64,000 bases of DNA from Rhizobiales bacterium 65-9. Lineage in GTDB: Bacteria; Pseudomonadota; Alphaproteobacteria; Rhizobiales; Beijerinckiaceae. Under the pieces are notes generated by a model. The model was not told the origin of the DNA and made no database searches. It saw only the letters and a list, made by a program, of their open reading frames with translations. Both the position numbers and the translations under genes were made by a program. Of the stretch, positions 1 through 64,000 are shown piece by piece. Each line of letters starts with the position of its first letter. Positions within the stretch are counted from its first letter, which is position 1. The stretch lies in the NCBI GenBank assembly GCA_001899525.1, contig MKVY01000029.1, positions 112,733 through 176,732 of the forward strand. The letters are read 5' to 3'.

Positions 1-34
1 TGCATGTGCGCTCCAGGTCGATCTCCTCGTCCAC
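1..34 (-). CDS. YlxR/DUF448-like RNA-binding protein, 5' end only (runs off the window)
   Basis: The minus strand reads GTG-GAC-GAG-GAG-ATC-GAC-CTG-GAG-CGC-ACA-TGC (VDEEIDLERTC). An ERTC motif near the N-terminus is typical of the ylxR-like gene found between nusA and infB. An in-frame TGA lies just upstream of the GTG. Confidence 0.35.
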   Translation of the reverse strand, partial: MDEEIDLERTC

Positions 35-61
35 CGGCCGTCACGCCGCGCCGGATCGCCG

Positions 62-1669
62 TCAGGCGGTCGCGCCTTCGGCGGCCTCCGCCGGCGCCGG
101 CTCCTCGATCCATCCCGCCTTGACGCGCGCGGCCATGATGATCGCCTCGATCTCGTCGCGCGACAGGTCCATGCCGTCGAGCAGGCCGGGATGCTTGGTG
201 GTCTCGACATGGCGTTCGCCATGCTTCTCGGTCACCTTGCGCTCGCTCCAGCCCGCCAGCTCGTCGGTGGCGCAGCCTGCGAGATCCTCCACCGTCTTGA
301 CGCCGTCCTCGCCGAGCTTGACCATCATCTCGGTGGTGACGCCCGGCACCTCGCGCATCTCGTCGGCGACGCCGAGCTCCTTGCGGCGCGCGTCGCGCTC
401 AGCTTCCAGGGCGGCGAGATAATCCAGCGCCCGTCGCTGGATTTCGCCTGCGGTGTCCTCGTCGAAGCCGTCGATGCTGGCCAGCTCCAGGATCGGCACA
501 TAGGCCACGTCCTCGACGCTGCGATAGCCTTCCGAGGCGAGAAGCTGTCCGACCGTCTCGTCGACGTTGAGCGCGGTCATGAACAGCGTCGAGCGCTCGA
601 CGAACTCCTTCTGGCGCCGCTCGGATTCCTCCTGCTCGGTCAGGATGTCGATGTTCCATCCCGTGAGCTGGGAGGCGAGACGCACATTCTGGCCGCGCCG
701 TCCGATCGCCAGCGAGAGCTGGTCGTCGGGCACGACGACGTCGATGCGCTCGGCGTCCTCGTCGAGCACCACCTTCGCGACCTCGGCCGGCTGCAGCGCG
801 TTGACGATGAAGGTCGCCACGTCCTGCGACCACGGAATGATGTCGATGCGCTCGCCCTGCAGTTCGCCGACCACGGCCTGCACGCGCGAGCCGCGCATGC
901 CGACGCAGGCGCCGACGGGATCGATCGAGGAATCGTTGGAGATGACGGCGATCTTGGCGCGCGAGCCCGGATCGCGCGCGACGGCCCTGATCTCGATGAT
1001 GCCGTCATAGATTTCCGGCACCTCCTGAGCGAACAGCTTCGCCATGAACTGGGGATGGGTGCGCGACAGGAAGATCTGCGGCCCGCGCTGCTCGCGGCGC
1101 ACGTCGAAGATATAGGCGCGGATGCGGTCGCCCGGCTTGAAGGTTTCGCGCGGGACCAACTCGTCGCGCCGCGCGATCGCCTCGCCGCGTCCGAGATCGA
1201 CGACGACATTGCCGTATTCGACGCGCTTCACCACGCCGTTGACGATCTCGCCGATGCGGTTCTTGTAGTCGTCATACTGGCGCTCGCGCTCGGCGTCGCG
1301 CACCTTCTGGACGATGACCTGCTTGGCCGACTGCGCCGCGATGCGGCCGAACTCGAAGGGCGGAAGCTGTTCGGAAATCACGTCGCCGGCCTGCGCGGCG
1401 GGATTCTTGAGGCGCGCGTCCTCGATGGAGATCTGCTTGGCGGAATCCTCCACCAGATCGACCACGAGCATATGGCGCGATAGGCGCAGCTCGCCGGTCT
1501 TGGGATTGATCTCGGCGTGAATGTCGGTCTCGGCGCCGTAGCGCGAGCGCGCCGCCTTGGCGTAGCTGTCCTCCATCGCCGCGATGACGATCTCGCGCTC
1601 GATCATCTTCTCGCGCGCGACGGCGTCGGCGATCTGCAGCAGTTCGAGTCGGTTTGCGCTGACGGCCAT
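62..1669 (-). CDS. nusA: transcription termination/antitermination factor NusA
   Basis: 535-aa ORF. It has an N-terminal [14 protein letters not shown] segment, an S1 segment [21 protein letters not shown] and KH segments [18 protein letters not shown] and [19 protein letters not shown]. It lies directly downstream of rimP. Confidence 0.97.
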
Positions 1670-1672
1670 GAA

Positions 1673-2314
1673 TCACTCCTGGGTCTTGTCGGGGCGCGGT
1701 TTCTGCGCGCCGTCCGATGTTTCTTTGGATGGTTGCCGGCGCGGCTTCTGCGCGCCCTTCGCGCCTTTCGGGCGCGCTCCGGTGCGTCCGAGCGCCACGT
1801 CGATCAGCGCGTCGGTGAGCGTCAGCCGCGCCTCGTGCATGTCGGCGATCGGGATGCGCCACAGCGCGTCCTCGCCCTCCGGCGCGTCGGGATTGCGCAC
1901 GAGCGCCGCGTCGCCCTCGACGCCCTCGATGACGCCGCGATAACGTTTGCGGCCGTCATGGGGGACGGCCATCTCGATCTTGGCGTCATGTCCGCGCCAG
2001 CGGATGAAATCGGCGGCGCGCACGAGCGGCCGGTCGATTCCGGGCGAGGAGATTTCGAGGTTGTACTCGCCCGCGATCGGATCCTCGACGTCGAGCACCG
2101 GCGAGATCGCCCGACTCACCGCCTCGCATTCGTCCACGCCCATGGTCCCGTCCTGCCGCTCGGCCATGATCTGGACCGTGCAGCCGTTCTGCGCCGTCAC
2201 CTTGACGCGCACGAGGCGAAAGCCGAGCCCCTCGATGGGCGGCTCGACGATGGCGGCGACGCGCGCCGCAAGGCCAGTTTCCGTGATGAGGCGCGGTTCG
2301 GCGCTCATGGGCAT
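1673..2314 (-). CDS. rimP: ribosome maturation factor RimP
   Basis: The translation contains GFRLVRVKV...[14 protein letters not shown], typical of RimP. Its stop is 4 nt upstream of nusA. The start is taken as ATG 2314; ATG 2308 is also possible. The tracked ORF start at 2386 would run through the leader terminator. Confidence 0.92.
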
Positions 2315-2355
2315 CCGCTCAGGCGTTCGCTTGCAAACCCAGCCCCGCGCCGGCC

Positions 2356-2388
2356 AATAAAAAAGAGCGGGTCCCGGGGGACCCACTC
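2356..2388 (-). terminator. intrinsic terminator in the rimP-nusA leader (candidate attenuator)
   Basis: The minus strand reads GAGUGGGUCCC-(short loop)-GGGACCCGCUC followed by UUUUUUAUU. This sits about 45 nt upstream of the rimP ATG. No upstream gene on this strand needs terminating. Confidence 0.6.
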
Positions 2389-2430
2389 TCGTTCTGTGAC
2401 CTTGCGATCACGCGGAGTTGTCTGCTGCGG

Positions 2431-2459
2431 CATATACGCGCGACGCGCCGCCTCCGCAA
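2431..2459 (-). promoter_or_regulatory. sigma70-like promoter TTGCGG-N17-TATATG for the rimP-nusA leader
   Basis: On the minus strand the -35 TTGCGG is at 2459-2454 and the -10 TATATG is at 2436-2431, with exactly 17 nt between them. It lies about 40 nt upstream of the leader terminator stem. Confidence 0.45.
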
Positions 2460-2547
2460 GGCCGCTTCCGCAAGAGCGTCTGCGACGGTCGGAGCCGGCT
2501 GTCCTCCCGATGACGGCGCCCTCGCGGCGCCGTAGGAAGATCGCGTC

Positions 2548-3588
2548 ATGCCAGATTCCCGCCTGCCCGACGCCCGCCAGATCCTCGCCGCCATCCCGAG
2601 CCCCGCCATTCTCGTCGGCGCAGCGGACGAGGTGATCGGCGCCAACGGCGCGGCGCTCGCGCTGTTCCCGCGCCTGCGCCTCGGCGAGCCGCTCTGGGCG
2701 GGCGTGCGGGCGCCGGGCATTCTCGCCGCCACCACCGCGGCGCGTGGCGGCGGCGCCCGGGCGGTCGAGCATATCGAGCGGGTTCCGGTCGAGCGCCATT
2801 ACGCCGTGCAGGCGACCGCGGTGCCCGACGCGGAAGGCCAGGTGCTGCTGCTGTTTCGCGACCGTACGTCGGAGCTGGCCGCCGAGCGCATGCGCACGGA
2901 CTTTGTCGCCAACGCCAGCCATGAACTGAGGACGCCGCTCGCTTCGCTGATCGGCTTCATCGAAACCCTGCAGGGCGCGGCCCGCAACGACGCCAACGCG
3001 CGCGAGAAGTTCCTCGGCGTGATGGGCGATCAGGCCCGGCGCATGGCGCGCCTGATCGACGATCTCCTGTCCTTGTCCCGCATCGAGATGAGCCGCCATC
3101 TGCCGCCCTCGACGCCGGTCGCCATCGACGGCGTGGTCCGGGAGGCGGTGGACGGGCTTCGCATGGTCGCGATGGATCGCGGCGCGAGGCTCGAAGCGTC
3201 GATCGCGGGCGGGCCGTGGACGGTCGCCGGCGATCGCGACGAGCTCTATCGCGTCATCGAGAACCTCGCCGAGAACGCGCTTAAATACGGCCGGGAGGGC
3301 GGCCGCGCGGAAATCCTGGTGCGGCCTTCGGCGCAGCCCCTCGGCGAGGGCCGCGCGGTCGAGATCGTCGTCCGCGACGACGGCGTGGGGATCGCGCCCC
3401 AGCACCTGCCGCGCCTCACCGAACGCTTCTATCGCGCTGACGTTAGGGAAAGCAGGCAGAAAGGCGGCACCGGCCTGGGGCTGGCCCTGGTCAAGCACAT
3501 CGTCGGCCGTCATCGCGGCCGTCTCGACATCGCGAGCGAGCTCGGCAAGGGGTCGACCTTCACGGTGACGCTGCCGCTGCTCCCCTGA
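2548..3588 (+). CDS. phoR: phosphate regulon sensor histidine kinase PhoR (soluble, PAS-HisKA-HATPase)
   Basis: The H-box is FVANASHELRTPLASLIGF. N, G1 and G2 boxes are ENLAENALKYG, VRDDGVGI and GGTGLGLALVKHIV. It sits immediately upstream of pstSCAB-phoU-phoB. Confidence 0.85.
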   Translation: MPDSRLPDARQILAAIPSPAILVGAADEVIGANGAALALFPRLRLGEPLWAGVRAPGILAATTAARGGGARAVEHIERVPVERHYAVQATAVPDAEGQVLLLFRDRTSELAAERMRTDFVANASHELRTPLASLIGFIETLQGAARNDANAREKFLGVMGDQARRMARLIDDLLSLSRIEMSRHLPPSTPVAIDGVVREAVDGLRMVAMDRGARLEASIAGGPWTVAGDRDELYRVIENLAENALKYGREGGRAEILVRPSAQPLGEGRAVEIVVRDDGVGIAPQHLPRLTERFYRADVRESRQKGGTGLGLALVKHIVGRHRGRLDIASELGKGSTFTVTLPLLP

Positions 3589-3602
3589 CAGCCGCGCCCC
3601 GC

Positions 3603-3629
3603 GTCATCGAACTGTCATCTGAGCGTCAT
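3603..3629 (+). promoter_or_regulatory. Pho box: three GTCAT half-sites with exact 11-bp phasing
   Basis: The sequence is gcGTCATcgaacTGTCATctgagcGTCATagg. GTCAT occurs at 3603-3607, 3614-3618 and 3625-3629. The array lies about 90-115 nt upstream of the pstS GTG. Confidence 0.7.
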
Positions 3630-3719
3630 AGGGCTCTAATCGAGGCCGCCTACCGAGGCGCGCCGGCCGCCTGCCAATACGGTTGCGCGCGGCCACCGAA
3701 GCCCACCAGGGAGCATCCT

Positions 3720-4739
3720 GTGAAACCGATCCGTTTTTTCGCCGCCGCGGCGTTTGTCGCGGCCTCCGCGATCGCCCCGGCCTCCGCCGCCGACATCACC
3801 GGCGCCGGCGCCACCTTCCCCTTCCCGCTCTATTCCAAGTGGGCCGAGGCCTATAAGGCCGCGACCGGAAACGGGCTGAACTATCAGTCCATCGGCTCCG
3901 GCGGCGGCATCCGTCAGATCAAGGCGAAGACGGTGGATTTCGGCGCGTCCGACATGCCGCTCAAGGGCGAGGATCTCAGCAAGGACGGTCTGATCCAGTT
4001 CCCGTCCGCGATGGGCGCCATCGTTCCGGCGATCAATGTCGCGGGCGTCGAGGCGCGCGGCCTCAAATTCACCGGCCCGATGCTCGCCGACATCTATCTC
4101 GGCAAGATCACGAAATGGAACGACAAGGCGATCGCCGACGTCAATCCGGGCGTGAAGCTGCCCGACGCGACGATCAACGTCGTCTATCGCTCGGACGGAT
4201 CGGGCACGAGCTTCGTGTGGACGGATTATCTGTCGCGCGTCTCTGACGAGTGGAAGGCGAAGATCGGCTCCAACACCTCGGTGAGCTGGCCCGTCGGCAT
4301 CGGCGGCAAGGGCAACGAAGGCGTCTCCGCCTCGGTCAAGCAGGTTGCGAATTCGATCGGCTATGTCGAATACGCCTACGCCAAGCAGAACAAGCTGTCC
4401 TACGGCCTCATCCAGAACAAGGACGGCAAGTTCCCCGCGCCGGAGGACAAGAGCTTCCAGGCCGCGGCGGCGAACGCCGATTGGACCGCGGCGCCGGGCT
4501 ACGGCATCATCCTGAACAATCAGCCGGGCGCCGACGCCTGGCCGATCACCTCGGCCACCTTCATTCTCATCCGCAAGGATGGCGACGCCGCCAAGAACGC
4601 GGCTGCGCTGAAGTTCTTCGACTGGGCCTATTCGAACGGCGACAAGATCGCCGCCGAACTGGAATATGTGCCGCTGCCGGCGACCGTGAAGACGCAGATC
4701 CGCCAGACCTGGGCGAAGGAACTGAAGTTCACCAACTGA
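3720..4739 (+). CDS. pstS: phosphate ABC transporter substrate-binding protein PstS
   Basis: GTG start preceded by GGGAG. The signal peptide is MKPIRFFAAAAFVAASAIAPASA. The mature protein has ITGAGATFPFPLYSKW and SGTSFVWTDYL motifs. Confidence 0.95.
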   Translation: MKPIRFFAAAAFVAASAIAPASAADITGAGATFPFPLYSKWAEAYKAATGNGLNYQSIGSGGGIRQIKAKTVDFGASDMPLKGEDLSKDGLIQFPSAMGAIVPAINVAGVEARGLKFTGPMLADIYLGKITKWNDKAIADVNPGVKLPDATINVVYRSDGSGTSFVWTDYLSRVSDEWKAKIGSNTSVSWPVGIGGKGNEGVSASVKQVANSIGYVEYAYAKQNKLSYGLIQNKDGKFPAPEDKSFQAAAANADWTAAPGYGIILNNQPGADAWPITSATFILIRKDGDAAKNAAALKFFDWAYSNGDKIAAELEYVPLPATVKTQIRQTWAKELKFTN

Positions 4740-4747
4740 TCGCGGCT

Positions 4748-4778
4748 GGCGGCCCGGGCGACGTTCGTCCGGGCCGCC
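4748..4778 (+). other. perfect 10-bp GC stem-loop between pstS and pstC
   Basis: GGCGGCCCGG (4748-4757), an 11-nt loop, then CCGGGCCGCC (4769-4778). There is no U-run after it. Confidence 0.5.
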
Positions 4779-4859
4779 GTCGATGCGGATGGACGCTCCG
4801 CTTGGAGCGAAGGGATTGCGCCAGGGACGGGCGCGGCGTTCGAGGGCGGGGTTGTTGGA

Positions 4860-5843
4860 ATGAGCACGGCGTCGATGTCGACTGCGGATGATGCGGGCGC
4901 CCGCATGTCGCGCGCCCAGAGGATCAAGCCGTCGAGCGGTTCGGACAAGCTGTTCGAGCTGGCGAGCAGGAGCGCGGCTTATTTCGTCCTCATTCTCCTC
5001 GCCGGCATCATGATCTCCATGGTGATCGGCGGCTGGCCGGCGTTCAGGGAGTTCGGCCCGGGCTTCCTCACCTCTTCCGTCTGGGACACCCAGTCCGAGC
5101 AGTACGGCGCATGGCCGGCCATCGTCGGCACCCTGACGACGGCGCTCATCGCCATGGTCGTCGGCGTGCCTCTCTCGCTCGGCATCGCCATCTTCCTCAC
5201 CCAGCTCGCGCCGGGATGGATGAAGAAGCCGGTCTCCACGGCGGTCGAGCTTCTCGCGGCCGTGCCCAGCATCATTTACGGCATGTGGGGGCTTTTCGTT
5301 TTCGTGCCGCTGTTCGCCGCCTTTGTGCAGATCCCGGTCTCCAGCCTGACGGAAGGCCTGCCGATCGTCGGCACGATCCTCTATGCGCGGTCTCCTTCGG
5401 GGCTCGGCATTCTCACCGCCGGCCTCATCCTGGCTTTCATGATCGTGCCCTTCATCGCTTCGATCACGCGCGACATGCTCGAACAGATTCCGACCGTGCT
5501 GCGCGAGAGCGCTTATGGCATCGGCTGCACCACCTGGGAGGTGGTTCGATATGTGCTGTTGCCGCAGGCCGGCGTCAGCATCATCGGCGCCACGATGCTC
5601 GGTCTCGGCCGCGCCCTCGGCGAGACGATGGCCGTCACCTTCGTCGTCGGCAACGCCAACCGTCTCTCCGCCTCGATTTTCGATCCCGGTTCGACGATCG
5701 CCTCGCGCGTCGCCAACGAATTCAATGAAGCGCTCGGCATGCAGATGAGCGCGCTGATCGCGCTCGGCTGCATCCTGTTCTTCGTCACTTTCGCCGTCCT
5801 CGTCTGCGCCCGCCTGCTCGTGGCGCGCGTCGGCAAGATCTGA
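4860..5843 (+). CDS. pstC: phosphate ABC transporter permease PstC
   Basis: 327-aa multi-TM protein with an EAA-type loop ([14 protein letters not shown]). Its position between pstS and pstA fits. Confidence 0.95.
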
Positions 5844-5853
5844 GGAGGCCGCC

Positions 5854-6756
5854 ATGACCGCAGCCGCTCCAACCGCTTCCGCCGCCGCGCCGCTTTATGT
5901 GGTGAAGCCTTTCGTCAGCCGCGTGAGCGCCGCGCGTCGCGCCCGCGACAAGGCGTTGAAGGTTCTGTCCGTGGTATTCACGGGGCTTGGCGTCTTCGTC
6001 CTGTTCTGGATCCTCGGCATGCTCCTGGTGAAGGGCGTGTCGGCCCTGTCGGTCGACGTCTTCACCAAAATCACGCCCGGCCCCGGCACCGCCGGCGGCG
6101 GCCTCGCCAACGCGATCGTCGGCTCGATCCTTCTGACCGCGATCGGCATGCTCATCGCGACGCCGATCGGCGTTCTCGCCGGCACCTATCTCGCGGAATA
6201 TGGCAAGGCGTCGAAGGCGGCCGACCTCGTGCGCTTCATCAACGACATCCTGTTGTCGGCGCCATCGATCCTGATCGGCCTTTTCGTCTATACGCTGCTC
6301 GTGCTTCCGTTCGGCGGCTATTCGGGCTGGGCCGGCGGCGTTGCGCTGGCGATCATCGCGCTGCCGGTGATCGTGCGCACGACCGAGGACATGCTGCGGC
6401 TGGTGCCTGGGCAACTGCGCGAGGCGGGCGCGGCGCTCGGCGCGCCGCCCTCGATCGTCATCCGTCATGTCACCTGGCGCGCCGCGCGGTCGGGCATGAT
6501 CACCGGCGTCCTGCTGGCGATGGCGCGCATCGCCGGCGAAACCGCGCCGCTTTTGTTCACGGCGCTGAACAATAATTTCTGGTTCTCGCCGACGCTGGTC
6601 GGCGGCGTCTCGAATCTGCCCGTGACGATCTATCAGTTCGCCTCGGCGCCGTATGACAACTGGCAGGCGCTCGCCTGGGCCGGCTCGCTGATCATCACCT
6701 TCGCGATCCTCGGCCTGTCCGTCGCGACGCGCTTCATCCTGAGCAAGGGCAACTGA
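5854..6756 (+). CDS. pstA: phosphate ABC transporter permease PstA
   Basis: 300-aa multi-TM protein with [13 protein letters not shown] and [10 protein letters not shown] motifs. It follows pstC. Confidence 0.95.
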
Positions 6757-6757
6757 C

Positions 6758-7564
6758 ATGAGTATGGTTTCAGTCTCGGACCGCCCGGCGGAGCTCGACC
6801 TGTCGAAGGTTCCGATCCGCCTCGACGTGAAGAACCTCGATTTCTACTACGGGCAGCACAAGGCCCTGAAAGACGTCAATCTGAGCTTCTACGATCGCCA
6901 GGTCACGGCGCTGATCGGGCCGTCCGGATGCGGCAAGTCCACCTTGCTGCGCATCTTCAACCGCATCTATTCGCTCTACCCCGAGCAGCGCGCGACCGGC
7001 GAGGTGATCCTCGACGGCGCCAATATCCTCGATCCGTCGATCGACCTCAACGAGCTGCGCGCCCGCATCGGCATGGTGTTCCAGAAGCCGACGCCGTTTC
7101 CGATGTCGATCTATGAGAACATCGCCTTCGGCGTCAGGCTCTACGAGAAGGTGTCGCGCGCCGATCTCGACCAGCGCGTGGAAAGCGCGCTCCGTCGCGC
7201 CGCGCTGTGGGACGAGGTGAAGGACAAGCTGCGCCAGTCCGGCATGGGCCTGTCGGGCGGCCAGCAGCAGCGCCTTTGCATCGCCCGCACGATCGCGCAG
7301 CAGCCGGAGATCATCCTGTTCGACGAGCCGACCTCGGCGCTCGACCCGATCTCCACCGGCAAGGTCGAGGATCTTCTCGAGCAGTTGCGCAGCGACTTCA
7401 CCATCGTGATCGTGACGCACAACATGCAGCAGGCGGCGCGCATCTCGCAACGCACGGCCTTCATGTATCTCGGCGAACTCATCGAGATCGGGCCGACGCA
7501 GTCGATCTTCCTCAACCCCACGAAGAAGCAGACGCAGGACTACGTCACCGGCCGGTTCGGCTGA
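6758..7564 (+). CDS. pstB: phosphate ABC transporter ATP-binding protein PstB
   Basis: Walker [10 protein letters not shown], signature [13 protein letters not shown] and Walker [12 protein letters not shown]. Confidence 0.97.
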
Positions 7565-7590
7565 GACCGCGTCTGCGCAGGGAAACGCTC

Positions 7591-8304
7591 ATGAGCCAGC
7601 AACACATCGTCAAATCCTTCGACGCCGATCTCCAGGAGCTGCGCCGCGCTATCGCCGAGATGGGCGGCATCGCGGAAAAGATGCTCGACGACTCGATCGT
7701 GGCGCTCGCGCGCCGCGATCCGGACCTCGCCCACAAGGTGATCAATCTCGATGTCCGCCTCGACGATCTCCAGCGCGAGATCGAGGAGAACGGCATCCTC
7801 ACCATCGCGCGGCGTCAGCCGATGGCGGTCGATCTGCGCGAGATCATCTCGGCGATCCGTATCGCCGGCGACCTCGAGCGCATCGGCGATCTCGCCAAGA
7901 ACATCGCCAAGCGCGTTCTCGTCATCGCCGCGAACATTCAGCTCCCGCGCGCGATCGTCGGCCTCCAGCACATGGCCGAACTGGTCGAGCAGCAGCTCAA
8001 GGACGTGCTCGACGCCTACACGCAGAACGATCTGACGGCGGCGCTGGAGGTGTGGAAGCGCGACGACGGCATCGACGCGCTTTACACGTCGCTGTTCCGC
8101 GAACTCCTCACCTACATGATGGAGGATCCGCGCAACATCACCTCCTGCACCCATCTCCTCTTCTGCGCCAAGAACATCGAGCGCATCGGCGACCACACGA
8201 CCAATGTCGCCGAGACGATTCATTATTGGGTGACCGGCACCCAGCTCAAGGGCGAGCGTCCCAAGGGCGACAACACCAACGTCTCGGTCGAGGTCGAGAA
8301 CTGA
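7591..8304 (+). CDS. phoU: phosphate signalling complex protein PhoU
   Basis: Internal ATG at 7591 (MSQQHIVKSFDADLQEL). The duplicated PhoU motifs are LERIGDLAKNIA and IERIGDHTTNVAE. The longer tracked ORF from 7207 overlaps pstB. Confidence 0.95.
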   Translation: MSQQHIVKSFDADLQELRRAIAEMGGIAEKMLDDSIVALARRDPDLAHKVINLDVRLDDLQREIEENGILTIARRQPMAVDLREIISAIRIAGDLERIGDLAKNIAKRVLVIAANIQLPRAIVGLQHMAELVEQQLKDVLDAYTQNDLTAALEVWKRDDGIDALYTSLFRELLTYMMEDPRNITSCTHLLFCAKNIERIGDHTTNVAETIHYWVTGTQLKGERPKGDNTNVSVEVEN

Positions 8305-8335
8305 GCCCGCGGGAGGAAGTCGAGGACCCTGGCCG

Positions 8336-9055
8336 ATGGCGCCGCGCATCCTGATCGTCGAGGACGAGCCAGCGCTCGTCACGCTGCTGACCTACAATCT
8401 CGAAGCCGAAGGCTTCTCCGTCGAGCATGAGAGCGACGGGGAGGCCGCCGAGCAGCGTCTTAAGGACGAGGCGCCGGATCTTCTGGTTCTCGACTGGATG
8501 CTGCCCGGCTTGTCCGGCATCGAGATCTGCCGCCGGCTCCGGCTGCGCGACGCGACGCGCGCATTGCCGATCATCATGCTGACCGCGCGCGGCGAGGAGA
8601 GCGAACGCATCCGCGGCCTGAAGACCGGCGCCGACGATTACGTCGTGAAGCCCTTCTCGATCCCCGAATTCGTGGCGCGGGTGAGGGCGCTTCTGCGCCG
8701 GGCCGATCCGGGCCGCCTTGCGAACCGCCTCGCGGCCGGCGACATCGAGCTCGACCGTGAGGTGCGGCGCGTCTGGCGCGGCGGCCGCGAGATCATTCTG
8801 GGGCCGACCGAATTCCGCCTGCTCGAATTCCTGATTGAGAAGCCGGGCCGGGTTTATTCGCGCTCGCAGCTCATCGACAGCGTCTGGAGCAGGGATTCCG
8901 AGATCGATGAGCGGACGGTGGACGTCCATGTCGGCCGCCTGCGCAAGGCGCTCGATCATGAGAGGGCGTCAAATCCCATTCGCACCGTGCGCGGCTCGGG
9001 CTACGCTTTCGACGAGACCTATCGCGGTCCGTTCGCGACAGAGCTTTCGGAATGA
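8336..9055 (+). CDS. phoB: phosphate regulon response regulator PhoB
   Basis: The receiver domain has ILIVEDE...DLLVLDWMLPGLSGIE. The winged-helix OmpR-type C-terminus has TVDVHVGRLRKAL...IRTVRGSGY. Confidence 0.95.
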   Translation: MAPRILIVEDEPALVTLLTYNLEAEGFSVEHESDGEAAEQRLKDEAPDLLVLDWMLPGLSGIEICRRLRLRDATRALPIIMLTARGEESERIRGLKTGADDYVVKPFSIPEFVARVRALLRRADPGRLANRLAAGDIELDREVRRVWRGGREIILGPTEFRLLEFLIEKPGRVYSRSQLIDSVWSRDSEIDERTVDVHVGRLRKALDHERASNPIRTVRGSGYAFDETYRGPFATELSE

Positions 9056-9171
9056 AAAAGGCGTGACCCGCCTTTATGGCCTGATCACGCCTGCAGTCGT
9101 TTCCTGATGAAACGCCGGAAAGCGCCGTGCGCGTTTTCGGGAGCGTGGTGATCAGGCGCGATGAAGACCGT

Positions 9172-9723
9172 TCAGATGCGGCTGAGCACGCGCCGGTCAT
9201 GGCGGCGCCGGTCGGCCGGCGGCTGATAGGCGGCGCGCGCGTGATAGGCGCAATAAGGGCCGCCCGAACCGTCGCCCTGCGCGCCGCAATAGCGGAAGTC
9301 CGGGCTCGACGGATCGCCCATCGGCCATTTGCACATGCCTTCGCGCAATTCCATGATCGTGACCCGCTGGGACATCGGGATGACGACCTCTTCGTCGAGT
9401 TCCTGAACCATCGCGTAGGATTCGTCCTGAGGAAGCGCGACCACCTTGAGAGCCGTATTGCCCCGCATCGCAGGCCGCGCGGCCACTCCGGCGGATGCGG
9501 TTGCGACCCCGACCCCGCCGACCCGATGGGTCGCCAGCTTGCGGACCGGACGCGCCACGCTCGATGTGGAGACTTTGGCCCGTCCTGCAAGCCCCAGCCG
9601 GTGCACTTTGCCGATGACGGCGTTTCGCGTGATCTGGCCGAGTTCGCTGGCGATCTGGCTCGCGCTCAGGCCGTCGCTCCACAATTTCCTCAATAATTCA
9701 ATGCGCTCGTCAGTCCACGACAT
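9172..9723 (-). CDS. gcrA: cell-cycle transcriptional regulator GcrA
   Basis: The N-terminus MSWTDERIELLRKLWSDGLSASQIASELG..TRNAVIGKVHRLGL and the C-terminal CKWPMGDP...FCG....GPYC..H match the GcrA signature. Confidence 0.9.
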   Translation of the reverse strand: MSWTDERIELLRKLWSDGLSASQIASELGQITRNAVIGKVHRLGLAGRAKVSTSSVARPVRKLATHRVGGVGVATASAGVAARPAMRGNTALKVVALPQDESYAMVQELDEEVVIPMSQRVTIMELREGMCKWPMGDPSSPDFRYCGAQGDGSGGPYCAYHARAAYQPPADRRRHDRRVLSRI

Positions 9724-9762
9724 GCGCTACTCCTCATTGCCGGCCACAGCGGGCCAAGAAGC

Positions 9763-9948
9763 GAATCCCTCACCGCCCGGGGCGGAAACCAGTCACGCAC
9801 CGTCACACGCAGTGAAAGCTCACTCAGGGGACCGGCTGCGACATTTCGTATGGCCGGCGAAAATTGACTACTATGGGCGGTGACTCGCCGACAAGAGTCC
9901 GAAGCGTGAACGGCGATTTTTCCCCAGCAGAAGCGACTTTTTGGACTC
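9763..9948. promoter_or_regulatory. cluster of four GANTC (CcrM-type) sites in the gcrA/argG divergent intergenic region
   Basis: GAATC at 9763-9767, GACTC at 9882-9886, GAGTC at 9895-9899 and GACTC at 9944-9948. Confidence 0.4.
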
Positions 9949-10083
9949 ACCATGCATTTTTCCTGACTGATGCGCCCTTGACGCGCGCATCGCGTTGGAC
10001 GCGGCCGCATGTTGCGGTTTCGCCATTGAGCCTTATAAGCCAGCGGCTTGACGCCGGCCCGGCCGGCCAATGACGGAACCGCC

Positions 10084-11313
10084 ATGACCGCTCCCGTGAA
10101 AAAAGTCGTGCTCGCCTACTCCGGCGGTCTTGACACCTCGATCATCCTGAAATGGCTCCAGACCACCTATCGCTGCGAAGTGGTCACTTTCACGGCCGAT
10201 CTGGGGCAGGGCGAGGAGCTAGAGCCGGCGCGCAAGAAGGCGCAGCTCCTCGGCATCAAGGACGAGAACATCTTCATCGAGGATCTGCGCGAGGAATTCG
10301 TCCGCGACTACGTCTTTCCGATGTTTCGCGCCAACGCGCTCTATGAGGGCCTTTATCTCCTCGGCACGTCGATCGCCCGGCCGTTGATCGCAAAGAAGCA
10401 GATCGAGATCGCCGAGAAGGTCGGCGCTGACGCCGTGTGTCATGGCGCCACCGGCAAGGGCAACGATCAGGTCCGGTTCGAGCTCAGCTATTACGCGCTG
10501 AAGCCGGACATTCGCGTCATCGCGCCCTGGCGCGAATGGGACCTGCGCTCGCGCGAGCAACTCATCAGGTTCGCCGAGGAGAACCAGATTCCGATCGCCA
10601 AGGACAAGCGCGGCGAGGCGCCTTTCTCCGTTGACGCGAACCTGCTGCACTGCTCGTCGGAAGGAAAGGTGCTCGAAGACCCGTCGATCGAGGTGCCGGA
10701 TTATGTCTATTCCCGCACCGTCGATCCCGAGAAGGCGCCCGACACGCCGACGGTCATCTCGATCGACTTCGAGAAAGGCGACGCGGTCGCCATCGACGGC
10801 GTGAAGATGTCGCCCGCCACGCTGCTCGCGAAGCTGAATGAATATGGCCGCATCAATGGCGTCGGCCGGCTCGATCTCGTCGAGAACCGCTATGTCGGCA
10901 TGAAATCGCGCGGCATGTATGAGACGCCCGGCGGCACGATCCTTTATTTCGCCCATCGCGGCATCGAGTCGATCACGCTGGATCGCGGCGCGGCGCATCT
11001 CAAGGACGAGATCATGCCGAAATACGCCGAGCTGATCTATAACGGCTTCTGGTTCTCGCCGGAGCGCGAGATGCTGCAGGCGCTGATCGACAAGTCGCAG
11101 GAATACGTCACCGGCCGCGTGCGCGTGAAGCTCTACAAGGGTTCGGCCTGGGTGATCGGGCGCGAGAGCCCCTATTCGCTGTACGATCAGGACCTCGTCA
11201 CCTTCGAGGAAGGCCAGGTCGCCTATGATCACCGCGACGCCGCGGGCTTCATCCAGCTCAACGCGCTGCGCCTCAAGACCTACGGCGCGCGCAAGCGCAA
11301 GGTCGGCCGCTGA
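10084..11313 (+). CDS. argG: argininosuccinate synthase
   Basis: It starts [19 protein letters not shown] and contains [13 protein letters not shown] and [19 protein letters not shown] motifs. Confidence 0.96.
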
Positions 11314-11425
11314 CCGCGCCGGCGCTCCGAGATGGTGCGCAAAAGCGAAGGTCGGTTTTCCGAAAACATCGGGCGACAGGAAATAGCTTGGGGAATGCTG
11401 CTGTTTTCGTGAATCGCGGCGTTCC

Positions 11426-12349
11426 TTAGGCGAGCCGGTAATCTCCGTCGATCGTTGGCCCGCTGTCGGTCGCGACGAGGCCGCGCGCAGCCAGATCGAC
11501 GAGATGGGCGAGCACCGATCGGCCGGCTGCGGGATGCAGGGCCGGCGACACCCCGGAATAAAGCGCGCGCACGATCTCCGGAATCGTCCTGTCGCCCGCC
11601 GCGAGCCGCTTCAGGATCGCGCTCTCGCGATGCCGGCGGTGATTGATGAGGCCGCGCACGAAGCGTTGCGGCTGGCTGACCGCCTCGCCATGGCCCGGCC
11701 AGTAGATCGCGTCGTCGCGCCCCCGCAGTTTCTCCAGCGACGCCATGTAGTCGGCCATGACGCCGTCCGGCGGCGACACGATCGAGGTCGACCACCCCAT
11801 CACGTGATCGCCGGAGAAAAGCGCGTTCTCCTCGGCGAGCGCGAAGCTCAGATGGTTCGACGCATGCCCCGGCGTCGCGACGGCGACGAGCGTCCAGTCC
11901 GGCCCGGAGATCGCGTCGCCGTCCCGCATGACGCCCGCCGGCGCGTGGTCGAGATCATGGCCGGCGTCGAGTTGCACGCCGTCGCTCGCGGACGATGTCA
12001 GCGTCACCGGCGCGCATCCCACGATCACGGCGCCGGTCGCTTCGGCGAGGCGTCGCGCGCCCGGCGAATGATCGCGATGGGTATGGGTGACGAGGATGTG
12101 CGACACCGTCTCGCCGCGCACATGGTCGATGAGCCGCGCGATATGCGCCGGGTCGTCCGGACCGGGATCGATGATCGCCGCCGTTCCGCGCCCGACGATG
12201 TAGCTGTTCGTGCCGTGGAAGGTGAATGCGGAGGGATTCGGCGCGAGCACGCGCCGCACGCGCGGCGACAGCGTGACCGCTTCGCCCGCCGCGCCGGCGA
12301 AATCCCTCACGAATGTCGGCTCGTCATTGTGGTCCCGTTCCGAAGCCAT
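11426..12349 (-). CDS. MBL-fold metallo-hydrolase
   Basis: The HTHRDHSPG (HxHxDH) motif and downstream TPGH and GD residues are present. 307 aa. Confidence 0.85.
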   Translation of the reverse strand: MASERDHNDEPTFVRDFAGAAGEAVTLSPRVRRVLAPNPSAFTFHGTNSYIVGRGTAAIIDPGPDDPAHIARLIDHVRGETVSHILVTHTHRDHSPGARRLAEATGAVIVGCAPVTLTSSASDGVQLDAGHDLDHAPAGVMRDGDAISGPDWTLVAVATPGHASNHLSFALAEENALFSGDHVMGWSTSIVSPPDGVMADYMASLEKLRGRDDAIYWPGHGEAVSQPQRFVRGLINHRRHRESAILKRLAAGDRTIPEIVRALYSGVSPALHPAAGRSVLAHLVDLAARGLVATDSGPTIDGDYRLA

Positions 12350-12454
12350 GCGCCTGTCCTGCTCCCGGCGGGGCCGCTTGAGCCGCGCCGGCAGGCCGCC
12401 TATACACCCCGCCGTGCGGCGTTTCGAGCGCCGACGATGATTCCCGGAGAGAGC

Positions 12455-13054
12455 ATGCCAGCCGCCACTTTCGCGTCAGCCCTTTGGCCGGCGCCATCCA
12501 TCGGATCGTCCTCGCGGCTCGCCGCCGCCATGCGCGTCGCCGTGCTGATGATTGTGGGCGCTGTCGCCCTGTGGCTGTCCGCGAAGATCAAGGTCGGCTT
12601 CCCGGTGCCGATGACGATGCAGACCTTCGTCGTGCTGACGATCGGCGCGGCCTATGGCGCGCGCCTCGGCGCGGCGACGGTGCTGCTCTATCTCGTGGAG
12701 GGCGCGCTCGGCCTGCCCGTCTTCGCCGACACGCCCGAGCGCGGCGTCGGCCTCGCTTACATGATGGGGCCGACTGGCGGCTATCTCGTCGGCTTCGTCG
12801 CCGGCGCGTTCATCGTCGGCTGGCTCGCGGAGCGCGGCTGGGACCGTTCTGTTGTGAAGCTTTTCGCTGCGATGGCGATCGGCCATGTCGTGCTGATCGG
12901 CTTCGGCTTCGCGTGGCTCGCCGTGAATCACGGCGCCGGCATGGCCTGGACCGTCGGCGTCGCTCCGTTCTACGCCGCCACGATCTACAAGACGCTGCTC
13001 GGCGCGCTGGCGATGCCGGCCGGCTGGGCCCTGCTGAAATCCGCGCGGCGCTGA
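12455..13054 (+). CDS. bioY: biotin transporter BioY
   Basis: Hydrophobic 199-aa product with VPMTMQTFVVLTIGAAYG...GPTGGYLVGF motifs. GGAGAG lies 5 nt upstream of ATG 12455; an alternative ATG is at 12437. Confidence 0.85.
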   Translation: MPAATFASALWPAPSIGSSSRLAAAMRVAVLMIVGAVALWLSAKIKVGFPVPMTMQTFVVLTIGAAYGARLGAATVLLYLVEGALGLPVFADTPERGVGLAYMMGPTGGYLVGFVAGAFIVGWLAERGWDRSVVKLFAAMAIGHVVLIGFGFAWLAVNHGAGMAWTVGVAPFYAATIYKTLLGALAMPAGWALLKSARR

Positions 13055-13082
13055 TCGCCGTCTGGCGGTTCTTGATTGACGA

Positions 13083-13109
13083 CGGGCGCGCATGTCGCGC
13101 CCGTTTTTT
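13083..13109 (+). terminator. intrinsic terminator after bioY
   Basis: CGGGCGCG-catgt-CGCGCCCG followed by TTTTTTA. It overlaps the queG stop codon on the other strand. Confidence 0.6.
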
Positions 13110-14376
13110 ATTGCGCGGAAGGTTGAGGCGGCGGCGCTTCTCCGTCCTCCGCGATCCCGCCGCCCTCGCTCCATTCCAGGCGCACGCTCGCGTCGATTTC
13201 CGCATCCATATGGGTGCGCCGCAGCGCCTCGAACGCCGATGGCGGAAGAAGCCGGCTGAGCGCCCACACGCTCGCGCCGCGCACGAGCGCGGACTCGTCG
13301 CCGAGAAGCTCAGACGCGCGCGGAATCAGGCTTGTCGCGCCGGAATTGCCCGCCGCGATCAGCGCATTGCGGAGGAAGCGCGCGCGCCCCGCCCGCTTGA
13401 TCGGCGTTCCCGCGAAGCGCGCGCGAAAGGCCTGATCGTCAAGCGCGAGAAGATCGGAGAGCGGCGGCGCTGAAAGATCCTCGCGCAGCGCCATGCGGGC
13501 GTCGCGGCTCGCTTCGGCGAACTTGTTCCAGGGGCAGACGGCGAGGCAGTCGTCGCAGCCGAACACGCGGTTGCCGATCAGCGGCCGGAATTCGCGCGGG
13601 ATCGGCCCCGCATGCTCGTTGGTGAGGTAGGCGATGCAGCGCGTGGCGTCGAGCTGATACGGCGCCGGGAACGCCTTGGTCGGGCAGATGTCGAGGCAGC
13701 GGCGGCAGGAGCCGCAATGATCGGTCTCGGCCGCGTCGGCCGCGAGCTCCGCGGTCGTGAGGATGAAGCCGAGGAACAGCCATCCGCCATGCGCGCGCGA
13801 CACCAGCACGCTGTGCTTGCCCTGCCATCCGAGGCCCGCCGCCTGCGCGAGGGGCTTCTCCATCAGCGGCGCCGTATCGACGAAGACCTTGACGTCGCGT
13901 CCGGTCTGCGCCGCGACGAAGCCCGCAAGCTCTTTCAGCTTCCCCTTGATGACGTCGTGATAGTCGCGCCGTCCCGCATAGACCGAGATCGTGGCGCGAT
14001 CCTTCATCGCGAGCGACGCGAGCGGATCGGAATCGGGCGCATAGCTCCAGCCGAGCGCGATGATCGACCGCGCCTCCGGCCACAGCGCGGAGGGATGGCG
14101 CCGGCGGTCGGCGGTGTCCGCCATCCAGCCCATCTCGCCATGCCGGCCCGCGGCGAGCCATTCGGCGAGCCGGCCGCCCTGATCGGGAGTTTGCTCCACC
14201 CGCGTAATCTTGATGTCCGCGAAGCCGAGCGCGCGGGCGCGGCCGTCGATCGCCTCGCGCAGCTTCGCGCCGCTCAGAAGTCCAGGTCGGCGTAGTGGGG
14301 CGCCGCCGGCGTCCCGAGAATTTTCTCGGCCAGCAGCGGGCGGAAGGACGGCCTCGATTTGATCCGCGCGTACCAT
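13108..14376 (-). CDS. queG: epoxyqueuosine reductase QueG (start uncertain)
   Basis: It has the 4Fe-4S motifs CGSCRRCLDICPT and CDDCLAVCPWNKF and a C-terminal HEAT-like repeat. ATG 14376 would overlap the GST gene by 103 nt. CTG at 14277 (a CTGA overlap with the GST stop) gives a more typical length. Confidence 0.88.
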   Translation of the reverse strand: MVRADQIEAVLPPAAGRENSRDAGGAPLRRPGLLSGAKLREAIDGRARALGFADIKITRVEQTPDQGGRLAEWLAAGRHGEMGWMADTADRRRHPSALWPEARSIIALGWSYAPDSDPLASLAMKDRATISVYAGRRDYHDVIKGKLKELAGFVAAQTGRDVKVFVDTAPLMEKPLAQAAGLGWQGKHSVLVSRAHGGWLFLGFILTTAELAADAAETDHCGSCRRCLDICPTKAFPAPYQLDATRCIAYLTNEHAGPIPREFRPLIGNRVFGCDDCLAVCPWNKFAEASRDARMALREDLSAPPLSDLLALDDQAFRARFAGTPIKRAGRARFLRNALIAAGNSGATSLIPRASELLGDESALVRGASVWALSRLLPPSAFEALRRTHMDAEIDASVRLEWSEGGGIAEDGEAPPPQPSAQ

Positions 14377-14978
14377 TCCTTCGCCGCCTCGTCCTCGCTC
14401 CAGGGCGCGTCGCCGAGATAGTCGACGCATGACAGATGCGCGGCCGCGACGAGGTCGGCGTAGCTCATCCGGTCGCCTGCAAGCCATTTGCGCCGGCCGA
14501 TGAGATGGCCGACATAGCGCAGATGATAGCGCACATTGTTGCGCGCCGCACGGATCGCGCCGGCGTCGGGCGCGCCGCCGCCATGCGCCGCGCCCATCTG
14601 GCGCTTGTAGATTTTCTCCCGCACCAGCGGCTCGCTCACCTCCTGGGCGAAGGTGAGGTTGAACCAGTCCAGCAGGCGGCGGACCTCGATGCGTCCCGCC
14701 ACGCTGTCGGGCAGCAGCCGGCGGTCGCCGAGGGCGAGCCCGCGCGTTTCGTCGAGATATTCGGCGATCACGCCGGCGCCCGGAATGGCGAAGGCCTCCT
14801 CGACCAGCACCGGGACGGTCGCAGCCGGGTTGAGCGCCAGGAATTCCGTCCTCCGCTCCCAGACGCGCTCCTCGACGAGTTCGATCGCCAGCCCCGCCTC
14901 GGCGCAGGCGAGACGGATGAAGCGGGACTGGGGACAGAACGGATGGTGATGCAGGCGCGACATAGGGAGCGGAATCAT
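14274..14978 (-). CDS. glutathione S-transferase family protein
   Basis: The N-terminal thioredoxin-like part has FCPQSRFIRL...LNPAATVPVL, followed by a C-terminal helical GST domain. Alternative start at ATG 14963. Confidence 0.85.
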   Translation of the reverse strand: MIPLPMSRLHHHPFCPQSRFIRLACAEAGLAIELVEERVWERRTEFLALNPAATVPVLVEEAFAIPGAGVIAEYLDETRGLALGDRRLLPDSVAGRIEVRRLLDWFNLTFAQEVSEPLVREKIYKRQMGAAHGGGAPDAGAIRAARNNVRYHLRYVGHLIGRRKWLAGDRMSYADLVAAAHLSCVDYLGDAPWSEDEAAKEWYARIKSRPSFRPLLAEKILGTPAAPHYADLDF

Positions 14979-15125
14979 CCGGCGCGGCCGAATGCAGCGG
15001 CTGGAATGCGTTGGCGGGAGAGCGGCGCAGCTATAGTGTCCGCCGCCCGCGGCGACAATGTGATTCGGTCGAATCGGCTCGATGCGGCCAACGATTGCTT
15101 AACGATTGATGGATGAGGCCGTTCC

Positions 15126-15926
15126 GTGGATATCATCAAGGCGCTCGTCCTCGGGCTCGTTGAGGGGCTGACGGAGTTCATTCCCGTCTCGTCCACCGGC
15201 CATCTTCTTCTGCTCGAGCATTTCTTCGGCTTCGACGACGACGCGCTCGGCAAGACCTATGTGATCCTCGTCCAGCTCGGCGCCATTCTCGCTCTTCTGT
15301 CGGTTTATTTCGGGCGTCTGTGGCGCGTCGCGCTGGCGCTGCCGACGAGCGCCGACGCGCGGCGCTTCGTCATCGGCGTGCTGCTCGCCTTCCTGCCGGC
15401 GGCGGTGATCGGCTATGTGCTGATCGGCTTCATCAAGAGCCAGCTCTTCAATCCGATGATCGTCTGCATCGCGCTGATCCTCGGCGGGTTCGTGCTGCTC
15501 GTGATGGACGAGCGCAAGACCGAGGCGACTTTGGACGACGCGATGGCGTTTCCGCTCATGACCTACCTGAAGATCGGCTTCTTCCAGTGTCTCGCCATGA
15601 TCCCCGGCGTTTCGCGCTCCGGCGCGACGATCGTCGGCGCGATGCTGATGGGCGCGAGCAAGCGCGCCGCCGCCGAGTTTTCATTCTTTCTTGCGATGCC
15701 GACGATGGTCGGCGCCTTCACGCTGGAGGCGTGGAAGTCGCGGCATGACCTGACGCTGGATGGAACGATCCTGATCGCCGTCGGATTCGCGGCGGCTTTT
15801 CTCGCCGGTCTCGTCGTGGTGCGCTTCCTGCTCGATTATATCTCGCGGCACGGCTTCGCGATCTTCGCCTGGTGGCGGATTCTCGTCGGCGCGGCGGGTC
15901 TGGCGGGATTGCTGGTCTTCGGCTGA
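15126..15926 (+). CDS. uppP: undecaprenyl-diphosphate phosphatase
   Basis: GTG start. It has [17 protein letters not shown] and [10 protein letters not shown] motifs and is polytopic. Confidence 0.95.
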
Positions 15927-15934
15927 CCGCGCCG

Positions 15935-16285
15935 TCAGGCGTGGGCGAGAATGTTGACGAGTTTTCCGAAAGGATCGCGGACGTAGAAGCGGCGCACGCC
16001 CCAGGGCTCGTCGGCCGGTCCGTACTCGATCGTAAAACCCGCGGCGCGCATGCGCCGCAGGGCTTCGTCGAGGTCGTCGACCTCGATCGAGAGATCGGGA
16101 ACGGGCGTCCCCGATCCGCCCTCCGTCGCGACGCTGATCTGCGCGTTCATCGTCGCCGGCGCGCCATAGGTCGCGATCCAGCCGTGATCCATGACAGGGT
16201 CCAGGCCGAGCGCGTCCTGATAGAACCGCTTCGCCGCACCGACGTCTGCGGCCGCGAGGTTGGCGACGATGCGTCGGACCTTCAC
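15935..16285 (-). CDS. VOC/glyoxalase-family protein
   Basis: Beginning at GTG 16285 the product reads VKVRRIVANLAAADVGAAKRFYQDALGL...RRFYVRDPFGKLVNI. This GTG overlaps the hslO TGA as GTGA. Confidence 0.75.
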   Translation of the reverse strand: MKVRRIVANLAAADVGAAKRFYQDALGLDPVMDHGWIATYGAPATMNAQISVATEGGSGTPVPDLSIEVDDLDEALRRMRAAGFTIEYGPADEPWGVRRFYVRDPFGKLVNILAHA

Positions 16286-17244
16286 GCCGCGAAATCCTCC
16301 GGCGCGAAGCGATAGCGCGCCGAGCAGAATTCGCAGGTGACGATCATCTGGCCGTCGTCGGCGATCATCTGGCGCCGTTCCTCGCCCGAGAAGTTGCGCA
16401 GCATGTCGAAGACGCGCGCGCGCGAGCAGCGGCACTGGTGCCGCACCGATTGCGGCGGGAACACGCGCACGCCGCGCTCATGGAACAGCCGGTAGAGCAG
16501 CCTTTCGCTCGACAGCGTCGGATCGATGAGTTCGTGGTCCTCGACCGTCTCGATCAGCGACCGCGCCTCCACCCAGGCGTCGTCCTCGGGCGTCTCGTCG
16601 CGCGCATGCGACGAGGGCGCGTCGCCGGGATCGAGATCGCGCTGCCGCTGGCGCTCCGGCGAGGACGGCAGGAACTGCACCATGACGCCGCCGGCGCGCC
16701 AGCGGTTCGGCGCGTCATGGGCGATCGATTCCGCCACCGCGAGGCGCACGCGCGTCGGGATCTGCTCCGAGCGCAGGAAATATTCGTGCGCGGCCGCCTC
16801 GAAGCCCTGGCCCTCGAGCGCCACCACGCCCTGATAGCGCGACTGCTCCGAGCCCTGGTCGATGGTGAAGGCGAGATGGCCGCGCCCGACGAGGTCCCCC
16901 GGCGTCGCGCGCCCCTCGCGCTCATAGTGCGCGACGGCCTCGGCGTCGAAGCGGGCGTAGGCCCGCATCCGGTCGGGCGTCTCGAAATCGACGACGATCA
17001 TGCCGGCCGGCCCGTCGCCGCGCGCCTGGAGCTGGAAGCGCCCCTCGAATTTCAGCGAGGCGCCCATGAGCGCCGTCAGCGCCGCGGCCTCTCCGACGGC
17101 GCGCGACACGCTCGCCGGATAGCCATGCTTGGTCAGCATCTCGTCCAGCGCCGGGCCGAGCGTGATGACCCGGCCGCGCACGTCGAGCGGCTCGACCGAA
17201 AAGGGGAGGATGCGGTCGCCGGAGACCGCCGGATCTGAGGTCAT
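16282..17244 (-). CDS. hslO: redox-regulated chaperone Hsp33
   Basis: The C-terminal zinc centre is CRCSR...CEFC, and the N-terminal half is Hsp33-like. Confidence 0.93.
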   Translation of the reverse strand: MTSDPAVSGDRILPFSVEPLDVRGRVITLGPALDEMLTKHGYPASVSRAVGEAAALTALMGASLKFEGRFQLQARGDGPAGMIVVDFETPDRMRAYARFDAEAVAHYEREGRATPGDLVGRGHLAFTIDQGSEQSRYQGVVALEGQGFEAAAHEYFLRSEQIPTRVRLAVAESIAHDAPNRWRAGGVMVQFLPSSPERQRQRDLDPGDAPSSHARDETPEDDAWVEARSLIETVEDHELIDPTLSSERLLYRLFHERGVRVFPPQSVRHQCRCSRARVFDMLRNFSGEERRQMIADDGQMIVTCEFCSARYRFAPEDFAA

Positions 17245-17322
17245 GTGGGATCTTTGCTTCGCGGCGGCGGGCGCGCCTGATCCGAATGTAGATCGGGCGC
17301 GCCGGATCGCAAGCTGGCCGCC

Positions 17323-18252
17323 TCAGGCGTCGGCGAGGCCGAAGCACCAGGCGAGAATGCCCTTCTGGGCGTGCAGGCGGTTCTCGGCCTCGTCGAACAC
17401 GACCGACTGCGGCCCGTCCATCACCTCGTCGGTGACCTCCTCGCCGCGATGCGCCGGCAGGCAGTGCATGAAGATCGCCTCGGGCTTCGCCGCCGCCATC
17501 AGCTTGCCGTTGACCTGGTAGGGCATCAGCAGATTGTGCCGGCGGCCCTGATCCTCGTCGCCCATCGACACCCAGCAGTCGGTGACGACCGCGTCGGCGT
17601 TCTGGACGGCCGTGAACGGATCGAGGGTGTGCGTCACCACGGCGCCTTCTTTCGCCGCGCGCTCCATGAGGCGCGGCGGCGGCGCGAGTTCGGCCGGCGT
17701 CGCGATCGACAGGCGGAAATCCATCCGCATCGCCGCATGCACCCAGGATGTCATCACATTGTTCGCGTCGCCGGAATAGGCGATCGACTTCCCCGCGATC
17801 GGCCCGCGATGCTCCTCGTAGGTGAGCACGTCGGCCATGATCTGGCAGGGGTGCGATCGCTTGGTCAGGCCGTTGATCACTGGAACGGTCGCATATTGCG
17901 CGAGTTCGGTCACGGCGTCGTGGTCGAGGATGCGGATCATGATCGCATCGACATAGCGCGACAGCACGCGCGCCGTGTCGGCGATCGATTCGCCGCGCCC
18001 GAGCTGCATTTCCTGCCCGGTCAGCATGATCGTGTCGCCGCCGAGCTCGCGCATGGCGAGGTCGAACGAGACGCGCGTACGCGTCGAGGGCTTGTCGAAG
18101 ATCATCGCCAGCGTCTTGCCGGCGAGCGGCCGCTCGCGCGGCGGCTGACCCCTGACGCGCCGCGCTTTCAGGTCGGCCGCGATGCGCAGCAGACCCCGCA
18201 ACTCTCCGGCGGAGAAATCGGTCAGATCGATGAAATGCCGCGCCCCGCTCAT
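17323..18252 (-). CDS. argF: ornithine carbamoyltransferase
   Basis: It starts [10 protein letters not shown] and has [12 protein letters not shown] and [10 protein letters not shown] motifs. Its ATG overlaps the argD TGA as ATGA. Confidence 0.95.
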
Positions 18253-19463
18253 GCTGCGGCGTCCTTCTTGTTGTCGAGAGTCCGCTCGATCGCGGCGCAG
18301 GCCGCGTCGAGCCGCTTCACGGCCTCGTTGATCTCTTCGGCCGTGGTCGTCAGCGGCGGCAGGAGCCGCAGCGTGTTGTCGCCCGCCGGCACCGACAGCA
18401 GCTTTTCCGCCCGCGCCGCGGCGGCGAGATCCGTGTTGGGGACCTTGCTTTTCAGCCCGATGAGCAGCCCCTCGCCGCGAATCTCCTCGATCACGCGCGG
18501 GTGGCGGTCCTTGAGCTCGGCCAGCCGCTGTTTCAGGAGCAGCGCGTTGTTCTGGACGGCGTCGAGGAAGCCGGGCGCGAGCACCACGTCGAGCACGGCG
18601 TTGCCGACCGCCATCGCCAGCGGATTGCCGCCGAAGGTGGTGCCGTGGGTGCCGGCGGTCATGCCCTTTCCTGCTTCCTTCGTGGTCAGGAACAGGCCGA
18701 GCGGAAAGCCGCCGCCGATGCCTTTCGCGACGCTCATGATGTCCGGCTTCACGCCGGCCCACTCATGCTGGAACAGCTTGCCGCTGCGGCCGACGCCGGT
18801 CTGGATTTCGTCGAAGATCAGCAGCAGGCCATGCTCGTCGCACAGCGCGCGGATGGCGCGCAGCGTCGCCGGCGAAAACGGCCGCACGCCGCCTTCCATC
18901 TGCGTGGGTTCGAGCATGATCGCGGCCGTTTCGGGCGTGACGGCGATTTTCAGCGCTTCGAAATCGCCGAACGGAACCTGGTCGAAACCCTCGGCCTTGG
19001 GCCCGAAGCCTTCGAGATATTTCTGCTGGCCGCCGGCCGCGAGCGTCGCCAGCGTGCGGCCATGGAAGGCGCCCTCAAAGGTGATGATGCGGATTTTCTC
19101 GGGATGGCCGGAAACGGCGTGATATTTGCGCGCCGTCTTGATCGCGCCCTCGTTCGCCTCGGCGCCCGAATTGGCGAAGAACGCATAATCGAGGCCCGTC
19201 GCCTCCGCGAGGCGCTCCGCCAGCCTGACGCCTTCCGGGATCTGGTACAGGTTGGAGACGTGCCAAACCTTCTGGGCCTGATCGACGAGCGCCTTGACGA
19301 GGTGGGGATGGCCGTGGCCGAGCGCGTTCACCGCGATACCCGAGCCGAAATCGAGATAGCGGTCGCCGTTCGTGGCGGTGAGCCAGGCGCCGTCGCCGCG
19401 CTCGAACGCGATGTCGGCTTTCGCGAAAGTCGGGAGAAGATGGGACGAGGGGGCAGGAGGCAT
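18249..19463 (-). CDS. argD: acetylornithine/succinylornithine aminotransferase
   Basis: Class-III aminotransferase with [24 protein letters not shown] and the PLP-lysine context [11 protein letters not shown]. Confidence 0.93.
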
Positions 19464-19895
19464 TGCGGCGCGCTTTCGGGTCAGAAGGGAGTCGCGTTCG
19501 CTCGCATCAGGAGGCGTCGCGACGATTGATTGTGCAGGACGGGAGTGGCGGGCGGATCATATCGGCGCGACGACGCCCGTCGGAACGAGCCGCTTAGGCC
19601 CGCGCCGTTCGTCGCGCGCATCGTCGCGACCGTTCCGTCCTGTCCGTCCAAGCGCCCATCGGCGTATCGGCCCTAACGCAAAGGCCGCCCATCAGGGCGG
19701 CTTTCCCAGCTTTCATGGCGGCCGCACGTGTTATTGTCAATTCTGTCCACAGGCCGCGCGCTCCCTGTGCATGAGCCCCCGGCATGATTGCCCGCCTGAC
19801 GCGCGCCGCCTTGCTATCGCCCCATCGCCCATGTTCACCTGACGCGAACCCGCGCAATCGCTCTGATTTGCTGGACGCGCGCCAAGGACAGTCGC

Positions 19896-20501
19896 ATGAC
19901 GGCCCGGCCGACAATTGATTTCTGGTATGATTTTGCTTCGTCTTACTCCTATCTTTCGGTGATGCGCGTCGCGGCGCTGGCTGAGGCGGCCGGCGTCGAC
20001 GTGCGCTGGCGACCCTTTCTGCTCGGGCCGATATTCGCCGCGCAGGGCTGGTCGACGTCGCCGTTCAATCTTTACCCCGCCAAGGGCCGGTATATGTGGC
20101 GCGACATGGAGCGCCTCTGCGAACGCCGGGGCCTGTCGCTGAAGCGGCCGTCGCCCTTTCCCCAGAACAGCCTCGCGGCCGCGCGCGTGGCGATCGCCGG
20201 CCGCGACCAGGGCTGGATCGCGGGCTTCTCGCGCGCCCTCTTCGCCATGGCGTTCGGCGAGGGCAAAAACATCGCCGACGAGGCGGTTCTGACCGCCGCG
20301 CTGCGCGCCGCCGACATTGATCCCAACGCCGCGATGGTCGCGGCGCGGTCCGAGGAGGTGAAGGGGCGCCTGCGCGCCGAAACCGAACTCGCCAAGTCGC
20401 TCGGCGTGTTCGGCGCGCCGAGCTTCATCACCGGGGATGGCGAAATCTTCTGGGGCGACGACCGCCTGGAGCACGCGATCGGCTGGGCCAGGGGCGACTG
20501 A
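19896..20501 (+). CDS. 2-hydroxychromene-2-carboxylate isomerase / DsbA-like thioredoxin-fold protein
   Basis: It has IDFWYDFASSYSYL and GVFGAPSFI...GEIFWGDDRLE motifs. Confidence 0.85.
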   Translation: MTARPTIDFWYDFASSYSYLSVMRVAALAEAAGVDVRWRPFLLGPIFAAQGWSTSPFNLYPAKGRYMWRDMERLCERRGLSLKRPSPFPQNSLAAARVAIAGRDQGWIAGFSRALFAMAFGEGKNIADEAVLTAALRAADIDPNAAMVAARSEEVKGRLRAETELAKSLGVFGAPSFITGDGEIFWGDDRLEHAIGWARGD

Positions 20502-20544
20502 GCCGCTGGCGCGGCCGCGGCTCCGCGCATAGATCAGGCAGGTC

Positions 20545-21351
20545 ATGCGGCTGTCATCGGACGAGATCGAACGCTACGCCCGCCACCTGATCCTGCGCGA
20601 TGTCGGCGGGCCGGGCCAGCAGAAGCTGAAGGCGGCGCGGGTGCTCGTGGTCGGAGCGGGCGGCCTCGGCGCGCCCCTGCTGCAATATCTCGCCGCCGCC
20701 GGCGTCGGCGTCGTCGGGATCGTCGATGACGACCGCGTCTCGCTTTCCAATCTCCAGCGTCAGGTGATCCACGGAACGGCGGATGTCGGCCGCCTGAAGA
20801 CGGACAGCGCCGCGGCCGCCGTCACGCGGCTCAATCCCCATGTCGCGGTCGAGGCGCACGCCCTGCGTATCGGTCCCGACAACGCCGCCGATCTGATCGC
20901 CCGGTACGATCTCGTCGCCGACGGCTCCGACAATTTCGACACGCGCTATGCGGTGTCGGACGCCTGCTATCGCGCGCGCCGGCCGCTGGTGACGGCGACG
21001 CTTGGCCAGTTCGACGCGTCGCTGACCACGATCCGGGCCCATGAGCGCGCGCCGGACGGCGCGTGGAATCCGACCTATCGCTGTCTCTTTCCCGATCCGC
21101 CGCCGCCGGGCGCGATTCCGACATGCGCGGAGGCCGGCGTTCTCGGCGCGCTCGCCGGCGCGCTCGGCGCGATGATGGCGATGGAGGTCGTGCGCGAGAT
21201 CGTCGGCGGGTTTTTCGCGGGCGATCGCGGTCTCGTCGGCCGGCATCTGATGATCGACGCGCGCGGCCTGCGCTTTGAGACGATCGACTATGGCTGGGAT
21301 CCCGACAATCCGCTGTCGGGCGTCAGCGCTGCTTCGTCCGGGCGGGCTTGA
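20545..21351 (+). CDS. moeB: HesA/MoeB/ThiF-family adenylyltransferase
   Basis: It has RYARHLIL..VG..GQQKL, a VVGAGGLGAP nucleotide loop and a CAEAGVLG motif. Confidence 0.85.
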   Translation: MRLSSDEIERYARHLILRDVGGPGQQKLKAARVLVVGAGGLGAPLLQYLAAAGVGVVGIVDDDRVSLSNLQRQVIHGTADVGRLKTDSAAAAVTRLNPHVAVEAHALRIGPDNAADLIARYDLVADGSDNFDTRYAVSDACYRARRPLVTATLGQFDASLTTIRAHERAPDGAWNPTYRCLFPDPPPPGAIPTCAEAGVLGALAGALGAMMAMEVVREIVGGFFAGDRGLVGRHLMIDARGLRFETIDYGWDPDNPLSGVSAASSGRA

Positions 21352-21658
21352 CCGGCGCGCCTACGTCGAAGACCGCGAACGGGCGTCCGTTGCGCCGGCC
21401 CATCGCCTGAACGCCTTGCGGCGCGCGGCTTCTCGCCCGCGCCGTGCGCCCCTGCGCCGGTCCGTCGCCCGGCGTCACCCGCGCCGGCCCGACGCGCTTC
21501 GGGCCGAACGAGGCGAGGCATTTGTTGTAGGCGTCCCACGCCTCGATCTTTTCGCAGTCTGCGATCGCGCGCGGCTTCTGCTGCGCGTGCGCAGGAGAGG
21601 CCGCCGCAAGGGCGGCGATAGCGAATATCAGGCGCAAGGGCGTCACGGCGCGCAGCAT
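21323..21658 (-). CDS. hypothetical small secreted protein
   Basis: The signal-like N-terminus is MLRAVTPLRLIFAIAALAAASPAHA and the C-terminal tail is basic. It lies 34 nt downstream of pheT and overlaps the moeB 3' end by 29 nt. It has no recognisable family, so it could be non-coding. Confidence 0.4.
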   Translation of the reverse strand: MLRAVTPLRLIFAIAALAAASPAHAQQKPRAIADCEKIEAWDAYNKCLASFGPKRVGPARVTPGDGPAQGRTARARSRAPQGVQAMGRRNGRPFAVFDVGAPVKPARTKQR

Positions 21659-21692
21659 GGCCGCCCGCTTTGGCCGAAATGCGGACGACGCC

Positions 21693-24125
21693 TCAGCCCC
21701 GCAGCGACGCGCCATACCGCTTCGCCATCTCGGCGATGATCCTGGCGCCGATGGCGTCGATCTCGGCGTCGGTCAGGGTCTTGTCGCGCGGTTGCAGCGT
21801 GACGGCGAGCGCCACCGATTTCTTGCCCGCCTCGACGCCCGGCCCCTCATAGAGGTCGAACACCGTGACATCCTCGATCAGCGCGCGGTCCGCCGCCTGC
21901 GCGGTTTTCGCCAGATCGCCGGCCGCGACGCCGCGATCCACCACGAAGGCGAAATCGCGCGACACCGGCTGGAACTCGCTGAGCGACAGTTTGGGCTTCG
22001 CCTTCGTCGGCCTGACCTTCGGCGCCGGCAGCGCGTCGAGCGTGATCTCGAAGGCGACCACCGGCCCCTTCGCGCCCATCGCCGCGAGCGTGCGCGGATG
22101 CAGTTCGCCGAACGATCCGACGACGGTCTTCGGCCCGAAGCGGAATGTCGCGGAACGGCCGGGATGCATCCAGGCGGGACCGCCCGGCGCGGTTTGCAGG
22201 CCGCCGGTCGGGACGCCGAGCGCCTCGAGCAGCGCCATGGCGTCGGCCTTGGCGTCGAAGGCGTCGACCGGACGGCCGCCGCCGTCCCAGTGGCGGCCCG
22301 CGCCATGCCGCGAGGCGAGGCCGCGCCTGAGGCCGGCCGCGACGATGGTCTGGCCTTCCGGCGTGTCGTCGGCGAACACCTGTCCGACCTCGAACAGGGC
22401 GACATCGCCGAAGCCGCGATCGGCGTTGCGCTGCGCGGCTTTCAGAAGGCCGGGCAGGAGCGACGGCCGCATGTCGGAGAGATCGGCGGCGATCGGATTG
22501 GCGAGCTTCAGCGTGGCGGCCCTGTTTGTGTCGGCGCCGAACAGCTTCGCCTCGTCCTCGGCGATGAAGCTCCAGGTGACGGCCTCGATGAGGCCGCGCG
22601 CCGCGAGCGTGCGCTTGGCGAGCCGCGTGCGCTTCTGGAGCAGCGTGAGAACCGGCTTCACCACCTCGTCCGTCTCGCGCGACAGGGGACGCGACTGGAC
22701 GCGGTCGAGTCCGGCGATGCGCGTGATCTCCTCGACCAGATCGGCCTTGCCCTCGATGTCGGCGCGCCATGTCGGCGGCGTCACCGTCACGCGGTCGCCC
22801 GCGCCCGAGACATGAAATCCCAAACGCTCCAGCGTGAGCTTCATTTCCGGCCGCGGCAGTTCGAGGCCGGTCAGCCGCTTCACCTCCGTCCAGGGAAAAT
22901 CGATGACGCGGCCGGTGTCGGGAATGCCGCCGGCGAGCGTGACCTGCGAGGCTTCGCCGCCGCACAGGTCGAGCACGAGCTGCGTCGCGACATCGAGTCC
23001 CGGCAGGCAGAAGCCCGGATCGACGCCGCGCTCGAAGCGATAGCGCGCGTCGGAGTGAATGCCGAGCGCGCGGCCGGTGCGGGCGATGTTGAGCGGATTC
23101 CAGAGCGCCGACTCGATCAGCACGTCGGTCGTGTTCTCATCGCATCCCGACGCCTCGCCGCCCATGATTCCGCCGATCGATTCGACGCCCTTGCCGTCGG
23201 CGATCACCACCATCGTGTCGTCGAAGCGATAGGTCTTTCCGTCGAGCGCGAGCAGTTCTTCGCCGCGCTTGGCGCGGCGCACGACGAGGTCGCCATGCAC
23301 CTTCTTCGCGTCGAACACATGCAGCGGCCGGTTGCGGTCGAAGGTCAGGAAGTTCGTGATGTCGACGAGCGCGTTGATCGGCCGGAGCCCGATCGCGGTC
23401 AGCCGCTTCTGCAGCCATTCCGGCGACGGGCCGTTCGTCACGCCGCGCACCAGCCGAAGCGCGAAGGCCGGGCAGAGATATTGCTCACGCGCATCGAAAT
23501 CGAGCGTGACCTTCACCGGGCAGGGAAAGTCGCCCTTGACCGGGCGCGTCTCGCGCGTCTTCAGGTCGCCGAGGCCGGCCGCGGCGAGATCGCGCGCGAC
23601 GCCCGAGATTCCGAGCGCGTCGGCGCGGTTCGGCGTGACGGCGGCGTCGATGACCGCGTCGTCGAGGCCGGCCCATTCCGCGTAGCGCATGCCGACCGGC
23701 GCGTCGGCCGGCAGGTCGATGATGCCGTCATGATCGGTCGAGAGTTCGAGCTCCGCTTCCGAGCAGAGCATGCCGTTCGATTCGACGCCGCGGATGACGC
23801 CTTTTCCGAGCGTGATCTTCTTGCCGGGAATATAGGTTCCGGGCGGGGAGAACACGCCCTTCATGCCCGTGCGCGCGTTCGGCGCGCCGCACACCACCTG
23901 CACGGGCGCGCTCTGCCCGATATCGACCATGCAGACGCGCAGCCGGTCCGCATTCGGGTGCTGCTTCGCCTCGACGACGTAGCCGATGATGAAATCCTTC
24001 AGCCGCTCGGCGGGATTGTCGATCGATTCCACTTCGAGCCCGACGCGCGTCAGCGTCTCCGCGATCGCGTTGGCGTCCGCTGTCGTGTCGAGATGGTCTT
24101 TGAGCCAGGAGACGGTGAGTTTCAT
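21693..24125 (-). CDS. pheT: phenylalanine--tRNA ligase beta subunit
   Basis: 810 aa. It begins [13 protein letters not shown] and has tRNA-binding, B3/4, B5 and FDX-ACB-like segments. Confidence 0.97.
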
Positions 24126-24154
24126 TCAAGTGCTTTCAACAAACCTGTTGCGTC

Positions 24155-24574
24155 TTATCCCGCGATGATTCGCACATAGCGCGAATGCACCCAGCCATAG
24201 CTGCATGGCCCGGTGTAGGGCTGGCGCACCGGCCATGGCGTTCCGACGCCGCATTCGCCTTCGTCAGCCGGATAGACGATGGAATACCAGGGGCCGCGAC
24301 GATCGCAGACGCTGACCTTGTTTCCGTTGTACAGCCGATCGATCTCGCGATAGCGCGACCCTCCCGGCCCGCTGCGCACCGATAGAAAGCCGTCGCCGTT
24401 GGGATCGAGGCCGACCACCTGGCCGAGGCTCGGGCAGGCGTCCATGTCGGGATCGCCGCCAAGCATGACGGGAGCGTCGATGCGGCGCGGAATCATCTGC
24501 GCGTCAACGAATGCCGGCGCCGTCGACAGAAGGAGCGGGGCGGCAAGCGATGCGGCGAGGAGACGGCGCGTCAT
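24155..24574 (-). CDS. secreted SH3b-domain protein, cysteine-rich
   Basis: The signal peptide is MTRRLLAASLAAPLLLSTAPAFVDA. The SH3b-like part reads LSVRSGPGGSRYREIDRLYNGNKVSV...GPWYSIVY...GWVHSRYV. It has six Cys and is wedged between pheS and pheT. Confidence 0.75.
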   Translation of the reverse strand: MTRRLLAASLAAPLLLSTAPAFVDAQMIPRRIDAPVMLGGDPDMDACPSLGQVVGLDPNGDGFLSVRSGPGGSRYREIDRLYNGNKVSVCDRRGPWYSIVYPADEGECGVGTPWPVRQPYTGPCSYGWVHSRYVRIIAG

Positions 24575-24586
24575 CGGAGATCCTTT

Positions 24587-25687
24587 TTAGCTCGACAGCC
24601 CGCCCGCCAGCGTCGGCAGGTCGAGCGGCCGGAAGCCGTAATGCTTCAGCCAGCGCACGTCCGCTTCGAAGAACTGGCGCAGATCGTCCATGCCGTATTT
24701 CAGCATCGCGATGCGGTCGATGCCCATGCCCCAGGCGAATCCCTGATACTCGTTGGGATCGAGTCCGCAATTCGTCAGCACGTTCGGATGCACCATGCCG
24801 CAGCCGAGAATCTCCAGCCAGTCGTCGCCCTCGCCGAAGCGGATTTCGCCGCCCTTGCGCGAGCACTGGATGTCCACTTCGGCCGAGGGTTCGGTGAAGG
24901 GAAAGAAGCTCGGCCGGAAGCGCATCTTCACGTCGGGCACCTCGAAGAAGGCCTTGCAGAACTCCTCGAGGATCCATTTCAGATGGCCGAGATTGGCCTG
25001 CCGGTCGATCACGAGCCCCTCGACCTGATGGAACATCGGCGTGTGGGTCTGGTCGCTGTCGTGCCGGTAGGTGCGGCCGGGGCAGATCACCCGGATCGGC
25101 GGCTTCTGCGCGAGCATGGTGCGCACCTGCACCGGCGAGGTGTGCGTGCGCAGCAGCATGCGGTCGCCATTCTCCTTCGGGTTGAAGAAGAACGTGTCGT
25201 GCATTTCGCGCGCGGGATGGCCGACGGGGAAGTTCAGCTTCGTGAAGTTGAGGTCGTCGCTCTCGATGTCCGGCCCCTCCGCCACCGAGAAGCCCATGTC
25301 GGCGAAGATCGCGGTCAGTTCGTCGATCACCTGCGTGATCGGGTGGATGCGGCCGCTCGTCTCTCCGCCGGCCTGCATGGGCAGGCTCAGATCGATCGTC
25401 TCGCTCTTGAGGCGCGCGTCGAGCGCCGCGTCGCCGAGCTCGGTCTTGCGCGCGCCGATCGCGGCCTGCGCGCGGTCGCGCAGCCCGTTGATCAGCGGGC
25501 CTTTCGCCTTGCGTTCGTCGGGCGTCATCGCGCCGAGCGTCTTGAGCAGGGCGGAGATCGAGCCCTGCTTGCCGAGCGCGGCGATGCGAACGGCTTCGAG
25601 GGAGGCTTCGTCGCCCGCCGCGGCGATGCGGGCCGAAAGATCGGCTTCGAGCGAGAACAGGTCGTGGTCGGTGGAGGCGTCTGACAT
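24587..25687 (-). CDS. pheS: phenylalanine--tRNA ligase alpha subunit
   Basis: Class II motifs are present: [35 protein letters not shown] and [14 protein letters not shown]. Confidence 0.97.
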
Positions 25688-25853
25688 GGCGGGCGTCTTC
25701 TATTCACAATCAGACGGCCTTGCCAGAGGCCGCGGGCGCCGATGATGCGCTGGGGCGTCAGGCATGAGCGTTGAGGCGAGGCATGCGCGCCGGGCGGACG
25801 CCGGCGCCCCGTCCGCGCTGGCGGCGCCGCTTCGGCTGCCTTAGTCCAGTGGC

Positions 25854-27050
25854 GTGACCGACGCTTCCCCCGCCGCCGTTCGATCCGCGCGCCCGCTGGG
25901 CCTCGCAGTCGGCGGCGTGCTGGCTCTGGCGGCGGCGATGGGCGTCGGCCGTTTCGTCTATACGCCGATCCTGCCGCTGATGGTCGAGGCGCTGGGGCTG
26001 AGCCAGGGCCAGGCGGGGGCGATCGCCTCGGCGAATTTCGCGGGCTATCTCGCCGGCGCCCTGCTCGCCGCCGCGCCGACGCTGCCCGGCTCGCGCCGGG
26101 GCTGGTTCGTCGGCGCGCTGGCCGCGAGCGCGGCGACCACCGCCCTGATGGCGGCGGTCGAGAGCGTGGCGCTGTTCGCGCTGCTGCGGTTTCTGGGCGG
26201 CGTCGCCAGCGCGGTCGTGCTGGTCCAGACCACGACCCTGGTCTTCGGGCGGCTCGCGGGGCAGGGGCGGCCGGGCCTCGCGCCGGCGGTGTTCTCCGGC
26301 GTCGGCGTCGGCGTCGCGGGCTCGTCCCTGTCGATGCTGGCGCTTGGCCTCTGGGGCGGCGGCTGGCGCGCGGCGTGGCTGCTCGCCGGCGCGCTGACGC
26401 TTCTGGCGGTCCTCGTCGCCGTGCGGCTCGTTCCGCCGGAGCCGGGAGAGAAGGACGGTCGAAGATCGGCGAAGGCGGGCGGCGGGGCCTGGCGCGGGTT
26501 CGCCCTGCTCGCCGCAAGCTACGGCCTGTTCGGCTTCGGCTACGTGATCACCGCGACCTTCATCGTCGCGCTCGTGCGGCAGGACGCCGGGACGAGGCCG
26601 CTGGAGCCCTATGTGTGGCTGCTGGTGGGCCTGTCCGCGATCCCCTCCGTCTGGCTTTGGACGCAGCTCGGGCGCCTCATCGGCCTCTACAGGGCCTATG
26701 CGCTCTGCTTCGTGGTGGAGGCTGTGGGCGTCGCCGCCAGCGTGCTGTCGCAGAGCGTCGCAGGCGTAATCGTCGCGTCGGTTTTCCTCGGCGGAACCTT
26801 CATGGGGCTGACCGCTCTCGGCCTGGCGGCGGCGCGGGAGGCCGCGCCCGCCGATCCGCGCCGCGCGCTCGCTTTGATGACGGCCGCCTTCGGCCTCGGC
26901 CAGATCATAGGGCCGAGTTTCGCCGGCCTCGTTCACGACGTCACCGGCAACTTCGTCGCGCCTTCTCTGGCCGCGGCGGGCGCGCTGCTGCTCGGGGCCG
27001 GCCTTGCGTTCGTGGTCGGCGTGCGCGCGGCCCGCGCGATGACTGGCTAA
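25854..27050 (+). CDS. MFS transporter (YbfB/YjiJ-like)
   Basis: 398-aa protein with about 12 TM segments and an N-terminal GRFVYTPILPLM motif. GTG start. Confidence 0.82.
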   Translation: MTDASPAAVRSARPLGLAVGGVLALAAAMGVGRFVYTPILPLMVEALGLSQGQAGAIASANFAGYLAGALLAAAPTLPGSRRGWFVGALAASAATTALMAAVESVALFALLRFLGGVASAVVLVQTTTLVFGRLAGQGRPGLAPAVFSGVGVGVAGSSLSMLALGLWGGGWRAAWLLAGALTLLAVLVAVRLVPPEPGEKDGRRSAKAGGGAWRGFALLAASYGLFGFGYVITATFIVALVRQDAGTRPLEPYVWLLVGLSAIPSVWLWTQLGRLIGLYRAYALCFVVEAVGVAASVLSQSVAGVIVASVFLGGTFMGLTALGLAAAREAAPADPRRALALMTAAFGLGQIIGPSFAGLVHDVTGNFVAPSLAAAGALLLGAGLAFVVGVRAARAMTG

Positions 27051-27107
27051 GGGCCGCGCCATCCTGTAGCTCCGCGTCCGAGAGAAGATGACGGGAGCGC
27101 CGACGCC

Positions 27108-27854
27108 TTGACCGAGAAACGCGACAACACCGCGCAGAAGACGTCGTCGTCGTTCCGCCTCGCCGCGATGGATGCGGATTTCCTGCTCGGCGATTCGACC
27201 CGCGGCGCGCGTTTCATGCTCGAATATCAGAAGGCCGAGGACGTTCTGCGCGAAGCGGGAATCCGCTCGACCATCGTCGTGTTCGGCTCGGCCCGCATCC
27301 GCGAGGACGGCCCCGATCAGCATCGCCGCTGGTATGGCGAGGCGCGCCGTTTCGCGCGCATCGCCTCCGAGCAGGGCGGCGCGATGCTCGCGAACGGCGG
27401 AATCCGCGATCACGTCATCGCCACGGGCGGCGGGCCGGGAATCATGGAGGCGGCGAATCGCGGCGCCACGGAAGCCGGCGCGCCCTCCATCGGCTTCAAC
27501 ATCACCCTGCCGCACGAGCAGGAGCCGAACGGCTGGTCGACGCCGGAGCTGACGTTCAATTTCCACTACTTCGCGATGCGCAAGATGCATCTGGCGATGC
27601 GCGCGATCGGCCTTGTCGTGTTTCCCGGCGGCTTCGGCACGCTCGATGAATTGTTCGAGATTTTGACGCTGCGCCAGACCGGCAAGATGCCGCCGCCCTG
27701 TCCCGTCGTGCTGTTCGATCGCGCCTACTGGACGTCGCTGATAAATGTCGACGTCCAGCTCGCGCACGGCTTCATCGCCGAGGAGGATCTGAAGCTGTTT
27801 TCCTTCGCCGAGACGGCCGAGGAGGCGTGGGAGATCGTGCGCGTCAAAAGCTGA
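27108..27854 (+). CDS. LOG-family (TIGR00730-type) nucleotide phosphoribohydrolase
   Basis: It has GGGPGIMEAANRGA and PGGFGTLDELFE motifs. TTG start; the next in-frame ATG is at 27168. Confidence 0.82.
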   Translation: MTEKRDNTAQKTSSSFRLAAMDADFLLGDSTRGARFMLEYQKAEDVLREAGIRSTIVVFGSARIREDGPDQHRRWYGEARRFARIASEQGGAMLANGGIRDHVIATGGGPGIMEAANRGATEAGAPSIGFNITLPHEQEPNGWSTPELTFNFHYFAMRKMHLAMRAIGLVVFPGGFGTLDELFEILTLRQTGKMPPPCPVVLFDRAYWTSLINVDVQLAHGFIAEEDLKLFSFAETAEEAWEIVRVKS

Positions 27855-27928
27855 CGCGCGGCGCGCTGGAGCTGCCATAGAGCGCTGTCGCGCGCTTCGG
27901 AGACGCGGACTCTTTCTGCCCGCGACGG

Positions 27929-28339
27929 TTACTGGCCGCCGGCGATCTTGCGCTGCACGCGCTTGTCGAAGCGCTCGACATTCACGATCACGCGCTCATG
28001 CTCGCCGCCGCCGATCGGCTCGCGCTCGTCCTCTGCGGTCACGCGGAAGCGGATGTTGCGGCCCTCGACATGGATGACCTCGGCCGTCGCGCGGATCGTC
28101 ATGCCGACCGGCGTCGCGGCGATATGCTTCACGTCGAGATGCGTGCCGAGGCTCTGATGGCCCGGCGGCAGGAGATGCTCGATGGCCGCGAGCGCGGCCG
28201 CCTCGATGACGTTGATCATCACCGGCGTCGCCAGCACATGGATGCGGCCCGAGCCGACGCGCGGCGCCGTGTGTTCTTCGCCGACGAGAAGCGCGCTCGT
28301 TCCCGAAAGGCCTTTGGTAATGCTGGAAAAGTCGCTCAT
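27929..28339 (-). CDS. hotdog-fold thioesterase (FlK-like family)
   Basis: 136 aa with ...VGSGRIHVLATPVMINVIEAAA...GTHLDVKHIAATPVG..., typical of small acyl-CoA thioesterases. Confidence 0.78.
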   Translation of the reverse strand: MSDFSSITKGLSGTSALLVGEEHTAPRVGSGRIHVLATPVMINVIEAAALAAIEHLLPPGHQSLGTHLDVKHIAATPVGMTIRATAEVIHVEGRNIRFRVTAEDEREPIGGGEHERVIVNVERFDKRVQRKIAGGQ

Positions 28340-28393
28340 GCGGCATGCCCTATCAGGTCGCCGAGCGGAGGGGCCAGCGTCGAATCAGCGCAA

Positions 28394-28867
28394 TCACCAC
28401 AGCGCCGGCCGTTCGAGCATCAGCCACACGATGGCGAGCACGGCGCCGAAGGCTGGAAATCCGCACGCGAACCAGATGCGGAACAGGCGATGATAGGCGG
28501 CCGGCGGCGGCGCCCCTTTGATGGCGGACTCCCGCGCGAGATCGCGCATCCGGATCTGGATGACGACGACCGGCAGCCAGAACAGCCCGGTGACGACATA
28601 GAGCGTGAGCGACGCGACGATCCAGCTCTCCGACAGCGGCCACCCGATCGACCACGCCAGCAGCGCGCCGGTGACCGGCTGCATCACGACCGCCGTCGCG
28701 GTGAACAGCGCGTCCGCGATCACGACGGTTCCGGCGACATGCGCGATGATCTTCGCGTCGCCGGTGCGATGCGCGATCAGCATGAAGAAGGCGATCCCGG
28801 CCCCGGTCCCGATCAGAACGGTGGCGCCCAGCACATGCAGCCAGCGCAGAAGGAGAATCCAGTCCAT
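28394..28867 (-). CDS. DUF2269-type integral membrane protein
   Basis: 157 aa with four TM segments. It starts MDWILLLRWLHVLGATVLIGTG. Confidence 0.72.
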   Translation of the reverse strand: MDWILLLRWLHVLGATVLIGTGAGIAFFMLIAHRTGDAKIIAHVAGTVVIADALFTATAVVMQPVTGALLAWSIGWPLSESWIVASLTLYVVTGLFWLPVVVIQIRMRDLARESAIKGAPPPAAYHRLFRIWFACGFPAFGAVLAIVWLMLERPALW

Positions 28868-28879
28868 CGCCGCCGTTCC

Positions 28880-30175
28880 TCAGCGCTCGTCCATCACGGC
28901 GGCGGTCATGAGCGCGAGCCCGATCGCGGGAACGACCTTCACCAGCGCGCCGAGCGGATCGAGCCACAGTCCCGGCGCGACGAGGGTGGCGAGCGCGAGA
29001 TAGGCGATGGCGGTCGCGGCCATCGCGAGACAGGCGCGGCGCGCCCACGGCCGCCACAGCACGCCGAGGCCGAGCGCGATGTCGAGGACCGCGCCGCCGA
29101 TGACGCTCGCTCCGGCGAGTCCGGGCGGAAAGCCGTGCTGGAGCGCGATCTCGACGGCGACGGGATAGCCGACCAGCGCGATGACCCCGCTCGCCAGCCA
29201 GAACAGCGACAGGATGGCGACGGCGACCGGCTTCATCAGCCAGGACAGCGCGAACCAGCGCTCCTGAACCGTGGCGGGAATGTCCGAGAGCGTCTGGTCG
29301 AGGCTGCGCAGCGGCGCGCCCGTCGCCCGCATGAGCGGCAGCGGATCGCCGGCGACCCCTGCTTCGATCTCGCGCATCGCGGTGGTGCGCATCGGGCTTC
29401 GCCAGCCGAGCCGGCCGAGCAGGTCGCCGGCGCCGAACAGAAGCCGCGCCGCCCAGCGCGGCGGCGCGACGGTCCGCGCCGGCGGGCGCCCCAGCCAGGC
29501 CCGCAGCCGCGCGACGACCTCGGAGAGCGCGTGCGCGTCGGGCTCGACGAGATCGTAGGTCGCCCGCTCCGGCAGCCCGCCCTCGAGCGCGCGGACCACC
29601 GTCGCGGCCACGTCGTCGACATGGACCGTCTGGATGCGCGCGTCGGGATGGGAGACGGGGAGGATCAGCGGAAAAGCCGCGAGCGCCCGCAGCAGCGCCG
29701 TACCGCCATAGGCGGCGGGCGCGATGACGAGGCCCGGACGCAGGATGAACCAGGCGAGGTCGCTGCCGCACAGATGCGCGTCGGCCTCCGCCTTTGTGCG
29801 CATGAAATCGGTGGTCGCTCGGGCCGTGGCGTTGGGCGCTGAAATCTGCGCGAAGCGGCGGACGCCGGCGGCCGGGCAGGCGTCGATCAGCGCCCGGATC
29901 GCGCGGCTCTGCACCGCCGCCACCGAATCCCGCGCGCCGTCCTGCAGCGCGCCGGCGGCGTTGACGATGGCGTCGACGCCCTCGATCAGGTCAGCCCATT
30001 TCGCCGGCTCGTCGAGGGCGGCGATGTCGGCCGCCCGCCATTCCGCCCAAGGCATGCGCCGCGCGGCGTCGGCGGTTGCGCGCCCGAGGCCGATGGGCTG
30101 ATGGCCGGCGCGCCGCAGCGCGCGCATCACCGTCTCGCCGATCAGGCCGTAGCCGCCGAGAACCAGAACGCGCAT
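28880..30175 (-). CDS. NAD(P)-binding SDR/epimerase domain fused to a DoxX-like membrane domain
   Basis: The N-terminal Rossmann segment is MRVLVLGGYGLIGETV. The C-terminal roughly 130 aa form 3-4 TM helices. Confidence 0.8.
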   Translation of the reverse strand: MRVLVLGGYGLIGETVMRALRRAGHQPIGLGRATADAARRMPWAEWRAADIAALDEPAKWADLIEGVDAIVNAAGALQDGARDSVAAVQSRAIRALIDACPAAGVRRFAQISAPNATARATTDFMRTKAEADAHLCGSDLAWFILRPGLVIAPAAYGGTALLRALAAFPLILPVSHPDARIQTVHVDDVAATVVRALEGGLPERATYDLVEPDAHALSEVVARLRAWLGRPPARTVAPPRWAARLLFGAGDLLGRLGWRSPMRTTAMREIEAGVAGDPLPLMRATGAPLRSLDQTLSDIPATVQERWFALSWLMKPVAVAILSLFWLASGVIALVGYPVAVEIALQHGFPPGLAGASVIGGAVLDIALGLGVLWRPWARRACLAMAATAIAYLALATLVAPGLWLDPLGALVKVVPAIGLALMTAAVMDER

Positions 30176-30213
30176 CGCAACACCCGGTCAGAACAAGCGC
30201 AATCGAAGCCAAC

Positions 30214-30245
30214 AAAAAAGCCCGCCGTCGCCGGCGGGCTTTTTC
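30214..30245 (-). terminator. bidirectional intrinsic terminator downstream of rplT
   Basis: AAAAAAGCCCGCCG-tcgc-CGGCGGGCTTTTT. The minus strand gives a 9-bp GC stem followed by UUUUUUG. Confidence 0.75.
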
Positions 30246-30273
30246 TTGCAGCTTTGAGCCGATTGCGGAAGCG

Positions 30274-30624
30274 TTACGCCGCTTTCGCCTTCTCGACGAT
30301 CGCGGCGAAGGCGACCGGCTGGTTCATGGCGATGTCCGCCAGCGCCTTGCGGTCGAGGATGATGTCGGCCTTGATGAGCGCTGCGATGAAGCGCGAATAG
30401 GTCAGGCCGTGCTCGCGCACCGCCGCGTTGAGGCGCTGGATCCAGAGCGCGCGGAAGGTGCGCTTCTTGATGCGCCGGTCGCGCGTCGCCATCTGCATCG
30501 AGCGGTCGACGGCGGCCTTGGCGGCGCGGATGGTGTTCTTGCGGCGGCCGTAGAAGCCCTTCGCCGCCTTCAGTGTCTTCTTGTGCTTGGCGTGACTGGT
30601 GACGCCACGTTTGACGCGAGCCAT
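30274..30624 (-). CDS. rplT: 50S ribosomal protein L20
   Basis: [30 protein letters not shown]... is canonical L20. Confidence 0.97.
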
Positions 30625-30652
30625 TGTCGCTCTCCTTCAAATGGGCGTGGGT

Positions 30653-30853
30653 TCAGCCGTTCGGCAGCCAGTATTTCTTCACGTTGTCGCCATCCGTCTT
30701 GAACAGGACGTTGGTGCCGCGAAGATTGCGGATCTGCTTCTTGGTGCGCTTGATCATGCCGTGGCGCTTGCCCGCCTGGGCGTACACCACCTTGCCTGAG
30801 CCGGTCACCTTGAAGCGCTTTTTGGCGCCGGACTTGGTCTTCATCTTGGGCAT
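30653..30853 (-). CDS. rpmI: 50S ribosomal protein L35
   Basis: [22 protein letters not shown]... is canonical L35. Confidence 0.97.
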
Positions 30854-31015
30854 TTGCTCATCTCCCGGCGCATGGGTGATCCGGGCGAAAGGCCCCGATC
30901 GCGCCTGTTCTGGTTGAGATTCCGACCCGCCACGGCAGCCCTTTTAGCCGGGCCGGTCGAATGAAGGCGCGGCTATGGCAGAAAAGCCGGCCAGAGGCAA
31001 CGGGTCGGCGGCGAT

Positions 31016-31792
31016 TCAGGCCTGGGCCTGCGCCATCTGGCTCTCGTGCCAGCCGAGGAAGCGCCGCTCCGCCAGCCGCACGCCTTCATGCAGCAGCCAG
31101 CCCATGACGCAGAGCATCAGGATCGCCGCGATCACGACGCCGGCGTCGTTGTTCTCCTGGCCGAGATTGAGCAGGTAGCCGAGGCCGTAGGTCGCGCCCA
31201 TCAGTTCGCCCACGACCGCCGCCGTCATCGCCTGCGTCGAGGCGATCCGGAGCCCGGCGAACGCCGGCGGGGCGGCGAAGGGCAGGTCGATGCGCCGGAA
31301 CCGCGTCCAGGCCGAGAGGCGCAGCAGCCGCGCCAGGTCCCTGTAGCTCTTGTCGACGCCCGCGAGCCCGGCGGCCGCGCCGGCCATGACGGGAAAGAAC
31401 GCGACGATCGCCACCAGGACCACTTTCGGCGCGAGGCCGAGCCCGAGCCAGAGCAGGAGAATGGGCGCGATCGCGATCTTGGGCGCGGTCTGCAGCAGCA
31501 GGATCAGCGGCGACAGGAGCCGGCCGAGAACCGGCAGGCGCGTGAACAGCCAGCCGCACAAAAGCCCGGCGACAGCCCCGGCCAGCGAGCCGGCCAGGAC
31601 TTCCGCGAGGGTCGACAGGACGTGCCGGCCAAGATCGCCGGTCCCGGCGAGCAGCGAGAATTTCTGCGCGACGACGAGCGGCGAGGGGAGCAGGTAGGCC
31701 GGCGCCTGGAAGACGACGACGATGATCTGCCACGCGGCGAGCGCGCAGAGAACGGTCGTCAGGCCCCGCAGCGCCGCCCGTCCCATCGCCAT
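31016..31792 (-). CDS. ABC transporter permease, NitT/TauT family
   Basis: 258 aa with 6 TM segments and an EAA-like loop (DKSYRDLARLLRLSAWTRF). Confidence 0.9.
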   Translation of the reverse strand: MAMGRAALRGLTTVLCALAAWQIIVVVFQAPAYLLPSPLVVAQKFSLLAGTGDLGRHVLSTLAEVLAGSLAGAVAGLLCGWLFTRLPVLGRLLSPLILLLQTAPKIAIAPILLLWLGLGLAPKVVLVAIVAFFPVMAGAAAGLAGVDKSYRDLARLLRLSAWTRFRRIDLPFAAPPAFAGLRIASTQAMTAAVVGELMGATYGLGYLLNLGQENNDAGVVIAAILMLCVMGWLLHEGVRLAERRFLGWHESQMAQAQA

Positions 31793-31796
31793 CGTC

Positions 31797-32786
31797 TCAG
31801 GCGGCCACGTCGGCGGGCTGCATGACGAGATCGCCCGCCTTGAAGCCCTTCTCGATCACCTTGTACTCCGCCAGGATGTCGATGTTCGTCTGCCATGCGG
31901 CGAGGTCGCCGGCGCCGAGCCCCTTCGCCTTGGTCAGCGGGCTCTGCCAGATCGACGGAACGAAGGATTGGTTGAAGGCTTTCGCGAGGATCGCTTCCTG
32001 TCCTTTCCAGGTCGGCGCGTATTTCTCGATGGCCAGCGCGATCGCTTCGTCGACATGGCCGTCGATCACCCATGTCAGCGCTTCGTTCAGCGCCGTGATG
32101 AAGCCTTTCACAACCTTCGGCTTGTCCTTCAGGGTGCGCTCGCCAGTGACGACCACATTGCCGAACGACGGCAGGAAATCGTTCGAGGAGATCATGCCGA
32201 CCTGAACGCCGTCCGCCTCGAGATTGTATTTGCGCAGCTCCGAGAACACGATGGCGTCGACCTGATCGGCCTGCAGCGCCTGCACGATCGCGCCGGTCGC
32301 AATCACCTCGACCTTGACGTCGTTGAGCGTGAGGCCGGCCTTTTTCAGCCCGACCTGCAACTGCAGATAGTTCGGGCTGCCGAGGCTCGTGACGGCGAGC
32401 GTCTTGCCCTTGAAGTCGGCGTAGCTCTTGAAGCCCTTCGACGCCTTGAACAGGGTCGCGCCGATGCCGCGCTGATAGGTGGTGTGGACGACTTTCGCCG
32501 GCAGCCCGCTGGCCTTCGCCGCGATCACGGCGTCGCCGTTGGGAAAGCCCAGCTCGGCGTTGCCGATCGCGACATTGCGCATGATGTCGGCCGCGGCCGC
32601 ATAGATGATGCGCAGATCGACTCCGTTCTTGGCGAACAGGCCCTTTTCCTGCGCGACATAGATCGGCGCATAGAAGGGCACCGCCGCGCCGTCGATCTGC
32701 AGCGTCGCGGGCTGCGCCGCCTGCGCGATCGCGAAGCGCGGGCTGGCTGTTGCTGCTGCGCCGGCGAGAAATGTTCTTCGTTTCAT
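31797..32786 (-). CDS. ABC transporter substrate-binding protein (NMT1/THI5-like, Tat signal)
   Basis: Internal ATG at 32786. The twin-arginine signal is MKRRTFLAGAAATASPRFAIAQA. The body is NMT1-like (PFYAPIYVAQEKGLF...GNAELGF). Confidence 0.86.
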   Translation of the reverse strand: MKRRTFLAGAAATASPRFAIAQAAQPATLQIDGAAVPFYAPIYVAQEKGLFAKNGVDLRIIYAAAADIMRNVAIGNAELGFPNGDAVIAAKASGLPAKVVHTTYQRGIGATLFKASKGFKSYADFKGKTLAVTSLGSPNYLQLQVGLKKAGLTLNDVKVEVIATGAIVQALQADQVDAIVFSELRKYNLEADGVQVGMISSNDFLPSFGNVVVTGERTLKDKPKVVKGFITALNEALTWVIDGHVDEAIALAIEKYAPTWKGQEAILAKAFNQSFVPSIWQSPLTKAKGLGAGDLAAWQTNIDILAEYKVIEKGFKAGDLVMQPADVAA

Positions 32787-32830
32787 GGCGGTCTCCTGTC
32801 CTTGTCCCTGAGAGTGAGGAATCGTCGGTT

Positions 32831-33613
32831 TCATGGCTTCGCGAGAAGCGCGGCGGCGGTCGCGGCGAGGCGGATCAGATTGCGCTGGGCGTCCTCGTAG
32901 TCCTCGAGCCATTCGTCCGTGGCGCGATTGCCGTGTACGGCGAGCACGGCGCCGGCGCGCAGGCCAAGCGCCTGCGCCACAGCGAAAACCGTTTGCGCCT
33001 CCATGTCGAGGCCGCAGACGCCGCGCGCCGCGAGGCCCGCGGGAAGATCGGCGTGCGGCGGCGGCGCGCCGTCCGGCCGCGCGGAGCGGCCCTGCCCCCA
33101 GTAATAGCTGTCGGTGGTGTGCACGGCGCCGCGCCGGTGCGCGAAGCCGAGCGTCCGGGCCGCGGCCGCGAGCGCCTCGACGACCGCGGCGTGCGCGGCC
33201 ACCGCGCCGTCGGCGCCGTAGGCCGCGGCGGCGCCGGTCGCGCCTTCCGCCTGATCGACGATGAGAAACCCGCCCAGCGGCAGGTCGGCCTGCAGGGCGC
33301 CCATGCCGCCGACGCGGATGACCGTGTCGACGCCGAGATTGGCGAGCTCGACGACGGCGATCTCGGCGGAGGGGCCGCCGATGCCCGTCGAGCACACGCC
33401 GACGGGATGTCCGCTCCAGCCGCCGCGCGCGGCGCGGAATTCGCGCCGCTGTCCGAAATCGACGGAATTATCGAGAAGTGCTGCGGCGAGCGCCACGCGG
33501 TCGGGATCGCCCGGCAGAAGCGCGCAGGCCGGCATGTCTCCCGGTCCGCAGGGAAGGTGCGTCGGCCGTCCGTTGAGCCACGGGAAGGCGGCGGACCGCT
33601 TGGCCTTGCTCAT
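32831..33613 (-). CDS. PNP/UDP-family nucleoside phosphorylase-like protein
   Basis: Internal ATG at 33613, overlapping the upstream permease stop as ATGA. It has STGIGGPSAEIAVVEL, IRVGGMGAL and GLDMEAQTVFAVA motifs. Confidence 0.8.
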   Translation of the reverse strand: MSKAKRSAAFPWLNGRPTHLPCGPGDMPACALLPGDPDRVALAAALLDNSVDFGQRREFRAARGGWSGHPVGVCSTGIGGPSAEIAVVELANLGVDTVIRVGGMGALQADLPLGGFLIVDQAEGATGAAAAYGADGAVAAHAAVVEALAAAARTLGFAHRRGAVHTTDSYYWGQGRSARPDGAPPPHADLPAGLAARGVCGLDMEAQTVFAVAQALGLRAGAVLAVHGNRATDEWLEDYEDAQRNLIRLAATAAALLAKP

Positions 33614-34377
33614 GGCGCGTCCCGCCAGGACAGCAGCCGCCGCTCGGCGGTCTCGACGAGTTGATAGACCGCGATGCCGAGCAGCGCGGTGAGGACGACG
33701 GCGCCGAACAGCAGCGGCGTCTTGTAGGTCGCGGAGGCGAAGGTCATGAGATAGCCGAGGCCCTGCCGGCCCGACATCCATTCCCCGAGAATCGCGCCGA
33801 CCACCGCCTGCACGGCGCCGATGCGCAGCCCGACGAAAATGTCCGGCAGGCCGGCGCGCAGTTCGATCAGCCACAGCCGTCGCCAGACGCCGAGCCGCAG
33901 GAGGCGCGCGAGATCGGCGAAGCGGCTGTCGAGCGAGCGCAGCCCGACCATGGTTCCCACGAGAACGGGAAAGAAGACGAGCGAGATGATCAGCGCGATC
34001 TTCGAGGCGAGGCCAAGGCCGAACCAGATCACGAACAGCGGCGCGAGCGCGATTTTCGGAGCCGTCTGCAGAAACAGGATCGGCCCGCCGAGCGCGCGGT
34101 CGAGTCGCGGCGACTTGGCGAGCGCCACGCCCGCGGCGACGCCGAGCAGCGCGCCCGCGCCATAGCCGAGGATGAGATTCTGCAGCGTATAGAGCAGGTG
34201 ATGCGCGAGTTCGCCGCTTGCCGCCGACTGGATCAGCGCCGCGCCGACATCGGCCGGCGGCGGCAGGAGATAGGACGGCGCGTCGGTCCAGCGCACGTAA
34301 AGGTCCCATGCAAGGCAGAAGGCGCCGACGGCCGCGATGGTCTCGAGCGGACGCCGCCAGATCGCGCGGGAGGTCAT
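33610..34377 (-). CDS. ABC transporter permease, NitT/TauT family
   Basis: 255 aa with 6 TM segments and an EAA-like loop (DSRFADLARLLRLGVWRRL). It is paralogous to 31016-31792. Confidence 0.9.
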   Translation of the reverse strand: MTSRAIWRRPLETIAAVGAFCLAWDLYVRWTDAPSYLLPPPADVGAALIQSAASGELAHHLLYTLQNLILGYGAGALLGVAAGVALAKSPRLDRALGGPILFLQTAPKIALAPLFVIWFGLGLASKIALIISLVFFPVLVGTMVGLRSLDSRFADLARLLRLGVWRRLWLIELRAGLPDIFVGLRIGAVQAVVGAILGEWMSGRQGLGYLMTFASATYKTPLLFGAVVLTALLGIAVYQLVETAERRLLSWRDAP

Positions 34378-35129
34378 GCGAGGTCGCGCCTGAGATCGGC
34401 CATCAGTTGATGGAAGGCCGGATCGAGCTTCGTCCGCTCGCCGCGCGGCCGCGCCAGCGGCGAGTCATAGATTTTTTTGATGGAGCCGGGACGCGGCGAC
34501 ATGACGACGACCCGATCCGACAGATAGGCCGCTTCCTCGACGCTGTGCGTGACGAAGATGATGGTCTTCTTCGTGGCGGTCCAGATCGTCAGCAGTTCGT
34601 CGTTCAGCCTGTCGCGCGTTAAAAGGTCGAGCGCGCCGAACGGCTCGTCCATCAGAAGAAGCGGCGGATCGTAGGACAGGGCGCGCGCGATCGACACGCG
34701 CTGGCGCATGCCGCCGGAGAGGGCGCGCGGCAGCGCCTTTTCGAATCCCTGCAGGCCCACGAGCGCGAGCAGGCGGCGCGCCGTCGCGTCGCCTTCGTCA
34801 CGCGGAACGCCCGCGGCGTCGAGCGGAAAGCGCACATTCTCTTCGGCGGAGAGCCAGGGCAGGAGGACCGCGTCCTGAAAGACGAAGCCGGCGCGCTGGT
34901 CGGCGGCGCTCTCGATGGTCAGCGTTCCTTCGCTTGCCGTTTCGAGCCCCGCGATGATGCGCAGCAGGGTGGACTTGCCGCATCCGGACGGCCCGATGAT
35001 GCTGACGAACGCGCCGCGCGCGACGTCGAGATCGACTGGCCGCAGCGCCTCGACGCGCGCGCCGCGCGTGAGGAAATGCTTGGCGACGCCTCTGGCGTGG
35101 ATCATCGACGCAGGTCCGGAACGGAGCAT
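34374..35129 (-). CDS. ABC transporter ATP-binding protein
   Basis: Walker [10 protein letters not shown], signature LSGGMRQRVSIARAL and Walker B LLMDEPFGALD. It has a 4-nt overlap with the permease gene. Confidence 0.93.
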   Translation of the reverse strand: MLRSGPASMIHARGVAKHFLTRGARVEALRPVDLDVARGAFVSIIGPSGCGKSTLLRIIAGLETASEGTLTIESAADQRAGFVFQDAVLLPWLSAEENVRFPLDAAGVPRDEGDATARRLLALVGLQGFEKALPRALSGGMRQRVSIARALSYDPPLLLMDEPFGALDLLTRDRLNDELLTIWTATKKTIIFVTHSVEEAAYLSDRVVVMSPRPGSIKKIYDSPLARPRGERTKLDPAFHQLMADLRRDLA

Positions 35130-35175
35130 CGTCGCCGCGCTCGCGTCGCGCGGCGGTTGCGCCCGGCAGGATTGG

Positions 35176-35205
35176 AAAAAAGGCGGCGGCTTGCGCGCGC
35201 CGCCC
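35176..35205 (-). terminator. intrinsic terminator downstream of infC
   Basis: The minus strand reads GGCGGCG-cgcgcaa-GCCGCCGCC followed by UUUUUUCC. Confidence 0.65.
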
Positions 35206-35219
35206 GGCCGATGGTCGCG

Positions 35220-35762
35220 CTAGCGCGGCGCGAGCATCATCGTCATCTGGCGGCCTTCCATCGACGGCTCGCTCTCGACCTTGGCGATCTCGGCGATGTC
35301 CTGCTTCACGCGGGCCAGCACCTTCGCGCCCAGATCGATATGCGCCATCTCGCGGCCGCGGAAGCGCAGGGTGACCTTCACCTTGTCGCCTTCCTCGAAG
35401 AACTGCTTCATCGAGCGCATCTTCACGTCATAGTCATGCGTGTCGATGCCCGGGCGCAGCTTGATCTCCTTGACCTCGATGATCTTCTGCTTCTTGCGCG
35501 CTTCGGCCGCCTTCTTCTGCTCAAGGAAGCGGAAACGGCCATAGTCCAGGATCTTGCAGACCGGCGGCTGGGAGTTCGGGGCGATCTCGACTAGATCCAG
35601 ACCCTGCTCCTGCGCGAGGGTGAGGGCGTCGAAGAAAGGCATCACGCCCTTGTTCTCGCCGTTGGCGTCGATCAATTGAACGTCGCGGACGCCGCGAATG
35701 TCGCGGTTGGCGCGGGGGCCTTCCTTCTGGGGGGTGGGCGGGGCGCGATGGGGACGACGAAT
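35220..35762 (-). CDS. infC: translation initiation factor IF-3 (ATT start codon)
   Basis: The product has [14 protein letters not shown]..., KILDYGRF and [16 protein letters not shown] motifs. The frame stays open 29 codons upstream of the tracked TTG, back to ATT at 35762. AGGAG lies 8 nt upstream of that ATT. Confidence 0.9.
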
Positions 35763-35879
35763 GGGTGCTTCTCCTGATGGCGCAGCCTCATAGGCTTACG
35801 GGCCGGAAAGTTCCCAGCCGGCGGTAGAAATTGGCTCGAATCCGGCGCCTGTCAACCGTCGAAACGGAAAATAGGCGGT

Positions 35880-37097
35880 TCAGCGGCCGTAAGCTTCGGC
35901 GTAGGCGTCGATGGTGGCCGCCGCCGCCCGCGCTTCGGAGAAGGAGCTGGCGACATGGGCGCGGGCCCGCTCGGCCATGGCGGAGCGCGCGCTCGCGCCG
36001 AGCGACAGCGCCTCCCGGATGGCGTCGGCCAGCGCCGCGGCGCCCCCGACCGGCGTGCGCCAGCCGGTGCGCATGTTGGCCGCCGCCGTCGGCGGGGCGA
36101 GGATCGTCTCGGGCGCCGCGCCATGGTCGGACGCGATCACCGGCGCGCCCATCGCCTGGGCCTCCACGGCGATGCGCCCGAAGGTCTCCGGCTCGATCGA
36201 GGGCACGGTCACCGCCGCCGCGGCGAGATAGGCGGCCGGCATGTCGTCGCAGTGGCCGACGCGGCGGATGATCGCGTCGAGGCCGCGCGCGGCGATCATC
36301 CCGTCGAGTTCGCGCACATAGCGCTCATGCTCGTCGGCGCGGCCGAGCAGAATGAAGGCGACGTCCTCCAACCCGCCGGCGGCGAGCAGGCCCGCGGCCT
36401 CGATCAGCACCTTGTGGCCCTTCCAGGCCGTCATGCGCGCCGGCAGCAGCACCGCGCGCTGATGCGGCTCGAGCCCCCAGCGCGAGCGCAGCGCCGCCAC
36501 CCGCTCCGGGCCGACGGCGCGGGGATCGAAGGCGCCGAGATCGACCCCGCACGGCACGATGCGGATGCGCGGCGCGGCGTCCGGCCAGTTGCGGCGGATC
36601 AGCCCGGCGGTGAACTGGGAGTTGGCGAGCACCACGTCGCCGGCCGCCATCACGGAATTGTAGCGGCCCTTGGCGTAGGAGGAGCGGTCGTAGAAGCCGT
36701 GATAGCTGGTGACGAAGGGGATGCGCAGCCGCCGCGCGGCGCCGAGCGCGACCCAGGCGGGCGCGCGGGAATGGGCGTGGATGATGTCGACGCCCTCGTC
36801 GCGCACGAGCTGGGCCAGGCGGCGGACGTTCATGACCATCGCCAGCGGATTTTTCGTGTGCGCGGGAAACGGCGCCCAGACGCCGCCGCGCGCCTGCATC
36901 TCGCCGATCAGCCGCCCGCCGCGCGTCGCCACCAGAGGCCGCGCGCCGACCTCGGCGAGCGCCGCGACATGCTCGAGCACGGACTGCTCCGAGCCGCCGC
37001 CGTCGAGGTTGGGAATGACCTGCAGGACCGTGACGCCTTCGAGCGCATGACGCTGCGTGCGGCTTGCGAGGGAACTGGCGACGCTTCGCTTCGGCAC
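35880..37097 (-). CDS. glycosyltransferase family 4
   Basis: 405 aa. The N-terminal GT-B half has LQVIPNLDGGGSEQ. The C-terminal half has PS.EPETFGR..VEAQAMGAPVIASDHG. Confidence 0.85.
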   Translation of the reverse strand: MPKRSVASSLASRTQRHALEGVTVLQVIPNLDGGGSEQSVLEHVAALAEVGARPLVATRGGRLIGEMQARGGVWAPFPAHTKNPLAMVMNVRRLAQLVRDEGVDIIHAHSRAPAWVALGAARRLRIPFVTSYHGFYDRSSYAKGRYNSVMAAGDVVLANSQFTAGLIRRNWPDAAPRIRIVPCGVDLGAFDPRAVGPERVAALRSRWGLEPHQRAVLLPARMTAWKGHKVLIEAAGLLAAGGLEDVAFILLGRADEHERYVRELDGMIAARGLDAIIRRVGHCDDMPAAYLAAAAVTVPSIEPETFGRIAVEAQAMGAPVIASDHGAAPETILAPPTAAANMRTGWRTPVGGAAALADAIREALSLGASARSAMAERARAHVASSFSEARAAAATIDAYAEAYGR

Positions 37098-37150
37098 TGA
37101 TAATCCCGTACATCCCGTCCGCCGGGAAGGGCTTTACTAGGGATGAAGCG

Positions 37151-37924
37151 ATGGAGCCGCAACTTTCGATCATCGAGGCGGGGCCGCAGCGCCGGCGCAT
37201 TGCGACCTTGCGCCGCGATGGAGGCGGGCCCTGCGTGGTCTGGCTCGGCGGCTTCCGGTCCGACATGCGCGCCACCAAGGCCGAGGCGCTCGATCGCTGG
37301 GCGGCCGGCGCCGGGCGCGCGCTTCTGCGCTTCGACTATTCCGGCCATGGCGAATCTGGCGGCGACTTCGCCGACGGGACCATCGGCGCCTGGAGCGAGG
37401 ACGCGCTCGCGGCGATCGAAGCCTTCGCAGGCGAGCGCCCGGTTTTCGTCGGCTCCTCGATGGGCGGCTGGATCGCCCTGCTGATCGCGCTCGAGCTGAA
37501 GCGTCGCCGCTCGCCGCAGGCGCCGTCCGGCCTCGTCCTGATCGCGCCGGCCGTCGATTTCACCGAGGCGCTGATGTGGCCGCAGCTTCCCGAGGAGGCG
37601 CGGCGCGCGATCGAGACCCGGGGCGTCTGGCTGCGTCCCTCCGACTATTCGCCCGAACCCTATCCGATCACCCGCAGGCTGTTCGAGGAGGGGCGCAAGC
37701 ATCTGCTGCTCGACGCCCCGATCGAGCCTGGATGCCCCGTGCATATCCTGCAGGGCATGCGCGATCCCGATGTTCCCTGGCGCCATGCGCTGACGATCGT
37801 CGAGCATCTGCCGGCGGACGCCGTGACCCTGTCGCTCGTCAAGGACGGCGATCATCGCCTCTCGCGCGAGCAGGATGTCGCGATGCTGATTCGCGCCGTG
37901 GCGGCGATGGTCGAAAACCTGTGA
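37151..37924 (+). CDS. alpha/beta-fold hydrolase
   Basis: Nucleophile elbow GSSMGG, and a later DGDHRL near the C-terminus. The start is taken as ATG 37151 (MEPQLSII). Confidence 0.8.
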   Translation: MEPQLSIIEAGPQRRRIATLRRDGGGPCVVWLGGFRSDMRATKAEALDRWAAGAGRALLRFDYSGHGESGGDFADGTIGAWSEDALAAIEAFAGERPVFVGSSMGGWIALLIALELKRRRSPQAPSGLVLIAPAVDFTEALMWPQLPEEARRAIETRGVWLRPSDYSPEPYPITRRLFEEGRKHLLLDAPIEPGCPVHILQGMRDPDVPWRHALTIVEHLPADAVTLSLVKDGDHRLSREQDVAMLIRAVAAMVENL

Positions 37925-37957
37925 GAGAAGCCGCTCCGCCGCTCGCTCTGGGGGCGG

Positions 37958-38386
37958 TCATTTCGCCGGCACGGGGCAGGACATATCGCCTTCTTCGCAT
38001 TTCAGATAGGCCTTGAGATCCTGCAGCCGGTGATTGGTCATCGCCTCGGCGCACAGCGCGACCGTCATCGGATAGGCGCTTCCGCCGGCGACGTTTGAGG
38101 CGGCGAAGTTGCATTCCGCGTCACGGAAAACGATCCAGGCGCGCTGCGCCGTGACGAGGCGGTTCATCTTCTCCGCGTCGCCCTTCAGCCGCGCCTCGAT
38201 CGTCTTGTAGGAATCGTTGAGCTCCTGATCGGCCTTGCGGAACGCCTTGTCGGCGCACTCGGTCATCTCGCTTTGCGTCGCGGCGCTGGCGCAGGCTTTC
38301 GGCGGCGTCTGGGCGCGAACGGTCGCGCCGGCGGCGAGCGCCGCGAACGTCGCTGCGGCGAGGGAAGCGGATCGGCGAAAACGCAT
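37958..38386 (-). CDS. DUF1311 (LprI-like lysozyme-inhibitor fold) periplasmic protein
   Basis: The signal peptide is MRFRRSASLAAATFAALAAGATVRA. The body has ELNDSY...QRAWIVFRDAEC motifs. Confidence 0.75.
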   Translation of the reverse strand: MRFRRSASLAAATFAALAAGATVRAQTPPKACASAATQSEMTECADKAFRKADQELNDSYKTIEARLKGDAEKMNRLVTAQRAWIVFRDAECNFAASNVAGGSAYPMTVALCAEAMTNHRLQDLKAYLKCEEGDMSCPVPAK

Positions 38387-38454
38387 GCGTGCTCCTGTGG
38401 GTTCAACGATAATTCGCGACCGCGCGTGTTGTTGCAAAGGGCGCGGAGAGAGAG

Positions 38455-39135
38455 TCATTGCAGCGCGCGAAATGAATCCGACCAGAACTGCCGCCGGTAT
38501 AGCACGAACAGCACCGCCGCCGTTCCGGCCATGAACAGCCACGGGCTCACGAACCAGCCGAGATAGCCGAGAGAGAAGAAGAACGCGCGCTGGCCCTTGT
38601 TGAAATGTCCGGCGGCGATGGCGTTGAGGCGCGCGGCGCGATCTGCGAGCTTCTCCATCTCGGGCGTTACGTCGCCCTCATATTTCGGCGCCGCGCCGAT
38701 CATGATCGCGCCATAGTTGAACAGCCGGTAGGCCCAGCCGAACTTGAAGAAGGCGTACACGAAAAACAGCGCGAGCCCGATCGTCTTCACCTCCCACAGA
38801 ACGCGGCTCGGCTTCTCGATCAGCGACGTCGCCTGAATCACGTCGAGCGCCTTTTCCGTCGCGCCGAGCAGAGTGACGCAGGCGCCGATCGCGATGAAGG
38901 AGGTCGAGGCGAAGAAGCCCGCGCCCTGCTGGAGCTGCATGTTGACCTGCATGTCGACGATGCGGTTGTCGCGCGTCAGCATCGCCCGCATCCAGCGATG
39001 GCGGTAGCCGATCATATGCGCGTTGAGGCTGCCGGCGCCGTGCGGCGCGCGGTCGATCAGGAAGGAATAGCCGAGCCACGCGATCGCGAACCATGCGAGG
39101 GCGATCATGTCGAGGCGGGAGAGATCGAGCATCAT
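38455..39135 (-). CDS. DUF599 membrane protein
   Basis: 226 aa with about 4 TM segments and HMIGYRHRWMRAM...DNRIVD motifs. Confidence 0.78.
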   Translation of the reverse strand: MMLDLSRLDMIALAWFAIAWLGYSFLIDRAPHGAGSLNAHMIGYRHRWMRAMLTRDNRIVDMQVNMQLQQGAGFFASTSFIAIGACVTLLGATEKALDVIQATSLIEKPSRVLWEVKTIGLALFFVYAFFKFGWAYRLFNYGAIMIGAAPKYEGDVTPEMEKLADRAARLNAIAAGHFNKGQRAFFFSLGYLGWFVSPWLFMAGTAAVLFVLYRRQFWSDSFRALQ

Positions 39136-39241
39136 TTGCGATCCGTGTTCAGCTCCGGCCGCACATCCTCGCCGCCGTCATGGCCGGGCCGGTCCCGGCC
39201 ATGATGCGATGAGCTTCTTGACGAAAATCTCGAATGGCCCA

Positions 39242-39460
39242 TCACTTGGTCGAAGGAGTTGCAGAACTGGGCGGAATTTCGCGGCCGAGATCGCGCGCCG
39301 CTTCGATCCACGTCTTAATCGCGTCTCGCAAGTTTGTGATCGCGTCTTCCGGGGTGTCGCCGTCGATCATGCAGCCGGGAAGGTCGGGAACGGTCGCGAG
39401 AAAATTGCCTCCATCTTCCACAGATAGCTGTGTAACAACGATAGCGCGTTGAGTGCGCAC
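39242..39460 (-). CDS. HicB-family (UPF0150) antitoxin-like protein, N-domain only
   Basis: GTG start with GGAGG 8 nt upstream. The sequence ...GGNFLATVPDLPGCMIDGDTPEDAITNLRDAIKTWIEAARDLGREIP is the characteristic HicB core. It has no RHH or HTH tail. Confidence 0.8.
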   Translation of the reverse strand: MRTQRAIVVTQLSVEDGGNFLATVPDLPGCMIDGDTPEDAITNLRDAIKTWIEAARDLGREIPPSSATPSTK

Positions 39461-39489
39461 TGTCTTCGCCTCCAGATTGCCAATAGTTC

Positions 39490-39927
39490 TCAGGAAAGCT
39501 CTTCGATAAGGTTGCGTATGCCCGATCGTGAGAAGTAGTCGAATTCGTCAATTTCTCGCATGCCTTTCCCGTGAACATTGCATATCGGGACAGATCCAAA
39601 CTTGTTTCTAAATTCGAGCAACAAGGCTCGCTCTAGTTTAATCCACGTTTTCACCTTCTGTCGTGGCTTACAGGTTATGATCCGCGCGTGAAACTCTCTA
39701 ACGCCCGACTCCGAAAGTATATTATCAGCGCGGTGAGCTACACTGGACGCTACCCGAGCGAGTCCCTGTCTTGTGGTTCCGATGTAACAAATCCGCGACT
39801 TCATCTTCCCATAACTGAACCGTTTGTCAGCGATCAAAACATAGACAAGACGGTTTTTTCCGACTGATACACGCGTCGCCCGCAGCGCGTGCTCGCGATG
39901 TAAGGATGTACGAATTCGCCGGATCAT
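39490..39927 (-). CDS. hypothetical protein, GIY-YIG-like motifs, low-GC
   Basis: 145-aa ORF in an AT-rich patch. It has LVYVLIAD...SRICYIGTTRQGLARV...ERALLLEF...PICNVHG. It ends 29 nt upstream of the HicB-like gene on the same strand. Confidence 0.65.
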   Translation of the reverse strand: MIRRIRTSLHREHALRATRVSVGKNRLVYVLIADKRFSYGKMKSRICYIGTTRQGLARVASSVAHRADNILSESGVREFHARIITCKPRQKVKTWIKLERALLLEFRNKFGSVPICNVHGKGMREIDEFDYFSRSGIRNLIEELS

Positions 39928-39971
39928 AGGCTCTCCGAAATCAAGAAGCCAATATTAGATAGTCAAGCCCC

Positions 39972-40757
39972 TCACACATGCTGCCCGCCATTGATGTGCA
40001 GCTCCGCGCCGGTGACGTAGCTCGACTGCTCGGTGCACAGGAACAGGATGGCGCGCGCCACCTCCTCGGTCTTGCCGAGCCGGTTGAGCGGCAGCGTCTC
40101 GACGATCTTCTCGGTGCCGGGCGACAGGATCGAGGTGTCGATCTCGCCGGGCGAGATCGCGTTGACGCGCACGCCCATCGGGCCGAAGTCGGAGGCCATC
40201 TCGCGCGTCAGCGCGGCGAGCGCCGCCTTCGAGGTGCCGTAGGCCGCGCCGGCGAAGGGATGCACGCGCGAGCCGGCGATCGAGGTGACGTTGACGATCG
40301 TTCCCTTGGCCGCTTTCAATTCGTCGAGCAGGCCGCGCGCCAACATGATCGGCGCGAAGAAATTCACCTGGAAGACGTTGTGCCAATCGTTGAAGGTGGT
40401 GTTGGCCGCGCCGAGCCGCTTGCCGTTCGCGCCCTTCGGCGAGATCGCGGCGTTGTTGACGAGCGCGTTCAGCTTGCCGCCTTCGGCTTTCAGCCGCTCC
40501 TTGATCTCGGCGATCCCGCGCATCGTGTCCTCGGGATCGGCGAGGTCGATCTGCACATGGTCGTCGGCGCCCGAGGGCCACGGGCATTTGTCGGAGAAGG
40601 GCTGGCGCGAGCAGGACAGGATGCGCCAGCCATTCATGGCGAAGAGCTTCACCGTCGCATGGCCGATGCCGCGCGAGGCGCCGGTCAGAAGCATCACCGG
40701 CCGCTGGCCCGGTTCGGTTTTCGGCAGCGCGGCCAGGACGTGGGGAGGAAGGGACAT
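39972..40757 (-). CDS. SDR-family oxidoreductase
   Basis: It has TGASRGIG, NNAA and the YGTSKAAL catalytic motif. The start is taken as ATG 40757. Confidence 0.88.
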   Translation of the reverse strand: MSLPPHVLAALPKTEPGQRPVMLLTGASRGIGHATVKLFAMNGWRILSCSRQPFSDKCPWPSGADDHVQIDLADPEDTMRGIAEIKERLKAEGGKLNALVNNAAISPKGANGKRLGAANTTFNDWHNVFQVNFFAPIMLARGLLDELKAAKGTIVNVTSIAGSRVHPFAGAAYGTSKAALAALTREMASDFGPMGVRVNAISPGEIDTSILSPGTEKIVETLPLNRLGKTEEVARAILFLCTEQSSYVTGAELHINGGQHV

Positions 40758-40783
40758 CGGCGTGCTCGAAAAGCGTCGGGGGC

Positions 40784-41413
40784 TTAGGGATAGAAGCGCG
40801 TCTTCTCCCACGGCGCGCCGGGCGCCGCGCGGGTGAAGATCAGCCGCTCATGCAGCCGGAAGGGCCGGTCGCGCCAGAACTCGAACGAGAGCGGCGCGAT
40901 GCGGAAGCCTTTCCAGTAGGGCGGGCGGGGAACGGCGCCCACGGCGTATTTGGCGGCGTGGAAGGCGACCGCCTTCTCGAGCGCGAACCGGCTTTCCAGC
41001 GGCCGGCTCTGCTGGCTCGCCCAGGCGCCGATGCGCGAATCGCGCGGGCGCGACTCGAAATAGGCGTCCGACTGCGCGTCGCTGACCAGGCTGACAGGCC
41101 CGCGGAAGCGCACCTGCCGGCGCAGCGACTTCCAGTGGAACAGGCCGGCGGCCTGCATGTTGGCGGCGAGCTCCCGTCCCTTCTGGCTTTCGGTGTTGGT
41201 GTAGAACACGAAGCCGTCGCGGTCCCATTCCTTCATCAGCACCATGCGCAGGTTGGGCAGCCCGTCGGCGTCGGCGGTCGCGACGGCCATGCCGTTCGGG
41301 TCGTTCGGCTCGGAGCGTTCAGCTTCCGGGAACCATGCGGCGAAGAGCGTAAACGGATCGTCGACCGCATCCTCGCCGCGCTCACCGCTTCTTAACTCTT
41401 GATTGTTTTGCAT
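40784..41413 (-). CDS. pdxH: pyridoxamine 5'-phosphate oxidase
   Basis: It has [32 protein letters not shown] and [14 protein letters not shown] motifs. Internal ATG at 41413. Confidence 0.93.
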
Positions 41414-41918
41414 GGCTTTCGAATTCGGACAGGTGGCGACGTTGGTTGCGTATATCGAAAGCAGGGCTCGCGGCCAGCGCCGTTTGCGACGGGTTCTTCT
41501 GGGCTGCGCGCTGCTCGGCGGCCTCGCCACGGCCGGCTGCAGCATCTCGCCCTTGTCTCTGTTCACTGGCGACGAGGACGACGTGCCGGTGACCGGCTCG
41601 ATCGCGTCGAAGCAGCCGTCGCCCTTGTCGAGGGCGATGACGGCCGAGGACTGGCGCCGCGCCCAGGCCGCGCTTGCGGTCGCGCTCGATCCGCAGGGCA
41701 ATGGCGCGAGCGCGGGCTGGGACAATCCAGAAACCAAGCTCAAGGGCTCGATTGCGCCGGTCGGCGCGCCCTATGTGAAGAATGATGAGGTCTGCCGCGC
41801 CTTCCTCGCGACCACGGTCACCGCGGCCGGGCAGGAATGGACGCAGGGCGACGCCTGCAAGCCGAGCGGCGGCGACTGGGCCGTGCGCGGCGCGAAACCG
41901 TGGAAGAAGCCGGCCTGA
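41412..41918 (+). CDS. lipoprotein (17-kDa surface-antigen-like), start uncertain
   Basis: The lipobox is [10 protein letters not shown]. Candidate starts are ATG 41412, a GTG, or TTG 41484, which gives [19 protein letters not shown]. Confidence 0.68.
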
Positions 41919-42088
41919 AAGCGGCCGCCGCGGCTTGCGGGGCGCGGCGATTCTCCCCACATCAGCGGTGAATTCGGCGCGGAAGGCCGGCGGCTTGGCT
42001 CGTCCTCTTGACCGCGCTGACAGCTTGATTGTCGCAAGTCCGGCCGGAACCGACTACAGTCCGCGCCGGCTTGCGTTGTGGGAGTCCG

Positions 42089-43030
42089 ATGCGCGATCCT
42101 TACACAGTGCTTGGCGTTTCGAAATCGGCCAGCGAGGCCGAGATCAAGAAGGCGTTCCGCAAGCTCGCGAAGCAGCATCATCCCGATCGCAACAAGGATG
42201 ATCCCAAGGCGAAGGAGCGGTTCGCCGAGGCCAACACGGCCTACGAGATCGTCGGCGACAAGGACAAGCGCGGCCAGTTCGATCGCGGCGAGATCGACGC
42301 GGAGGGCAAGCCCCGCTTCCAGGGCTTCGATCCGCGCGGCGGACCCGGCGCGGGCGGGGCTGGGGCGGGCCGCGGCGGCCGGGGCGGTTTCGAGGGCTTC
42401 TCGTTCGGCTTCGGCCAGGATGGTCCGTTCCAGCGCGGCGGCGCGGGCGGCGCCGATGCGGCCGACATGTTCTCCGACATTTTCAGCCAGATGGGCCGCG
42501 GCGGCGGCCGGCAGTCGCAGCCGCCGCGCAAGGGCGCGGACATCGAGGCGGAGCTGTCCCTGAGCCTGGAGGATCTGGTCGCCGGCGGCGCGCGGCGCAT
42601 GAGCCTGCCCAACGGCCGCGAGGTCGAGGTCAATATTCCCGCCGGCGTCGGCGACGGCAAGACCATCCGGCTGAAGGGACAGGGCCAGCCCTCGCCGAAC
42701 GGCGGGCCGGCCGGCGACCTCCTGCTCACCGTGCGGCTGCGGCCCCATCCGCGCTTCACGGTCGACGGGTTCGATCTGAAGATGACGCAGCGCGTGCCGC
42801 TGATCGACGCCGTGCTCGGCGGCCCGGTGCGGGTCGAGGCGCTGGACGGGGCGGTCGAACTCGCGCTGCCGGCGATGACCTCGAGCGGCCGGAACTTCCG
42901 CCTGCGCGGCAAGGGTCTGCCCAAGGCCGACGGCCGCGGCGATCTGTATGTGACGACTTCCATCGTCTTGCCCGAGGGCGGCGATGAGGAGCTGGAGGCG
43001 CTGATGCGCAAAAGGCGCGGTGGCGGCTGA
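42089..43030 (+). CDS. cbpA: DnaJ-family co-chaperone without zinc finger (CbpA-like)
   Basis: The J-domain is DPYTVLGVSKSASEAEIKKAFRKLAKQHHPDRN. A G/F-rich linker and C-terminal DnaJ_C repeats follow. There is no CxxCxGxG motif. Confidence 0.87.
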   Translation: MRDPYTVLGVSKSASEAEIKKAFRKLAKQHHPDRNKDDPKAKERFAEANTAYEIVGDKDKRGQFDRGEIDAEGKPRFQGFDPRGGPGAGGAGAGRGGRGGFEGFSFGFGQDGPFQRGGAGGADAADMFSDIFSQMGRGGGRQSQPPRKGADIEAELSLSLEDLVAGGARRMSLPNGREVEVNIPAGVGDGKTIRLKGQGQPSPNGGPAGDLLLTVRLRPHPRFTVDGFDLKMTQRVPLIDAVLGGPVRVEALDGAVELALPAMTSSGRNFRLRGKGLPKADGRGDLYVTTSIVLPEGGDEELEALMRKRRGGG

Positions 43031-43058
43031 CGCTCGGCCGGCGCTTCCACGCCCTGGC

Positions 43059-43388
43059 TCAGAGCCGCAGCAGCAGCGCGCCGACGATCGCGACGCCGAG
43101 GCCGAAGCCGGCGACGAATCCGAAAGCGAAGAGGAATTTGCCGCGGTCCTCGCGGTCGCTCGCGGCTTTCATGCGCGCGATCCGCAGCCGGAGCGGCAGC
43201 GCCTCGTCCGCGACGGGCGCCAGCCGGGCCCGCATCGCGTCGCGCTGTTCCGCCCATCGGGCGGCGCGGGCCGCCGCCGCCTCGTCCTGCGCGAGATGGG
43301 CCCGCACGGCCGACACGTCCCGCCCGCTCAGTTCGCCGTCGACATAGGCGTGCAGGTCGGCCTCCATCACGAGGCGTTGCGCGGTCAC
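43059..43388 (-). CDS. anti-sigma factor, single-pass membrane
   Basis: It has the LHAYVDGELS motif and a C-terminal TM segment FLFAFGFVAGFGLGVAIVGALLL. Its GTG start overlaps the sigma gene TGA as GTGA. Confidence 0.7.
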   Translation of the reverse strand: MTAQRLVMEADLHAYVDGELSGRDVSAVRAHLAQDEAAAARAARWAEQRDAMRARLAPVADEALPLRLRIARMKAASDREDRGKFLFAFGFVAGFGLGVAIVGALLLRL

Positions 43389-43882
43389 GACACCACCCTC
43401 AGATGCGAGCGCGCCGCGAGCCGCCCGGCTTCGGGCTGGGGCTCGCCGCGGGCGCGGGCCAGGCGGGCGATCAGGGCCGTCCGGGTGACGCCGAGGATGT
43501 CGGCCGCGTCCTCGTAGGAGCAGCCCTCGACGGCGACGAGCAGGATCGCTTCCCGCTCCACCAGCGTCATCGCCGCCAGCGGATCGCTCCCGTCTCTGGC
43601 CGGCTGCTCCGCGAGCGGCGCGAACAGCCGGACGACGCCCCGGGCCTCGCCGCCATAGAGATCGGGATCGGGCAGGGCGGAGACCCGCATTCTGTTAAAA
43701 TCGGTCAGGATGGCGTAGAGTCTCCGTTTCAGGGCCGCGCCCCGGCCAAGCCCCCGCGACCGGATCGCGGACAGGAGGGCGTCCTGGGTCAGGTCGTCCC
43801 CGATCTCCGTCGAGCCCGTCAGGCCGCGCGCATAGCGCCGCAGGCAAGGGGTCAGCGCCGCAATGTCGGATCGGCGAGCCAC
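43385..43882 (-). CDS. ECF (sigma-70 family) RNA polymerase sigma factor
   Basis: Region 2-like: LRRYARGLTGS...DDLTQDALLSA. Region 4 HTH: LVAVEGCSYEDAADILGVTRTALIARLARAR. GTG 43882 is preceded by GGGAGGAGG; the tracked ORF extension is a shadow of fabI. Confidence 0.8.
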   Translation of the reverse strand: MARRSDIAALTPCLRRYARGLTGSTEIGDDLTQDALLSAIRSRGLGRGAALKRRLYAILTDFNRMRVSALPDPDLYGGEARGVVRLFAPLAEQPARDGSDPLAAMTLVEREAILLVAVEGCSYEDAADILGVTRTALIARLARARGEPQPEAGRLAARSHLRVVS

Positions 43883-44080
43883 CCGCCTCCTCCCGAGCCT
43901 TCTGTAAAGTTTGATTAACCAATCCTGCCCAGCGCCGTCTGTCCAGTCCGCGCCGGCGGTCGCCCACAGGAGCCGCCAAGAAACCCACAGCGGCGTTGGC
44001 GGCCCCGCCTTTCGGCTTTCCCGCCCCGCCGCCATTCGGTATAGCGCGCCGCTAACCAACAAACGGCGCGGAAGCGATTC

Positions 44081-44899
44081 ATGGCCACAGGCGGCATCTT
44101 GCGGGGAAAACGCGGTCTGGTCATGGGCGTCGCCAACAACCGGTCGATCGCCTGGGGCATCGCGCGAGCCGCCCATGAGCAGGGCGCCGAGCTCGCCTTC
44201 ACCTTCCAGGGCGAGGCGCTGGAGAAGCGCGTCCGGCCGCTGGCGGAGTCGATCGGCGCGAAGGTCGTCGGCCATTGCGACGTGACGGACGGGGCGACCA
44301 TCGACGCGGTCTTCTCGGAAATTCAGTCGCTCTGGGGCGGCCTCGATTTCCTCATCCACTGCATCGCCTTCTCCGACAAGAACGAGCTGACCGGCCGCTA
44401 TGTCGACACGAGCCAGGAGAATTTCACCTCCAGCCTGCTGATCTCCTGCTATTCGCTGACCGCCGTCGCGCAGCGGGCCGAGAAAATGATGCCGAACGGC
44501 GGCGCCATGCTGACGCTGACCTATTACGGCGCCGAGAAATGGATGCCCCATTATAACGTCATGGGCGTCGCCAAGGCGGCGCTGGAGGCGAGCGTGCGCT
44601 ATCTCGCCGCCGATCTCGGCCCGAAGAACATCCGCGTCAACGCCATCTCGGCCGGGCCGATCAAGACGCTCGCGGCCTCGGGCATCGGCGACTTCCGCTA
44701 CATTCTGAAATGGAACGAGTTCAACTCGCCCCTGCGCCGCACGGTGACGATCGAGGAGGTCGGCGAGACCGCCGCCTTCCTGTCCTCCGACATGGCGCGC
44801 GGGATCACCGGCGAGATCCTGCATGTCGACGCCGGCTATCATGTCGTCGGCATGAAGAATCCGGAGGCGCCGGACATGAGCCTCGACAAGGGCGAGTGA
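44081..44899 (+). CDS. fabI: enoyl-[acyl-carrier-protein] reductase (NADH)
   Basis: It has GKRGLVMGVANNRSIAWGIA, YYGAEK..P.YNVMGVAKAALE and ISAGPIKTLAASGI motifs. Confidence 0.95.
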   Translation: MATGGILRGKRGLVMGVANNRSIAWGIARAAHEQGAELAFTFQGEALEKRVRPLAESIGAKVVGHCDVTDGATIDAVFSEIQSLWGGLDFLIHCIAFSDKNELTGRYVDTSQENFTSSLLISCYSLTAVAQRAEKMMPNGGAMLTLTYYGAEKWMPHYNVMGVAKAALEASVRYLAADLGPKNIRVNAISAGPIKTLAASGIGDFRYILKWNEFNSPLRRTVTIEEVGETAAFLSSDMARGITGEILHVDAGYHVVGMKNPEAPDMSLDKGE

Positions 44900-45005
44900 G
44901 CCGGCGGTCATCGCCGGGATCAAACGTCGCATCGGCGCGTCGCCTGGCTTTGTTGCCCGCCGGCTCGAATTGTCGCAAGCATAGGCGGCATTCTGGAGCT
45001 TCGCG

Positions 45006-45413
45006 ATGAAAGCCAATCTCCTGCTCGCGGCCGCCGCGGCGATGAGCCTCGGCGCCTGCCAGACGACCTCCGCTCCGCAGTCCGAGGCGGAAGTGATTTT
45101 CACGTCCCATGGCGGAACGGTGCGCGCGCGGCATTATCGCGACGTCGCGGAGGATTGTTCGAACCGCGGCTACGCCAGCATCGCGATCGCCTCGCCGCCG
45201 CGCGGCGGCCGCATCGAACTGCGGCGCGAGGGCGAGTTTCCGGGCTTTCCTCCGAGCAATCCGCGTTCGAAATGCAACAACCGCAAGGTGGACGGCGTCG
45301 GCGTCTATTATGTAAGCGATCCGAAATTTATCGGCGGCGATCGCTTCACGGTCGAGGTCATCTGGGCGGACGGCGCGCGCTGGACGCAGGATTTCGTCGT
45401 GCAGGTGCGCTGA
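45006..45413 (+). CDS. hypothetical lipoprotein
   Basis: The signal plus lipobox is MKANLLLAAAAAMSLGAC. 135 aa, with no recognised family. Confidence 0.68.
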   Translation: MKANLLLAAAAAMSLGACQTTSAPQSEAEVIFTSHGGTVRARHYRDVAEDCSNRGYASIAIASPPRGGRIELRREGEFPGFPPSNPRSKCNNRKVDGVGVYYVSDPKFIGGDRFTVEVIWADGARWTQDFVVQVR

Positions 45414-45450
45414 GCGCGCCAAACGGTTTCATCGCAGAAGTTCTGGCAGC

Positions 45451-46032
45451 GTGACGCCCCGCATCTATTTCATCCGCCATGGCGAGACCGACTGGAACGC
45501 GGAGGGCCGCCTGCAGGGGCAGCGCGACATTCCGCTGAACGACCTCGGCCGCGTGCAGGCGCATGAGGCGGGAGCGAAGCTCAAGGCCACCGTGCCGCTG
45601 ATCGAGGATTGCGAATTTCTTTGCAGCCCGATGCTGCGCACCCGCGAGACGATGGAGATCGCGCGCCGCGCCATGGGCCTGCATGGCGTCGGCTACCGGC
45701 TCGAGGATCGCCTGAAGGAGCTGACCTTCGGCGAGTGGGAGGGCTCGATCTGGAGCGAGGTGAAGGCGCGCGATCCGATCGGCGCCAAGGCGCGGACGCG
45801 CGACAAATGGAATTTCGCTCCGCCGGGCGGCGAGAGCTATGCGATGCTGGCCGAGCGCGTGCGGCCCGTGATCGACGGGCTGACGCGCGATACGGTGATG
45901 GTGTCGCATGGCGGCGTCGCCCGCGCGCTGATGGCCATGATCGGCGGTGTTCCCATTGAACTCGCGCCCAATCAGGACATCTGGCAGGGCAAGACGCTCA
46001 TTTTCGCGGACGGACGCTGGAACTGGAGGTAG
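45451..46032 (+). CDS. histidine phosphatase (phosphoglycerate-mutase-like) family protein
   Basis: It has IYFIRHGETDWN and a later SHGGV motif. GTG start. Confidence 0.88.
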   Translation: MTPRIYFIRHGETDWNAEGRLQGQRDIPLNDLGRVQAHEAGAKLKATVPLIEDCEFLCSPMLRTRETMEIARRAMGLHGVGYRLEDRLKELTFGEWEGSIWSEVKARDPIGAKARTRDKWNFAPPGGESYAMLAERVRPVIDGLTRDTVMVSHGGVARALMAMIGGVPIELAPNQDIWQGKTLIFADGRWNWR

Positions 46033-46102
46033 GCCCGACACGATCTCCACGTTTTGGATCAACGTTCACAATCACCAAGTTGAATGATGACGGGGGAAAA
46101 CA

Positions 46103-46960
46103 ATGCTAGCTTTGGAACGACTTTACAAAGACAAACTGGTCGAGGCGTTAAACGGTTTGCATCGTCGCTTTTACCCGAGCGAACTTGCGTTTCTTGCAGC
46201 AACATCAAAACCGGAAGGCTCGCTCCGAGATCAAGTAGCAGTGCGTCTTTATGAGGATATGAAAGACAAGATCATTTCTCGCGAATGGAATCATGTTGAT
46301 CTTGCCTTTCTGAATGCAAGTCAAATTCCTGAATGTCTTGTTGAATTTGAGCTTGTGACGGGCGGCGGCATGTTACATCGAGAGACAGATGAGGAGGCGA
46401 TAAAAGACGTTAAAGATGGCTTTGCCTCCCTTCGAGAGTGGGAAAAGCAGAAGCTCGAAGATGTAAATGCGAGAAGATCTGCCGCGTCAAAGCGCATGCT
46501 TGTCGATCTGATGTATGATCTTGAACAATGTGAGAAGTATTGTTGCGAATTAGAAAAAGATTTCGATGTTCAGAAACTATCGGACCTGCCTATCTTTGGT
46601 GTTGCGCTTGCCACATGTGTTGGTGCGCCGTTTCCTAGTCCGCCTTTCGGCAGAGGGCGGGGCGGAAGGCATTGGCCCAGTATTTTCAAGAATGTGCCTT
46701 CGCAAAGAAGAATTCTTCGCAACGATTCTACCTTAGATAATATCGAGAACCGAGCGAAAGAACTGTTCAAAAAAATCGTTGCGGCTGTGAGAGAATTGAA
46801 TCTTGAAATTTTGAAAGAAGGGGTAATTCGAGGCTCTGGAAACAATGAGGCTCCAGATAAAATTTTTGTGCCTATGCCAGATGGAGAAAAAGCACTTGAG
46901 ATTCCAGTTTCGGTAGTATGGTGGTTGGTCAAGCTAAAACCGCTACACAACCGTCAGTAG
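46103..46960 (+). CDS. hypothetical protein, low-GC orphan
   Basis: Uninterrupted 285-aa ORF in a roughly 0.9-kb AT-rich patch. GGGGGAAAAC lies upstream of the ATG. I recognise no family; there is a weak PD-(D/E)xK-like stretch, HVDLAFLN...ECLVEFELV. Confidence 0.68.
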   Translation: MLALERLYKDKLVEALNGLHRRFYPSELAFLAATSKPEGSLRDQVAVRLYEDMKDKIISREWNHVDLAFLNASQIPECLVEFELVTGGGMLHRETDEEAIKDVKDGFASLREWEKQKLEDVNARRSAASKRMLVDLMYDLEQCEKYCCELEKDFDVQKLSDLPIFGVALATCVGAPFPSPPFGRGRGGRHWPSIFKNVPSQRRILRNDSTLDNIENRAKELFKKIVAAVRELNLEILKEGVIRGSGNNEAPDKIFVPMPDGEKALEIPVSVVWWLVKLKPLHNRQ

Positions 46961-46972
46961 ATGGCCGCCGCC

Positions 46973-47821
46973 TCACACCGCGATGTTGTCGATCAGCCGC
47001 GTCGTGCCGATCTTTCCCGCGAACAGCAGCCTGAGTTTCTCCCCGCCGCCGCGCTTTGGCTGGGCGAGCGTGTCGGCGTTGCGCGCTTCGAGATAATCGA
47101 TCGAAAATCCCGCCTTCTCGAGGGCGGCGCGGCCGCGCTTCAGCGCCGTCGAAAGACTCGCTCCGCCGCGTATCTGCTCGGCCGTTTCTTTCATGACGCG
47201 CGGGATCGCTGCGGCGGCGGCGCGCTCGGTTTCGGAGAGATAGCGGTTGCGCGACGACATCGCGACGCCGTCCGTCTCGCGCACGGTCGGCGCGCCGATC
47301 ACCTTCACCGGAAGATCCAGATCGCGCGCCATGCGCGTCACCACCTTGAGCTGCTGATAATCCTTCTCGCCGAAGAGCGCGAAGTCAGGCGCGCATTGCG
47401 TGAACAGTTTTCCGACCACGGTGGCGACGCCGGCGAAATGCGTCGGACGGAAGGCGTCTTCGAGCCCCGCTTTCGCCGGTCCGTCGAGCGAGATCGTCGT
47501 CGCGAAACCCTCGGGATACATCTCCTCCACCGTCGGGGCGAAGATCAGGTCGGCCTGCGCGACAGCCAGCATCGCCCGGTCGTTCGCGAAGGTGCGCGGA
47601 TATTTCGAGAAGTCCTCGGTCGGCGCGAACTGCGCCGGATTGACGAAGATCGACACGACGACGCGTTTCGCTTTGCGTTGCGCGGCTTTGACGAGCGAGA
47701 TGTGGCCGGGATGGAGGGCGCCCATCGTGGGGACCAGCGCGACGCGCTCGTCCGACGCGCGCCAGCGCGAGACCTCGGCGCGCAGCGCTTTCACGGTGCG
47801 GGCGACAGGAAGCGTGGCCAT
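46973..47821 (-). CDS. panC: pantoate--beta-alanine ligase
   Basis: It has [26 protein letters not shown] and GEKDYQQL motifs. Confidence 0.96.
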
Positions 47822-47922
47822 GATTCTCCTCGGTTTGGGGGCGGACGCATAGCAGCGTCCGATCGCCGCTCCAACCCGCGGGTCTTTGACCCCCTTCCTC
47901 GCGCGGGATAAGGACCGCCGCC

Positions 47923-49035
47923 ATGTCGCACAACACTTTCGGCCATCTGTTCCGCGTCACGACCTTCGGCGAAAGCCACGGTCCCGCGATCGGCTGCGTC
48001 GTCGACGGCTGCCCGCCGCTGCTTCCGCTGACCGAAGCGGACATCCAGGCCGATCTCGACCGCCGCCGTCCCGGCCAGTCGCGTTTCACGACCCAGAGGC
48101 GGGAGCCGGACGCGGTGAAGATCCTGTCCGGCGTGTTCGTCGGCGACGACGGCGCGCAGGTCACGACCGGGACGCCGATCGGGCTGCTGATCGAGAATGT
48201 CGACCAGCGCAGCAAGGATTATTCCGACATCGCGCCGAAATACCGTCCCGGCCATGCCGATTTCACATACGACGTGAAATATGGAATCCGCGATTATCGC
48301 GGCGGCGGCCGTTCCTCGGCGCGCGAGACGGCGATGCGCGTCGCCGCCGGGGCGATCGCCCGCAAGGTGCTGCCGGGCGCGCGCGTGCGCGGCGCGCTGG
48401 TGCAGATGGGGCCGCACCGGATCGACCGCGCGCGGTGGGACTGGGACGAGGTCGGAAAGAATCCGTTCTTCTGTCCGGACGCGAAGGCGGCCGCCTTTTT
48501 CGAGGAGTATCTCGACGGAATCCGCAAGGCGGGCTCGTCGGTCGGCGCGGTGATCGAGATCGTCGCGGAAGGCGTTCCGCCCGGCCTCGGCGCGCCGATC
48601 TATGGCAAGCTCGACGCCGACATCGCCGCCGCGCTGATGTCGATCAACGCGGTCAAGGGCGTCGAGATCGGCGCCGGCATGGGCGCCGCGGAACTGACCG
48701 GCGAAGAGAACGCCGACGAGATGCGCCCGTCCAACGAGGGCCTGCCCGGCTTCTCCAGCAACAACGCCGGCGGCGTTCTCGGCGGAATCTCCACCGGCCA
48801 GCCGGTCGTGGCGCGCTTCGCGGTCAAGCCGACATCATCGATCCTCGCGCCGCGCCGGACCGTGACGCGCTCGGGCGAAGCGGCCGACATCGTGACGAAA
48901 GGCCGCCATGATCCGTGCGTCGGCATCCGCGCCGTCCCGGTCGGCGAGGCGATGGTGGCTTGCGTGCTGGCCGACCACGTTCTGCGCCATCGCGCGCAGG
49001 TGGGCGGATTCAGAAGCTGGCCCGCCGGCGGCTGA
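47923..49035 (+). CDS. aroC: chorismate synthase
   Basis: It has [25 protein letters not shown] and [14 protein letters not shown] motifs. Confidence 0.97.
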
Positions 49036-49092
49036 GACCCTTGAGGTTGCGCCTCCGTCGGCGCGCGCCTAAATCCCCCTGGCACGGAGAGC

Positions 49093-49347
49093 ATGCCTTT
49101 GGCCACGACGCCCGACCTGTCGAAAGTCCCGTTCGAGAAGGCGCTCGCCGAGCTTGAGGCGATCGTGCAGAAGCTTGAGCGCGGCGAGGTTCCGCTGGAG
49201 GAGTCGATCGCGATCTATGAGCGCGGCGAGCATCTCAAGCGGCATTGCGAAAGCCTGCTGAAGAGCGCGGAAGCCCGCATCGAGAAAATCACGCTGGGCG
49301 CGAACGGCAAGCCGACGGGGACCGAGCCGCTCGATCCCGACAGATAG
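49093..49347 (+). CDS. xseB: exodeoxyribonuclease VII small subunit
   Basis: [35 protein letters not shown] is typical of XseB. Confidence 0.93.
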
Positions 49348-49378
49348 GCGCGCCGCGACAACCGGAAGGAGCAGCCCG

Positions 49379-50296
49379 ATGTCGTTTCATCCCGCGGACG
49401 ACCCGCAGCCGGGCGATTCCTTCGCCTGCGACGCCATCGAGCAGGTGATCATTCCGCGCGCCCGCGATCTCGGCGACGGCTTCTCCGTGCGCCGCGCCTT
49501 GCCGGCCGCGAAGAAGCAGATGATCGGGCCCTTCATTTTCTTCGATCAGATGGGGCCGACGCAGTTTCGTTCGGGCCAGGGCCTCGACGTGCGCCCGCAT
49601 CCGCATATCGGCCTCTCCACCGTCACCTACCTGTTCGACGGCGAGATCGTCCATCGCGATTCGCTGGGCGTGATGCAGGCGATCCGGCCGGGCGACGTCA
49701 ATCTGATGACGGCGGGCCGCGGCGTCGTCCATTCCGAGCGCACCGACCACGACGCGCGCGCGCATGAGAATCCGCTCTACGGCATCCAGAGCTGGATGGC
49801 GCTGCCCCGCCGGTTCGAGGAGGCCGACCCCGGCTTCGTCCACGCCGCGCGCGCCGATCTTCCTTTCATCGATGGCGAAGGCAAGCGCGTGCGCCTCATC
49901 ATGGGCTCGCTCTATGACCGCACGGCGCCGACGCGCTTCCCGCATGACTGTTTCTACGCCGAGGCGGTGCTTGCGCCGGGCGCCGTGCTGCCGCTTGATC
50001 CGTCTTATGACGAGCGCGCGATCTATATCGCCGCCGGCGAGATCGACATCGCCGGCGACGTGTTCGGTCCCGGCCGGCTGCTGGTGTTCAGGCCGGGCGA
50101 CCGCATCTCCATCCTCGCGCAGTCGCAGGCGCGCCTGATGCTGCTGGGCGGCGAGCCGATGGACGGGCCGCGACACATCTGGTGGAATTTCGTCTCGTCG
50201 CGCAAGGAGCGAATCGATCAGGCGAAGGCGGAATGGCGCGCCGGAAAATTCGATTCCGTGCCGGGCGAAACGGAGTTCATTCCGCTCCCCGAGTGA
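49379..50296 (+). CDS. pirin-family protein
   Basis: The cupin motifs are PHPHIGLSTVTYLF.GEIVHRDSLG and GVVHSE. 305 aa. Confidence 0.92.
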   Translation: MSFHPADDPQPGDSFACDAIEQVIIPRARDLGDGFSVRRALPAAKKQMIGPFIFFDQMGPTQFRSGQGLDVRPHPHIGLSTVTYLFDGEIVHRDSLGVMQAIRPGDVNLMTAGRGVVHSERTDHDARAHENPLYGIQSWMALPRRFEEADPGFVHAARADLPFIDGEGKRVRLIMGSLYDRTAPTRFPHDCFYAEAVLAPGAVLPLDPSYDERAIYIAAGEIDIAGDVFGPGRLLVFRPGDRISILAQSQARLMLLGGEPMDGPRHIWWNFVSSRKERIDQAKAEWRAGKFDSVPGETEFIPLPE

Positions 50297-50300
50297 GGTC

Positions 50301-50375
50301 ATGACATGTCATCCGGCCGCGAGGCGATTGCATGACATGTCATGGTGCGCTATAGGCCCGGCGATGACATGTCAT
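50301..50375. promoter_or_regulatory. three copies of the perfect 12-bp palindrome ATGACATGTCAT (candidate operator array)
   Basis: The copies are at 50301-50312, 50332-50343 and 50364-50375, with starts 31 and 32 bp apart. The last copy abuts the GGAG Shine-Dalgarno of the antitoxin gene. Confidence 0.7.
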
Positions 50376-50387
50376 GGAGACTGAGCC

Positions 50388-50774
50388 ATGGCCGAACGCC
50401 GACGCCCACGCTCCCGCAATGCGTCGTCCCCAGTTAAGACGAAGACGCGTCCCCGAAAAGCCGACCCGCGTAAGGCGAAGAAGGCGGCCAAGCGACCGGC
50501 TGCGAAGAGCGCCGTCAAGAAGGCTATGAAAACCGCTGCGAAGACGCAGACGCGCGTGAAGTCCGCCGATCCTCACGCCGCCGTGCGCCGTTATCGCGAG
50601 CGCATGCGCGCGAAGGGGCTGCGCCCCATGACGATCTGGGCGCCCGATCTGACAAACCCGGCTGTGTCCGCGATGCTGGCGCGGGAATTCGCGGCGATTT
50701 GCGCGGCCGCCAAAGCGGATGCTTCTTTCTCGTCGCTTTTCGACGCGCAGGATTTTCCGGACTGGACCGCATGA
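50388..50774 (+). CDS. DUF3018/MazE-like antitoxin with a long basic N-terminal tail
   Basis: The C-terminal part AVRRYRERMRAKGLRPMTIWAPDLTNP matches the DUF3018 antitoxin pattern. The N-terminal roughly 55 aa are K/R/A/P-rich. Its stop overlaps the mazF ATG as ATGA. Confidence 0.75.
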   Translation: MAERRRPRSRNASSPVKTKTRPRKADPRKAKKAAKRPAAKSAVKKAMKTAAKTQTRVKSADPHAAVRRYRERMRAKGLRPMTIWAPDLTNPAVSAMLAREFAAICAAAKADASFSSLFDAQDFPDWTA

Positions 50775-51109
50775 ACGCCGTCCTTCGTCGCGGCGACATT
50801 GTTCTGGTGGCGCTTCCGGGAGATTTCGGCAAACCGCGGCCCGCTTTGGTGATACAAGCCGACGCATTTCTGGCGAATGCGCCCAGCGTGACCATGGCGT
50901 TGATCACGACGACGCAATCGGAAGCGCGGCTGTTTCGCGTCGAAGTGTCGCCCACCGCTGAAAACGGCCTGCGCGCGCCGTCATTTGTGATGTGCGACAA
51001 GGTTGTTTCGCACCTGCCGGACAGGGTGCGCGCCCGGATTGGGGCGCTCGATCCGGAGCAGGTCACACGCGTCGACGAGGGGCTCCGCATCTGGCTCGGC
51101 CTGATCTGA
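50771..51109 (+). CDS. mazF: PemK/MazF-family endoribonuclease toxin
   Basis: LRRGDIVLVALPGDFGKPRPALVIQ...ITTT... and DKVVS are typical of MazF/PemK. 112 aa. Confidence 0.9.
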   Translation: MNAVLRRGDIVLVALPGDFGKPRPALVIQADAFLANAPSVTMALITTTQSEARLFRVEVSPTAENGLRAPSFVMCDKVVSHLPDRVRARIGALDPEQVTRVDEGLRIWLGLI

Positions 51110-51873
51110 TGGCGGAGCGCCGGCGCATCGATCAACTGCTTGTCGCGCGCGGCTTCTTCGAGAGCCGGGCGCGGGCGCAGGCGGCGATCGCGGCGGGCCT
51201 GGTGCGCGTGAACGGCGCCGTCGCGCGCAAGCCGTCGGATAGTTTCGGCGACGATGCGCGTGTCGAGGCGGAACAGCCTTTTCCCTGGGTGTCGCGCGGC
51301 GGCGTCAAGCTGTCCCATGCGCTCGATGCGTTTCACGTCGAGGCCGCGGGGCGGCTCTGTCTCGATGTCGGCTCGTCGACCGGCGGCTTCACGGACGTGC
51401 TTCTGGCGCGCCATGCCGCGCGCGTGATCGCGGTCGATGTCGGCCGCGACCAGATGCATGCGAAACTGCGCGGCGATCCGCGGCTCTCGCTGCATGAGCA
51501 GACGGATATTCGCGATCTCGCGCTCGCGTCAAAGGATCGCGCGTCGCTTGCCGTCGTGGATGCGAGCTTCATTTCGCTGACGCTGATCATCCCGGCGCTT
51601 GCGTCATTGACCGCGAGCAAAGCCGAACTGGTCGCGCTGATCAAGCCGCAATTCGAGGCGGGGCGCGGGCTGGCGGGCAAGCGCGGCGTGGTCGATGACG
51701 ATGCGGTTCGCGCGCGCGCGGTAGACAACGTGAAGGCGTTCGCCGACAAGGCGGGCTGGCGCGTAACGGGCGTGATCGACAGCCCCATTGAGGGCGGCGA
51801 CGGCAACCGCGAATATCTCATGCATGCGCGCAAGGATGTCGGGAGCGACAGCGCCCGAAAGGAGCCGTCGTGA
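51109..51873 (+). CDS. tlyA: TlyA-family rRNA (cytidine-2'-O)-methyltransferase
   Basis: The S4 domain is RIDQLLVARGFFESRARAQAAI. It also has VSRGGVKL and the SAM motif LDVGSSTGGFTDVLL. Its ATG shares 1 nt with the mazF TGA (TGATG). Confidence 0.92.
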   Translation: MAERRRIDQLLVARGFFESRARAQAAIAAGLVRVNGAVARKPSDSFGDDARVEAEQPFPWVSRGGVKLSHALDAFHVEAAGRLCLDVGSSTGGFTDVLLARHAARVIAVDVGRDQMHAKLRGDPRLSLHEQTDIRDLALASKDRASLAVVDASFISLTLIIPALASLTASKAELVALIKPQFEAGRGLAGKRGVVDDDAVRARAVDNVKAFADKAGWRVTGVIDSPIEGGDGNREYLMHARKDVGSDSARKEPS

Positions 51874-53108
51874 GCGCGGCCGTCGAGTTCACGATTGACC
51901 GGCTCGGCCATCGCGGCGACGGAATCGCGCGCGGCGGAAGCGGCGACGTCTTTATTTCTTATACATTGCCGGACGAACTCGTCATCGCCGCGTTGGAGTC
52001 CGCCGATCGCGCGCGCCTGCAGGCGATTGTGCGCGCCAGCGCCGATCGCGTCGATCCGGTTTGCGATTATTTCACCCGCTGCGGCGGCTGCGCGTTGCAG
52101 CATCTCGACCTGTCCGCGTTGCTCGACTGGAAGCGGTCGCTGGTCGTCGAGGCGTTGCGCCAGCGCGGGATCGAGACGCGCGTGGAGCCCTGCATCGACG
52201 CCCATGGCGATGGCCGCCGCCGGGTGACGCTGCATGCGCGGCAGACGCCGGGCGGAATCGAGGCGGGGTTCATGATGGCGCGATCCCATCGGCTTATCGC
52301 GATCGAGCGCTGCCCGGTGCTCGCGCCATCGCTTGCGGCCGCGCCCGGCGTCGCGCGCGCGCTCGGTGAAGCGCTCGCCGCGCTGCGCAAGCCGCTCGAT
52401 ATTCAGGTCACGGCGACGATGGGCGGCCTCGATGTCGATCTGCGCGGCGCGGGCAAGGTGGATGACCGCGTGCGCCTGCGGCTGGTGGAATTGGGCCGCG
52501 CCCTCGATCTCGCGCGGCTTTCGCTGCATGGCGAAACGCTTGCGGCCTGGCGCTCGCCGGCGCTGCGCATGGGGCCGGCTGTTGTCGCGCCGCCGCCGGG
52601 CGGATTTCTTCAGGCGACGGCCGCGGGAGAGGAAACGCTGTCGGCTCTGGCGTTGCAGGGCGTCGCGGGAGCGAAGCGGGTGGTCGATCTCTTCAGCGGC
52701 TGCGGGCCGATCGCCCTGCGCGCCGCCGGCCGCGCGCGCGTCCATGCGGTCGAGCTGGAGAAGGCGTCGCTGGACGCGCTTGAGCGCGCGGCGCGGGCGA
52801 CCGCGGAGCTGAGGCCGGTCAGCACGGAGGCGCGGGATCTTTTTCGGCGCCCGCTCCTTGCGCATGAGCTTGAGTCGTTCGACGCGGCGATCTTCGATCC
52901 TCCGCGCGCCGGCGCCGAGGCGCAGGCGCGCGCGCTGGCGGCCTCGCGCAAGCTGAAAACGGTCGCCGGCGTCTCCTGCAATGCGGCGACCTTCGCGCGC
53001 GACGCGCGCATCCTGATCGACGGCGGTTTTTCTCTCGAGCAGGTGACGCCGGTCGATCAGTTCCGTTATTCCGCCCATGTCGAGCTGGTGGGGATTTTTC
53101 GTCGTTAG
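51870..53108 (+). CDS. class I SAM-dependent RNA methyltransferase (RlmD/TrmA m5U family)
   Basis: It has the Fe-S cysteine cluster C..F.RCGGCALQH...C and the SAM motif VVDLFSGCGP. It also has a C-terminal catalytic Cys context (VSCN). Its GTG overlaps the tlyA TGA as GTGA. Confidence 0.87.
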   Translation: MSAAVEFTIDRLGHRGDGIARGGSGDVFISYTLPDELVIAALESADRARLQAIVRASADRVDPVCDYFTRCGGCALQHLDLSALLDWKRSLVVEALRQRGIETRVEPCIDAHGDGRRRVTLHARQTPGGIEAGFMMARSHRLIAIERCPVLAPSLAAAPGVARALGEALAALRKPLDIQVTATMGGLDVDLRGAGKVDDRVRLRLVELGRALDLARLSLHGETLAAWRSPALRMGPAVVAPPPGGFLQATAAGEETLSALALQGVAGAKRVVDLFSGCGPIALRAAGRARVHAVELEKASLDALERAARATAELRPVSTEARDLFRRPLLAHELESFDAAIFDPPRAGAEAQARALAASRKLKTVAGVSCNAATFARDARILIDGGFSLEQVTPVDQFRYSAHVELVGIFRR

Positions 53109-53149
53109 GAGCTGTTGACGCGCGGCCTTCGCCACGCCACCTCCAGTCG

Positions 53150-53803
53150 ATGAGCCAGCCCCAGAAAACCGCCATCCAGGTGTCGGTCGTTCCCGTCACG
53201 CCGTTCCAGCAGAATGCGTCAATCGTGGTTTGCACGGCGACGAATCGCGCCGCGATCGTCGATCCCGGCGGCGATCTGCCGCGCATCAGGGAGGCGCTGG
53301 AGAAGATCGGAGCGACGCCCGAGAAGATTCTTCTCACGCACGGCCATATCGATCACGCCGGCGGCGCGACCGATCTGTCGGCGGCGCTTGGCGTTCCGAT
53401 CGAAGGCCCGCATGAGGCCGACAGGTCGCTGCTCGAAGGTCTGGCCGGTCAGGCGAGGATGTTCGGCGTCGACGGCGTCAAGCCGGTGACCACGGCGAAG
53501 TTCTTGTCCGAAGGCGGGACGGTGAGCGTCGGAGAGGTTGTCTTCGATATTCTCCATGTGCCCGGCCATTCCCCCGGCTCTCTCGTCTATGTGCATGCGC
53601 CGTCGCGTTTCGCCCTGGTGGGAGACACCTTGTTTCAGGGCTCGGTCGGGCGGACCGACCTGCCCGGCGGGGATCACAATCTGCTGATCTCGGGCGTCAA
53701 GGCGAAGCTGCTGACGCTCGGCGACGACGTGACGATCCTGCCCGGCCATGGGGCGCCGACGACCATTGGCGAGGAGCGGCTGAGCAATCCCTTCCTGCGA
53801 TGA
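53150..53803 (+). CDS. MBL-fold metallo-hydrolase (YcbL/GloB-like)
   Basis: It has THGHIDHAGG, HVPGHSPG and GDTLF motifs. 217 aa. Confidence 0.88.
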   Translation: MSQPQKTAIQVSVVPVTPFQQNASIVVCTATNRAAIVDPGGDLPRIREALEKIGATPEKILLTHGHIDHAGGATDLSAALGVPIEGPHEADRSLLEGLAGQARMFGVDGVKPVTTAKFLSEGGTVSVGEVVFDILHVPGHSPGSLVYVHAPSRFALVGDTLFQGSVGRTDLPGGDHNLLISGVKAKLLTLGDDVTILPGHGAPTTIGEERLSNPFLR

Positions 53804-53913
53804 TGGCGGCGCGACTCGCGGGGCCGGTACCGGCGCCCTTGATTTGCCGCATGGCGAAGCCGACAATGCCGACCGATAGTCAATGAGAGGGAACCGCAGA
53901 GGACGCCGGGACC

Positions 53914-54270
53914 ATGTACGACAACCTCAAGCAGTTCGCGCGCAATTCACGCAGCTTTCGCGCCTCCGACGTGCGGCTCATGTACGCCCGCATGCACAAC
54001 CACGCGATCAGCCCCAGGCTGTCGCCGGAGAAGCTGCTCGAGATCGTGAACCGGCTCGGCTTCAAGGATGTGCGGGCGTTCGGCGACAAGATCGGTCTGG
54101 AGCCGCACATCGCCGAGAGCTGGGCGCGCTTCGGCATCAGCCATGACGCCGCGATGCTGTTGCAGGCGCTGCTCGACTACCGCAACCGGCTGAATGACGC
54201 GATGCAAGATTTCGAGCGGAACACGCAGATCCCGCTCGACATCTTTTTTGATGAGCACCAACTGCCCTGA
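53914..54270 (+). CDS. hypothetical protein with possible HTH
   Basis: 118-aa ORF. The segment LLEIVNRLGFKDVRAFGDKIGLEPHIAESWARFG looks helix-turn-helix-like. I recognise no family. Confidence 0.55.
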   Translation: MYDNLKQFARNSRSFRASDVRLMYARMHNHAISPRLSPEKLLEIVNRLGFKDVRAFGDKIGLEPHIAESWARFGISHDAAMLLQALLDYRNRLNDAMQDFERNTQIPLDIFFDEHQLP

Positions 54271-54294
54271 CGGCGGCCGGGGACCGGCTTCCCG

Positions 54295-54456
54295 TCAGTG
54301 TTGCGTCGATTCTCGTGCGATCCGGCGCAGGTTCGAGCGCTCGAAGCCGAAATCATCGAGCTCGCGGTCGGTGCGCTGCCGTAGGTCGCCAAGGGTTCGG
54401 CGATAACGCAGCCAGTCGCGGAATTTTTCGATCAGGGCGATGATGAACACGCTCAT
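54295..54456 (-). CDS. DUF1127 small protein
   Basis: MSVFIIALIEKFRDWLRYRRTLGDLRQRTDRELDDFGFERSNL matches the DUF1127 pattern (R.T...L..L.DR.L.D.G..R). Confidence 0.75.
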   Translation of the reverse strand: MSVFIIALIEKFRDWLRYRRTLGDLRQRTDRELDDFGFERSNLRRIARESTQH

Positions 54457-54689
54457 TCTCCAGTCAGATGGCCGCCGGAATTTTGCTGCGCTGCACAATA
54501 TCTATGCGTTATTGCGGGCGGTAATGGATTTGCAGGCGGCTCTCATGCTCTCTACGCATGATTGGCGCCATAACGCTGCTTCAGAATGTCGCGCCGCCAG
54601 GTCCGCTCCTCCGCTGGCGTCGGCCCCGGCGCTTGACCTCGTCTTTGCCAGGGTCGATGCGGAGGGCCGACTAAGCGCCGAACCGCCCC

Positions 54690-55304
54690 ATGACCATCCG
54701 ATTTCATCTTGACGATCTTCCCGCTGATTTTTCCCCCGGAGCGGCCGTCGCGGTCGATACGGAGACGCTCGGCCTCAACCCGCTGCGCGACCGGCTCTGC
54801 GTGGTGCAGCTCTCGAAGGGCGACGGCACGGCCGACATCGTCCAGATTCGCCGCAACGGTCCGGAGGCCGTCCATCTCAAGCGGCTGATGGCCGATGCGG
54901 CCGTGACGAAAATCTTCCATTTCGCACGGTTCGACATCGCGGCGCTGAGGCATGGCCTCGGCGTCGAGACCGGCCCCGTCTATTGCACCAAGATCGCCTC
55001 CAAGCTCGCCCGCACCTACACGGACCGGCACGGATTGAAGGACCTCGTCCGCGAGCTGCTTGGCGTCGAATTGTCGAAGCAGCAGCAATCCTCCGACTGG
55101 GGCGCCGACAAGCTGACCGACGCGCAGCTCGCCTACGCGGCCTCCGACGTGCTGCATCTCCATGCGCTGCGCGAGCGGCTGCAGGCGATGCTGGCGCGGG
55201 AAGGCCGCGCGCATCTGGCCGAGGCCTGTTTCCGCTTCCTGCCGACGCGCGCCGAGCTGGACTTGGCCGGCTGGGCGGAAAACGATATTTTCTCGCACGA
55301 GTAA
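54690..55304 (+). CDS. rnd: DEDD 3'-5' exonuclease, short ribonuclease D-like
   Basis: Exo motifs VAVDTETLGL, KIFHFARFDIAAL and YAASDVLHL. 204 aa. Confidence 0.87.
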   Translation: MTIRFHLDDLPADFSPGAAVAVDTETLGLNPLRDRLCVVQLSKGDGTADIVQIRRNGPEAVHLKRLMADAAVTKIFHFARFDIAALRHGLGVETGPVYCTKIASKLARTYTDRHGLKDLVRELLGVELSKQQQSSDWGADKLTDAQLAYAASDVLHLHALRERLQAMLAREGRAHLAEACFRFLPTRAELDLAGWAENDIFSHE

Positions 55305-55459
55305 GCGACGATTCACCGTCGTTTCGAGGGCCGGCTGCGGTGGCCGCCGGTCCGGGACATAACTTCGCCACCGCGGACCGTCAGGCCTCGCCGGGCGAGA
55401 CGGAAAACGGCTTCACGGGCGAGGTGTTCTTGGCGACGGCGATCGGCGCGACAGCCGTG

Positions 55460-56143
55460 ATGGAGCCTGGCGGCGAAAGGCGCGCCCGGCGCGCGGCCGC
55501 CTATCGCGCGGCGTTGCGCCATTCCCGCTGGGTTCGCTTCTTCAAGTGGCTCATTCCGGTTGGGTCGGGGCTCGCCACGCTCGCGATTCTGCTGGTGATG
55601 ATTTTCGATCCCTTCCGCAAGCTGCCGCCCGGCCTCGACATCGCGGCTGTGGGCCTGAACGGCTCCAAGATCGTGATGGAGGCGCCGCGCCTGCAAGGGT
55701 ACAGGAGCGACGGCAGGCCCTTTCAGGTCAACGCCAAGGCGGCGGCGCAGGATATCAAAACCCCCAACATCATCGAACTGACCGACATCGACGCGCAGAT
55801 CGCGCTCGGCGAGGATGGACAGGCGCGCATGCAGTCGCCCGAGGGTTTGCTCGACAGCCAGAAGGAGACGCTCGACCTTCGCCAGTCCGTTCGCGTGCAG
55901 ACCGACACCGGCTACGACGTGCGGCTGCGGTCGGCGAGCATTGCTTTCAAGGCCGGCCATGTGCGATCCGACGAGCCGGTGTCGGTCACGATGCGCGACG
56001 GGTCGATCGACGCCGACTCGCTTGAAATTGTCGAAGGCGGCAAGCAAATGATCTTTTCAGGCCGGGTGCGAAGTGTTTTGACTCCGCGCGATCCGGCGGC
56101 CGGCGCAGCGCAGCCTTCCGGCCCCGAGGGGAACAGAAAATGA
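55460..56143 (+). CDS. lptC: LPS export system protein LptC
   Basis: N-terminal TM anchor WVRFFKWLIPVGSGLATLAILLVMIF followed by a beta-jellyroll-like body. It overlaps lptA by 4 nt. Confidence 0.8.
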   Translation: MEPGGERRARRAAAYRAALRHSRWVRFFKWLIPVGSGLATLAILLVMIFDPFRKLPPGLDIAAVGLNGSKIVMEAPRLQGYRSDGRPFQVNAKAAAQDIKTPNIIELTDIDAQIALGEDGQARMQSPEGLLDSQKETLDLRQSVRVQTDTGYDVRLRSASIAFKAGHVRSDEPVSVTMRDGSIDADSLEIVEGGKQMIFSGRVRSVLTPRDPAAGAAQPSGPEGNRK

Positions 56144-56829
56144 CGACGCAACGCTCCGCCGTTTTGGCGCTGGGTCTCCTTCTGGCCGCCTCCGGCGCGG
56201 AAGCGGCGCCGCGCTCTGCGGCGGCCAAGGATGGAGCCGTCGTCGTCGCGCAGGCCGCGGCGCCCGCGGCCGGGCGCCGGCAGAGCGGGGGCATTGGCGA
56301 TTTCGGGTCCGCCAACAGCAACAAGCCGATCAATGTCGAGGCTGACAAGCTCGAGGTGTTCCAGAAGGAAGGCCGCGCCATCTATTCCGGCAATGTCATC
56401 GCCGTGCAGGGCGAGACGACGATGAAATGCACGCAACTCGTCGTCTTCTTCGATCAGAGCAAGACCGGGACGCCGGGCGCGAGCCCTCCGGCCGCAAGCG
56501 CGACGGCCGCCAGCCCGTCCGGCGGCGGCGGCGATCAGGCCGAGGCGCTGAAGAAGCTCGAATGCAAGGGCCCGGTCTCCGTCGTCGCCAAATCCGAGGG
56601 CAAGACCCAGGTCGCGACCGGCGACAACGCGATCTATGACCGCCTCGCCGGCTTCGTGACCCTGACCGGCAACGTCAATCTCGCCGACGGCCCCAACATC
56701 TCCCGCTGCCAGAGCTTCGTGTACAACACCAATTCCGGCAAGGCGGACTGCACCGGCGGTCCGCGCGGCGGCAGGGTGCAGGGCGTCTTCGAGACCGGCA
56801 ACCAGCCGGCCGCTCCGAAAACCCGCTAG
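56140..56829 (+). CDS. lptA: LPS transport periplasmic protein LptA
   Basis: Signal peptide plus an OstA-like domain (PINVEADKLEVFQKEGRAIYSGNV...LTGNV). Confidence 0.85.
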   Translation: MTTQRSAVLALGLLLAASGAEAAPRSAAAKDGAVVVAQAAAPAAGRRQSGGIGDFGSANSNKPINVEADKLEVFQKEGRAIYSGNVIAVQGETTMKCTQLVVFFDQSKTGTPGASPPAASATAASPSGGGGDQAEALKKLECKGPVSVVAKSEGKTQVATGDNAIYDRLAGFVTLTGNVNLADGPNISRCQSFVYNTNSGKADCTGGPRGGRVQGVFETGNQPAAPKTR

Positions 56830-56844
56830 CCGCAGCCAGCCGAC

Positions 56845-57786
<942 letters not shown>

Positions 57787-57901
57787 GAGATTAACGGCGC
57801 GGTGACCGATTTGTCCTTCCCGCTTTGACCGCCCTATAGGCGGTGCGCTAGAAGCAAGATGCGTGCCGCTTCTGGCGCTTGAGGGACGTTTTTCGGTCGA
57901 T

Positions 57902-59443
57902 ATGGCGCTTTCGGTAGGTCTGCACCTGCGCCAGAGCCAGGCTCTGGTGATGACGCCGCAGCTCCTGCAGGCGATCAAGCTGCTTCAGCTTTCGACGATC
58001 GAACTCGCCGCCTATGTCGACGCGGAGCTGGAACGCAATCCGCTTCTCGAACGGGTGGAAGAGGGCGCCGCGGCGGAGCCGCCGGGCCTGAACGCGGACG
58101 ACGCGCCGCCCGGCGAGCGTGTGGAGGCGCCGGCGGAGTGGGACGCGCCGCTGCTCGAAACCAGCCGCGGCGCGCTCGAGAGCAATCTCGACACCGACCT
58201 CGGCAACGCCTTTCCCGACGAGGCGCCGTCCGCCGCGACAAACGCGAACGACGATGGTCTGACCGTATCCTCGAGCGTGTGGACGGGCGTGAGCGGGGGC
58301 GGCGGCTTCGACGGCGATGGCGACGGTTTCGAACAGACCATCGCGGAGGCGCGGCCGACGCTCGCCGACCATCTGGAGCGTCAGCTCAACGAGTCGACGC
58401 CCGATCCCGCTCTGCGCTTCATCGGCCGCATGCTGATCGATGCGATCGACGCGAACGGCTATCTCTCGGAGAGCGTGCAGGAGATCGCCGCAAGGCTCGG
58501 CGCCGATCCGGGTCTCGCCGAGACGGCTCTTCGCTTGATTCAGGGTTTTGATCCGGCGGGAATCGGCGCGCGCGATCTGGCCGAATGCCTGTCGATTCAG
58601 CTGCGCGAGAAAAATCGCTTCGATCCGGCGATGAGCGCGCTCGTCGGCCGGCTCGATCTGCTCGCGAAGCGGGATTTCGGCGCGTTGATGAAAATCTGCG
58701 GCGTCGACGACGAAGATCTTCGCGACATGGTGCGCGAGATTCGCGCGCTCGATCCGAAGCCGGGACGTCTTTTCGCCAACGATGTCGCGGCGCCTGTCGT
58801 GCCCGACGTTTTCGTGCGGCCGGCGGCCGACGGAAGCTGGATCGTCGAATTGAACAGCGACGCCTTGCCGAAAGTTCTTGTGAACCAGGCCTACTACACG
58901 CGCGTCACGCGTGATGTGCGGGACGAAAAGGCGAAGACCTTCGTCCAGGATTGTTTCCAGACGGCCAACTGGCTTGCCCGCAGCCTTGATCAGCGCGCAA
59001 AGACGATTCTCAAGGTGGCGACCGAAATCGTCCGTCAACAGGACGCATTTTTCGTGAACGGCGTTTCGGAATTGCGCCCGCTTAATCTGCGCGCCATCGC
59101 TGACGCGATCGGCATGCACGAATCGACGGTGTCGCGCGTCACCTCGAACAAGTTCATGGCCACGCATCGCGGTCTGTTCGAGATGAAATATTTCTTCACC
59201 ACCTCGATCGCCGCGGCGAATGGCGGCGACGCGCATTCCGCGGAATCGGTGCGGCATCGCATCCGCGTGATGATCGACGCGGAGTCGGCGAAGGACGTGC
59301 TGTCGGATGACGCGATTGTTACGAAACTGCGTGATTCGGGGGTCGATATCGCGCGCCGGACTGTGGCGAAATACCGCGAAAGCCTGAAAATTCCATCCTC
59401 GGTCGAGCGCAAGCGCGAAAAGCTCGCGATGTCGATGCGTTGA
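57902..59443 (+). CDS. rpoN: RNA polymerase sigma-54 factor
   Basis: Region I is LRQSQALVMTPQLLQAIKLLQLS. The HTH and RpoN box ARRTVAKYRE lie near the C-terminus. Confidence 0.96.
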   Translation: MALSVGLHLRQSQALVMTPQLLQAIKLLQLSTIELAAYVDAELERNPLLERVEEGAAAEPPGLNADDAPPGERVEAPAEWDAPLLETSRGALESNLDTDLGNAFPDEAPSAATNANDDGLTVSSSVWTGVSGGGGFDGDGDGFEQTIAEARPTLADHLERQLNESTPDPALRFIGRMLIDAIDANGYLSESVQEIAARLGADPGLAETALRLIQGFDPAGIGARDLAECLSIQLREKNRFDPAMSALVGRLDLLAKRDFGALMKICGVDDEDLRDMVREIRALDPKPGRLFANDVAAPVVPDVFVRPAADGSWIVELNSDALPKVLVNQAYYTRVTRDVRDEKAKTFVQDCFQTANWLARSLDQRAKTILKVATEIVRQQDAFFVNGVSELRPLNLRAIADAIGMHESTVSRVTSNKFMATHRGLFEMKYFFTTSIAAANGGDAHSAESVRHRIRVMIDAESAKDVLSDDAIVTKLRDSGVDIARRTVAKYRESLKIPSSVERKREKLAMSMR

Positions 59444-59528
59444 CAGGCCGGAACGGTGTTCCTACGTTCAGTGTAATGAGCAGCGTGCCTCGCGCACGTC
59501 GCGCGGGGGAACTCGGGAGGCTTGATGA

Positions 59529-60113
59529 ATGCTCCGCGTTTCCGGAAAGAACATGGATGTCGGCGAAGCGTTGCGCGGCCGCGTGGGCGAGCGGCTGGAT
59601 CAGGCGCTTGGTAAATATTTCGGCCGCGGCTACAAGGGCAATGTAACCTTCGCGAAAGAAGGCTCCCGCTTCAGGTCGGATTGCGTTCTTCATCTTGATT
59701 CGGGGGCGTTGCTGCAGGCTTCCGGCGAGGCGCATGAAGCTTATGACAGTTTTAACGTCGCCGCCGAACGGATCGAGAAACGTCTGCGGCGATACAAGCG
59801 GCGGCTTCGCGAGGAGCATCCCGGCGCGCGCAACGGCGAATCAGCCCCCAACGGCCCTGTCGCGACCGATCAGGCCGTGGACACGATTTTCGAGGCTCCC
59901 GACGAGGAGGTCGAAATCGACAACGGTTATGCGCCGACCGTGGTCGCCGAAACCTCCTACGCGATCCGGCGTCTTTCCGTGGGCGAGGCGGTGCTCGCGC
60001 TGGACTTGACAGACGCCCCTTTTCTCGTGTTTCGGCACGCGGGCGACGAACGCGTCAACGTCGTGTATCGTCGGCCGGACGGCCATATCGGTTGGATCAA
60101 TCCGACAGCGTGA
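59529..60113 (+). CDS. hpf: ribosome hibernation-promoting factor, long form
   Basis: The N-terminal RaiA/HPF domain has SGKNMDVGEALR. The C-terminal dimerisation domain has RRLSVGEAVLALDLTDAPFLVF. Confidence 0.92.
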   Translation: MLRVSGKNMDVGEALRGRVGERLDQALGKYFGRGYKGNVTFAKEGSRFRSDCVLHLDSGALLQASGEAHEAYDSFNVAAERIEKRLRRYKRRLREEHPGARNGESAPNGPVATDQAVDTIFEAPDEEVEIDNGYAPTVVAETSYAIRRLSVGEAVLALDLTDAPFLVFRHAGDERVNVVYRRPDGHIGWINPTA

Positions 60114-60193
60114 GTGGAACGGTTCGATTTGCGTAAAGGCAGGTTGGCCCGCAGCTTGCCTTTGAGTGAACGGGCTGCGCCAGAGCGGTTGAA

Positions 60194-60655
60194 ATGCTGA
60201 ACGATCTACTTTCTTCCGAGGCGGTGGTGCCTGCGCTTCGGGCGGCGAATAAAAAGCAGGCGATCCAGCAACTCGCAGGTTATGCCGCCGACCTGTGGTC
60301 TCTCATCGAGAGGGACGTCTTTGACGCGCTGCTCCAGCGTGAGCGGCTCGGATCGACGGGCATCGGCAACGGCATAGCCATTCCCCATGGGAAGCTGCCC
60401 GCGGGTCGCAGGCCCGTCGGCCTGTTCGCCCGTCTGGAGCGGTCGATCGATTATGAATCGGTCGATGGCGAGCCGGTCGATCTGATTTTTCTTCTTCTCG
60501 CTCCTGAAGAAGCCGGCGCCGATCATCTGAAGGCGCTGGCCCGCGCGGCCCGCATCCTGCGCGATCCTTCTGTGACGGCGCAATTGCGCGCCACGCGCGA
60601 TTCCGCGGCGCTGCACGCCCTGTTGACGCGCGCGCCGACGCCCCACGCGGCCTGA
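60194..60655 (+). CDS. ptsN: PTS-Ntr EIIA component PtsN
   Basis: RERLGSTGIGNGIAIPHGK carries the active-site His context. It follows rpoN-hpf. Confidence 0.92.
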   Translation: MLNDLLSSEAVVPALRAANKKQAIQQLAGYAADLWSLIERDVFDALLQRERLGSTGIGNGIAIPHGKLPAGRRPVGLFARLERSIDYESVDGEPVDLIFLLLAPEEAGADHLKALARAARILRDPSVTAQLRATRDSAALHALLTRAPTPHAA

Positions 60656-60699
60656 GGCCGGAGGGGGTTTCCGCGCGCTCTGGAACCGGTCTAAGAAGC

Positions 60700-60726
60700 G
60701 GCGCGGCGGCCTCCGCCGCGCCCTTT
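60700..60726 (+). terminator. GC-rich stem-loop after ptsN
   Basis: GGCGCGGCGG-cct-CCGCCGCGCC followed by CTTTG. The U-run is weak. Confidence 0.45.
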
Positions 60727-60740
60727 GAAAGCCTGTGTCC

Positions 60741-62375
60741 ATGAACGCGCCCGTCCTTCCTCCCTATGCGCACCAGGAACTGTTTCCGCTCGGCAAGGAT
60801 AACACGGCCTATCGCAAGCTGACCTCGGACGGCGTCAGGGTCGAGCGATTCGCCGGCCGCGACATCCTCGTGGTGGAGCGCGCGGCGCTGAGACTGCTCG
60901 CCGAGCAGGCCATGATCGACATCAATCATCTCCTGCGCCCCGCGCACCTGAAGCAACTCGCCTCGATCCTCGACGATCCCGAGGCGACCGCCAATGACAG
61001 GTTCGTCGCGTATGATCTCCTGAAGAACGCCAATATCTCCGCCGGCGGCGTTCTGCCCATGTGCCAGGACACCGGCACGGCGATCGTGATGGGCAAGAAG
61101 GGCCGCCTCGTCTGGACCGATGGCGATGACGAGAGCGCGCTCGGCGAGGGCGTGCGCGACGCCTACCTGAAAAAGAATCTGCGTTATTCGCAGCTCGCTC
61201 CGGTCGCGATGTTCGAGGAGAAGAACACCAAGAACAATTTGCCGGCGCAGATCGAAATCTATGCGGAAGGCGAAGATGCCTACAAATTTCTGTTTGTCGC
61301 GAAAGGCGGCGGCTCGGCCAACAAGACGTTCCTCTATCAGGCGCCGCCCTCGATCCTCACGCATGATCGCATGATCGCTTTCCTGAAGGAGAAGATTCTG
61401 ACGCTCGGCACCGCGGCGTGCCCGCCCTATCATCTCGCGATCGTGATCGGCGGAACCTCGGCCGAGCTGACCTTGAAGACGACGAAGCTCGCCTCGACGA
61501 AATATCTCGACAATCTGCCCACGCAAGGATCGGAATCGGGCCACGCCTTTCGCGATCTTGAGATGGAGCAGGAGATTCACCGGCTCACGCAGCAGCTTGG
61601 CGTCGGCGCGCAGTTCGGCGGAAAATATTTCTGCCACGACGTGCGCGTCATTCGTCTGCCGCGTCATGGCGCGTCGCTGCCGATCGGGCTCGGCGTGTCC
61701 TGCTCGGCGGATCGGCAGGCCATGGGAAAGATCACGAAAGACGGCGTCTTTCTGGAGGAGCTGGAGCGGAACCCGGCGCGCTACATGCCGGAGATCGACG
61801 AGGCCCATCTCGGCGGAGACGTGGTTCACATCGATCTCAACCAGCCGATGGCTGATATTCTTGCGACCCTTTCGCAGCATCCGATCAGGACGCGCCTGTC
61901 GCTCAACGGCCCGATGATCGTCGCGCGCGATCTCGCCCATGCGAAAATCCGCGAGCGGCTCGAATCCGGCGCCGGCATGCCCGACTATCTGAAAAATCAT
62001 CCGGTTTATTACGCCGGCCCGGCGAAGACGCCGGAGGGATATGCGTCCGGCTCCTTCGGCCCGACGACCGCGGGCCGTATGGATTCCTATGTCGATCAGT
62101 TCCAGTCGTTTGGCGGCTCGATGGTCATGCTCGCGAAGGGCAATCGTTCTTCGGCGGTGCGCGACGCCTGCAAGCGCCACGGCGGTTTTTATCTCGGCTC
62201 CATCGGCGGCCCGGCGGCGCGTCTGGCGCAGGACTGCATTCGGCGGGTCGAGACGCTCGAATATCCCGAGTTGGGCATGGAGGCGATCTGGCGCATCGAG
62301 GTCGAGAATTTCCCTGCCTTCATCGTCGTCGATGACAAGGGGAACGATTTTTTCAAGGAGTTGAATCTCGGCTGA
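60741..62375 (+). CDS. fumA: class I (Fe-S) fumarate hydratase
   Basis: It has [23 protein letters not shown] and a C-terminal beta-domain with GGPAA...[11 protein letters not shown]. An alternative GTG start is at 60735. Confidence 0.95.
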
Positions 62376-62485
62376 CGACGCGACGCCGGAGCATGCCGCT
62401 GTTTCCGCGAAACAGCGGCATGCTCGACGTTATTCTCGCCGCATGATGGTGTCGGAAAACCGGATTCCACTTTTCCGCATCTGCT

Positions 62486-62965
62486 CTATTCGCGCCATTG
62501 CCGCGTTGTCTGCGAGCGTTTTTTGTCGATGATCGCTTCGAGCGGGCGGACGATCACCAGCAGGGTGAGCGCGATGGCGAGGCCGGCGATAACGAGATGC
62601 CAGGATGCGAGCGCGCAGGCGATGCCGAGCGCCGCCGTCACCCACACGGTCGCGGCTGTCGTCAGCCCGTGCACCTCCAGCGCCTTGGGGTCGCGCATCA
62701 CGACCCCGGCGCCGATGAATCCGATTCCCGCCAGCACGCCCTGGATGACGCCCTGAATCACGCGGCTGAGCGCGTCCGGGTGCCCCGCGATCAGGGGATG
62801 GCTGACGGTCGCCAGCGCAGTCAGCGCCGCGCCCAGCGCCACCAGCCCAAGCGTCCTGATTCCCGTGGGCTTGCCCCACATGTCCCGGTTGACGCCGATG
62901 GCCATGCCTACCGCCGCCGCCGCGGCGAGCCGCAGAATGGCGTCGAGTTCGCTGTCGCTGATCAT
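62486..62965 (-). CDS. mgtC: MgtC/SapB-family membrane protein
   Basis: It has LRLAAAAAVGMAIGVNRDMWGKPTGIRTLGLVALGAAL, typical of MgtC. ATG 62965 is preferred over TTG 62986. Confidence 0.85.
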   Translation of the reverse strand: MISDSELDAILRLAAAAAVGMAIGVNRDMWGKPTGIRTLGLVALGAALTALATVSHPLIAGHPDALSRVIQGVIQGVLAGIGFIGAGVVMRDPKALEVHGLTTAATVWVTAALGIACALASWHLVIAGLAIALTLLVIVRPLEAIIDKKRSQTTRQWRE

Positions 62966-62990
62966 GGAGCCGTCGACGCCGCGCAAATGA

Positions 62991-63019
62991 CAAGGGCCGG
63001 AGCTTAGCTCCGGCCCTTG
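62991..63019 (-). terminator. perfect 13-bp stem-loop downstream of the KGG-protein gene
   Basis: CAAGGGCCGGAGC-tta-GCTCCGGCCCTTG. On the minus strand it is followed by UCAUUUG. Confidence 0.55.
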
Positions 63020-63035
63020 TCAAAACAAGGCAGGC

Positions 63036-63248
63036 TTATTTCTGTTGCTTGTTGTGCGATGCGTCCTGATGGCGCTGCTGTTCGGTCTGCGCAGCGCCCT
63101 TCTTGCCGGCCTCCGACGCCCGTTGCGGGTCGTTCGCGAAATTGCCGGCGTTCTGCTGCCGCTGTCCGCCGCCATGCTGGCTCTGCTGGTCGTCCGGCCG
63201 GCTGTGGGATTCGTGTCCCTGCTGCCGTGGATCGTTGTTGGCCGCCAT
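63036..63248 (-). CDS. KGG-repeat general stress protein (YciG/Con-10-like)
   Basis: 70-aa Q/G/H-rich protein with the GNFANDPQRASEAGKKG motif. Confidence 0.8.
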   Translation of the reverse strand: MAANNDPRQQGHESHSRPDDQQSQHGGGQRQQNAGNFANDPQRASEAGKKGAAQTEQQRHQDASHNKQQK

Positions 63249-63287
63249 GATGGGCTCCTTTTCCGGATATGGCCCCCATGGTCGGGA

Positions 63288-63312
63288 AACGCGCTGCGCC
63301 GGGGATTGTTCG
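63288..63312 (-). promoter_or_regulatory. EcfG-type general-stress promoter CGAAC-N16-CGTT
   Basis: On the minus strand CGAAC is at 63312-63308 and CGTT at 63291-63288, with a 16-nt spacer. The motif lies about 40 nt upstream of the KGG gene ATG. Confidence 0.55.
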
Positions 63313-63352
63313 CTCTGAAAAAGCGCTTCAATTCACGGCCTCGGCCGGCTGA

Positions 63353-64000
63353 TCATTCCGGCGTGGAGAGCAGCCGCGACACCACCTTGGCGGTGTAGTC
63401 GACCATCGGCACGATGCGTGAATAGTTGAGGCGCGTCGGCCCGATGACGCCCAGAACGCCGACGATCCGCTGCGCGCCGTCGCGGAACGGCGCCGCGATC
63501 ATCGAGGAGCCGGAAAGCGAGAACAGCCTGTTCTCGGAGCCGATGAAGATGCGGACTCCTTCTCCGCTTTCGGCTCGGTTCAGGAGGTCGATCACGCCCT
63601 TTTGCGTTTCCAGGTCCGCGAACAGCAGCCGGATGCGTTCGATGTCCTCCGCCGCCTTCACATCTTCGAGAAGATTGGCCTGGCCGCGCACGATCAGGTG
63701 CCTGTCGTCGGCCGATCCGCCCCAGTCGGCGAATCCGCGTTCGATGAGCGAGGCGGTCGCGGCGTCGAGCTCCCTCTCGATATGCGCCCGCGCAGCCATG
63801 ATCTCATGCAGCGCCTCGGCGAGGGTGCGGCCCCGGATGCGCGCATTGAGGAAATTGCTCGCCTCGGCGAGCGCCGACTGGGGCAGCCCGGCGGGGAGCT
63901 GCACGACGCGGTTTTCGATCGACCCATCGTCGGCCACCATGACGACGAGCGCGCGCAGCCCGTCGAGGGCGACGAATTCCACATGCTTGAGCCGGCTGTT
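63353..64000 (-). CDS. hrcA: heat-inducible transcription repressor HrcA, C-terminal part (5' end outside the window)
   Basis: It has [22 protein letters not shown]..., [19 protein letters not shown] and [19 protein letters not shown] motifs. The frame is open to the window edge. Confidence 0.9.

Follow-up and report, generated by a model that had tools for sequence, protein, structure and literature searches.

An orphan hicB beside a candidate GIY-YIG-like nuclease gene in the place of hicA in a Rhizobiales bacterium

The locus and its composition

In the window, as the whole 64-kb stretch of DNA analysed here is called, two small open reading frames lie on the minus strand, both at the places given by a first-pass annotation of this DNA: a gene for a protein of 145 amino acids (ORF call, 39490-39927; GC3 0.53) and, 29 nt downstream on the same strand, a hicB gene for a protein of 72 aa (39242-39460). 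Two host genes of the minus strand anchor this variable site, which are an SDR gene upstream (39972-40757; Pfam adh_short_C2, 4.1e-50), 88-97% identical to its counterparts in relatives at the amino acid level, and a DUF599 gene downstream (38455-39135; Pfam DUF599, 4.8e-61), with 72-79% amino acid identity. Between the SDR gene and hicB, DNA alignment and composition delimit a foreign segment of about 0.5 kb in the place of a hicA gene (39461-39970; GC 0.49). The GC content at 39461-39969 is 0.487, compared to 0.669 for the window, whereas GC3 is 0.53 for the 145-aa gene, 0.60 for hicB and 0.88-0.92 for the neighbouring host genes. The cassette is therefore AT-richer than its flanks, as had been described, but the figure of 40-45% GC proposed for it was slightly too low, windows of 200 nt giving values of 0.46-0.53.

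The smaller protein had been taken for a HicB/UPF0150 N-domain without a DNA-binding tail, and Pfam searches bear this out (HicB_lk_antitox, PF15919, 4.5e-11; UPF0150, PF21748, 3.4e-7): it is a partial RNase H-like N-domain in which that tail is lacking. Reading of the sequence also confirms its strong start, a GTG codon preceded at a distance of 8 nt by a GGAGG ribosome-binding site (39469-39473, minus strand). The reported absence of a hicA gene stands as well, since no small ORF between 39100 and 39900 matched HicA_toxin, and a tblastn search of the whole 64 kb with the HicA partner of this HicB subfamily as query gave nothing but noise. The linkage of the two genes is operon-like, with a common strand, the 29-nt spacer, the Shine-Dalgarno site and no convincing terminator found in the gap. 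A promoter scan of the locus returned a single promoter-like match, which overlaps the start codon and is hence uninformative, and neither Rfam nor tRNA searches gave any match at the site.

Both copies of the 7-bp direct repeat GCCAATA seen around the 145-aa gene (39479-39485 and 39948-39954) are indeed present, but the repeat is only marginally above chance (shuffle P = 0.03 when direct repeats are counted, and 0.08 when inverted ones are added) and the word is absent from the corresponding junctions of two relatives, L098 and L184. It was dropped as a target-site duplication on both grounds, and is probably fortuitous. A 9-bp inverted repeat around both genes (39213-39221 and 39941-39949) was also discarded, as the number of such repeats in the region is close to its estimated chance expectation.

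A family of small proteins with a GIY-YIG-like signature

The 145-aa protein has 54 close homologues, and its family amounts to 458 clusters at 50% identity, spread over more than 15 phyla and found in an archaeon as well; identities between phyla reach 69%. The protein of the window matches nothing in Pfam (at E <= 10), NCBIfam, PADLOC or PHROGs, and a scan of 100 family members against NCBIfam gave no recurrent match; one family member carries the NCBI name GIY-YIG. In 72 of 80 loci, the family gene has a higher AT content than the DNA around it. It is solitary and located in variable regions, without a conserved partner. No cluster of neighbours occurs in more than three family loci, the Pfam scan of same-strand ORFs (122 downstream and 116 upstream) revealed no recurring family, HicB being found in the window only, and neither a conserved non-coding flank nor a target consensus was detected in 115 loci beyond same-organism duplicates. 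Searches for relatives in phages gave none, and those in plasmids a single match, on a megaplasmid. A double copy in Luteimonas, considered for delimiting the mobile unit, was uninformative, as it corresponds to a 7-kb tandem duplication. As a separate observation, the family gene is found near hic genes in the window and in the loci L016, L003 and L065. The N-terminus (25 residues) is basic and conserved, two helices are found at the C-terminus, and no recognisable DNA-binding domain is appended to the 145-aa protein. Family members are often located among restriction-modification, toxin-antitoxin and defence genes, a frequent context which makes the family a reasonable candidate for a nuclease of a new kind, either selfish or defensive.

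Seven positions (Y48, G50, R58, E99, F106, P114 and N117) do not vary among 100 diverse members, and Y29 and Y39 hardly do; the motif residues singled out at first sight turned out to be the invariant positions of the family. The 'GIY' element would correspond to L27-V28-Y29, with Y29 invariant in one alignment (A1) and conserved in at least 90% in another (A2), in a predicted strand (26/27-38/39), and the 'YIG' element to Y48-I49-G50. A spacer longer than the classical one had also been noticed, and rightly so, as Y29 and Y48 are 19 residues apart, compared to the classical 10-11, which the model depicts as an elongated hairpin with the near-invariant Y39 at its tip. R58, located 10 residues past Y48, is aligned by profiles to the Arg of the E. 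coli UvrC motif 'YVGKAKDLKKR', whereas E99 lies in a helix (94-110) and P114-x-x-N117 is comparable to the P-R-Y-N of UvrC. The distance from E99 to N117 is 18 residues, and the Glu-to-Asn spacing in known GIY-YIG enzymes is 12-15. Together, Y48-x-G50, R58 (+10), E99 and P114-x-x-N117 match the definition of the GIY-YIG superfamily (PMC1564403). The 145-aa protein is probably a divergent nuclease of this superfamily, with Y29, Y48, R58, E99 and N117 as candidate catalytic residues, and we infer a stand-alone, metal-dependent endonuclease of the GIY-YIG type, whose active site (Y48, R58, E99 and N117) would lie on a sheet of three strands, the first hairpin being of unusual length.

A fortuitous likeness of motifs in a protein of another fold and function, which would leave the replacement of hicA described below unaffected, is possible though rather unlikely. 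The long first spacer would favour it, but the invariance of the five defining positions across 100 diverse members, with a Tyr-to-Arg distance of 10 residues and a P-x-x-N as in UvrC, argues against chance. Among Pfam models, GIY-YIG (PF01541; 6 of 100 members, best 0.0022) and T5orf172 (PF10544; 6 of 100, best 5.7e-5), the latter a GIY-YIG subfamily (PMC10448857), are the sole families matched by more than two members, with 12 matches against at most 2 for any other, even if most members score below the gathering score. In shuffle tests, the family profile aligned to the real E. coli UvrC in a motif-correct manner (empirical p ~0.0025), and the Fisher combined value over seven real GIY-YIG domains was p = 0.007, whereas no score above shuffles was obtained with the domains of T4 Seg and I-TevII. 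Comparisons by hhalign were not significant (E = 0.083 for UvrC, 0.35 for YhbQ and 0.029 for a seven-member reference alignment), and searches of the PDB by sequence (one single-sequence and two profile searches) gave noise only. At the structural level, two confident AlphaFold (AF2) models (pLDDT 89.5 and 93) show a strand-strand-helix-strand-helix order that fits the GIY-YIG fold. However, the fold check suggested in the first-pass annotation, a Foldseek search with such models, brought no confirmation: no PDB entry was found at E < 0.1 for either of them, no GIY-YIG entry appeared in the top 50, and the top matches, themselves insignificant, were ferredoxin-like regulators. Against BFVD, one model gave nothing at E <= 0.001, and several of its best matches were GIY-YIG or homing endonucleases, at insignificant levels (TM ~0.4, E >= 0.1). 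The locus flags a widespread and uncharacterised family with a GIY-YIG-like catalytic signature, which is covered by no curated model and for which no structural neighbour could be detected.

The SDR-DUF599 site in related genomes

The same site differs strongly in content among relatives. The SDR-DUF599 junction is empty in three of them, L096 (Terrarubrum flagellatum), L097 and L183, and holds a LysE gene in L099. In the closest relative, L098, an intact hicA-hicB pair without the 145-aa gene maps exactly to this site (HicA_toxin, E = 5.2e-6, 26.9 bits), and in L184 an intact hicB follows a frameshifted hicA pseudogene with a mutated catalytic His. Contigs with an identical HicB (L086-L090) were set aside as evidence on the empty site, as they come from the same organism and are 100% identical. 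The hicA-hicB cassette between SDR and DUF599 in this lineage group is foreign in composition, and hicA and hicB share 14 bp in L098, the overlap being of 4 bp in both Neorhizobium and L185, where the same HicA family is found. The 145-aa gene, present in the window and absent from L096, L097, L098, L183 and L184 between conserved flanks, occupies exactly the position of hicA.

The DNA alignment of the window with L098 shows identity up to the SDR stop codon, no relation across the segment with hicA or the 145-aa gene, and a homology that resumes in hicB, whose product is 69% identical to the same-site HicB of L098 (E = 2e-32) and 68% to that of L184; this pattern indicates that hicA has been displaced. 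The foreign segment has a sharp left junction, which falls between 39970 and 39971, a single base beyond the SDR stop codon; the right one, for which five sequences were aligned at the start of hicB, falls between 39489 and ~39440. A hicA segment of ~0.28 kb has been swapped for an AT-rich one of ~0.5 kb with a single complete gene, hicB being kept intact directly downstream. Two readings had been put forward at the outset, namely that the 145-aa protein had become the toxin partner of HicB, or that its gene had supplanted hicA, leaving hicB without a partner. The comparison with relatives that had been proposed favours the latter, given the intact hicAB of L098 at the exact position, the hicA pseudogene of L184 and the three empty sites.

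The locus is most probably a decayed hicAB pair into which a foreign gene was swapped, through a combination of toxin-antitoxin decay and gene transfer. The toxin would have been lost first and the antitoxin kept, which is the order expected for the decay of such modules. No terminal repeats, recombinase or conserved flanks were found at the segment, so that illegitimate recombination is the default route of entry. On the other side of the junction, hicB still looks functional: its reading frame is uninterrupted, its Shine-Dalgarno site is strong, and omega on the window branch is ~0.25, as compared to 0.09-0.13 on the sister branches. Its protein-level change is ~2.5 times faster than in the sister lineages. 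The gene may persist as an orphan antitoxin under weakened yet still purifying selection, probably co-transcribed with the 145-aa gene, whereas the 145-aa protein would act alone and independently of HicB, as a selfish or defensive nuclease. A retained function of hicB with its new neighbour would equally fit the intact ORF, the Shine-Dalgarno site and the omega value. Altogether, the site provides an unusually clean natural series, from empty to hicAB, then to a hicA pseudogene with hicB, and finally to a foreign gene with hicB, in which the antitoxin outlasts the toxin.

An independent import of the 145-aa gene and hicB as one cassette, at an SDR-DUF599 hotspot that would have received hicAB in the lineages of L098 and L184, is improbable. 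The site is certainly variable, as the LysE gene of L099 illustrates, and the HicB of the window is the most divergent of the set (60% full-length identity, compared to 67-75% among the other non-identical sequences), with a C-terminus and a hicB-DUF599 spacer that are not conserved between the window and L098. The dS of hicB (1.1-1.3) is also far above that of the flanks (0.4-0.5). However, the comparison of L098 with L184 gives a value just as high (1.15), and the ratio of hicB dS to DUF599 dS is 2.4-3.1 in all three pairs, which indicates that the excess is inherent to hicB and that the gene co-diverged with its hosts. Moreover, the GC3 of hicB is close to that of the L098 gene (0.65) and unlike that of the 145-aa gene, the unit of both genes occurs in none of 161 family loci beyond the window, and the three hicB-bearing lineages fall together in a neighbour-joining tree of DUF599, whose short internal branches, without bootstrap, leave room for independent hotspot insertions.

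A last question is whether HicB bears any relation to its new neighbour. An HMM scan for HicB-like ORFs covered 161 family loci, 142 of them non-redundant. In none of the 141 non-redundant loci other than that of the window does a HicB follow the family gene in tandem, and HicB-like genes within 2 kb were found in only four, all of them lying in that half of the flanks which is closer to the gene (a weak association, P ~0.05): two complete hicAB pairs (L016 and L065), one hicA with an in-frame stop (L003) and an unclear case (L011). The recurrent co-occurrence with HicB-like genes expected from a pair was thus not observed. It is quite improbable that the family is a new minimal and self-sufficient GIY-YIG-like nuclease gene, a near-bare mobile ORF landing in or beside toxin-antitoxin loci, which took the slot and the expression signals of hicA in the window and may be restrained by HicB as a nascent hybrid module. 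A toxin swap within the hic module, by which a nuclease-like 145-aa toxin would now be neutralised by HicB as a non-canonical toxin-antitoxin pair, is very improbable: the operon-like arrangement, the exact toxin slot, an intact hicB with omega below 1 whose faster amino acid change could reflect adaptation to a new partner, and a Klebsiella survey in which an uncharacterised CDS, seen as a candidate new toxin, is in the toxin position of 49% of orphan antitoxins (PMC7192599) would all fit such a pair, but the family has neither a tandem HicB in those 141 loci nor a conserved small partner of any kind, and so does not behave as a toxin in need of an antitoxin, the HicB of the window remains 69% identical to a HicB whose partner, at this very site, is a canonical HicA, and no GIY-YIG/HicB pairing was found in the literature searched. 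On present evidence, a new toxin-antitoxin combination is not supported at this locus.

Comparison with known systems

Among candidate single-gene defence systems, PDC-S14 of PADLOC, an uncharacterised protein of ~318 aa (PMC11719660), is weakly matched by 6 of 100 family members (best E = 0.0068, below any safe threshold), whereas the protein of the window gives no match to it. Like the free-standing homing endonuclease genes of the T4 seg/mob type, the 145-aa gene is a small, solitary, nuclease-like gene, AT-rich with respect to the host genome, whose occurrence between conserved neighbours varies and whose transfer has been wide. However, the lack of phage relatives, of a DNA-binding module, of a conserved target or flank, and of above-chance similarity to T4 Seg sets the family apart, and homing would be only putative.

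With the GIY-YIG superfamily (the N-domain of UvrC/Cho, YhbQ/Slx1-like proteins, T5orf172, the homing endonucleases I-TevI and Seg, and restriction enzymes of the Eco29kI type; PMC1564403, PMC10448857), the 145-aa protein shares the Tyr...Tyr-x-Gly, the Arg at +10, the helix Glu and the P-x-x-N, as well as the predicted order of secondary structures, the weak PF01541 and PF10544 matches and a UvrC-like local alignment. It differs in the 19-residue hairpin, the basic N-terminus, the two C-terminal helices, and the absence of a curated model and of Foldseek matches to solved members.

In the case of hicAB, a type II toxin-antitoxin system made up of the mRNA interferase HicA and the antitoxin HicB, the 72-aa protein clearly is a HicB N-domain, of the short, N-domain-only subfamily common in Rhizobiales, whose same-site or homologous genes (L098, L184, Neorhizobium and L185) lie directly 3' of a HicA-like gene. 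Unlike them, the window has no hicA but an unrelated 145-aa gene in the toxin slot, together with a HicB evolving ~2.5 times faster. In the Klebsiella survey of orphan antitoxins and decaying loci (PMC7192599), it is common for an unrelated CDS to stand where the toxin of an orphan antitoxin would be, and the window likewise keeps the antitoxin in its original context after the loss or replacement of the toxin. The same order of decay is seen in L184, with its frameshifted hicA, and in L003, with the in-frame stop. Unlike mere mutational decay, however, the toxin of the window has been cleanly substituted by a complete foreign gene.

The hicA slot and its counterparts in relatives

The AT-rich gene for the 145-aa GIY-YIG-like protein (39490-39927, minus strand) is followed 29 nt downstream on the same strand by a 72-aa ORF (39242-39460) with a GTG start and a GGAGG 8 nt before it, whose product is a HicB N-domain (PF15919, 4.5e-11; PF21748, 3.4e-7; PHROG 497 'toxin-antitoxin system HicB-like', 2.8e-13), and both ORF and Pfam data confirm the tandem described in the first-pass annotation. 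The absence of HicA reported there also holds, as no HicA_toxin match appeared among the small ORFs of the region and a cognate-type HicA used as tblastn query against the whole window returned only noise. The segment 39461-39969 is indeed AT-richer than the window (GC 0.487 vs 0.669), but 200-nt windows give 0.46-0.53 instead of the 40-45% first estimated, and GC3 falls into three classes: host genes (0.88-0.92), hicB (0.60) and the 145-aa gene (0.53). Both copies of the 7-bp GCCAATA proposed as a bracket (39479-39485 and 39948-39954) are present, but shuffles of the two short flanks gave P = 0.03 for direct and 0.08 for direct or inverted repeats, and no repeats beyond chance, recombinase, tRNA or RNA element were found at the site.

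The pair is flanked by the DUF599 gene (38455-39135) on one side, and by the SDR and then the PdxH genes on the other. The mechanical ORFs of PdxH (40784-41743, 319 aa) and SDR (39972-40811, 279 aa) extend too far at their 5′ ends: in PdxH the Pfam match only sets in at residue 140, and on the identical contig L086 the two genes are called as 209 and 261 aa, respectively. The 106-bp hicB-DUF599 spacer, no part of which is matched in the closest relative (L098), contains a perfect 11-bp inverted repeat (39178-39204; TCATGGCCGGG / CCCGGCCATGA) with a 5-nt loop, G+C-rich and lacking a T-run.

The comparison of this locus among relatives, suggested at first pass and anchored here on DUF599, revealed diverse occupants of the SDR-DUF599 interval. 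The site is empty in Terrarubrum flagellatum (L096; DUF599 72% to the window, 147 bp between genes), a Beijerinckiaceae MAG (L097; 75%, 18 bp) and L183 (73%, 31 bp), and holds a LysE gene in L099 (76%). The closest relative, L098 (79%), carries an intact hicA and hicB. Its HicA (76 aa, '...SGGSHYKVSHP...TVPFKRPIKPVYIRKL...') matches HicA_toxin at 5.2e-6 and 26.9 bits, just under the 27-bit gathering score, and its 73-aa HicB, whose gene is overlapped by hicA, is 69% identical to that of the window (E = 2e-32). In L184 (72%; 553-833) a frameshifted hicA with the catalytic motif changed from GSH to GGSRHKV lies upstream of an intact hicB, whose product has 68% identity to the HicB of the window. 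Aligned as DNA, the window and L098 do not differ up to the SDR stop codon and the base after it (39971). What follows is unrelated, ~0.5 kb with the 145-aa gene in the window and ~0.28 kb with hicA in L098, until homology starts again near hicB codons 5-7. In Neorhizobium and L185, a hicA of the same type shares 4 bp with hicB, which indicates that hicA-hicB is canonical for this HicB subfamily. The 100% identity to the window of contigs from at least five assemblies (L086-L090) indicates that the 145-aa gene/hicB arrangement is stable in the organism. In the window hicA is absent, its slot is filled by a complete foreign gene, and hicB, which keeps a Shine-Dalgarno site of its own, is intact; this supports the early suggestion that a mobile gene had inserted into or replaced hicA and left hicB orphaned.

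In the Rhizobium/Agrobacterium group (L093-L095, ~2290-2500), the hicA upstream of HicB relatives has decayed so far that just its C-terminal 'IDAVRTS' can be read, whereas it is intact in Neorhizobium (L091 and L092); here, too, the toxin was lost independently and the antitoxin kept. A few kb away from its empty SDR-DUF599 junction, Terrarubrum flagellatum has a toxin-antitoxin pair of ParE and a TraY/RHH-like protein (L096 254-734, CP091851), flanked by dnaJ and the gene of a Na/H exchanger, in a neighbourhood that seems prone to toxin-antitoxin insertions. A BrnT-toxin/HTH pair is found ~0.5 kb downstream of DUF599 in L184 (2358-2983).

Replacement, import or partnership

The data favour an in-situ replacement of hicA. 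The alternative that the 145-aa gene and hicB arrived as an independent cassette is quite unlikely: although hicB dS in the three pairs (1.28, 1.12 and 1.15) exceeds that of DUF599 (0.49, 0.47 and 0.37), their ratio is constant (2.4-3.1), which ascribes the excess to a gene with unconstrained GC3 in a GC3-0.9 genome and not to separate import. Also against a cassette, the GC3 of the window hicB (0.60) resembles that of L098 (0.65), and a neighbour-joining tree of DUF599 (short internal branches, no bootstrap) joins the three lineages that have hicB and leaves the empty-site lineages outside. By rough Nei-Gojobori estimates over 63 codons, hicB branch dN is 0.156 in the window against 0.061 and 0.066 in its sisters at similar dS, with an omega of ~0.25 against 0.09-0.13; this fits a partly relaxed constraint following toxin loss, and adaptation would also fit.

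Under in-situ replacement, hicB would be an orphan antitoxin, probably co-transcribed with the 145-aa gene since no convincing terminator lies between them, and either heading for decay or kept as an anti-addiction factor, a role proposed for orphan antitoxins, which are abundant in Klebsiella (PMC7192599). The HicB N-domain by itself is enough to inhibit HicA, according to primary work cited in PMC13621843, so the short HicB would be a complete HicA antitoxin, giving no sign of a new partner.

The possibility that the GIY-YIG-like protein is the toxin partner of HicB is not supported, given that no tandem downstream HicB occurs at the other family loci collected and that hicA-hicB is canonical for this HicB subfamily. 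Loci of the family (80 from species-representative genomes, 80 from metagenomes and several by exact look-up) comprise 142 non-redundant ones at 95% identity, window included, and show no recurrent neighbour: all-against-all ORF clustering within 3 kb gave no cluster in more than 3 loci, and no Pfam family recurred among the same-strand ORFs close to the gene, either the 122 that start no more than 250 nt downstream or the 116 that end no more than 250 nt upstream; HicB_lk_antitox occurred once, in the window. No conserved non-coding flank was found between family loci either. Neighbours are mixed, some of them housekeeping (EPSP synthase, SRP54, PrmA, tRNA synthetase) and many defence, toxin-antitoxin or mobile-element genes (type I and NotI restriction-modification, DpnII/MboI, AAA_15/AAA_21, OLD-TOPRIM, DarT, reverse transcriptase, Schlafen AlbA_2, Shedu SduA_C, HEPN, Fic, transposase).

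The co-occurrence with HicB asked about at first pass proved rare, as a local HicB HMM run on all stop-to-stop frames of 161 loci (1.07 Mb) found HicB-like ORFs in only 4, none arranged as in the window: a classical hicA (2.4e-10) and hicB, both intact, whose end lies 75 bp upstream of the family gene (L016), a hicB-like gene and after it a hicA interrupted by an in-frame stop ahead of the GSH motif (L003), a divergent intact hicBA (L065) and a HicB-like ORF 1.5 kb downstream (L011). All four lie within 2 kb of the family gene, a zone holding 48% of scanned bases (P = 0.05), at most a weak tendency of the gene to sit in toxin-antitoxin-rich regions. L016 (5302-6438), where HicA has 64 aa and HicB 142 aa, the latter with a DNA-binding-like C-terminus, is a second locus where a family gene abuts a hic module. 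In L003 the pair (5049-5475, the stop just ahead of the catalytic 'HGSH') lies ~0.5 kb upstream of the family member, and an AAA_15/AAA_21 ATPase and a NotI-type restriction-modification pair follow downstream, in what looks like a defence island.

A widespread family of GIY-YIG-like proteins

The 145-aa protein gave no match in Pfam, NCBIfam, PADLOC or PHROGs, but it is no orphan sequence: 54 homologues (49-69% identity) came up in a word-seeded search, and 458, each representing a cluster at 50% identity, in an exhaustive profile search (E <= 1e-3). Almost all of the latter are stand-alone proteins of ~145-150 aa. Outside the window, the family occurs on its own. Genome matches span Acidobacteriota, Planctomycetota, Chloroflexota, Gemmatimonadota, Bacteroidota, Verrucomicrobiota, Nitrospirota, Myxococcota, Actinomycetota, Alpha- and Gammaproteobacteria, Ignavibacteria, Margulisiibacteriota and one Methanomassiliicoccales archaeon, and the 60-69% identity across phyla implies horizontal transfer. 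The gene is AT-richer than its own flanks in 72 of 80 loci. Phage relatives were not found, and the sole plasmid match, on a megaplasmid (NZ_CP019604.1 89208-89635, Croceicoccus marinus, 45.5% identity), aligns in two segments, each annotated as a 'hypothetical protein', and may be a frameshifted copy. Both copies of the family gene in Luteimonas abyssi (L026 and L027, NZ_KQ759763, ~2.977-2.985 Mb) lie within a 6.97-kb tandem duplication, 99.5% identical. PADLOC PDC-S14, an uncharacterised single-gene candidate, is weakly matched by 6 of 100 diverse members aligned as A2 (best E = 0.0068), two further PDC-S14 models by a single member each, and none by the window protein.

The GIY-YIG superfamily is defined by a ~100-aa domain with GIY and YIG motifs, a central Arg and a C-terminal Glu, and its fold has three strands surrounded by three helices, with a common but not universal Asn (PMC1564403). 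Like it, the family shows L-V-Y29, Y48-I-G50, R58, a helix-borne E99 and P114-x-x-N117, so that the motif residues singled out at first pass fall on conserved positions; R58 lies 10 residues past Y48, as in E. coli UvrC (IYVGKAKDLKKR, from NC_000913). Y48, G50, R58, E99, F106, P114 and N117 are invariant in 100 diverse members, and Y29, Y39, S44, T52, G55, S62, G75, L98 and F132 at least 90% conserved. Against membership, the first hairpin has 19 residues instead of 10-11, the long spacer already remarked upon. In its favour, two AlphaFold models (pLDDT 89.5 and 93.0; pTM 0.81 and 0.85) show a strand (26/27-38/39), a strand (42/43-51/52), a helix (~55-71), a strand (79-84/86), a helix (94-110), a loop and C-terminal helices.

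Searched singly, the 100 members matched only two Pfam families more than twice, PF01541 GIY-YIG (6 members, best 0.0022) and PF10544 T5orf172 (6, best 5.7e-5), a GIY-YIG subfamily (PMC10448857); one other was matched by two members and the rest listed by one each. The family HMM aligned motif-correctly to the real UvrC N-domain (5.8-5.9 bits, reached by 4 of 2000 shuffles), with p = 0.06 for YhbQ, 0.10 for SegC and a Fisher combined p of 0.007 over seven real domains, and one member bears the NCBI name 'GIY-YIG nuclease family protein'. The proposed fold comparison failed to give a significant match, as Foldseek found nothing at E <= 0.001 for either model in PDB, nor in BFVD; the top 50 PDB matches contain no GIY-YIG structure, and several GIY-YIG or homing endonucleases appear in the weak BFVD list (TM ~0.4, above the E cut-off). 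PDB profile searches and hhalign against GIY-YIG references were not significant. Altogether, membership in the superfamily is rated probable.

The protein would then be a stand-alone GIY-YIG-type endonuclease, whose N-terminal arm, basic and conserved, may contact nucleic acids, as may its C-terminal helices, and whose gene would be kept as a selfish or defensive element and not through restraint by HicB. Orphan antitoxins and toxin-first decay are already known, and the same-site series is a tidy example with no new principle. The 145-aa family, with its atypical long hairpin and no structural neighbour by Foldseek, is undescribed, widespread and mobile, and probably a variant of the GIY-YIG superfamily; it is the part of the locus that deserves a bench test.

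Follow-up and report, generated by a model that had tools for sequence, protein, structure and literature searches.

A predicted mazEF-type toxin-antitoxin cassette inserted between a pirin gene and a tlyA-rlmD-like gene pair

In the MazEF/PemIK (Kid-Kis) systems a toxin gene of family PF02452 follows that of the antitoxin, with the two overlapping, and binding of MazE to MazF is the textbook expectation. The pair described here, found in a window of 64,000 nt (the whole stretch of DNA analysed), resembles these systems in its gene arrangement, in the presence of palindromic sites in its promoter region, which is consistent with autoregulation, and in a toxin that aligns over its full length to solved MazF/PemK/EndoA chains. 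Unlike the AbrB-type MazE of those systems, however, its antitoxin belongs to PF11455 (former DUF3018), has no solved-structure relative by sequence and is extended at the N-terminus by 64 residues rich in K, R and A. The toxin is also distinct, its closest relative being merely 57% identical.

A DUF3018 protein is likewise paired with a MazF-like toxin in TA5 of the Pseudomonas syringae plasmid pPsv48B, which PMC6354349 presents as a putative plasmid maintenance module among candidate stability determinants. Whereas TA5 is plasmid-borne, the present pair is chromosomal and lies inside a housekeeping operon, and its antitoxin had no match among 72,556 plasmids (tblastn, E 1e-5). A plasmid origin was rejected on this ground. 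The two genes that follow the pair, tlyA and an rlmD-like gene, adjoin each other in the same order and orientation at 25 of 29 loci of relatives, and in two same-genus genomes they are preceded, as here, by a pirin gene. Only here does a toxin-antitoxin (TA) cassette split pirin from tlyA, and only here does TlyA start with MAERRR and end in a C-terminal tail of ~12 residues that reaches over the start of the next gene.

We consider it probable that a compact, horizontally acquired type II TA cassette landed precisely where pirin stops and an ancestral tlyA-rlmD-like pair begins, that the four-gene chain arose as a side effect of this event, and that the MAERRR start shared by antitoxin and TlyA is coincidental. 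The locus would then offer a clean, datable minimal cassette (operators and two genes) slotted into a translationally coupled junction that was left unbroken. Two housekeeping rRNA methyltransferase genes would now stand behind a putatively autoregulated TA promoter, a case of TA modules rewiring neighbour genes. The locus also points to a little-studied antitoxin family, PF11455, whose member here combines a putative triple operator with a basic, histone-like extension. It would matter far more only if MazF cleavage depended on methylation by TlyA or the RlmD-like enzyme, and nothing here supports such dependence.

The four genes and their junctions

The sequence-only reading had described a chain of four genes joined by overlaps at 50771, 51109 and 51870, and our reading of the junctions bears this out. 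The mazE-like gene (50388..50774, 128 aa), mazF (50771..51109, 112 aa), tlyA (51109..51873, 254 aa) and the rlmD-like gene (51870..53108, 412 aa), all on the + strand, are connected by the stop-start overlaps ATGA, TGATG and GTGA. Thus, the mazF ATG (50771) overlaps the mazE-like stop TGA (50772-50774), one A is common to the mazF stop TGA (51107-51109) and the tlyA ATG (51109-51111), and the rlmD-like GTG (51870), which has AAGGAG 5 nt upstream, overlaps the tlyA stop (51871-51873). A 1353-bp contig of run X1, which may be the source sample, covers 49959-51311 with zero differences. Run X12 contained low-depth pieces of the cassette with roughly 90-96% likeness, none of them across the mazF/tlyA junction, and no contig joining across the empty site was present among the 15 of 72 joints listed (4 contig runs).

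The toxin matches PF02452 (PemK/MazF) with an E value of 1.6e-21 and 77 bits vs a curated cutoff of 23.1, and the match spans the full profile (1-109 of 109), which places it in this family. Sixteen solved MazF/PemK/EndoA sequences match it at E values up to 0.001. In the alignment with 7bxy_A, gkpRPalvIQ falls on ggvRPvlvIQ and liTtt on aiTaq, and the Arg of the RP motif and the Thr/Ser aligned with the solved MazFs are the putative catalytic residues. The protein is a predicted MazF endoribonuclease. Its stop codon lies at the usual position for the family: the last L[GAS][LIVF] is located 1-2 residues from the C-terminus in 88 of 120 listed proteins, which include the window's own.

TlyA scores above the cutoff of TIGR00478 (230.4 vs 185.8 bits) and contains an S4 domain (residues 5-44) followed by FtsJ (residues 60-241), and so belongs to the TlyA family of rRNA 2'-O-methyltransferases, whose known target set is 16S C1409 and/or 23S C1920; it is below the cutoff of the equivalog NF049952 for 23S C1920 (198.5 vs 250 bits). 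Since the fourth protein is also below the equivalog cutoffs for RlmD (RumA, 23S U1939 m5U; NF009639, 175.8 vs 458; TIGR00479, 156.9 vs 183.55), we file this partner of tlyA only as an RlmD/RumA-like SAM-dependent RNA m5U methyltransferase. It has a C-x5-C-x2-C motif and a later Cys, which presumably form an Fe-S ligand set. Judged from gene order in relatives, tlyA and the rlmD-like gene are an old pair of apparently ancestral standing.

The antitoxin matches PF11455 in its residues 65-126 (E 1.5e-12, 47.7 bits vs a cutoff of 22, profile 3-65 of 65), and this match together with the mazF gene directly downstream identifies it as MazE-like. Residues 1-64 form the extension. The shared MAERRR hinges on the choice of start codon 50388, because the public gene call P0001, 100% identical, is an 82-aa form that starts at an internal ATG, 50526. 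If the antitoxin began there, MAERRR would be untranslated and the match moot. This agrees with the lengths of PF11455 proteins, mostly 65-90 aa, and with the GC3 of the extension (0.72), which is only weakly frame-specific. The frame is open from 50388, however, and homologues P0002-P0004 bear a similar basic extension (47-51 residues, K/R-rich, in P0002 and P0003). Moreover, a GGAG is located 8 nt upstream of ATG 50388, right after the third palindrome, and P0004, whose N-terminus is MAERRRPGFRNA, has MAERRRP..RNA in common with the antitoxin. On account of these last two features we think that 50388 is the right start, and we regard the shorter form as improbable.

Insertion at the pirin/tlyA boundary

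The left flank is a pirin gene (49379..50296, + strand; Pfam Pirin and Pirin_C), which shares 90% identity with the gene preceding tlyA in L002 and 83% with that in L003. The same-genus genomes G002 and G001 have the order xseB-pirin-tlyA-rlmD-like (plus gloB in G002) and lack mazEF, so the ~812 bp that hold three palindromes, mazE and mazF are an insertion. Likeness to G002 breaks off with the stop codon of pirin and restarts at tlyA codon 6 (CGC ATC GAT), and G002 has 35 unrelated bases in place of the segment. Junction comparison and GC3, which is 0.74-0.75 in the cassette vs 0.81-0.86 in the flanking genes, delimit the segment to 50297..51108 (+ strand). The earlier proposal that a TA cassette had inserted precisely at the tlyA start is thereby confirmed, as in G002 and G001 pirin is followed directly by tlyA.

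Of 150 other family genomes, 26 have an antitoxin like P0004, and none of four same-genus genomes does. The cassette has no mobility gene, tRNA or repeat at its flanks; no tRNA gene was found in 44000-58000 and no Rfam family match in 48000-55000.

A separate observation concerns the mazF stop/tlyA start overlap, which is tighter than expected from random insertion and counts against the explanation that we favor.

The shared MAERRR start

With the antitoxin read from 50388, both it and TlyA begin with MAERRR, and the two 18-mers differ at three positions, all of them third codon positions, which leaves 15 of 18 identical, as had been reported. Independent codon draws for identical peptides under the codon usage of the genome give an expected identity of 15.1/18, and synonymous codons are identical in two of five cases vs 2.4 expected. 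The DNA therefore bears no sign of duplication, nor of anything beyond the shared peptide, and the likeness extends beyond the 18 nt on neither side.

At the peptide level the start is rare. Four ORFs of at least 60 aa start with MAERRR in the whole genome, and a crude genome-wide count gave 8 of 13,497 neighbour pairs sharing a start-anchored hexapeptide, at least five of which are tandem paralogues and two others chance pairs at doubtful ORFs. MAERRR is not literally common at such N-termini, as it occurs in none of 119 other TlyA proteins and in 1 of 110 other MazE-like proteins. Related starts are frequent in TlyA, among them the MSERQR type and RRR-[AI]D: M.ER.R is found in 12 of the 119 and RRR[AILV]D in 21. 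A rough estimate from the frequencies in both families puts the prior probability of the match at ~0.1-1%, and this rarity counts against the explanation that we favor. The closest TlyAs start with M..KQRID rather than MAERRR; a KQR[AILV]D start is present in seven TlyAs, including six of the seven closest (P0007-P0009 and P0011-P0013; P0010 is truncated). This distribution indicates that MAERR is derived in this TlyA lineage, the same lineage that has the insertion.

It had been suggested that the antitoxin duplicated or captured the first codons of tlyA. This does not hold, because P0004 independently starts with MAERRRP and the DNA identity equals the codon-usage expectation; with MAERRRP native to the antitoxin subclade, transfer of tlyA codons to the antitoxin was rejected. 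We likewise rejected, by inference, a target-site duplication or an integration of the Campbell type at a MAERRR microhomology, since the 18-mers have no exact 6-mer in common and the operators would have ended up between mazF and tlyA.

Transfer in the opposite direction seems to us unlikely. Here codons 1-5 of tlyA would have been replaced by a copy of the antitoxin start, either at the insertion or through a subsequent gene conversion or small rearrangement. Such a replacement would account for the restart of G002 likeness only at codon 6, for the different start of the closest TlyAs and for the absence of MAERRR from the other 119, and it fits both the rarity of MAERRR in the genome and its being native to the antitoxin subclade. 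However, a recent copy should be near-identical, whereas neither the 15/18 identity nor the synonymous codons exceed expectation, and an old one could have persisted only under selection on an N-terminal segment of TlyA that varies freely among relatives. The confinement of likeness to the 18 nt also argues against overwriting, and simple crossover or Campbell-type models would misplace the operators. A coincidence at the peptide level, between two Arg-rich N-termini that each fall inside the variation of their family, is a more plausible source of the shared MAERRR than gene capture.

Adjacency to tlyA and putative regulation

A mazF gene directly follows the mazE-like homologue at 73 of 80, 52 of 56 and 19 of 19 loci in the three sets compared. 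The gene tlyA was absent from the flanks of all 155 other mazE-like loci (0/80, 0/56 and 0/19), and mazEF from all 29 other tlyA loci. Adjacency of mazEF and tlyA is therefore sporadic, an outcome that the sequence-only reading had named as speaking against its own proposal of a functional link between MazF and the methyltransferases, and that proposal finds no comparative support.

Some mycobacterial MazFs cleave rRNA, which we counted in favor of such a link. According to this proposal, rRNA methylation by TlyA or the RlmD-like enzyme would gate MazF cleavage, or the cassette would be kept as a stabiliser of the methyltransferase operon. The stop-start overlaps, which imply co-expression, are compatible with it, and so is the block of E. 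coli MazF by m6A in ACA, on which MAZTER-seq is based (PMC13602947). We nevertheless hold it to be very unlikely, as the adjacency is confined to this genome in the sets above, the cassette has putative operators of its own, and tlyA-rlmD-like is present throughout the family in the absence of the cassette. In addition, a full-text search returned no paper that, judged by its title and the beginning of its abstract, deals with a link between MazF and TlyA or between MazF and a co-transcribed rRNA methyltransferase.

One further observation may favor the functional proposal and count against the explanation preferred here. P0004 and P0007, the closest TlyA homologue, are each encoded on a single 13,026-bp contig, and these may be one and the same contig. 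If the two genes adjoin each other there, a second lineage would show the same association. Neither the metagenome nor the genome scan yielded such a contig, and the best 120 matches to the toxin included no MazF partner on a 13,026-bp contig. We give very little credence to a wider version of the proposal, in which the antitoxin lineage has remained at the tlyA locus, or targets it repeatedly, over a divergence at the species level, the tlyA start was rewritten to that of the antitoxin to give one initiation module, and MazF and the methyltransferases are functionally co-regulated, for example because methylation shields rRNA from the toxin.

On the favored explanation, insertion of a cassette, the incoming unit would consist of three 12-bp palindromic operators, the PF11455 antitoxin with its basic N-terminal extension, and the MazF endoribonuclease. 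The antitoxin, alone or with MazF, would bind the three palindromes, ~3 helical turns apart, and thereby autoregulate the cassette, and translation of mazF would be coupled to that of mazE. As neither a terminator nor a spacer follows mazF, tlyA and the rlmD-like gene would now be transcribed behind the cassette, with tlyA initiating at the mazF stop. On this view the chain of four genes is an incidental result of landing in an existing operon junction and not a dedicated toxin-methyltransferase system.

A terminator scan gave five weak sites vs 3.3 expected, none of them between mazF and tlyA. A possible promoter, TTGCAT-17 nt-TATAGG (50328-50356), is a by-eye reading only, since a consensus sigma-70 scan of 49000-54000 gave no sites. 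The sequence ATGACATGTCAT occurs as three perfect 12-bp palindromes upstream of the mazE-like gene, the sole copies in the 4.45-Mb genome, with start-to-start distances of 31 and 32 nt. The first is located at 50301..50312, the second (50332..50343) overlaps the possible -35 box TTGCAT (50328-50333), and the third (50364..50375) lies immediately 5' of the GGAG (50376-50379) that precedes ATG 50388. Their position suggests putative binding by the antitoxin to operators in its own promoter. In five metagenome loci a related sequence, ATGACTAGTCAT, precedes the mazE-like gene at a distance of 40-60 nt.

The mazEF cassette and the operon around it

The sequence-only reading had described four consecutive genes joined by stop-start overlaps, and these ORFs and junctions agree with the ORF coordinates of the window (all on the forward strand). 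The TGA of the mazE-like antitoxin ORF (50388-50774) overlaps the mazF ATG at 50771 (ATGA). Since the A of the mazF TGA (mazF, 50771-51109) doubles as the A of the tlyA ATG (TGATG), tlyA (51109-51873) starts at 51109; its own stop and the GTG start codon of the following gene (51870) overlap as GTGA, and an AAGGAG is located 5 nt upstream of this GTG. Residues 65-126 of the antitoxin correspond to PF11455 (MazE-like, Pfam), and no relative of solved structure was found for it by sequence. The toxin matches PF02452 (PemK/MazF) across the entire profile and can be aligned over its full length with MazF, PemK and EndoA chains of solved structure. The third gene product contains S4 and FtsJ domains and scores above the cutoff of the NCBIfam TlyA subfamily model (230 bits versus 186). 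The fourth gene matched RlmD/RumA models below their cutoffs only, and it is therefore RlmD-like rather than a proven RlmD. The 254-aa TlyA of the window has a C-terminal tail of ∼12 residues (51835-51873), past the point where the alignments of its relatives end (query residue ∼242), and this tail accounts for the GTGA overlap with the RlmD-like gene.

A TlyA search was performed across 40 related genomes, and 29 foreign tlyA loci were fetched. The RlmD-like gene directly adjoins tlyA in 25 of these loci, and mazE or mazF was found beside tlyA in none of the 29. Both same-genus genomes with enough flanking sequence (G001 and G002) have the order xseB-pirin-tlyA-rlmD-like, followed in G002 by gloB, which is the order of the window minus the cassette. 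DNA homology between the window and G002 stops at the pirin stop codon and restarts at CGC-ATC-GAT, tlyA codons 6-8; the distance between the pirin stop and tlyA codon 6 is 827 bases in the window versus 35 in G002. In G001, pirin and tlyA themselves overlap, stop to start (ATGA; L003:1480-1495), and coupling of these two genes is therefore present in the genus. The cassette has a GC3 of 0.74-0.75, lower than that of the neighboring genes (0.81-0.86), and no tRNA genes or Rfam elements were found near it. Of 120 listed proteins, 88, among them the MazF of the window, have their last L[GAS][LIVF] match one or two residues before the C-terminal end. The mazF stop is thus at the normal position for the family, and the inserted DNA consists essentially of operators, mazE and mazF, and nothing more.

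As judged by these sequence comparisons, the operon predates the cassette, which was inserted into it, and the earlier claim that the cassette inserted at the tlyA start is borne out by the same-genus loci without mazEF and by the position of the homology break. It is an ordinary toxin-antitoxin cassette insertion, neatly placed, into a conserved rRNA-methyltransferase operon. A simple origin can be imagined in which the ancestral pirin TGA overlapped the tlyA ATG and the cassette entered right after this TGA, ending in a TGA of its own.

Nine public metagenome runs contain at least half of the sampled words of 50200-53200, possibly including the run from which the window derives. A 1353-bp contig of run X1 covers 49959-51311 with zero differences and bridges pirin, cassette and tlyA start; run X12 contains cassette pieces at low depth and about 90-96% likeness.

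Putative operators and expression of the cassette

Three perfect copies of a 12-bp palindrome, ATGACATGTCAT, which the sequence-only reading does not mention, are located just downstream of the pirin stop (50296), at 50301, 50332 and 50364. They are spaced 31 and 32 nt start to start, about three helical turns, and the 4.45-Mb assembly contains no further copies. The third copy ends one base upstream of a GGAG (50376-50379), which precedes the antitoxin ATG (50388) by 8 nt. Five metagenome loci among the closer relatives (L112:579, L114:218, L115:104, L116:1482 and L167:303) have a related palindrome, ATGACTAGTCAT, of the same ATGAC-NN-GTCAT form, 40-60 nt upstream of their mazE-like gene. We read the three ATGACATGTCAT palindromes as putative operators of the cassette itself, and ATGACTAGTCAT may be a conserved putative operator of the antitoxin subfamily. 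A possible promoter, TTGCAT-17 nt-TATAGG (50328-50356), was read by eye; a consensus promoter scan found no site, this candidate included.

The antitoxin would bind the three palindromes and repress the cassette, and translation of mazF would be coupled to that of mazE. Neither the sequence nor a terminator scan revealed a terminator or spacer after mazF, which is why tlyA and the RlmD-like gene would be transcribed from upstream, by pirin read-through and from the toxin-antitoxin promoter. As no Shine-Dalgarno sequence is evident before tlyA, this gene would initiate by termination-reinitiation at TGATG.

The shared MAERRR start

The antitoxin and TlyA of the window both start with MAERRR. 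The public antitoxin call (P0001) is an 82-aa form from the ATG at 50526, and mostly lacks the 64-residue K/R/A-rich, histone-H1-like N-terminal extension encoded by 50388-50579. Three antitoxin homologues have long K/R/A-rich N-terminal extensions, and one of these, P0004 (132 aa), starts MAERRRPGFRNA versus MAERRRPRSRNA for the window antitoxin. This indicates that the long form is real and that MAERRRP is an original feature of the antitoxin subclade, contrary to the earlier proposal that the antitoxin captured the first codons of tlyA. Among 110 other proteins of the wider MazE-like family, one starts with MAERRR and six have a comparably long basic extension by a crude filter.

None of the best 119 non-self TlyA homologues starts with MAERRR. 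Starts of the form ..KQR[AILV]D occur in seven (P0007-P0009, P0011-P0013 and P0017), six of which are within the seven closest listed; 12 of the 119 have an M.ER.R start, in most cases MSERQR, and 21 have RRR[AILV]D. The TlyA start of the window is thus derived within its clade, yet within the range of the family, and the final R of the hexapeptide corresponds to the conserved R in the R-[AI]-D core of TlyA.

With the codon usage of 1265 long ORFs of the genome, MAERRR encoded twice independently should match at 15.1 of 18 bases and in 2.4 of the 5 non-Met codons; 15 and 2 are observed. Agreement at 15 of 18 positions with third-position differences only therefore adds nothing beyond the peptide match, and a duplication that happened recently should have left near-identical DNA. 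The same result weighs against the first five codons of tlyA having been rewritten at or after cassette insertion, which we consider unlikely but retain because the derived TlyA start and the insertion share one lineage. Coincidence is the better explanation of the curious shared start, and a fairly probable one. Genome-wide, only four ORFs of at least 60 aa start with MAERRR, and 8 of 13,497 same-strand neighbor pairs share a start-anchored hexapeptide; at least five of these eight are tandem paralogues, and two more match by chance, at ORFs of doubtful status or at internal start candidates. The tandem pairs include C34 (− strand, ORF offsets 147968 and 149173), C22 (+ strand, 153536 and 154522) and C27 (+ strand, 440259 and 441027), amidohydrolase-like proteins, ABC ATPases and TerC-like membrane proteins as labeled by eye from their N-termini.

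Adjacency of mazEF and tlyA elsewhere

At other mazE-like loci, mazF follows mazE in 73 of 80 genome, 52 of 56 metagenome and all 19 same-family loci, and none of the flanks contained tlyA (0/80, 0/56, many of these on short contigs, and 0/19). Relatives of the antitoxin are patchily distributed, with matches in 26 of the 150 further genomes of the taxonomic family and in none of the four others of the genus. The functional link between MazF and the methyltransferases suggested earlier is not supported: the adjacency is sporadic, the pattern that had been named as refuting it. Full-text searches listed no paper on a link between MazF and TlyA, or a co-transcribed rRNA methyltransferase, as judged by title and start of abstract. 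One fact favors the plausibility of such a link: E. coli MazF is blocked by m6A within its ACA site (PMC13602947). An RlmD-like gene fragment lies 2.4 kb upstream of the mazEF pair in a Rhodomicrobium MAG (L097:79-636), most likely by chance, as it is the sole case in 80 and lacks tlyA.

P0004, the only other MAERRRP antitoxin among the homologues listed, has one known source, a 13,026-bp Logan contig. A single Logan contig of this length also carries P0007, the closest TlyA homologue listed (71% identity; MKQRID start), and the two are probably one contig. If the genes are adjacent on it, the mazE-like-tlyA association would span two lineages, and a MAERRR antitoxin would stand beside a non-MAERRR tlyA. 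The organism of P0007 is roughly as far from the window as from G002.
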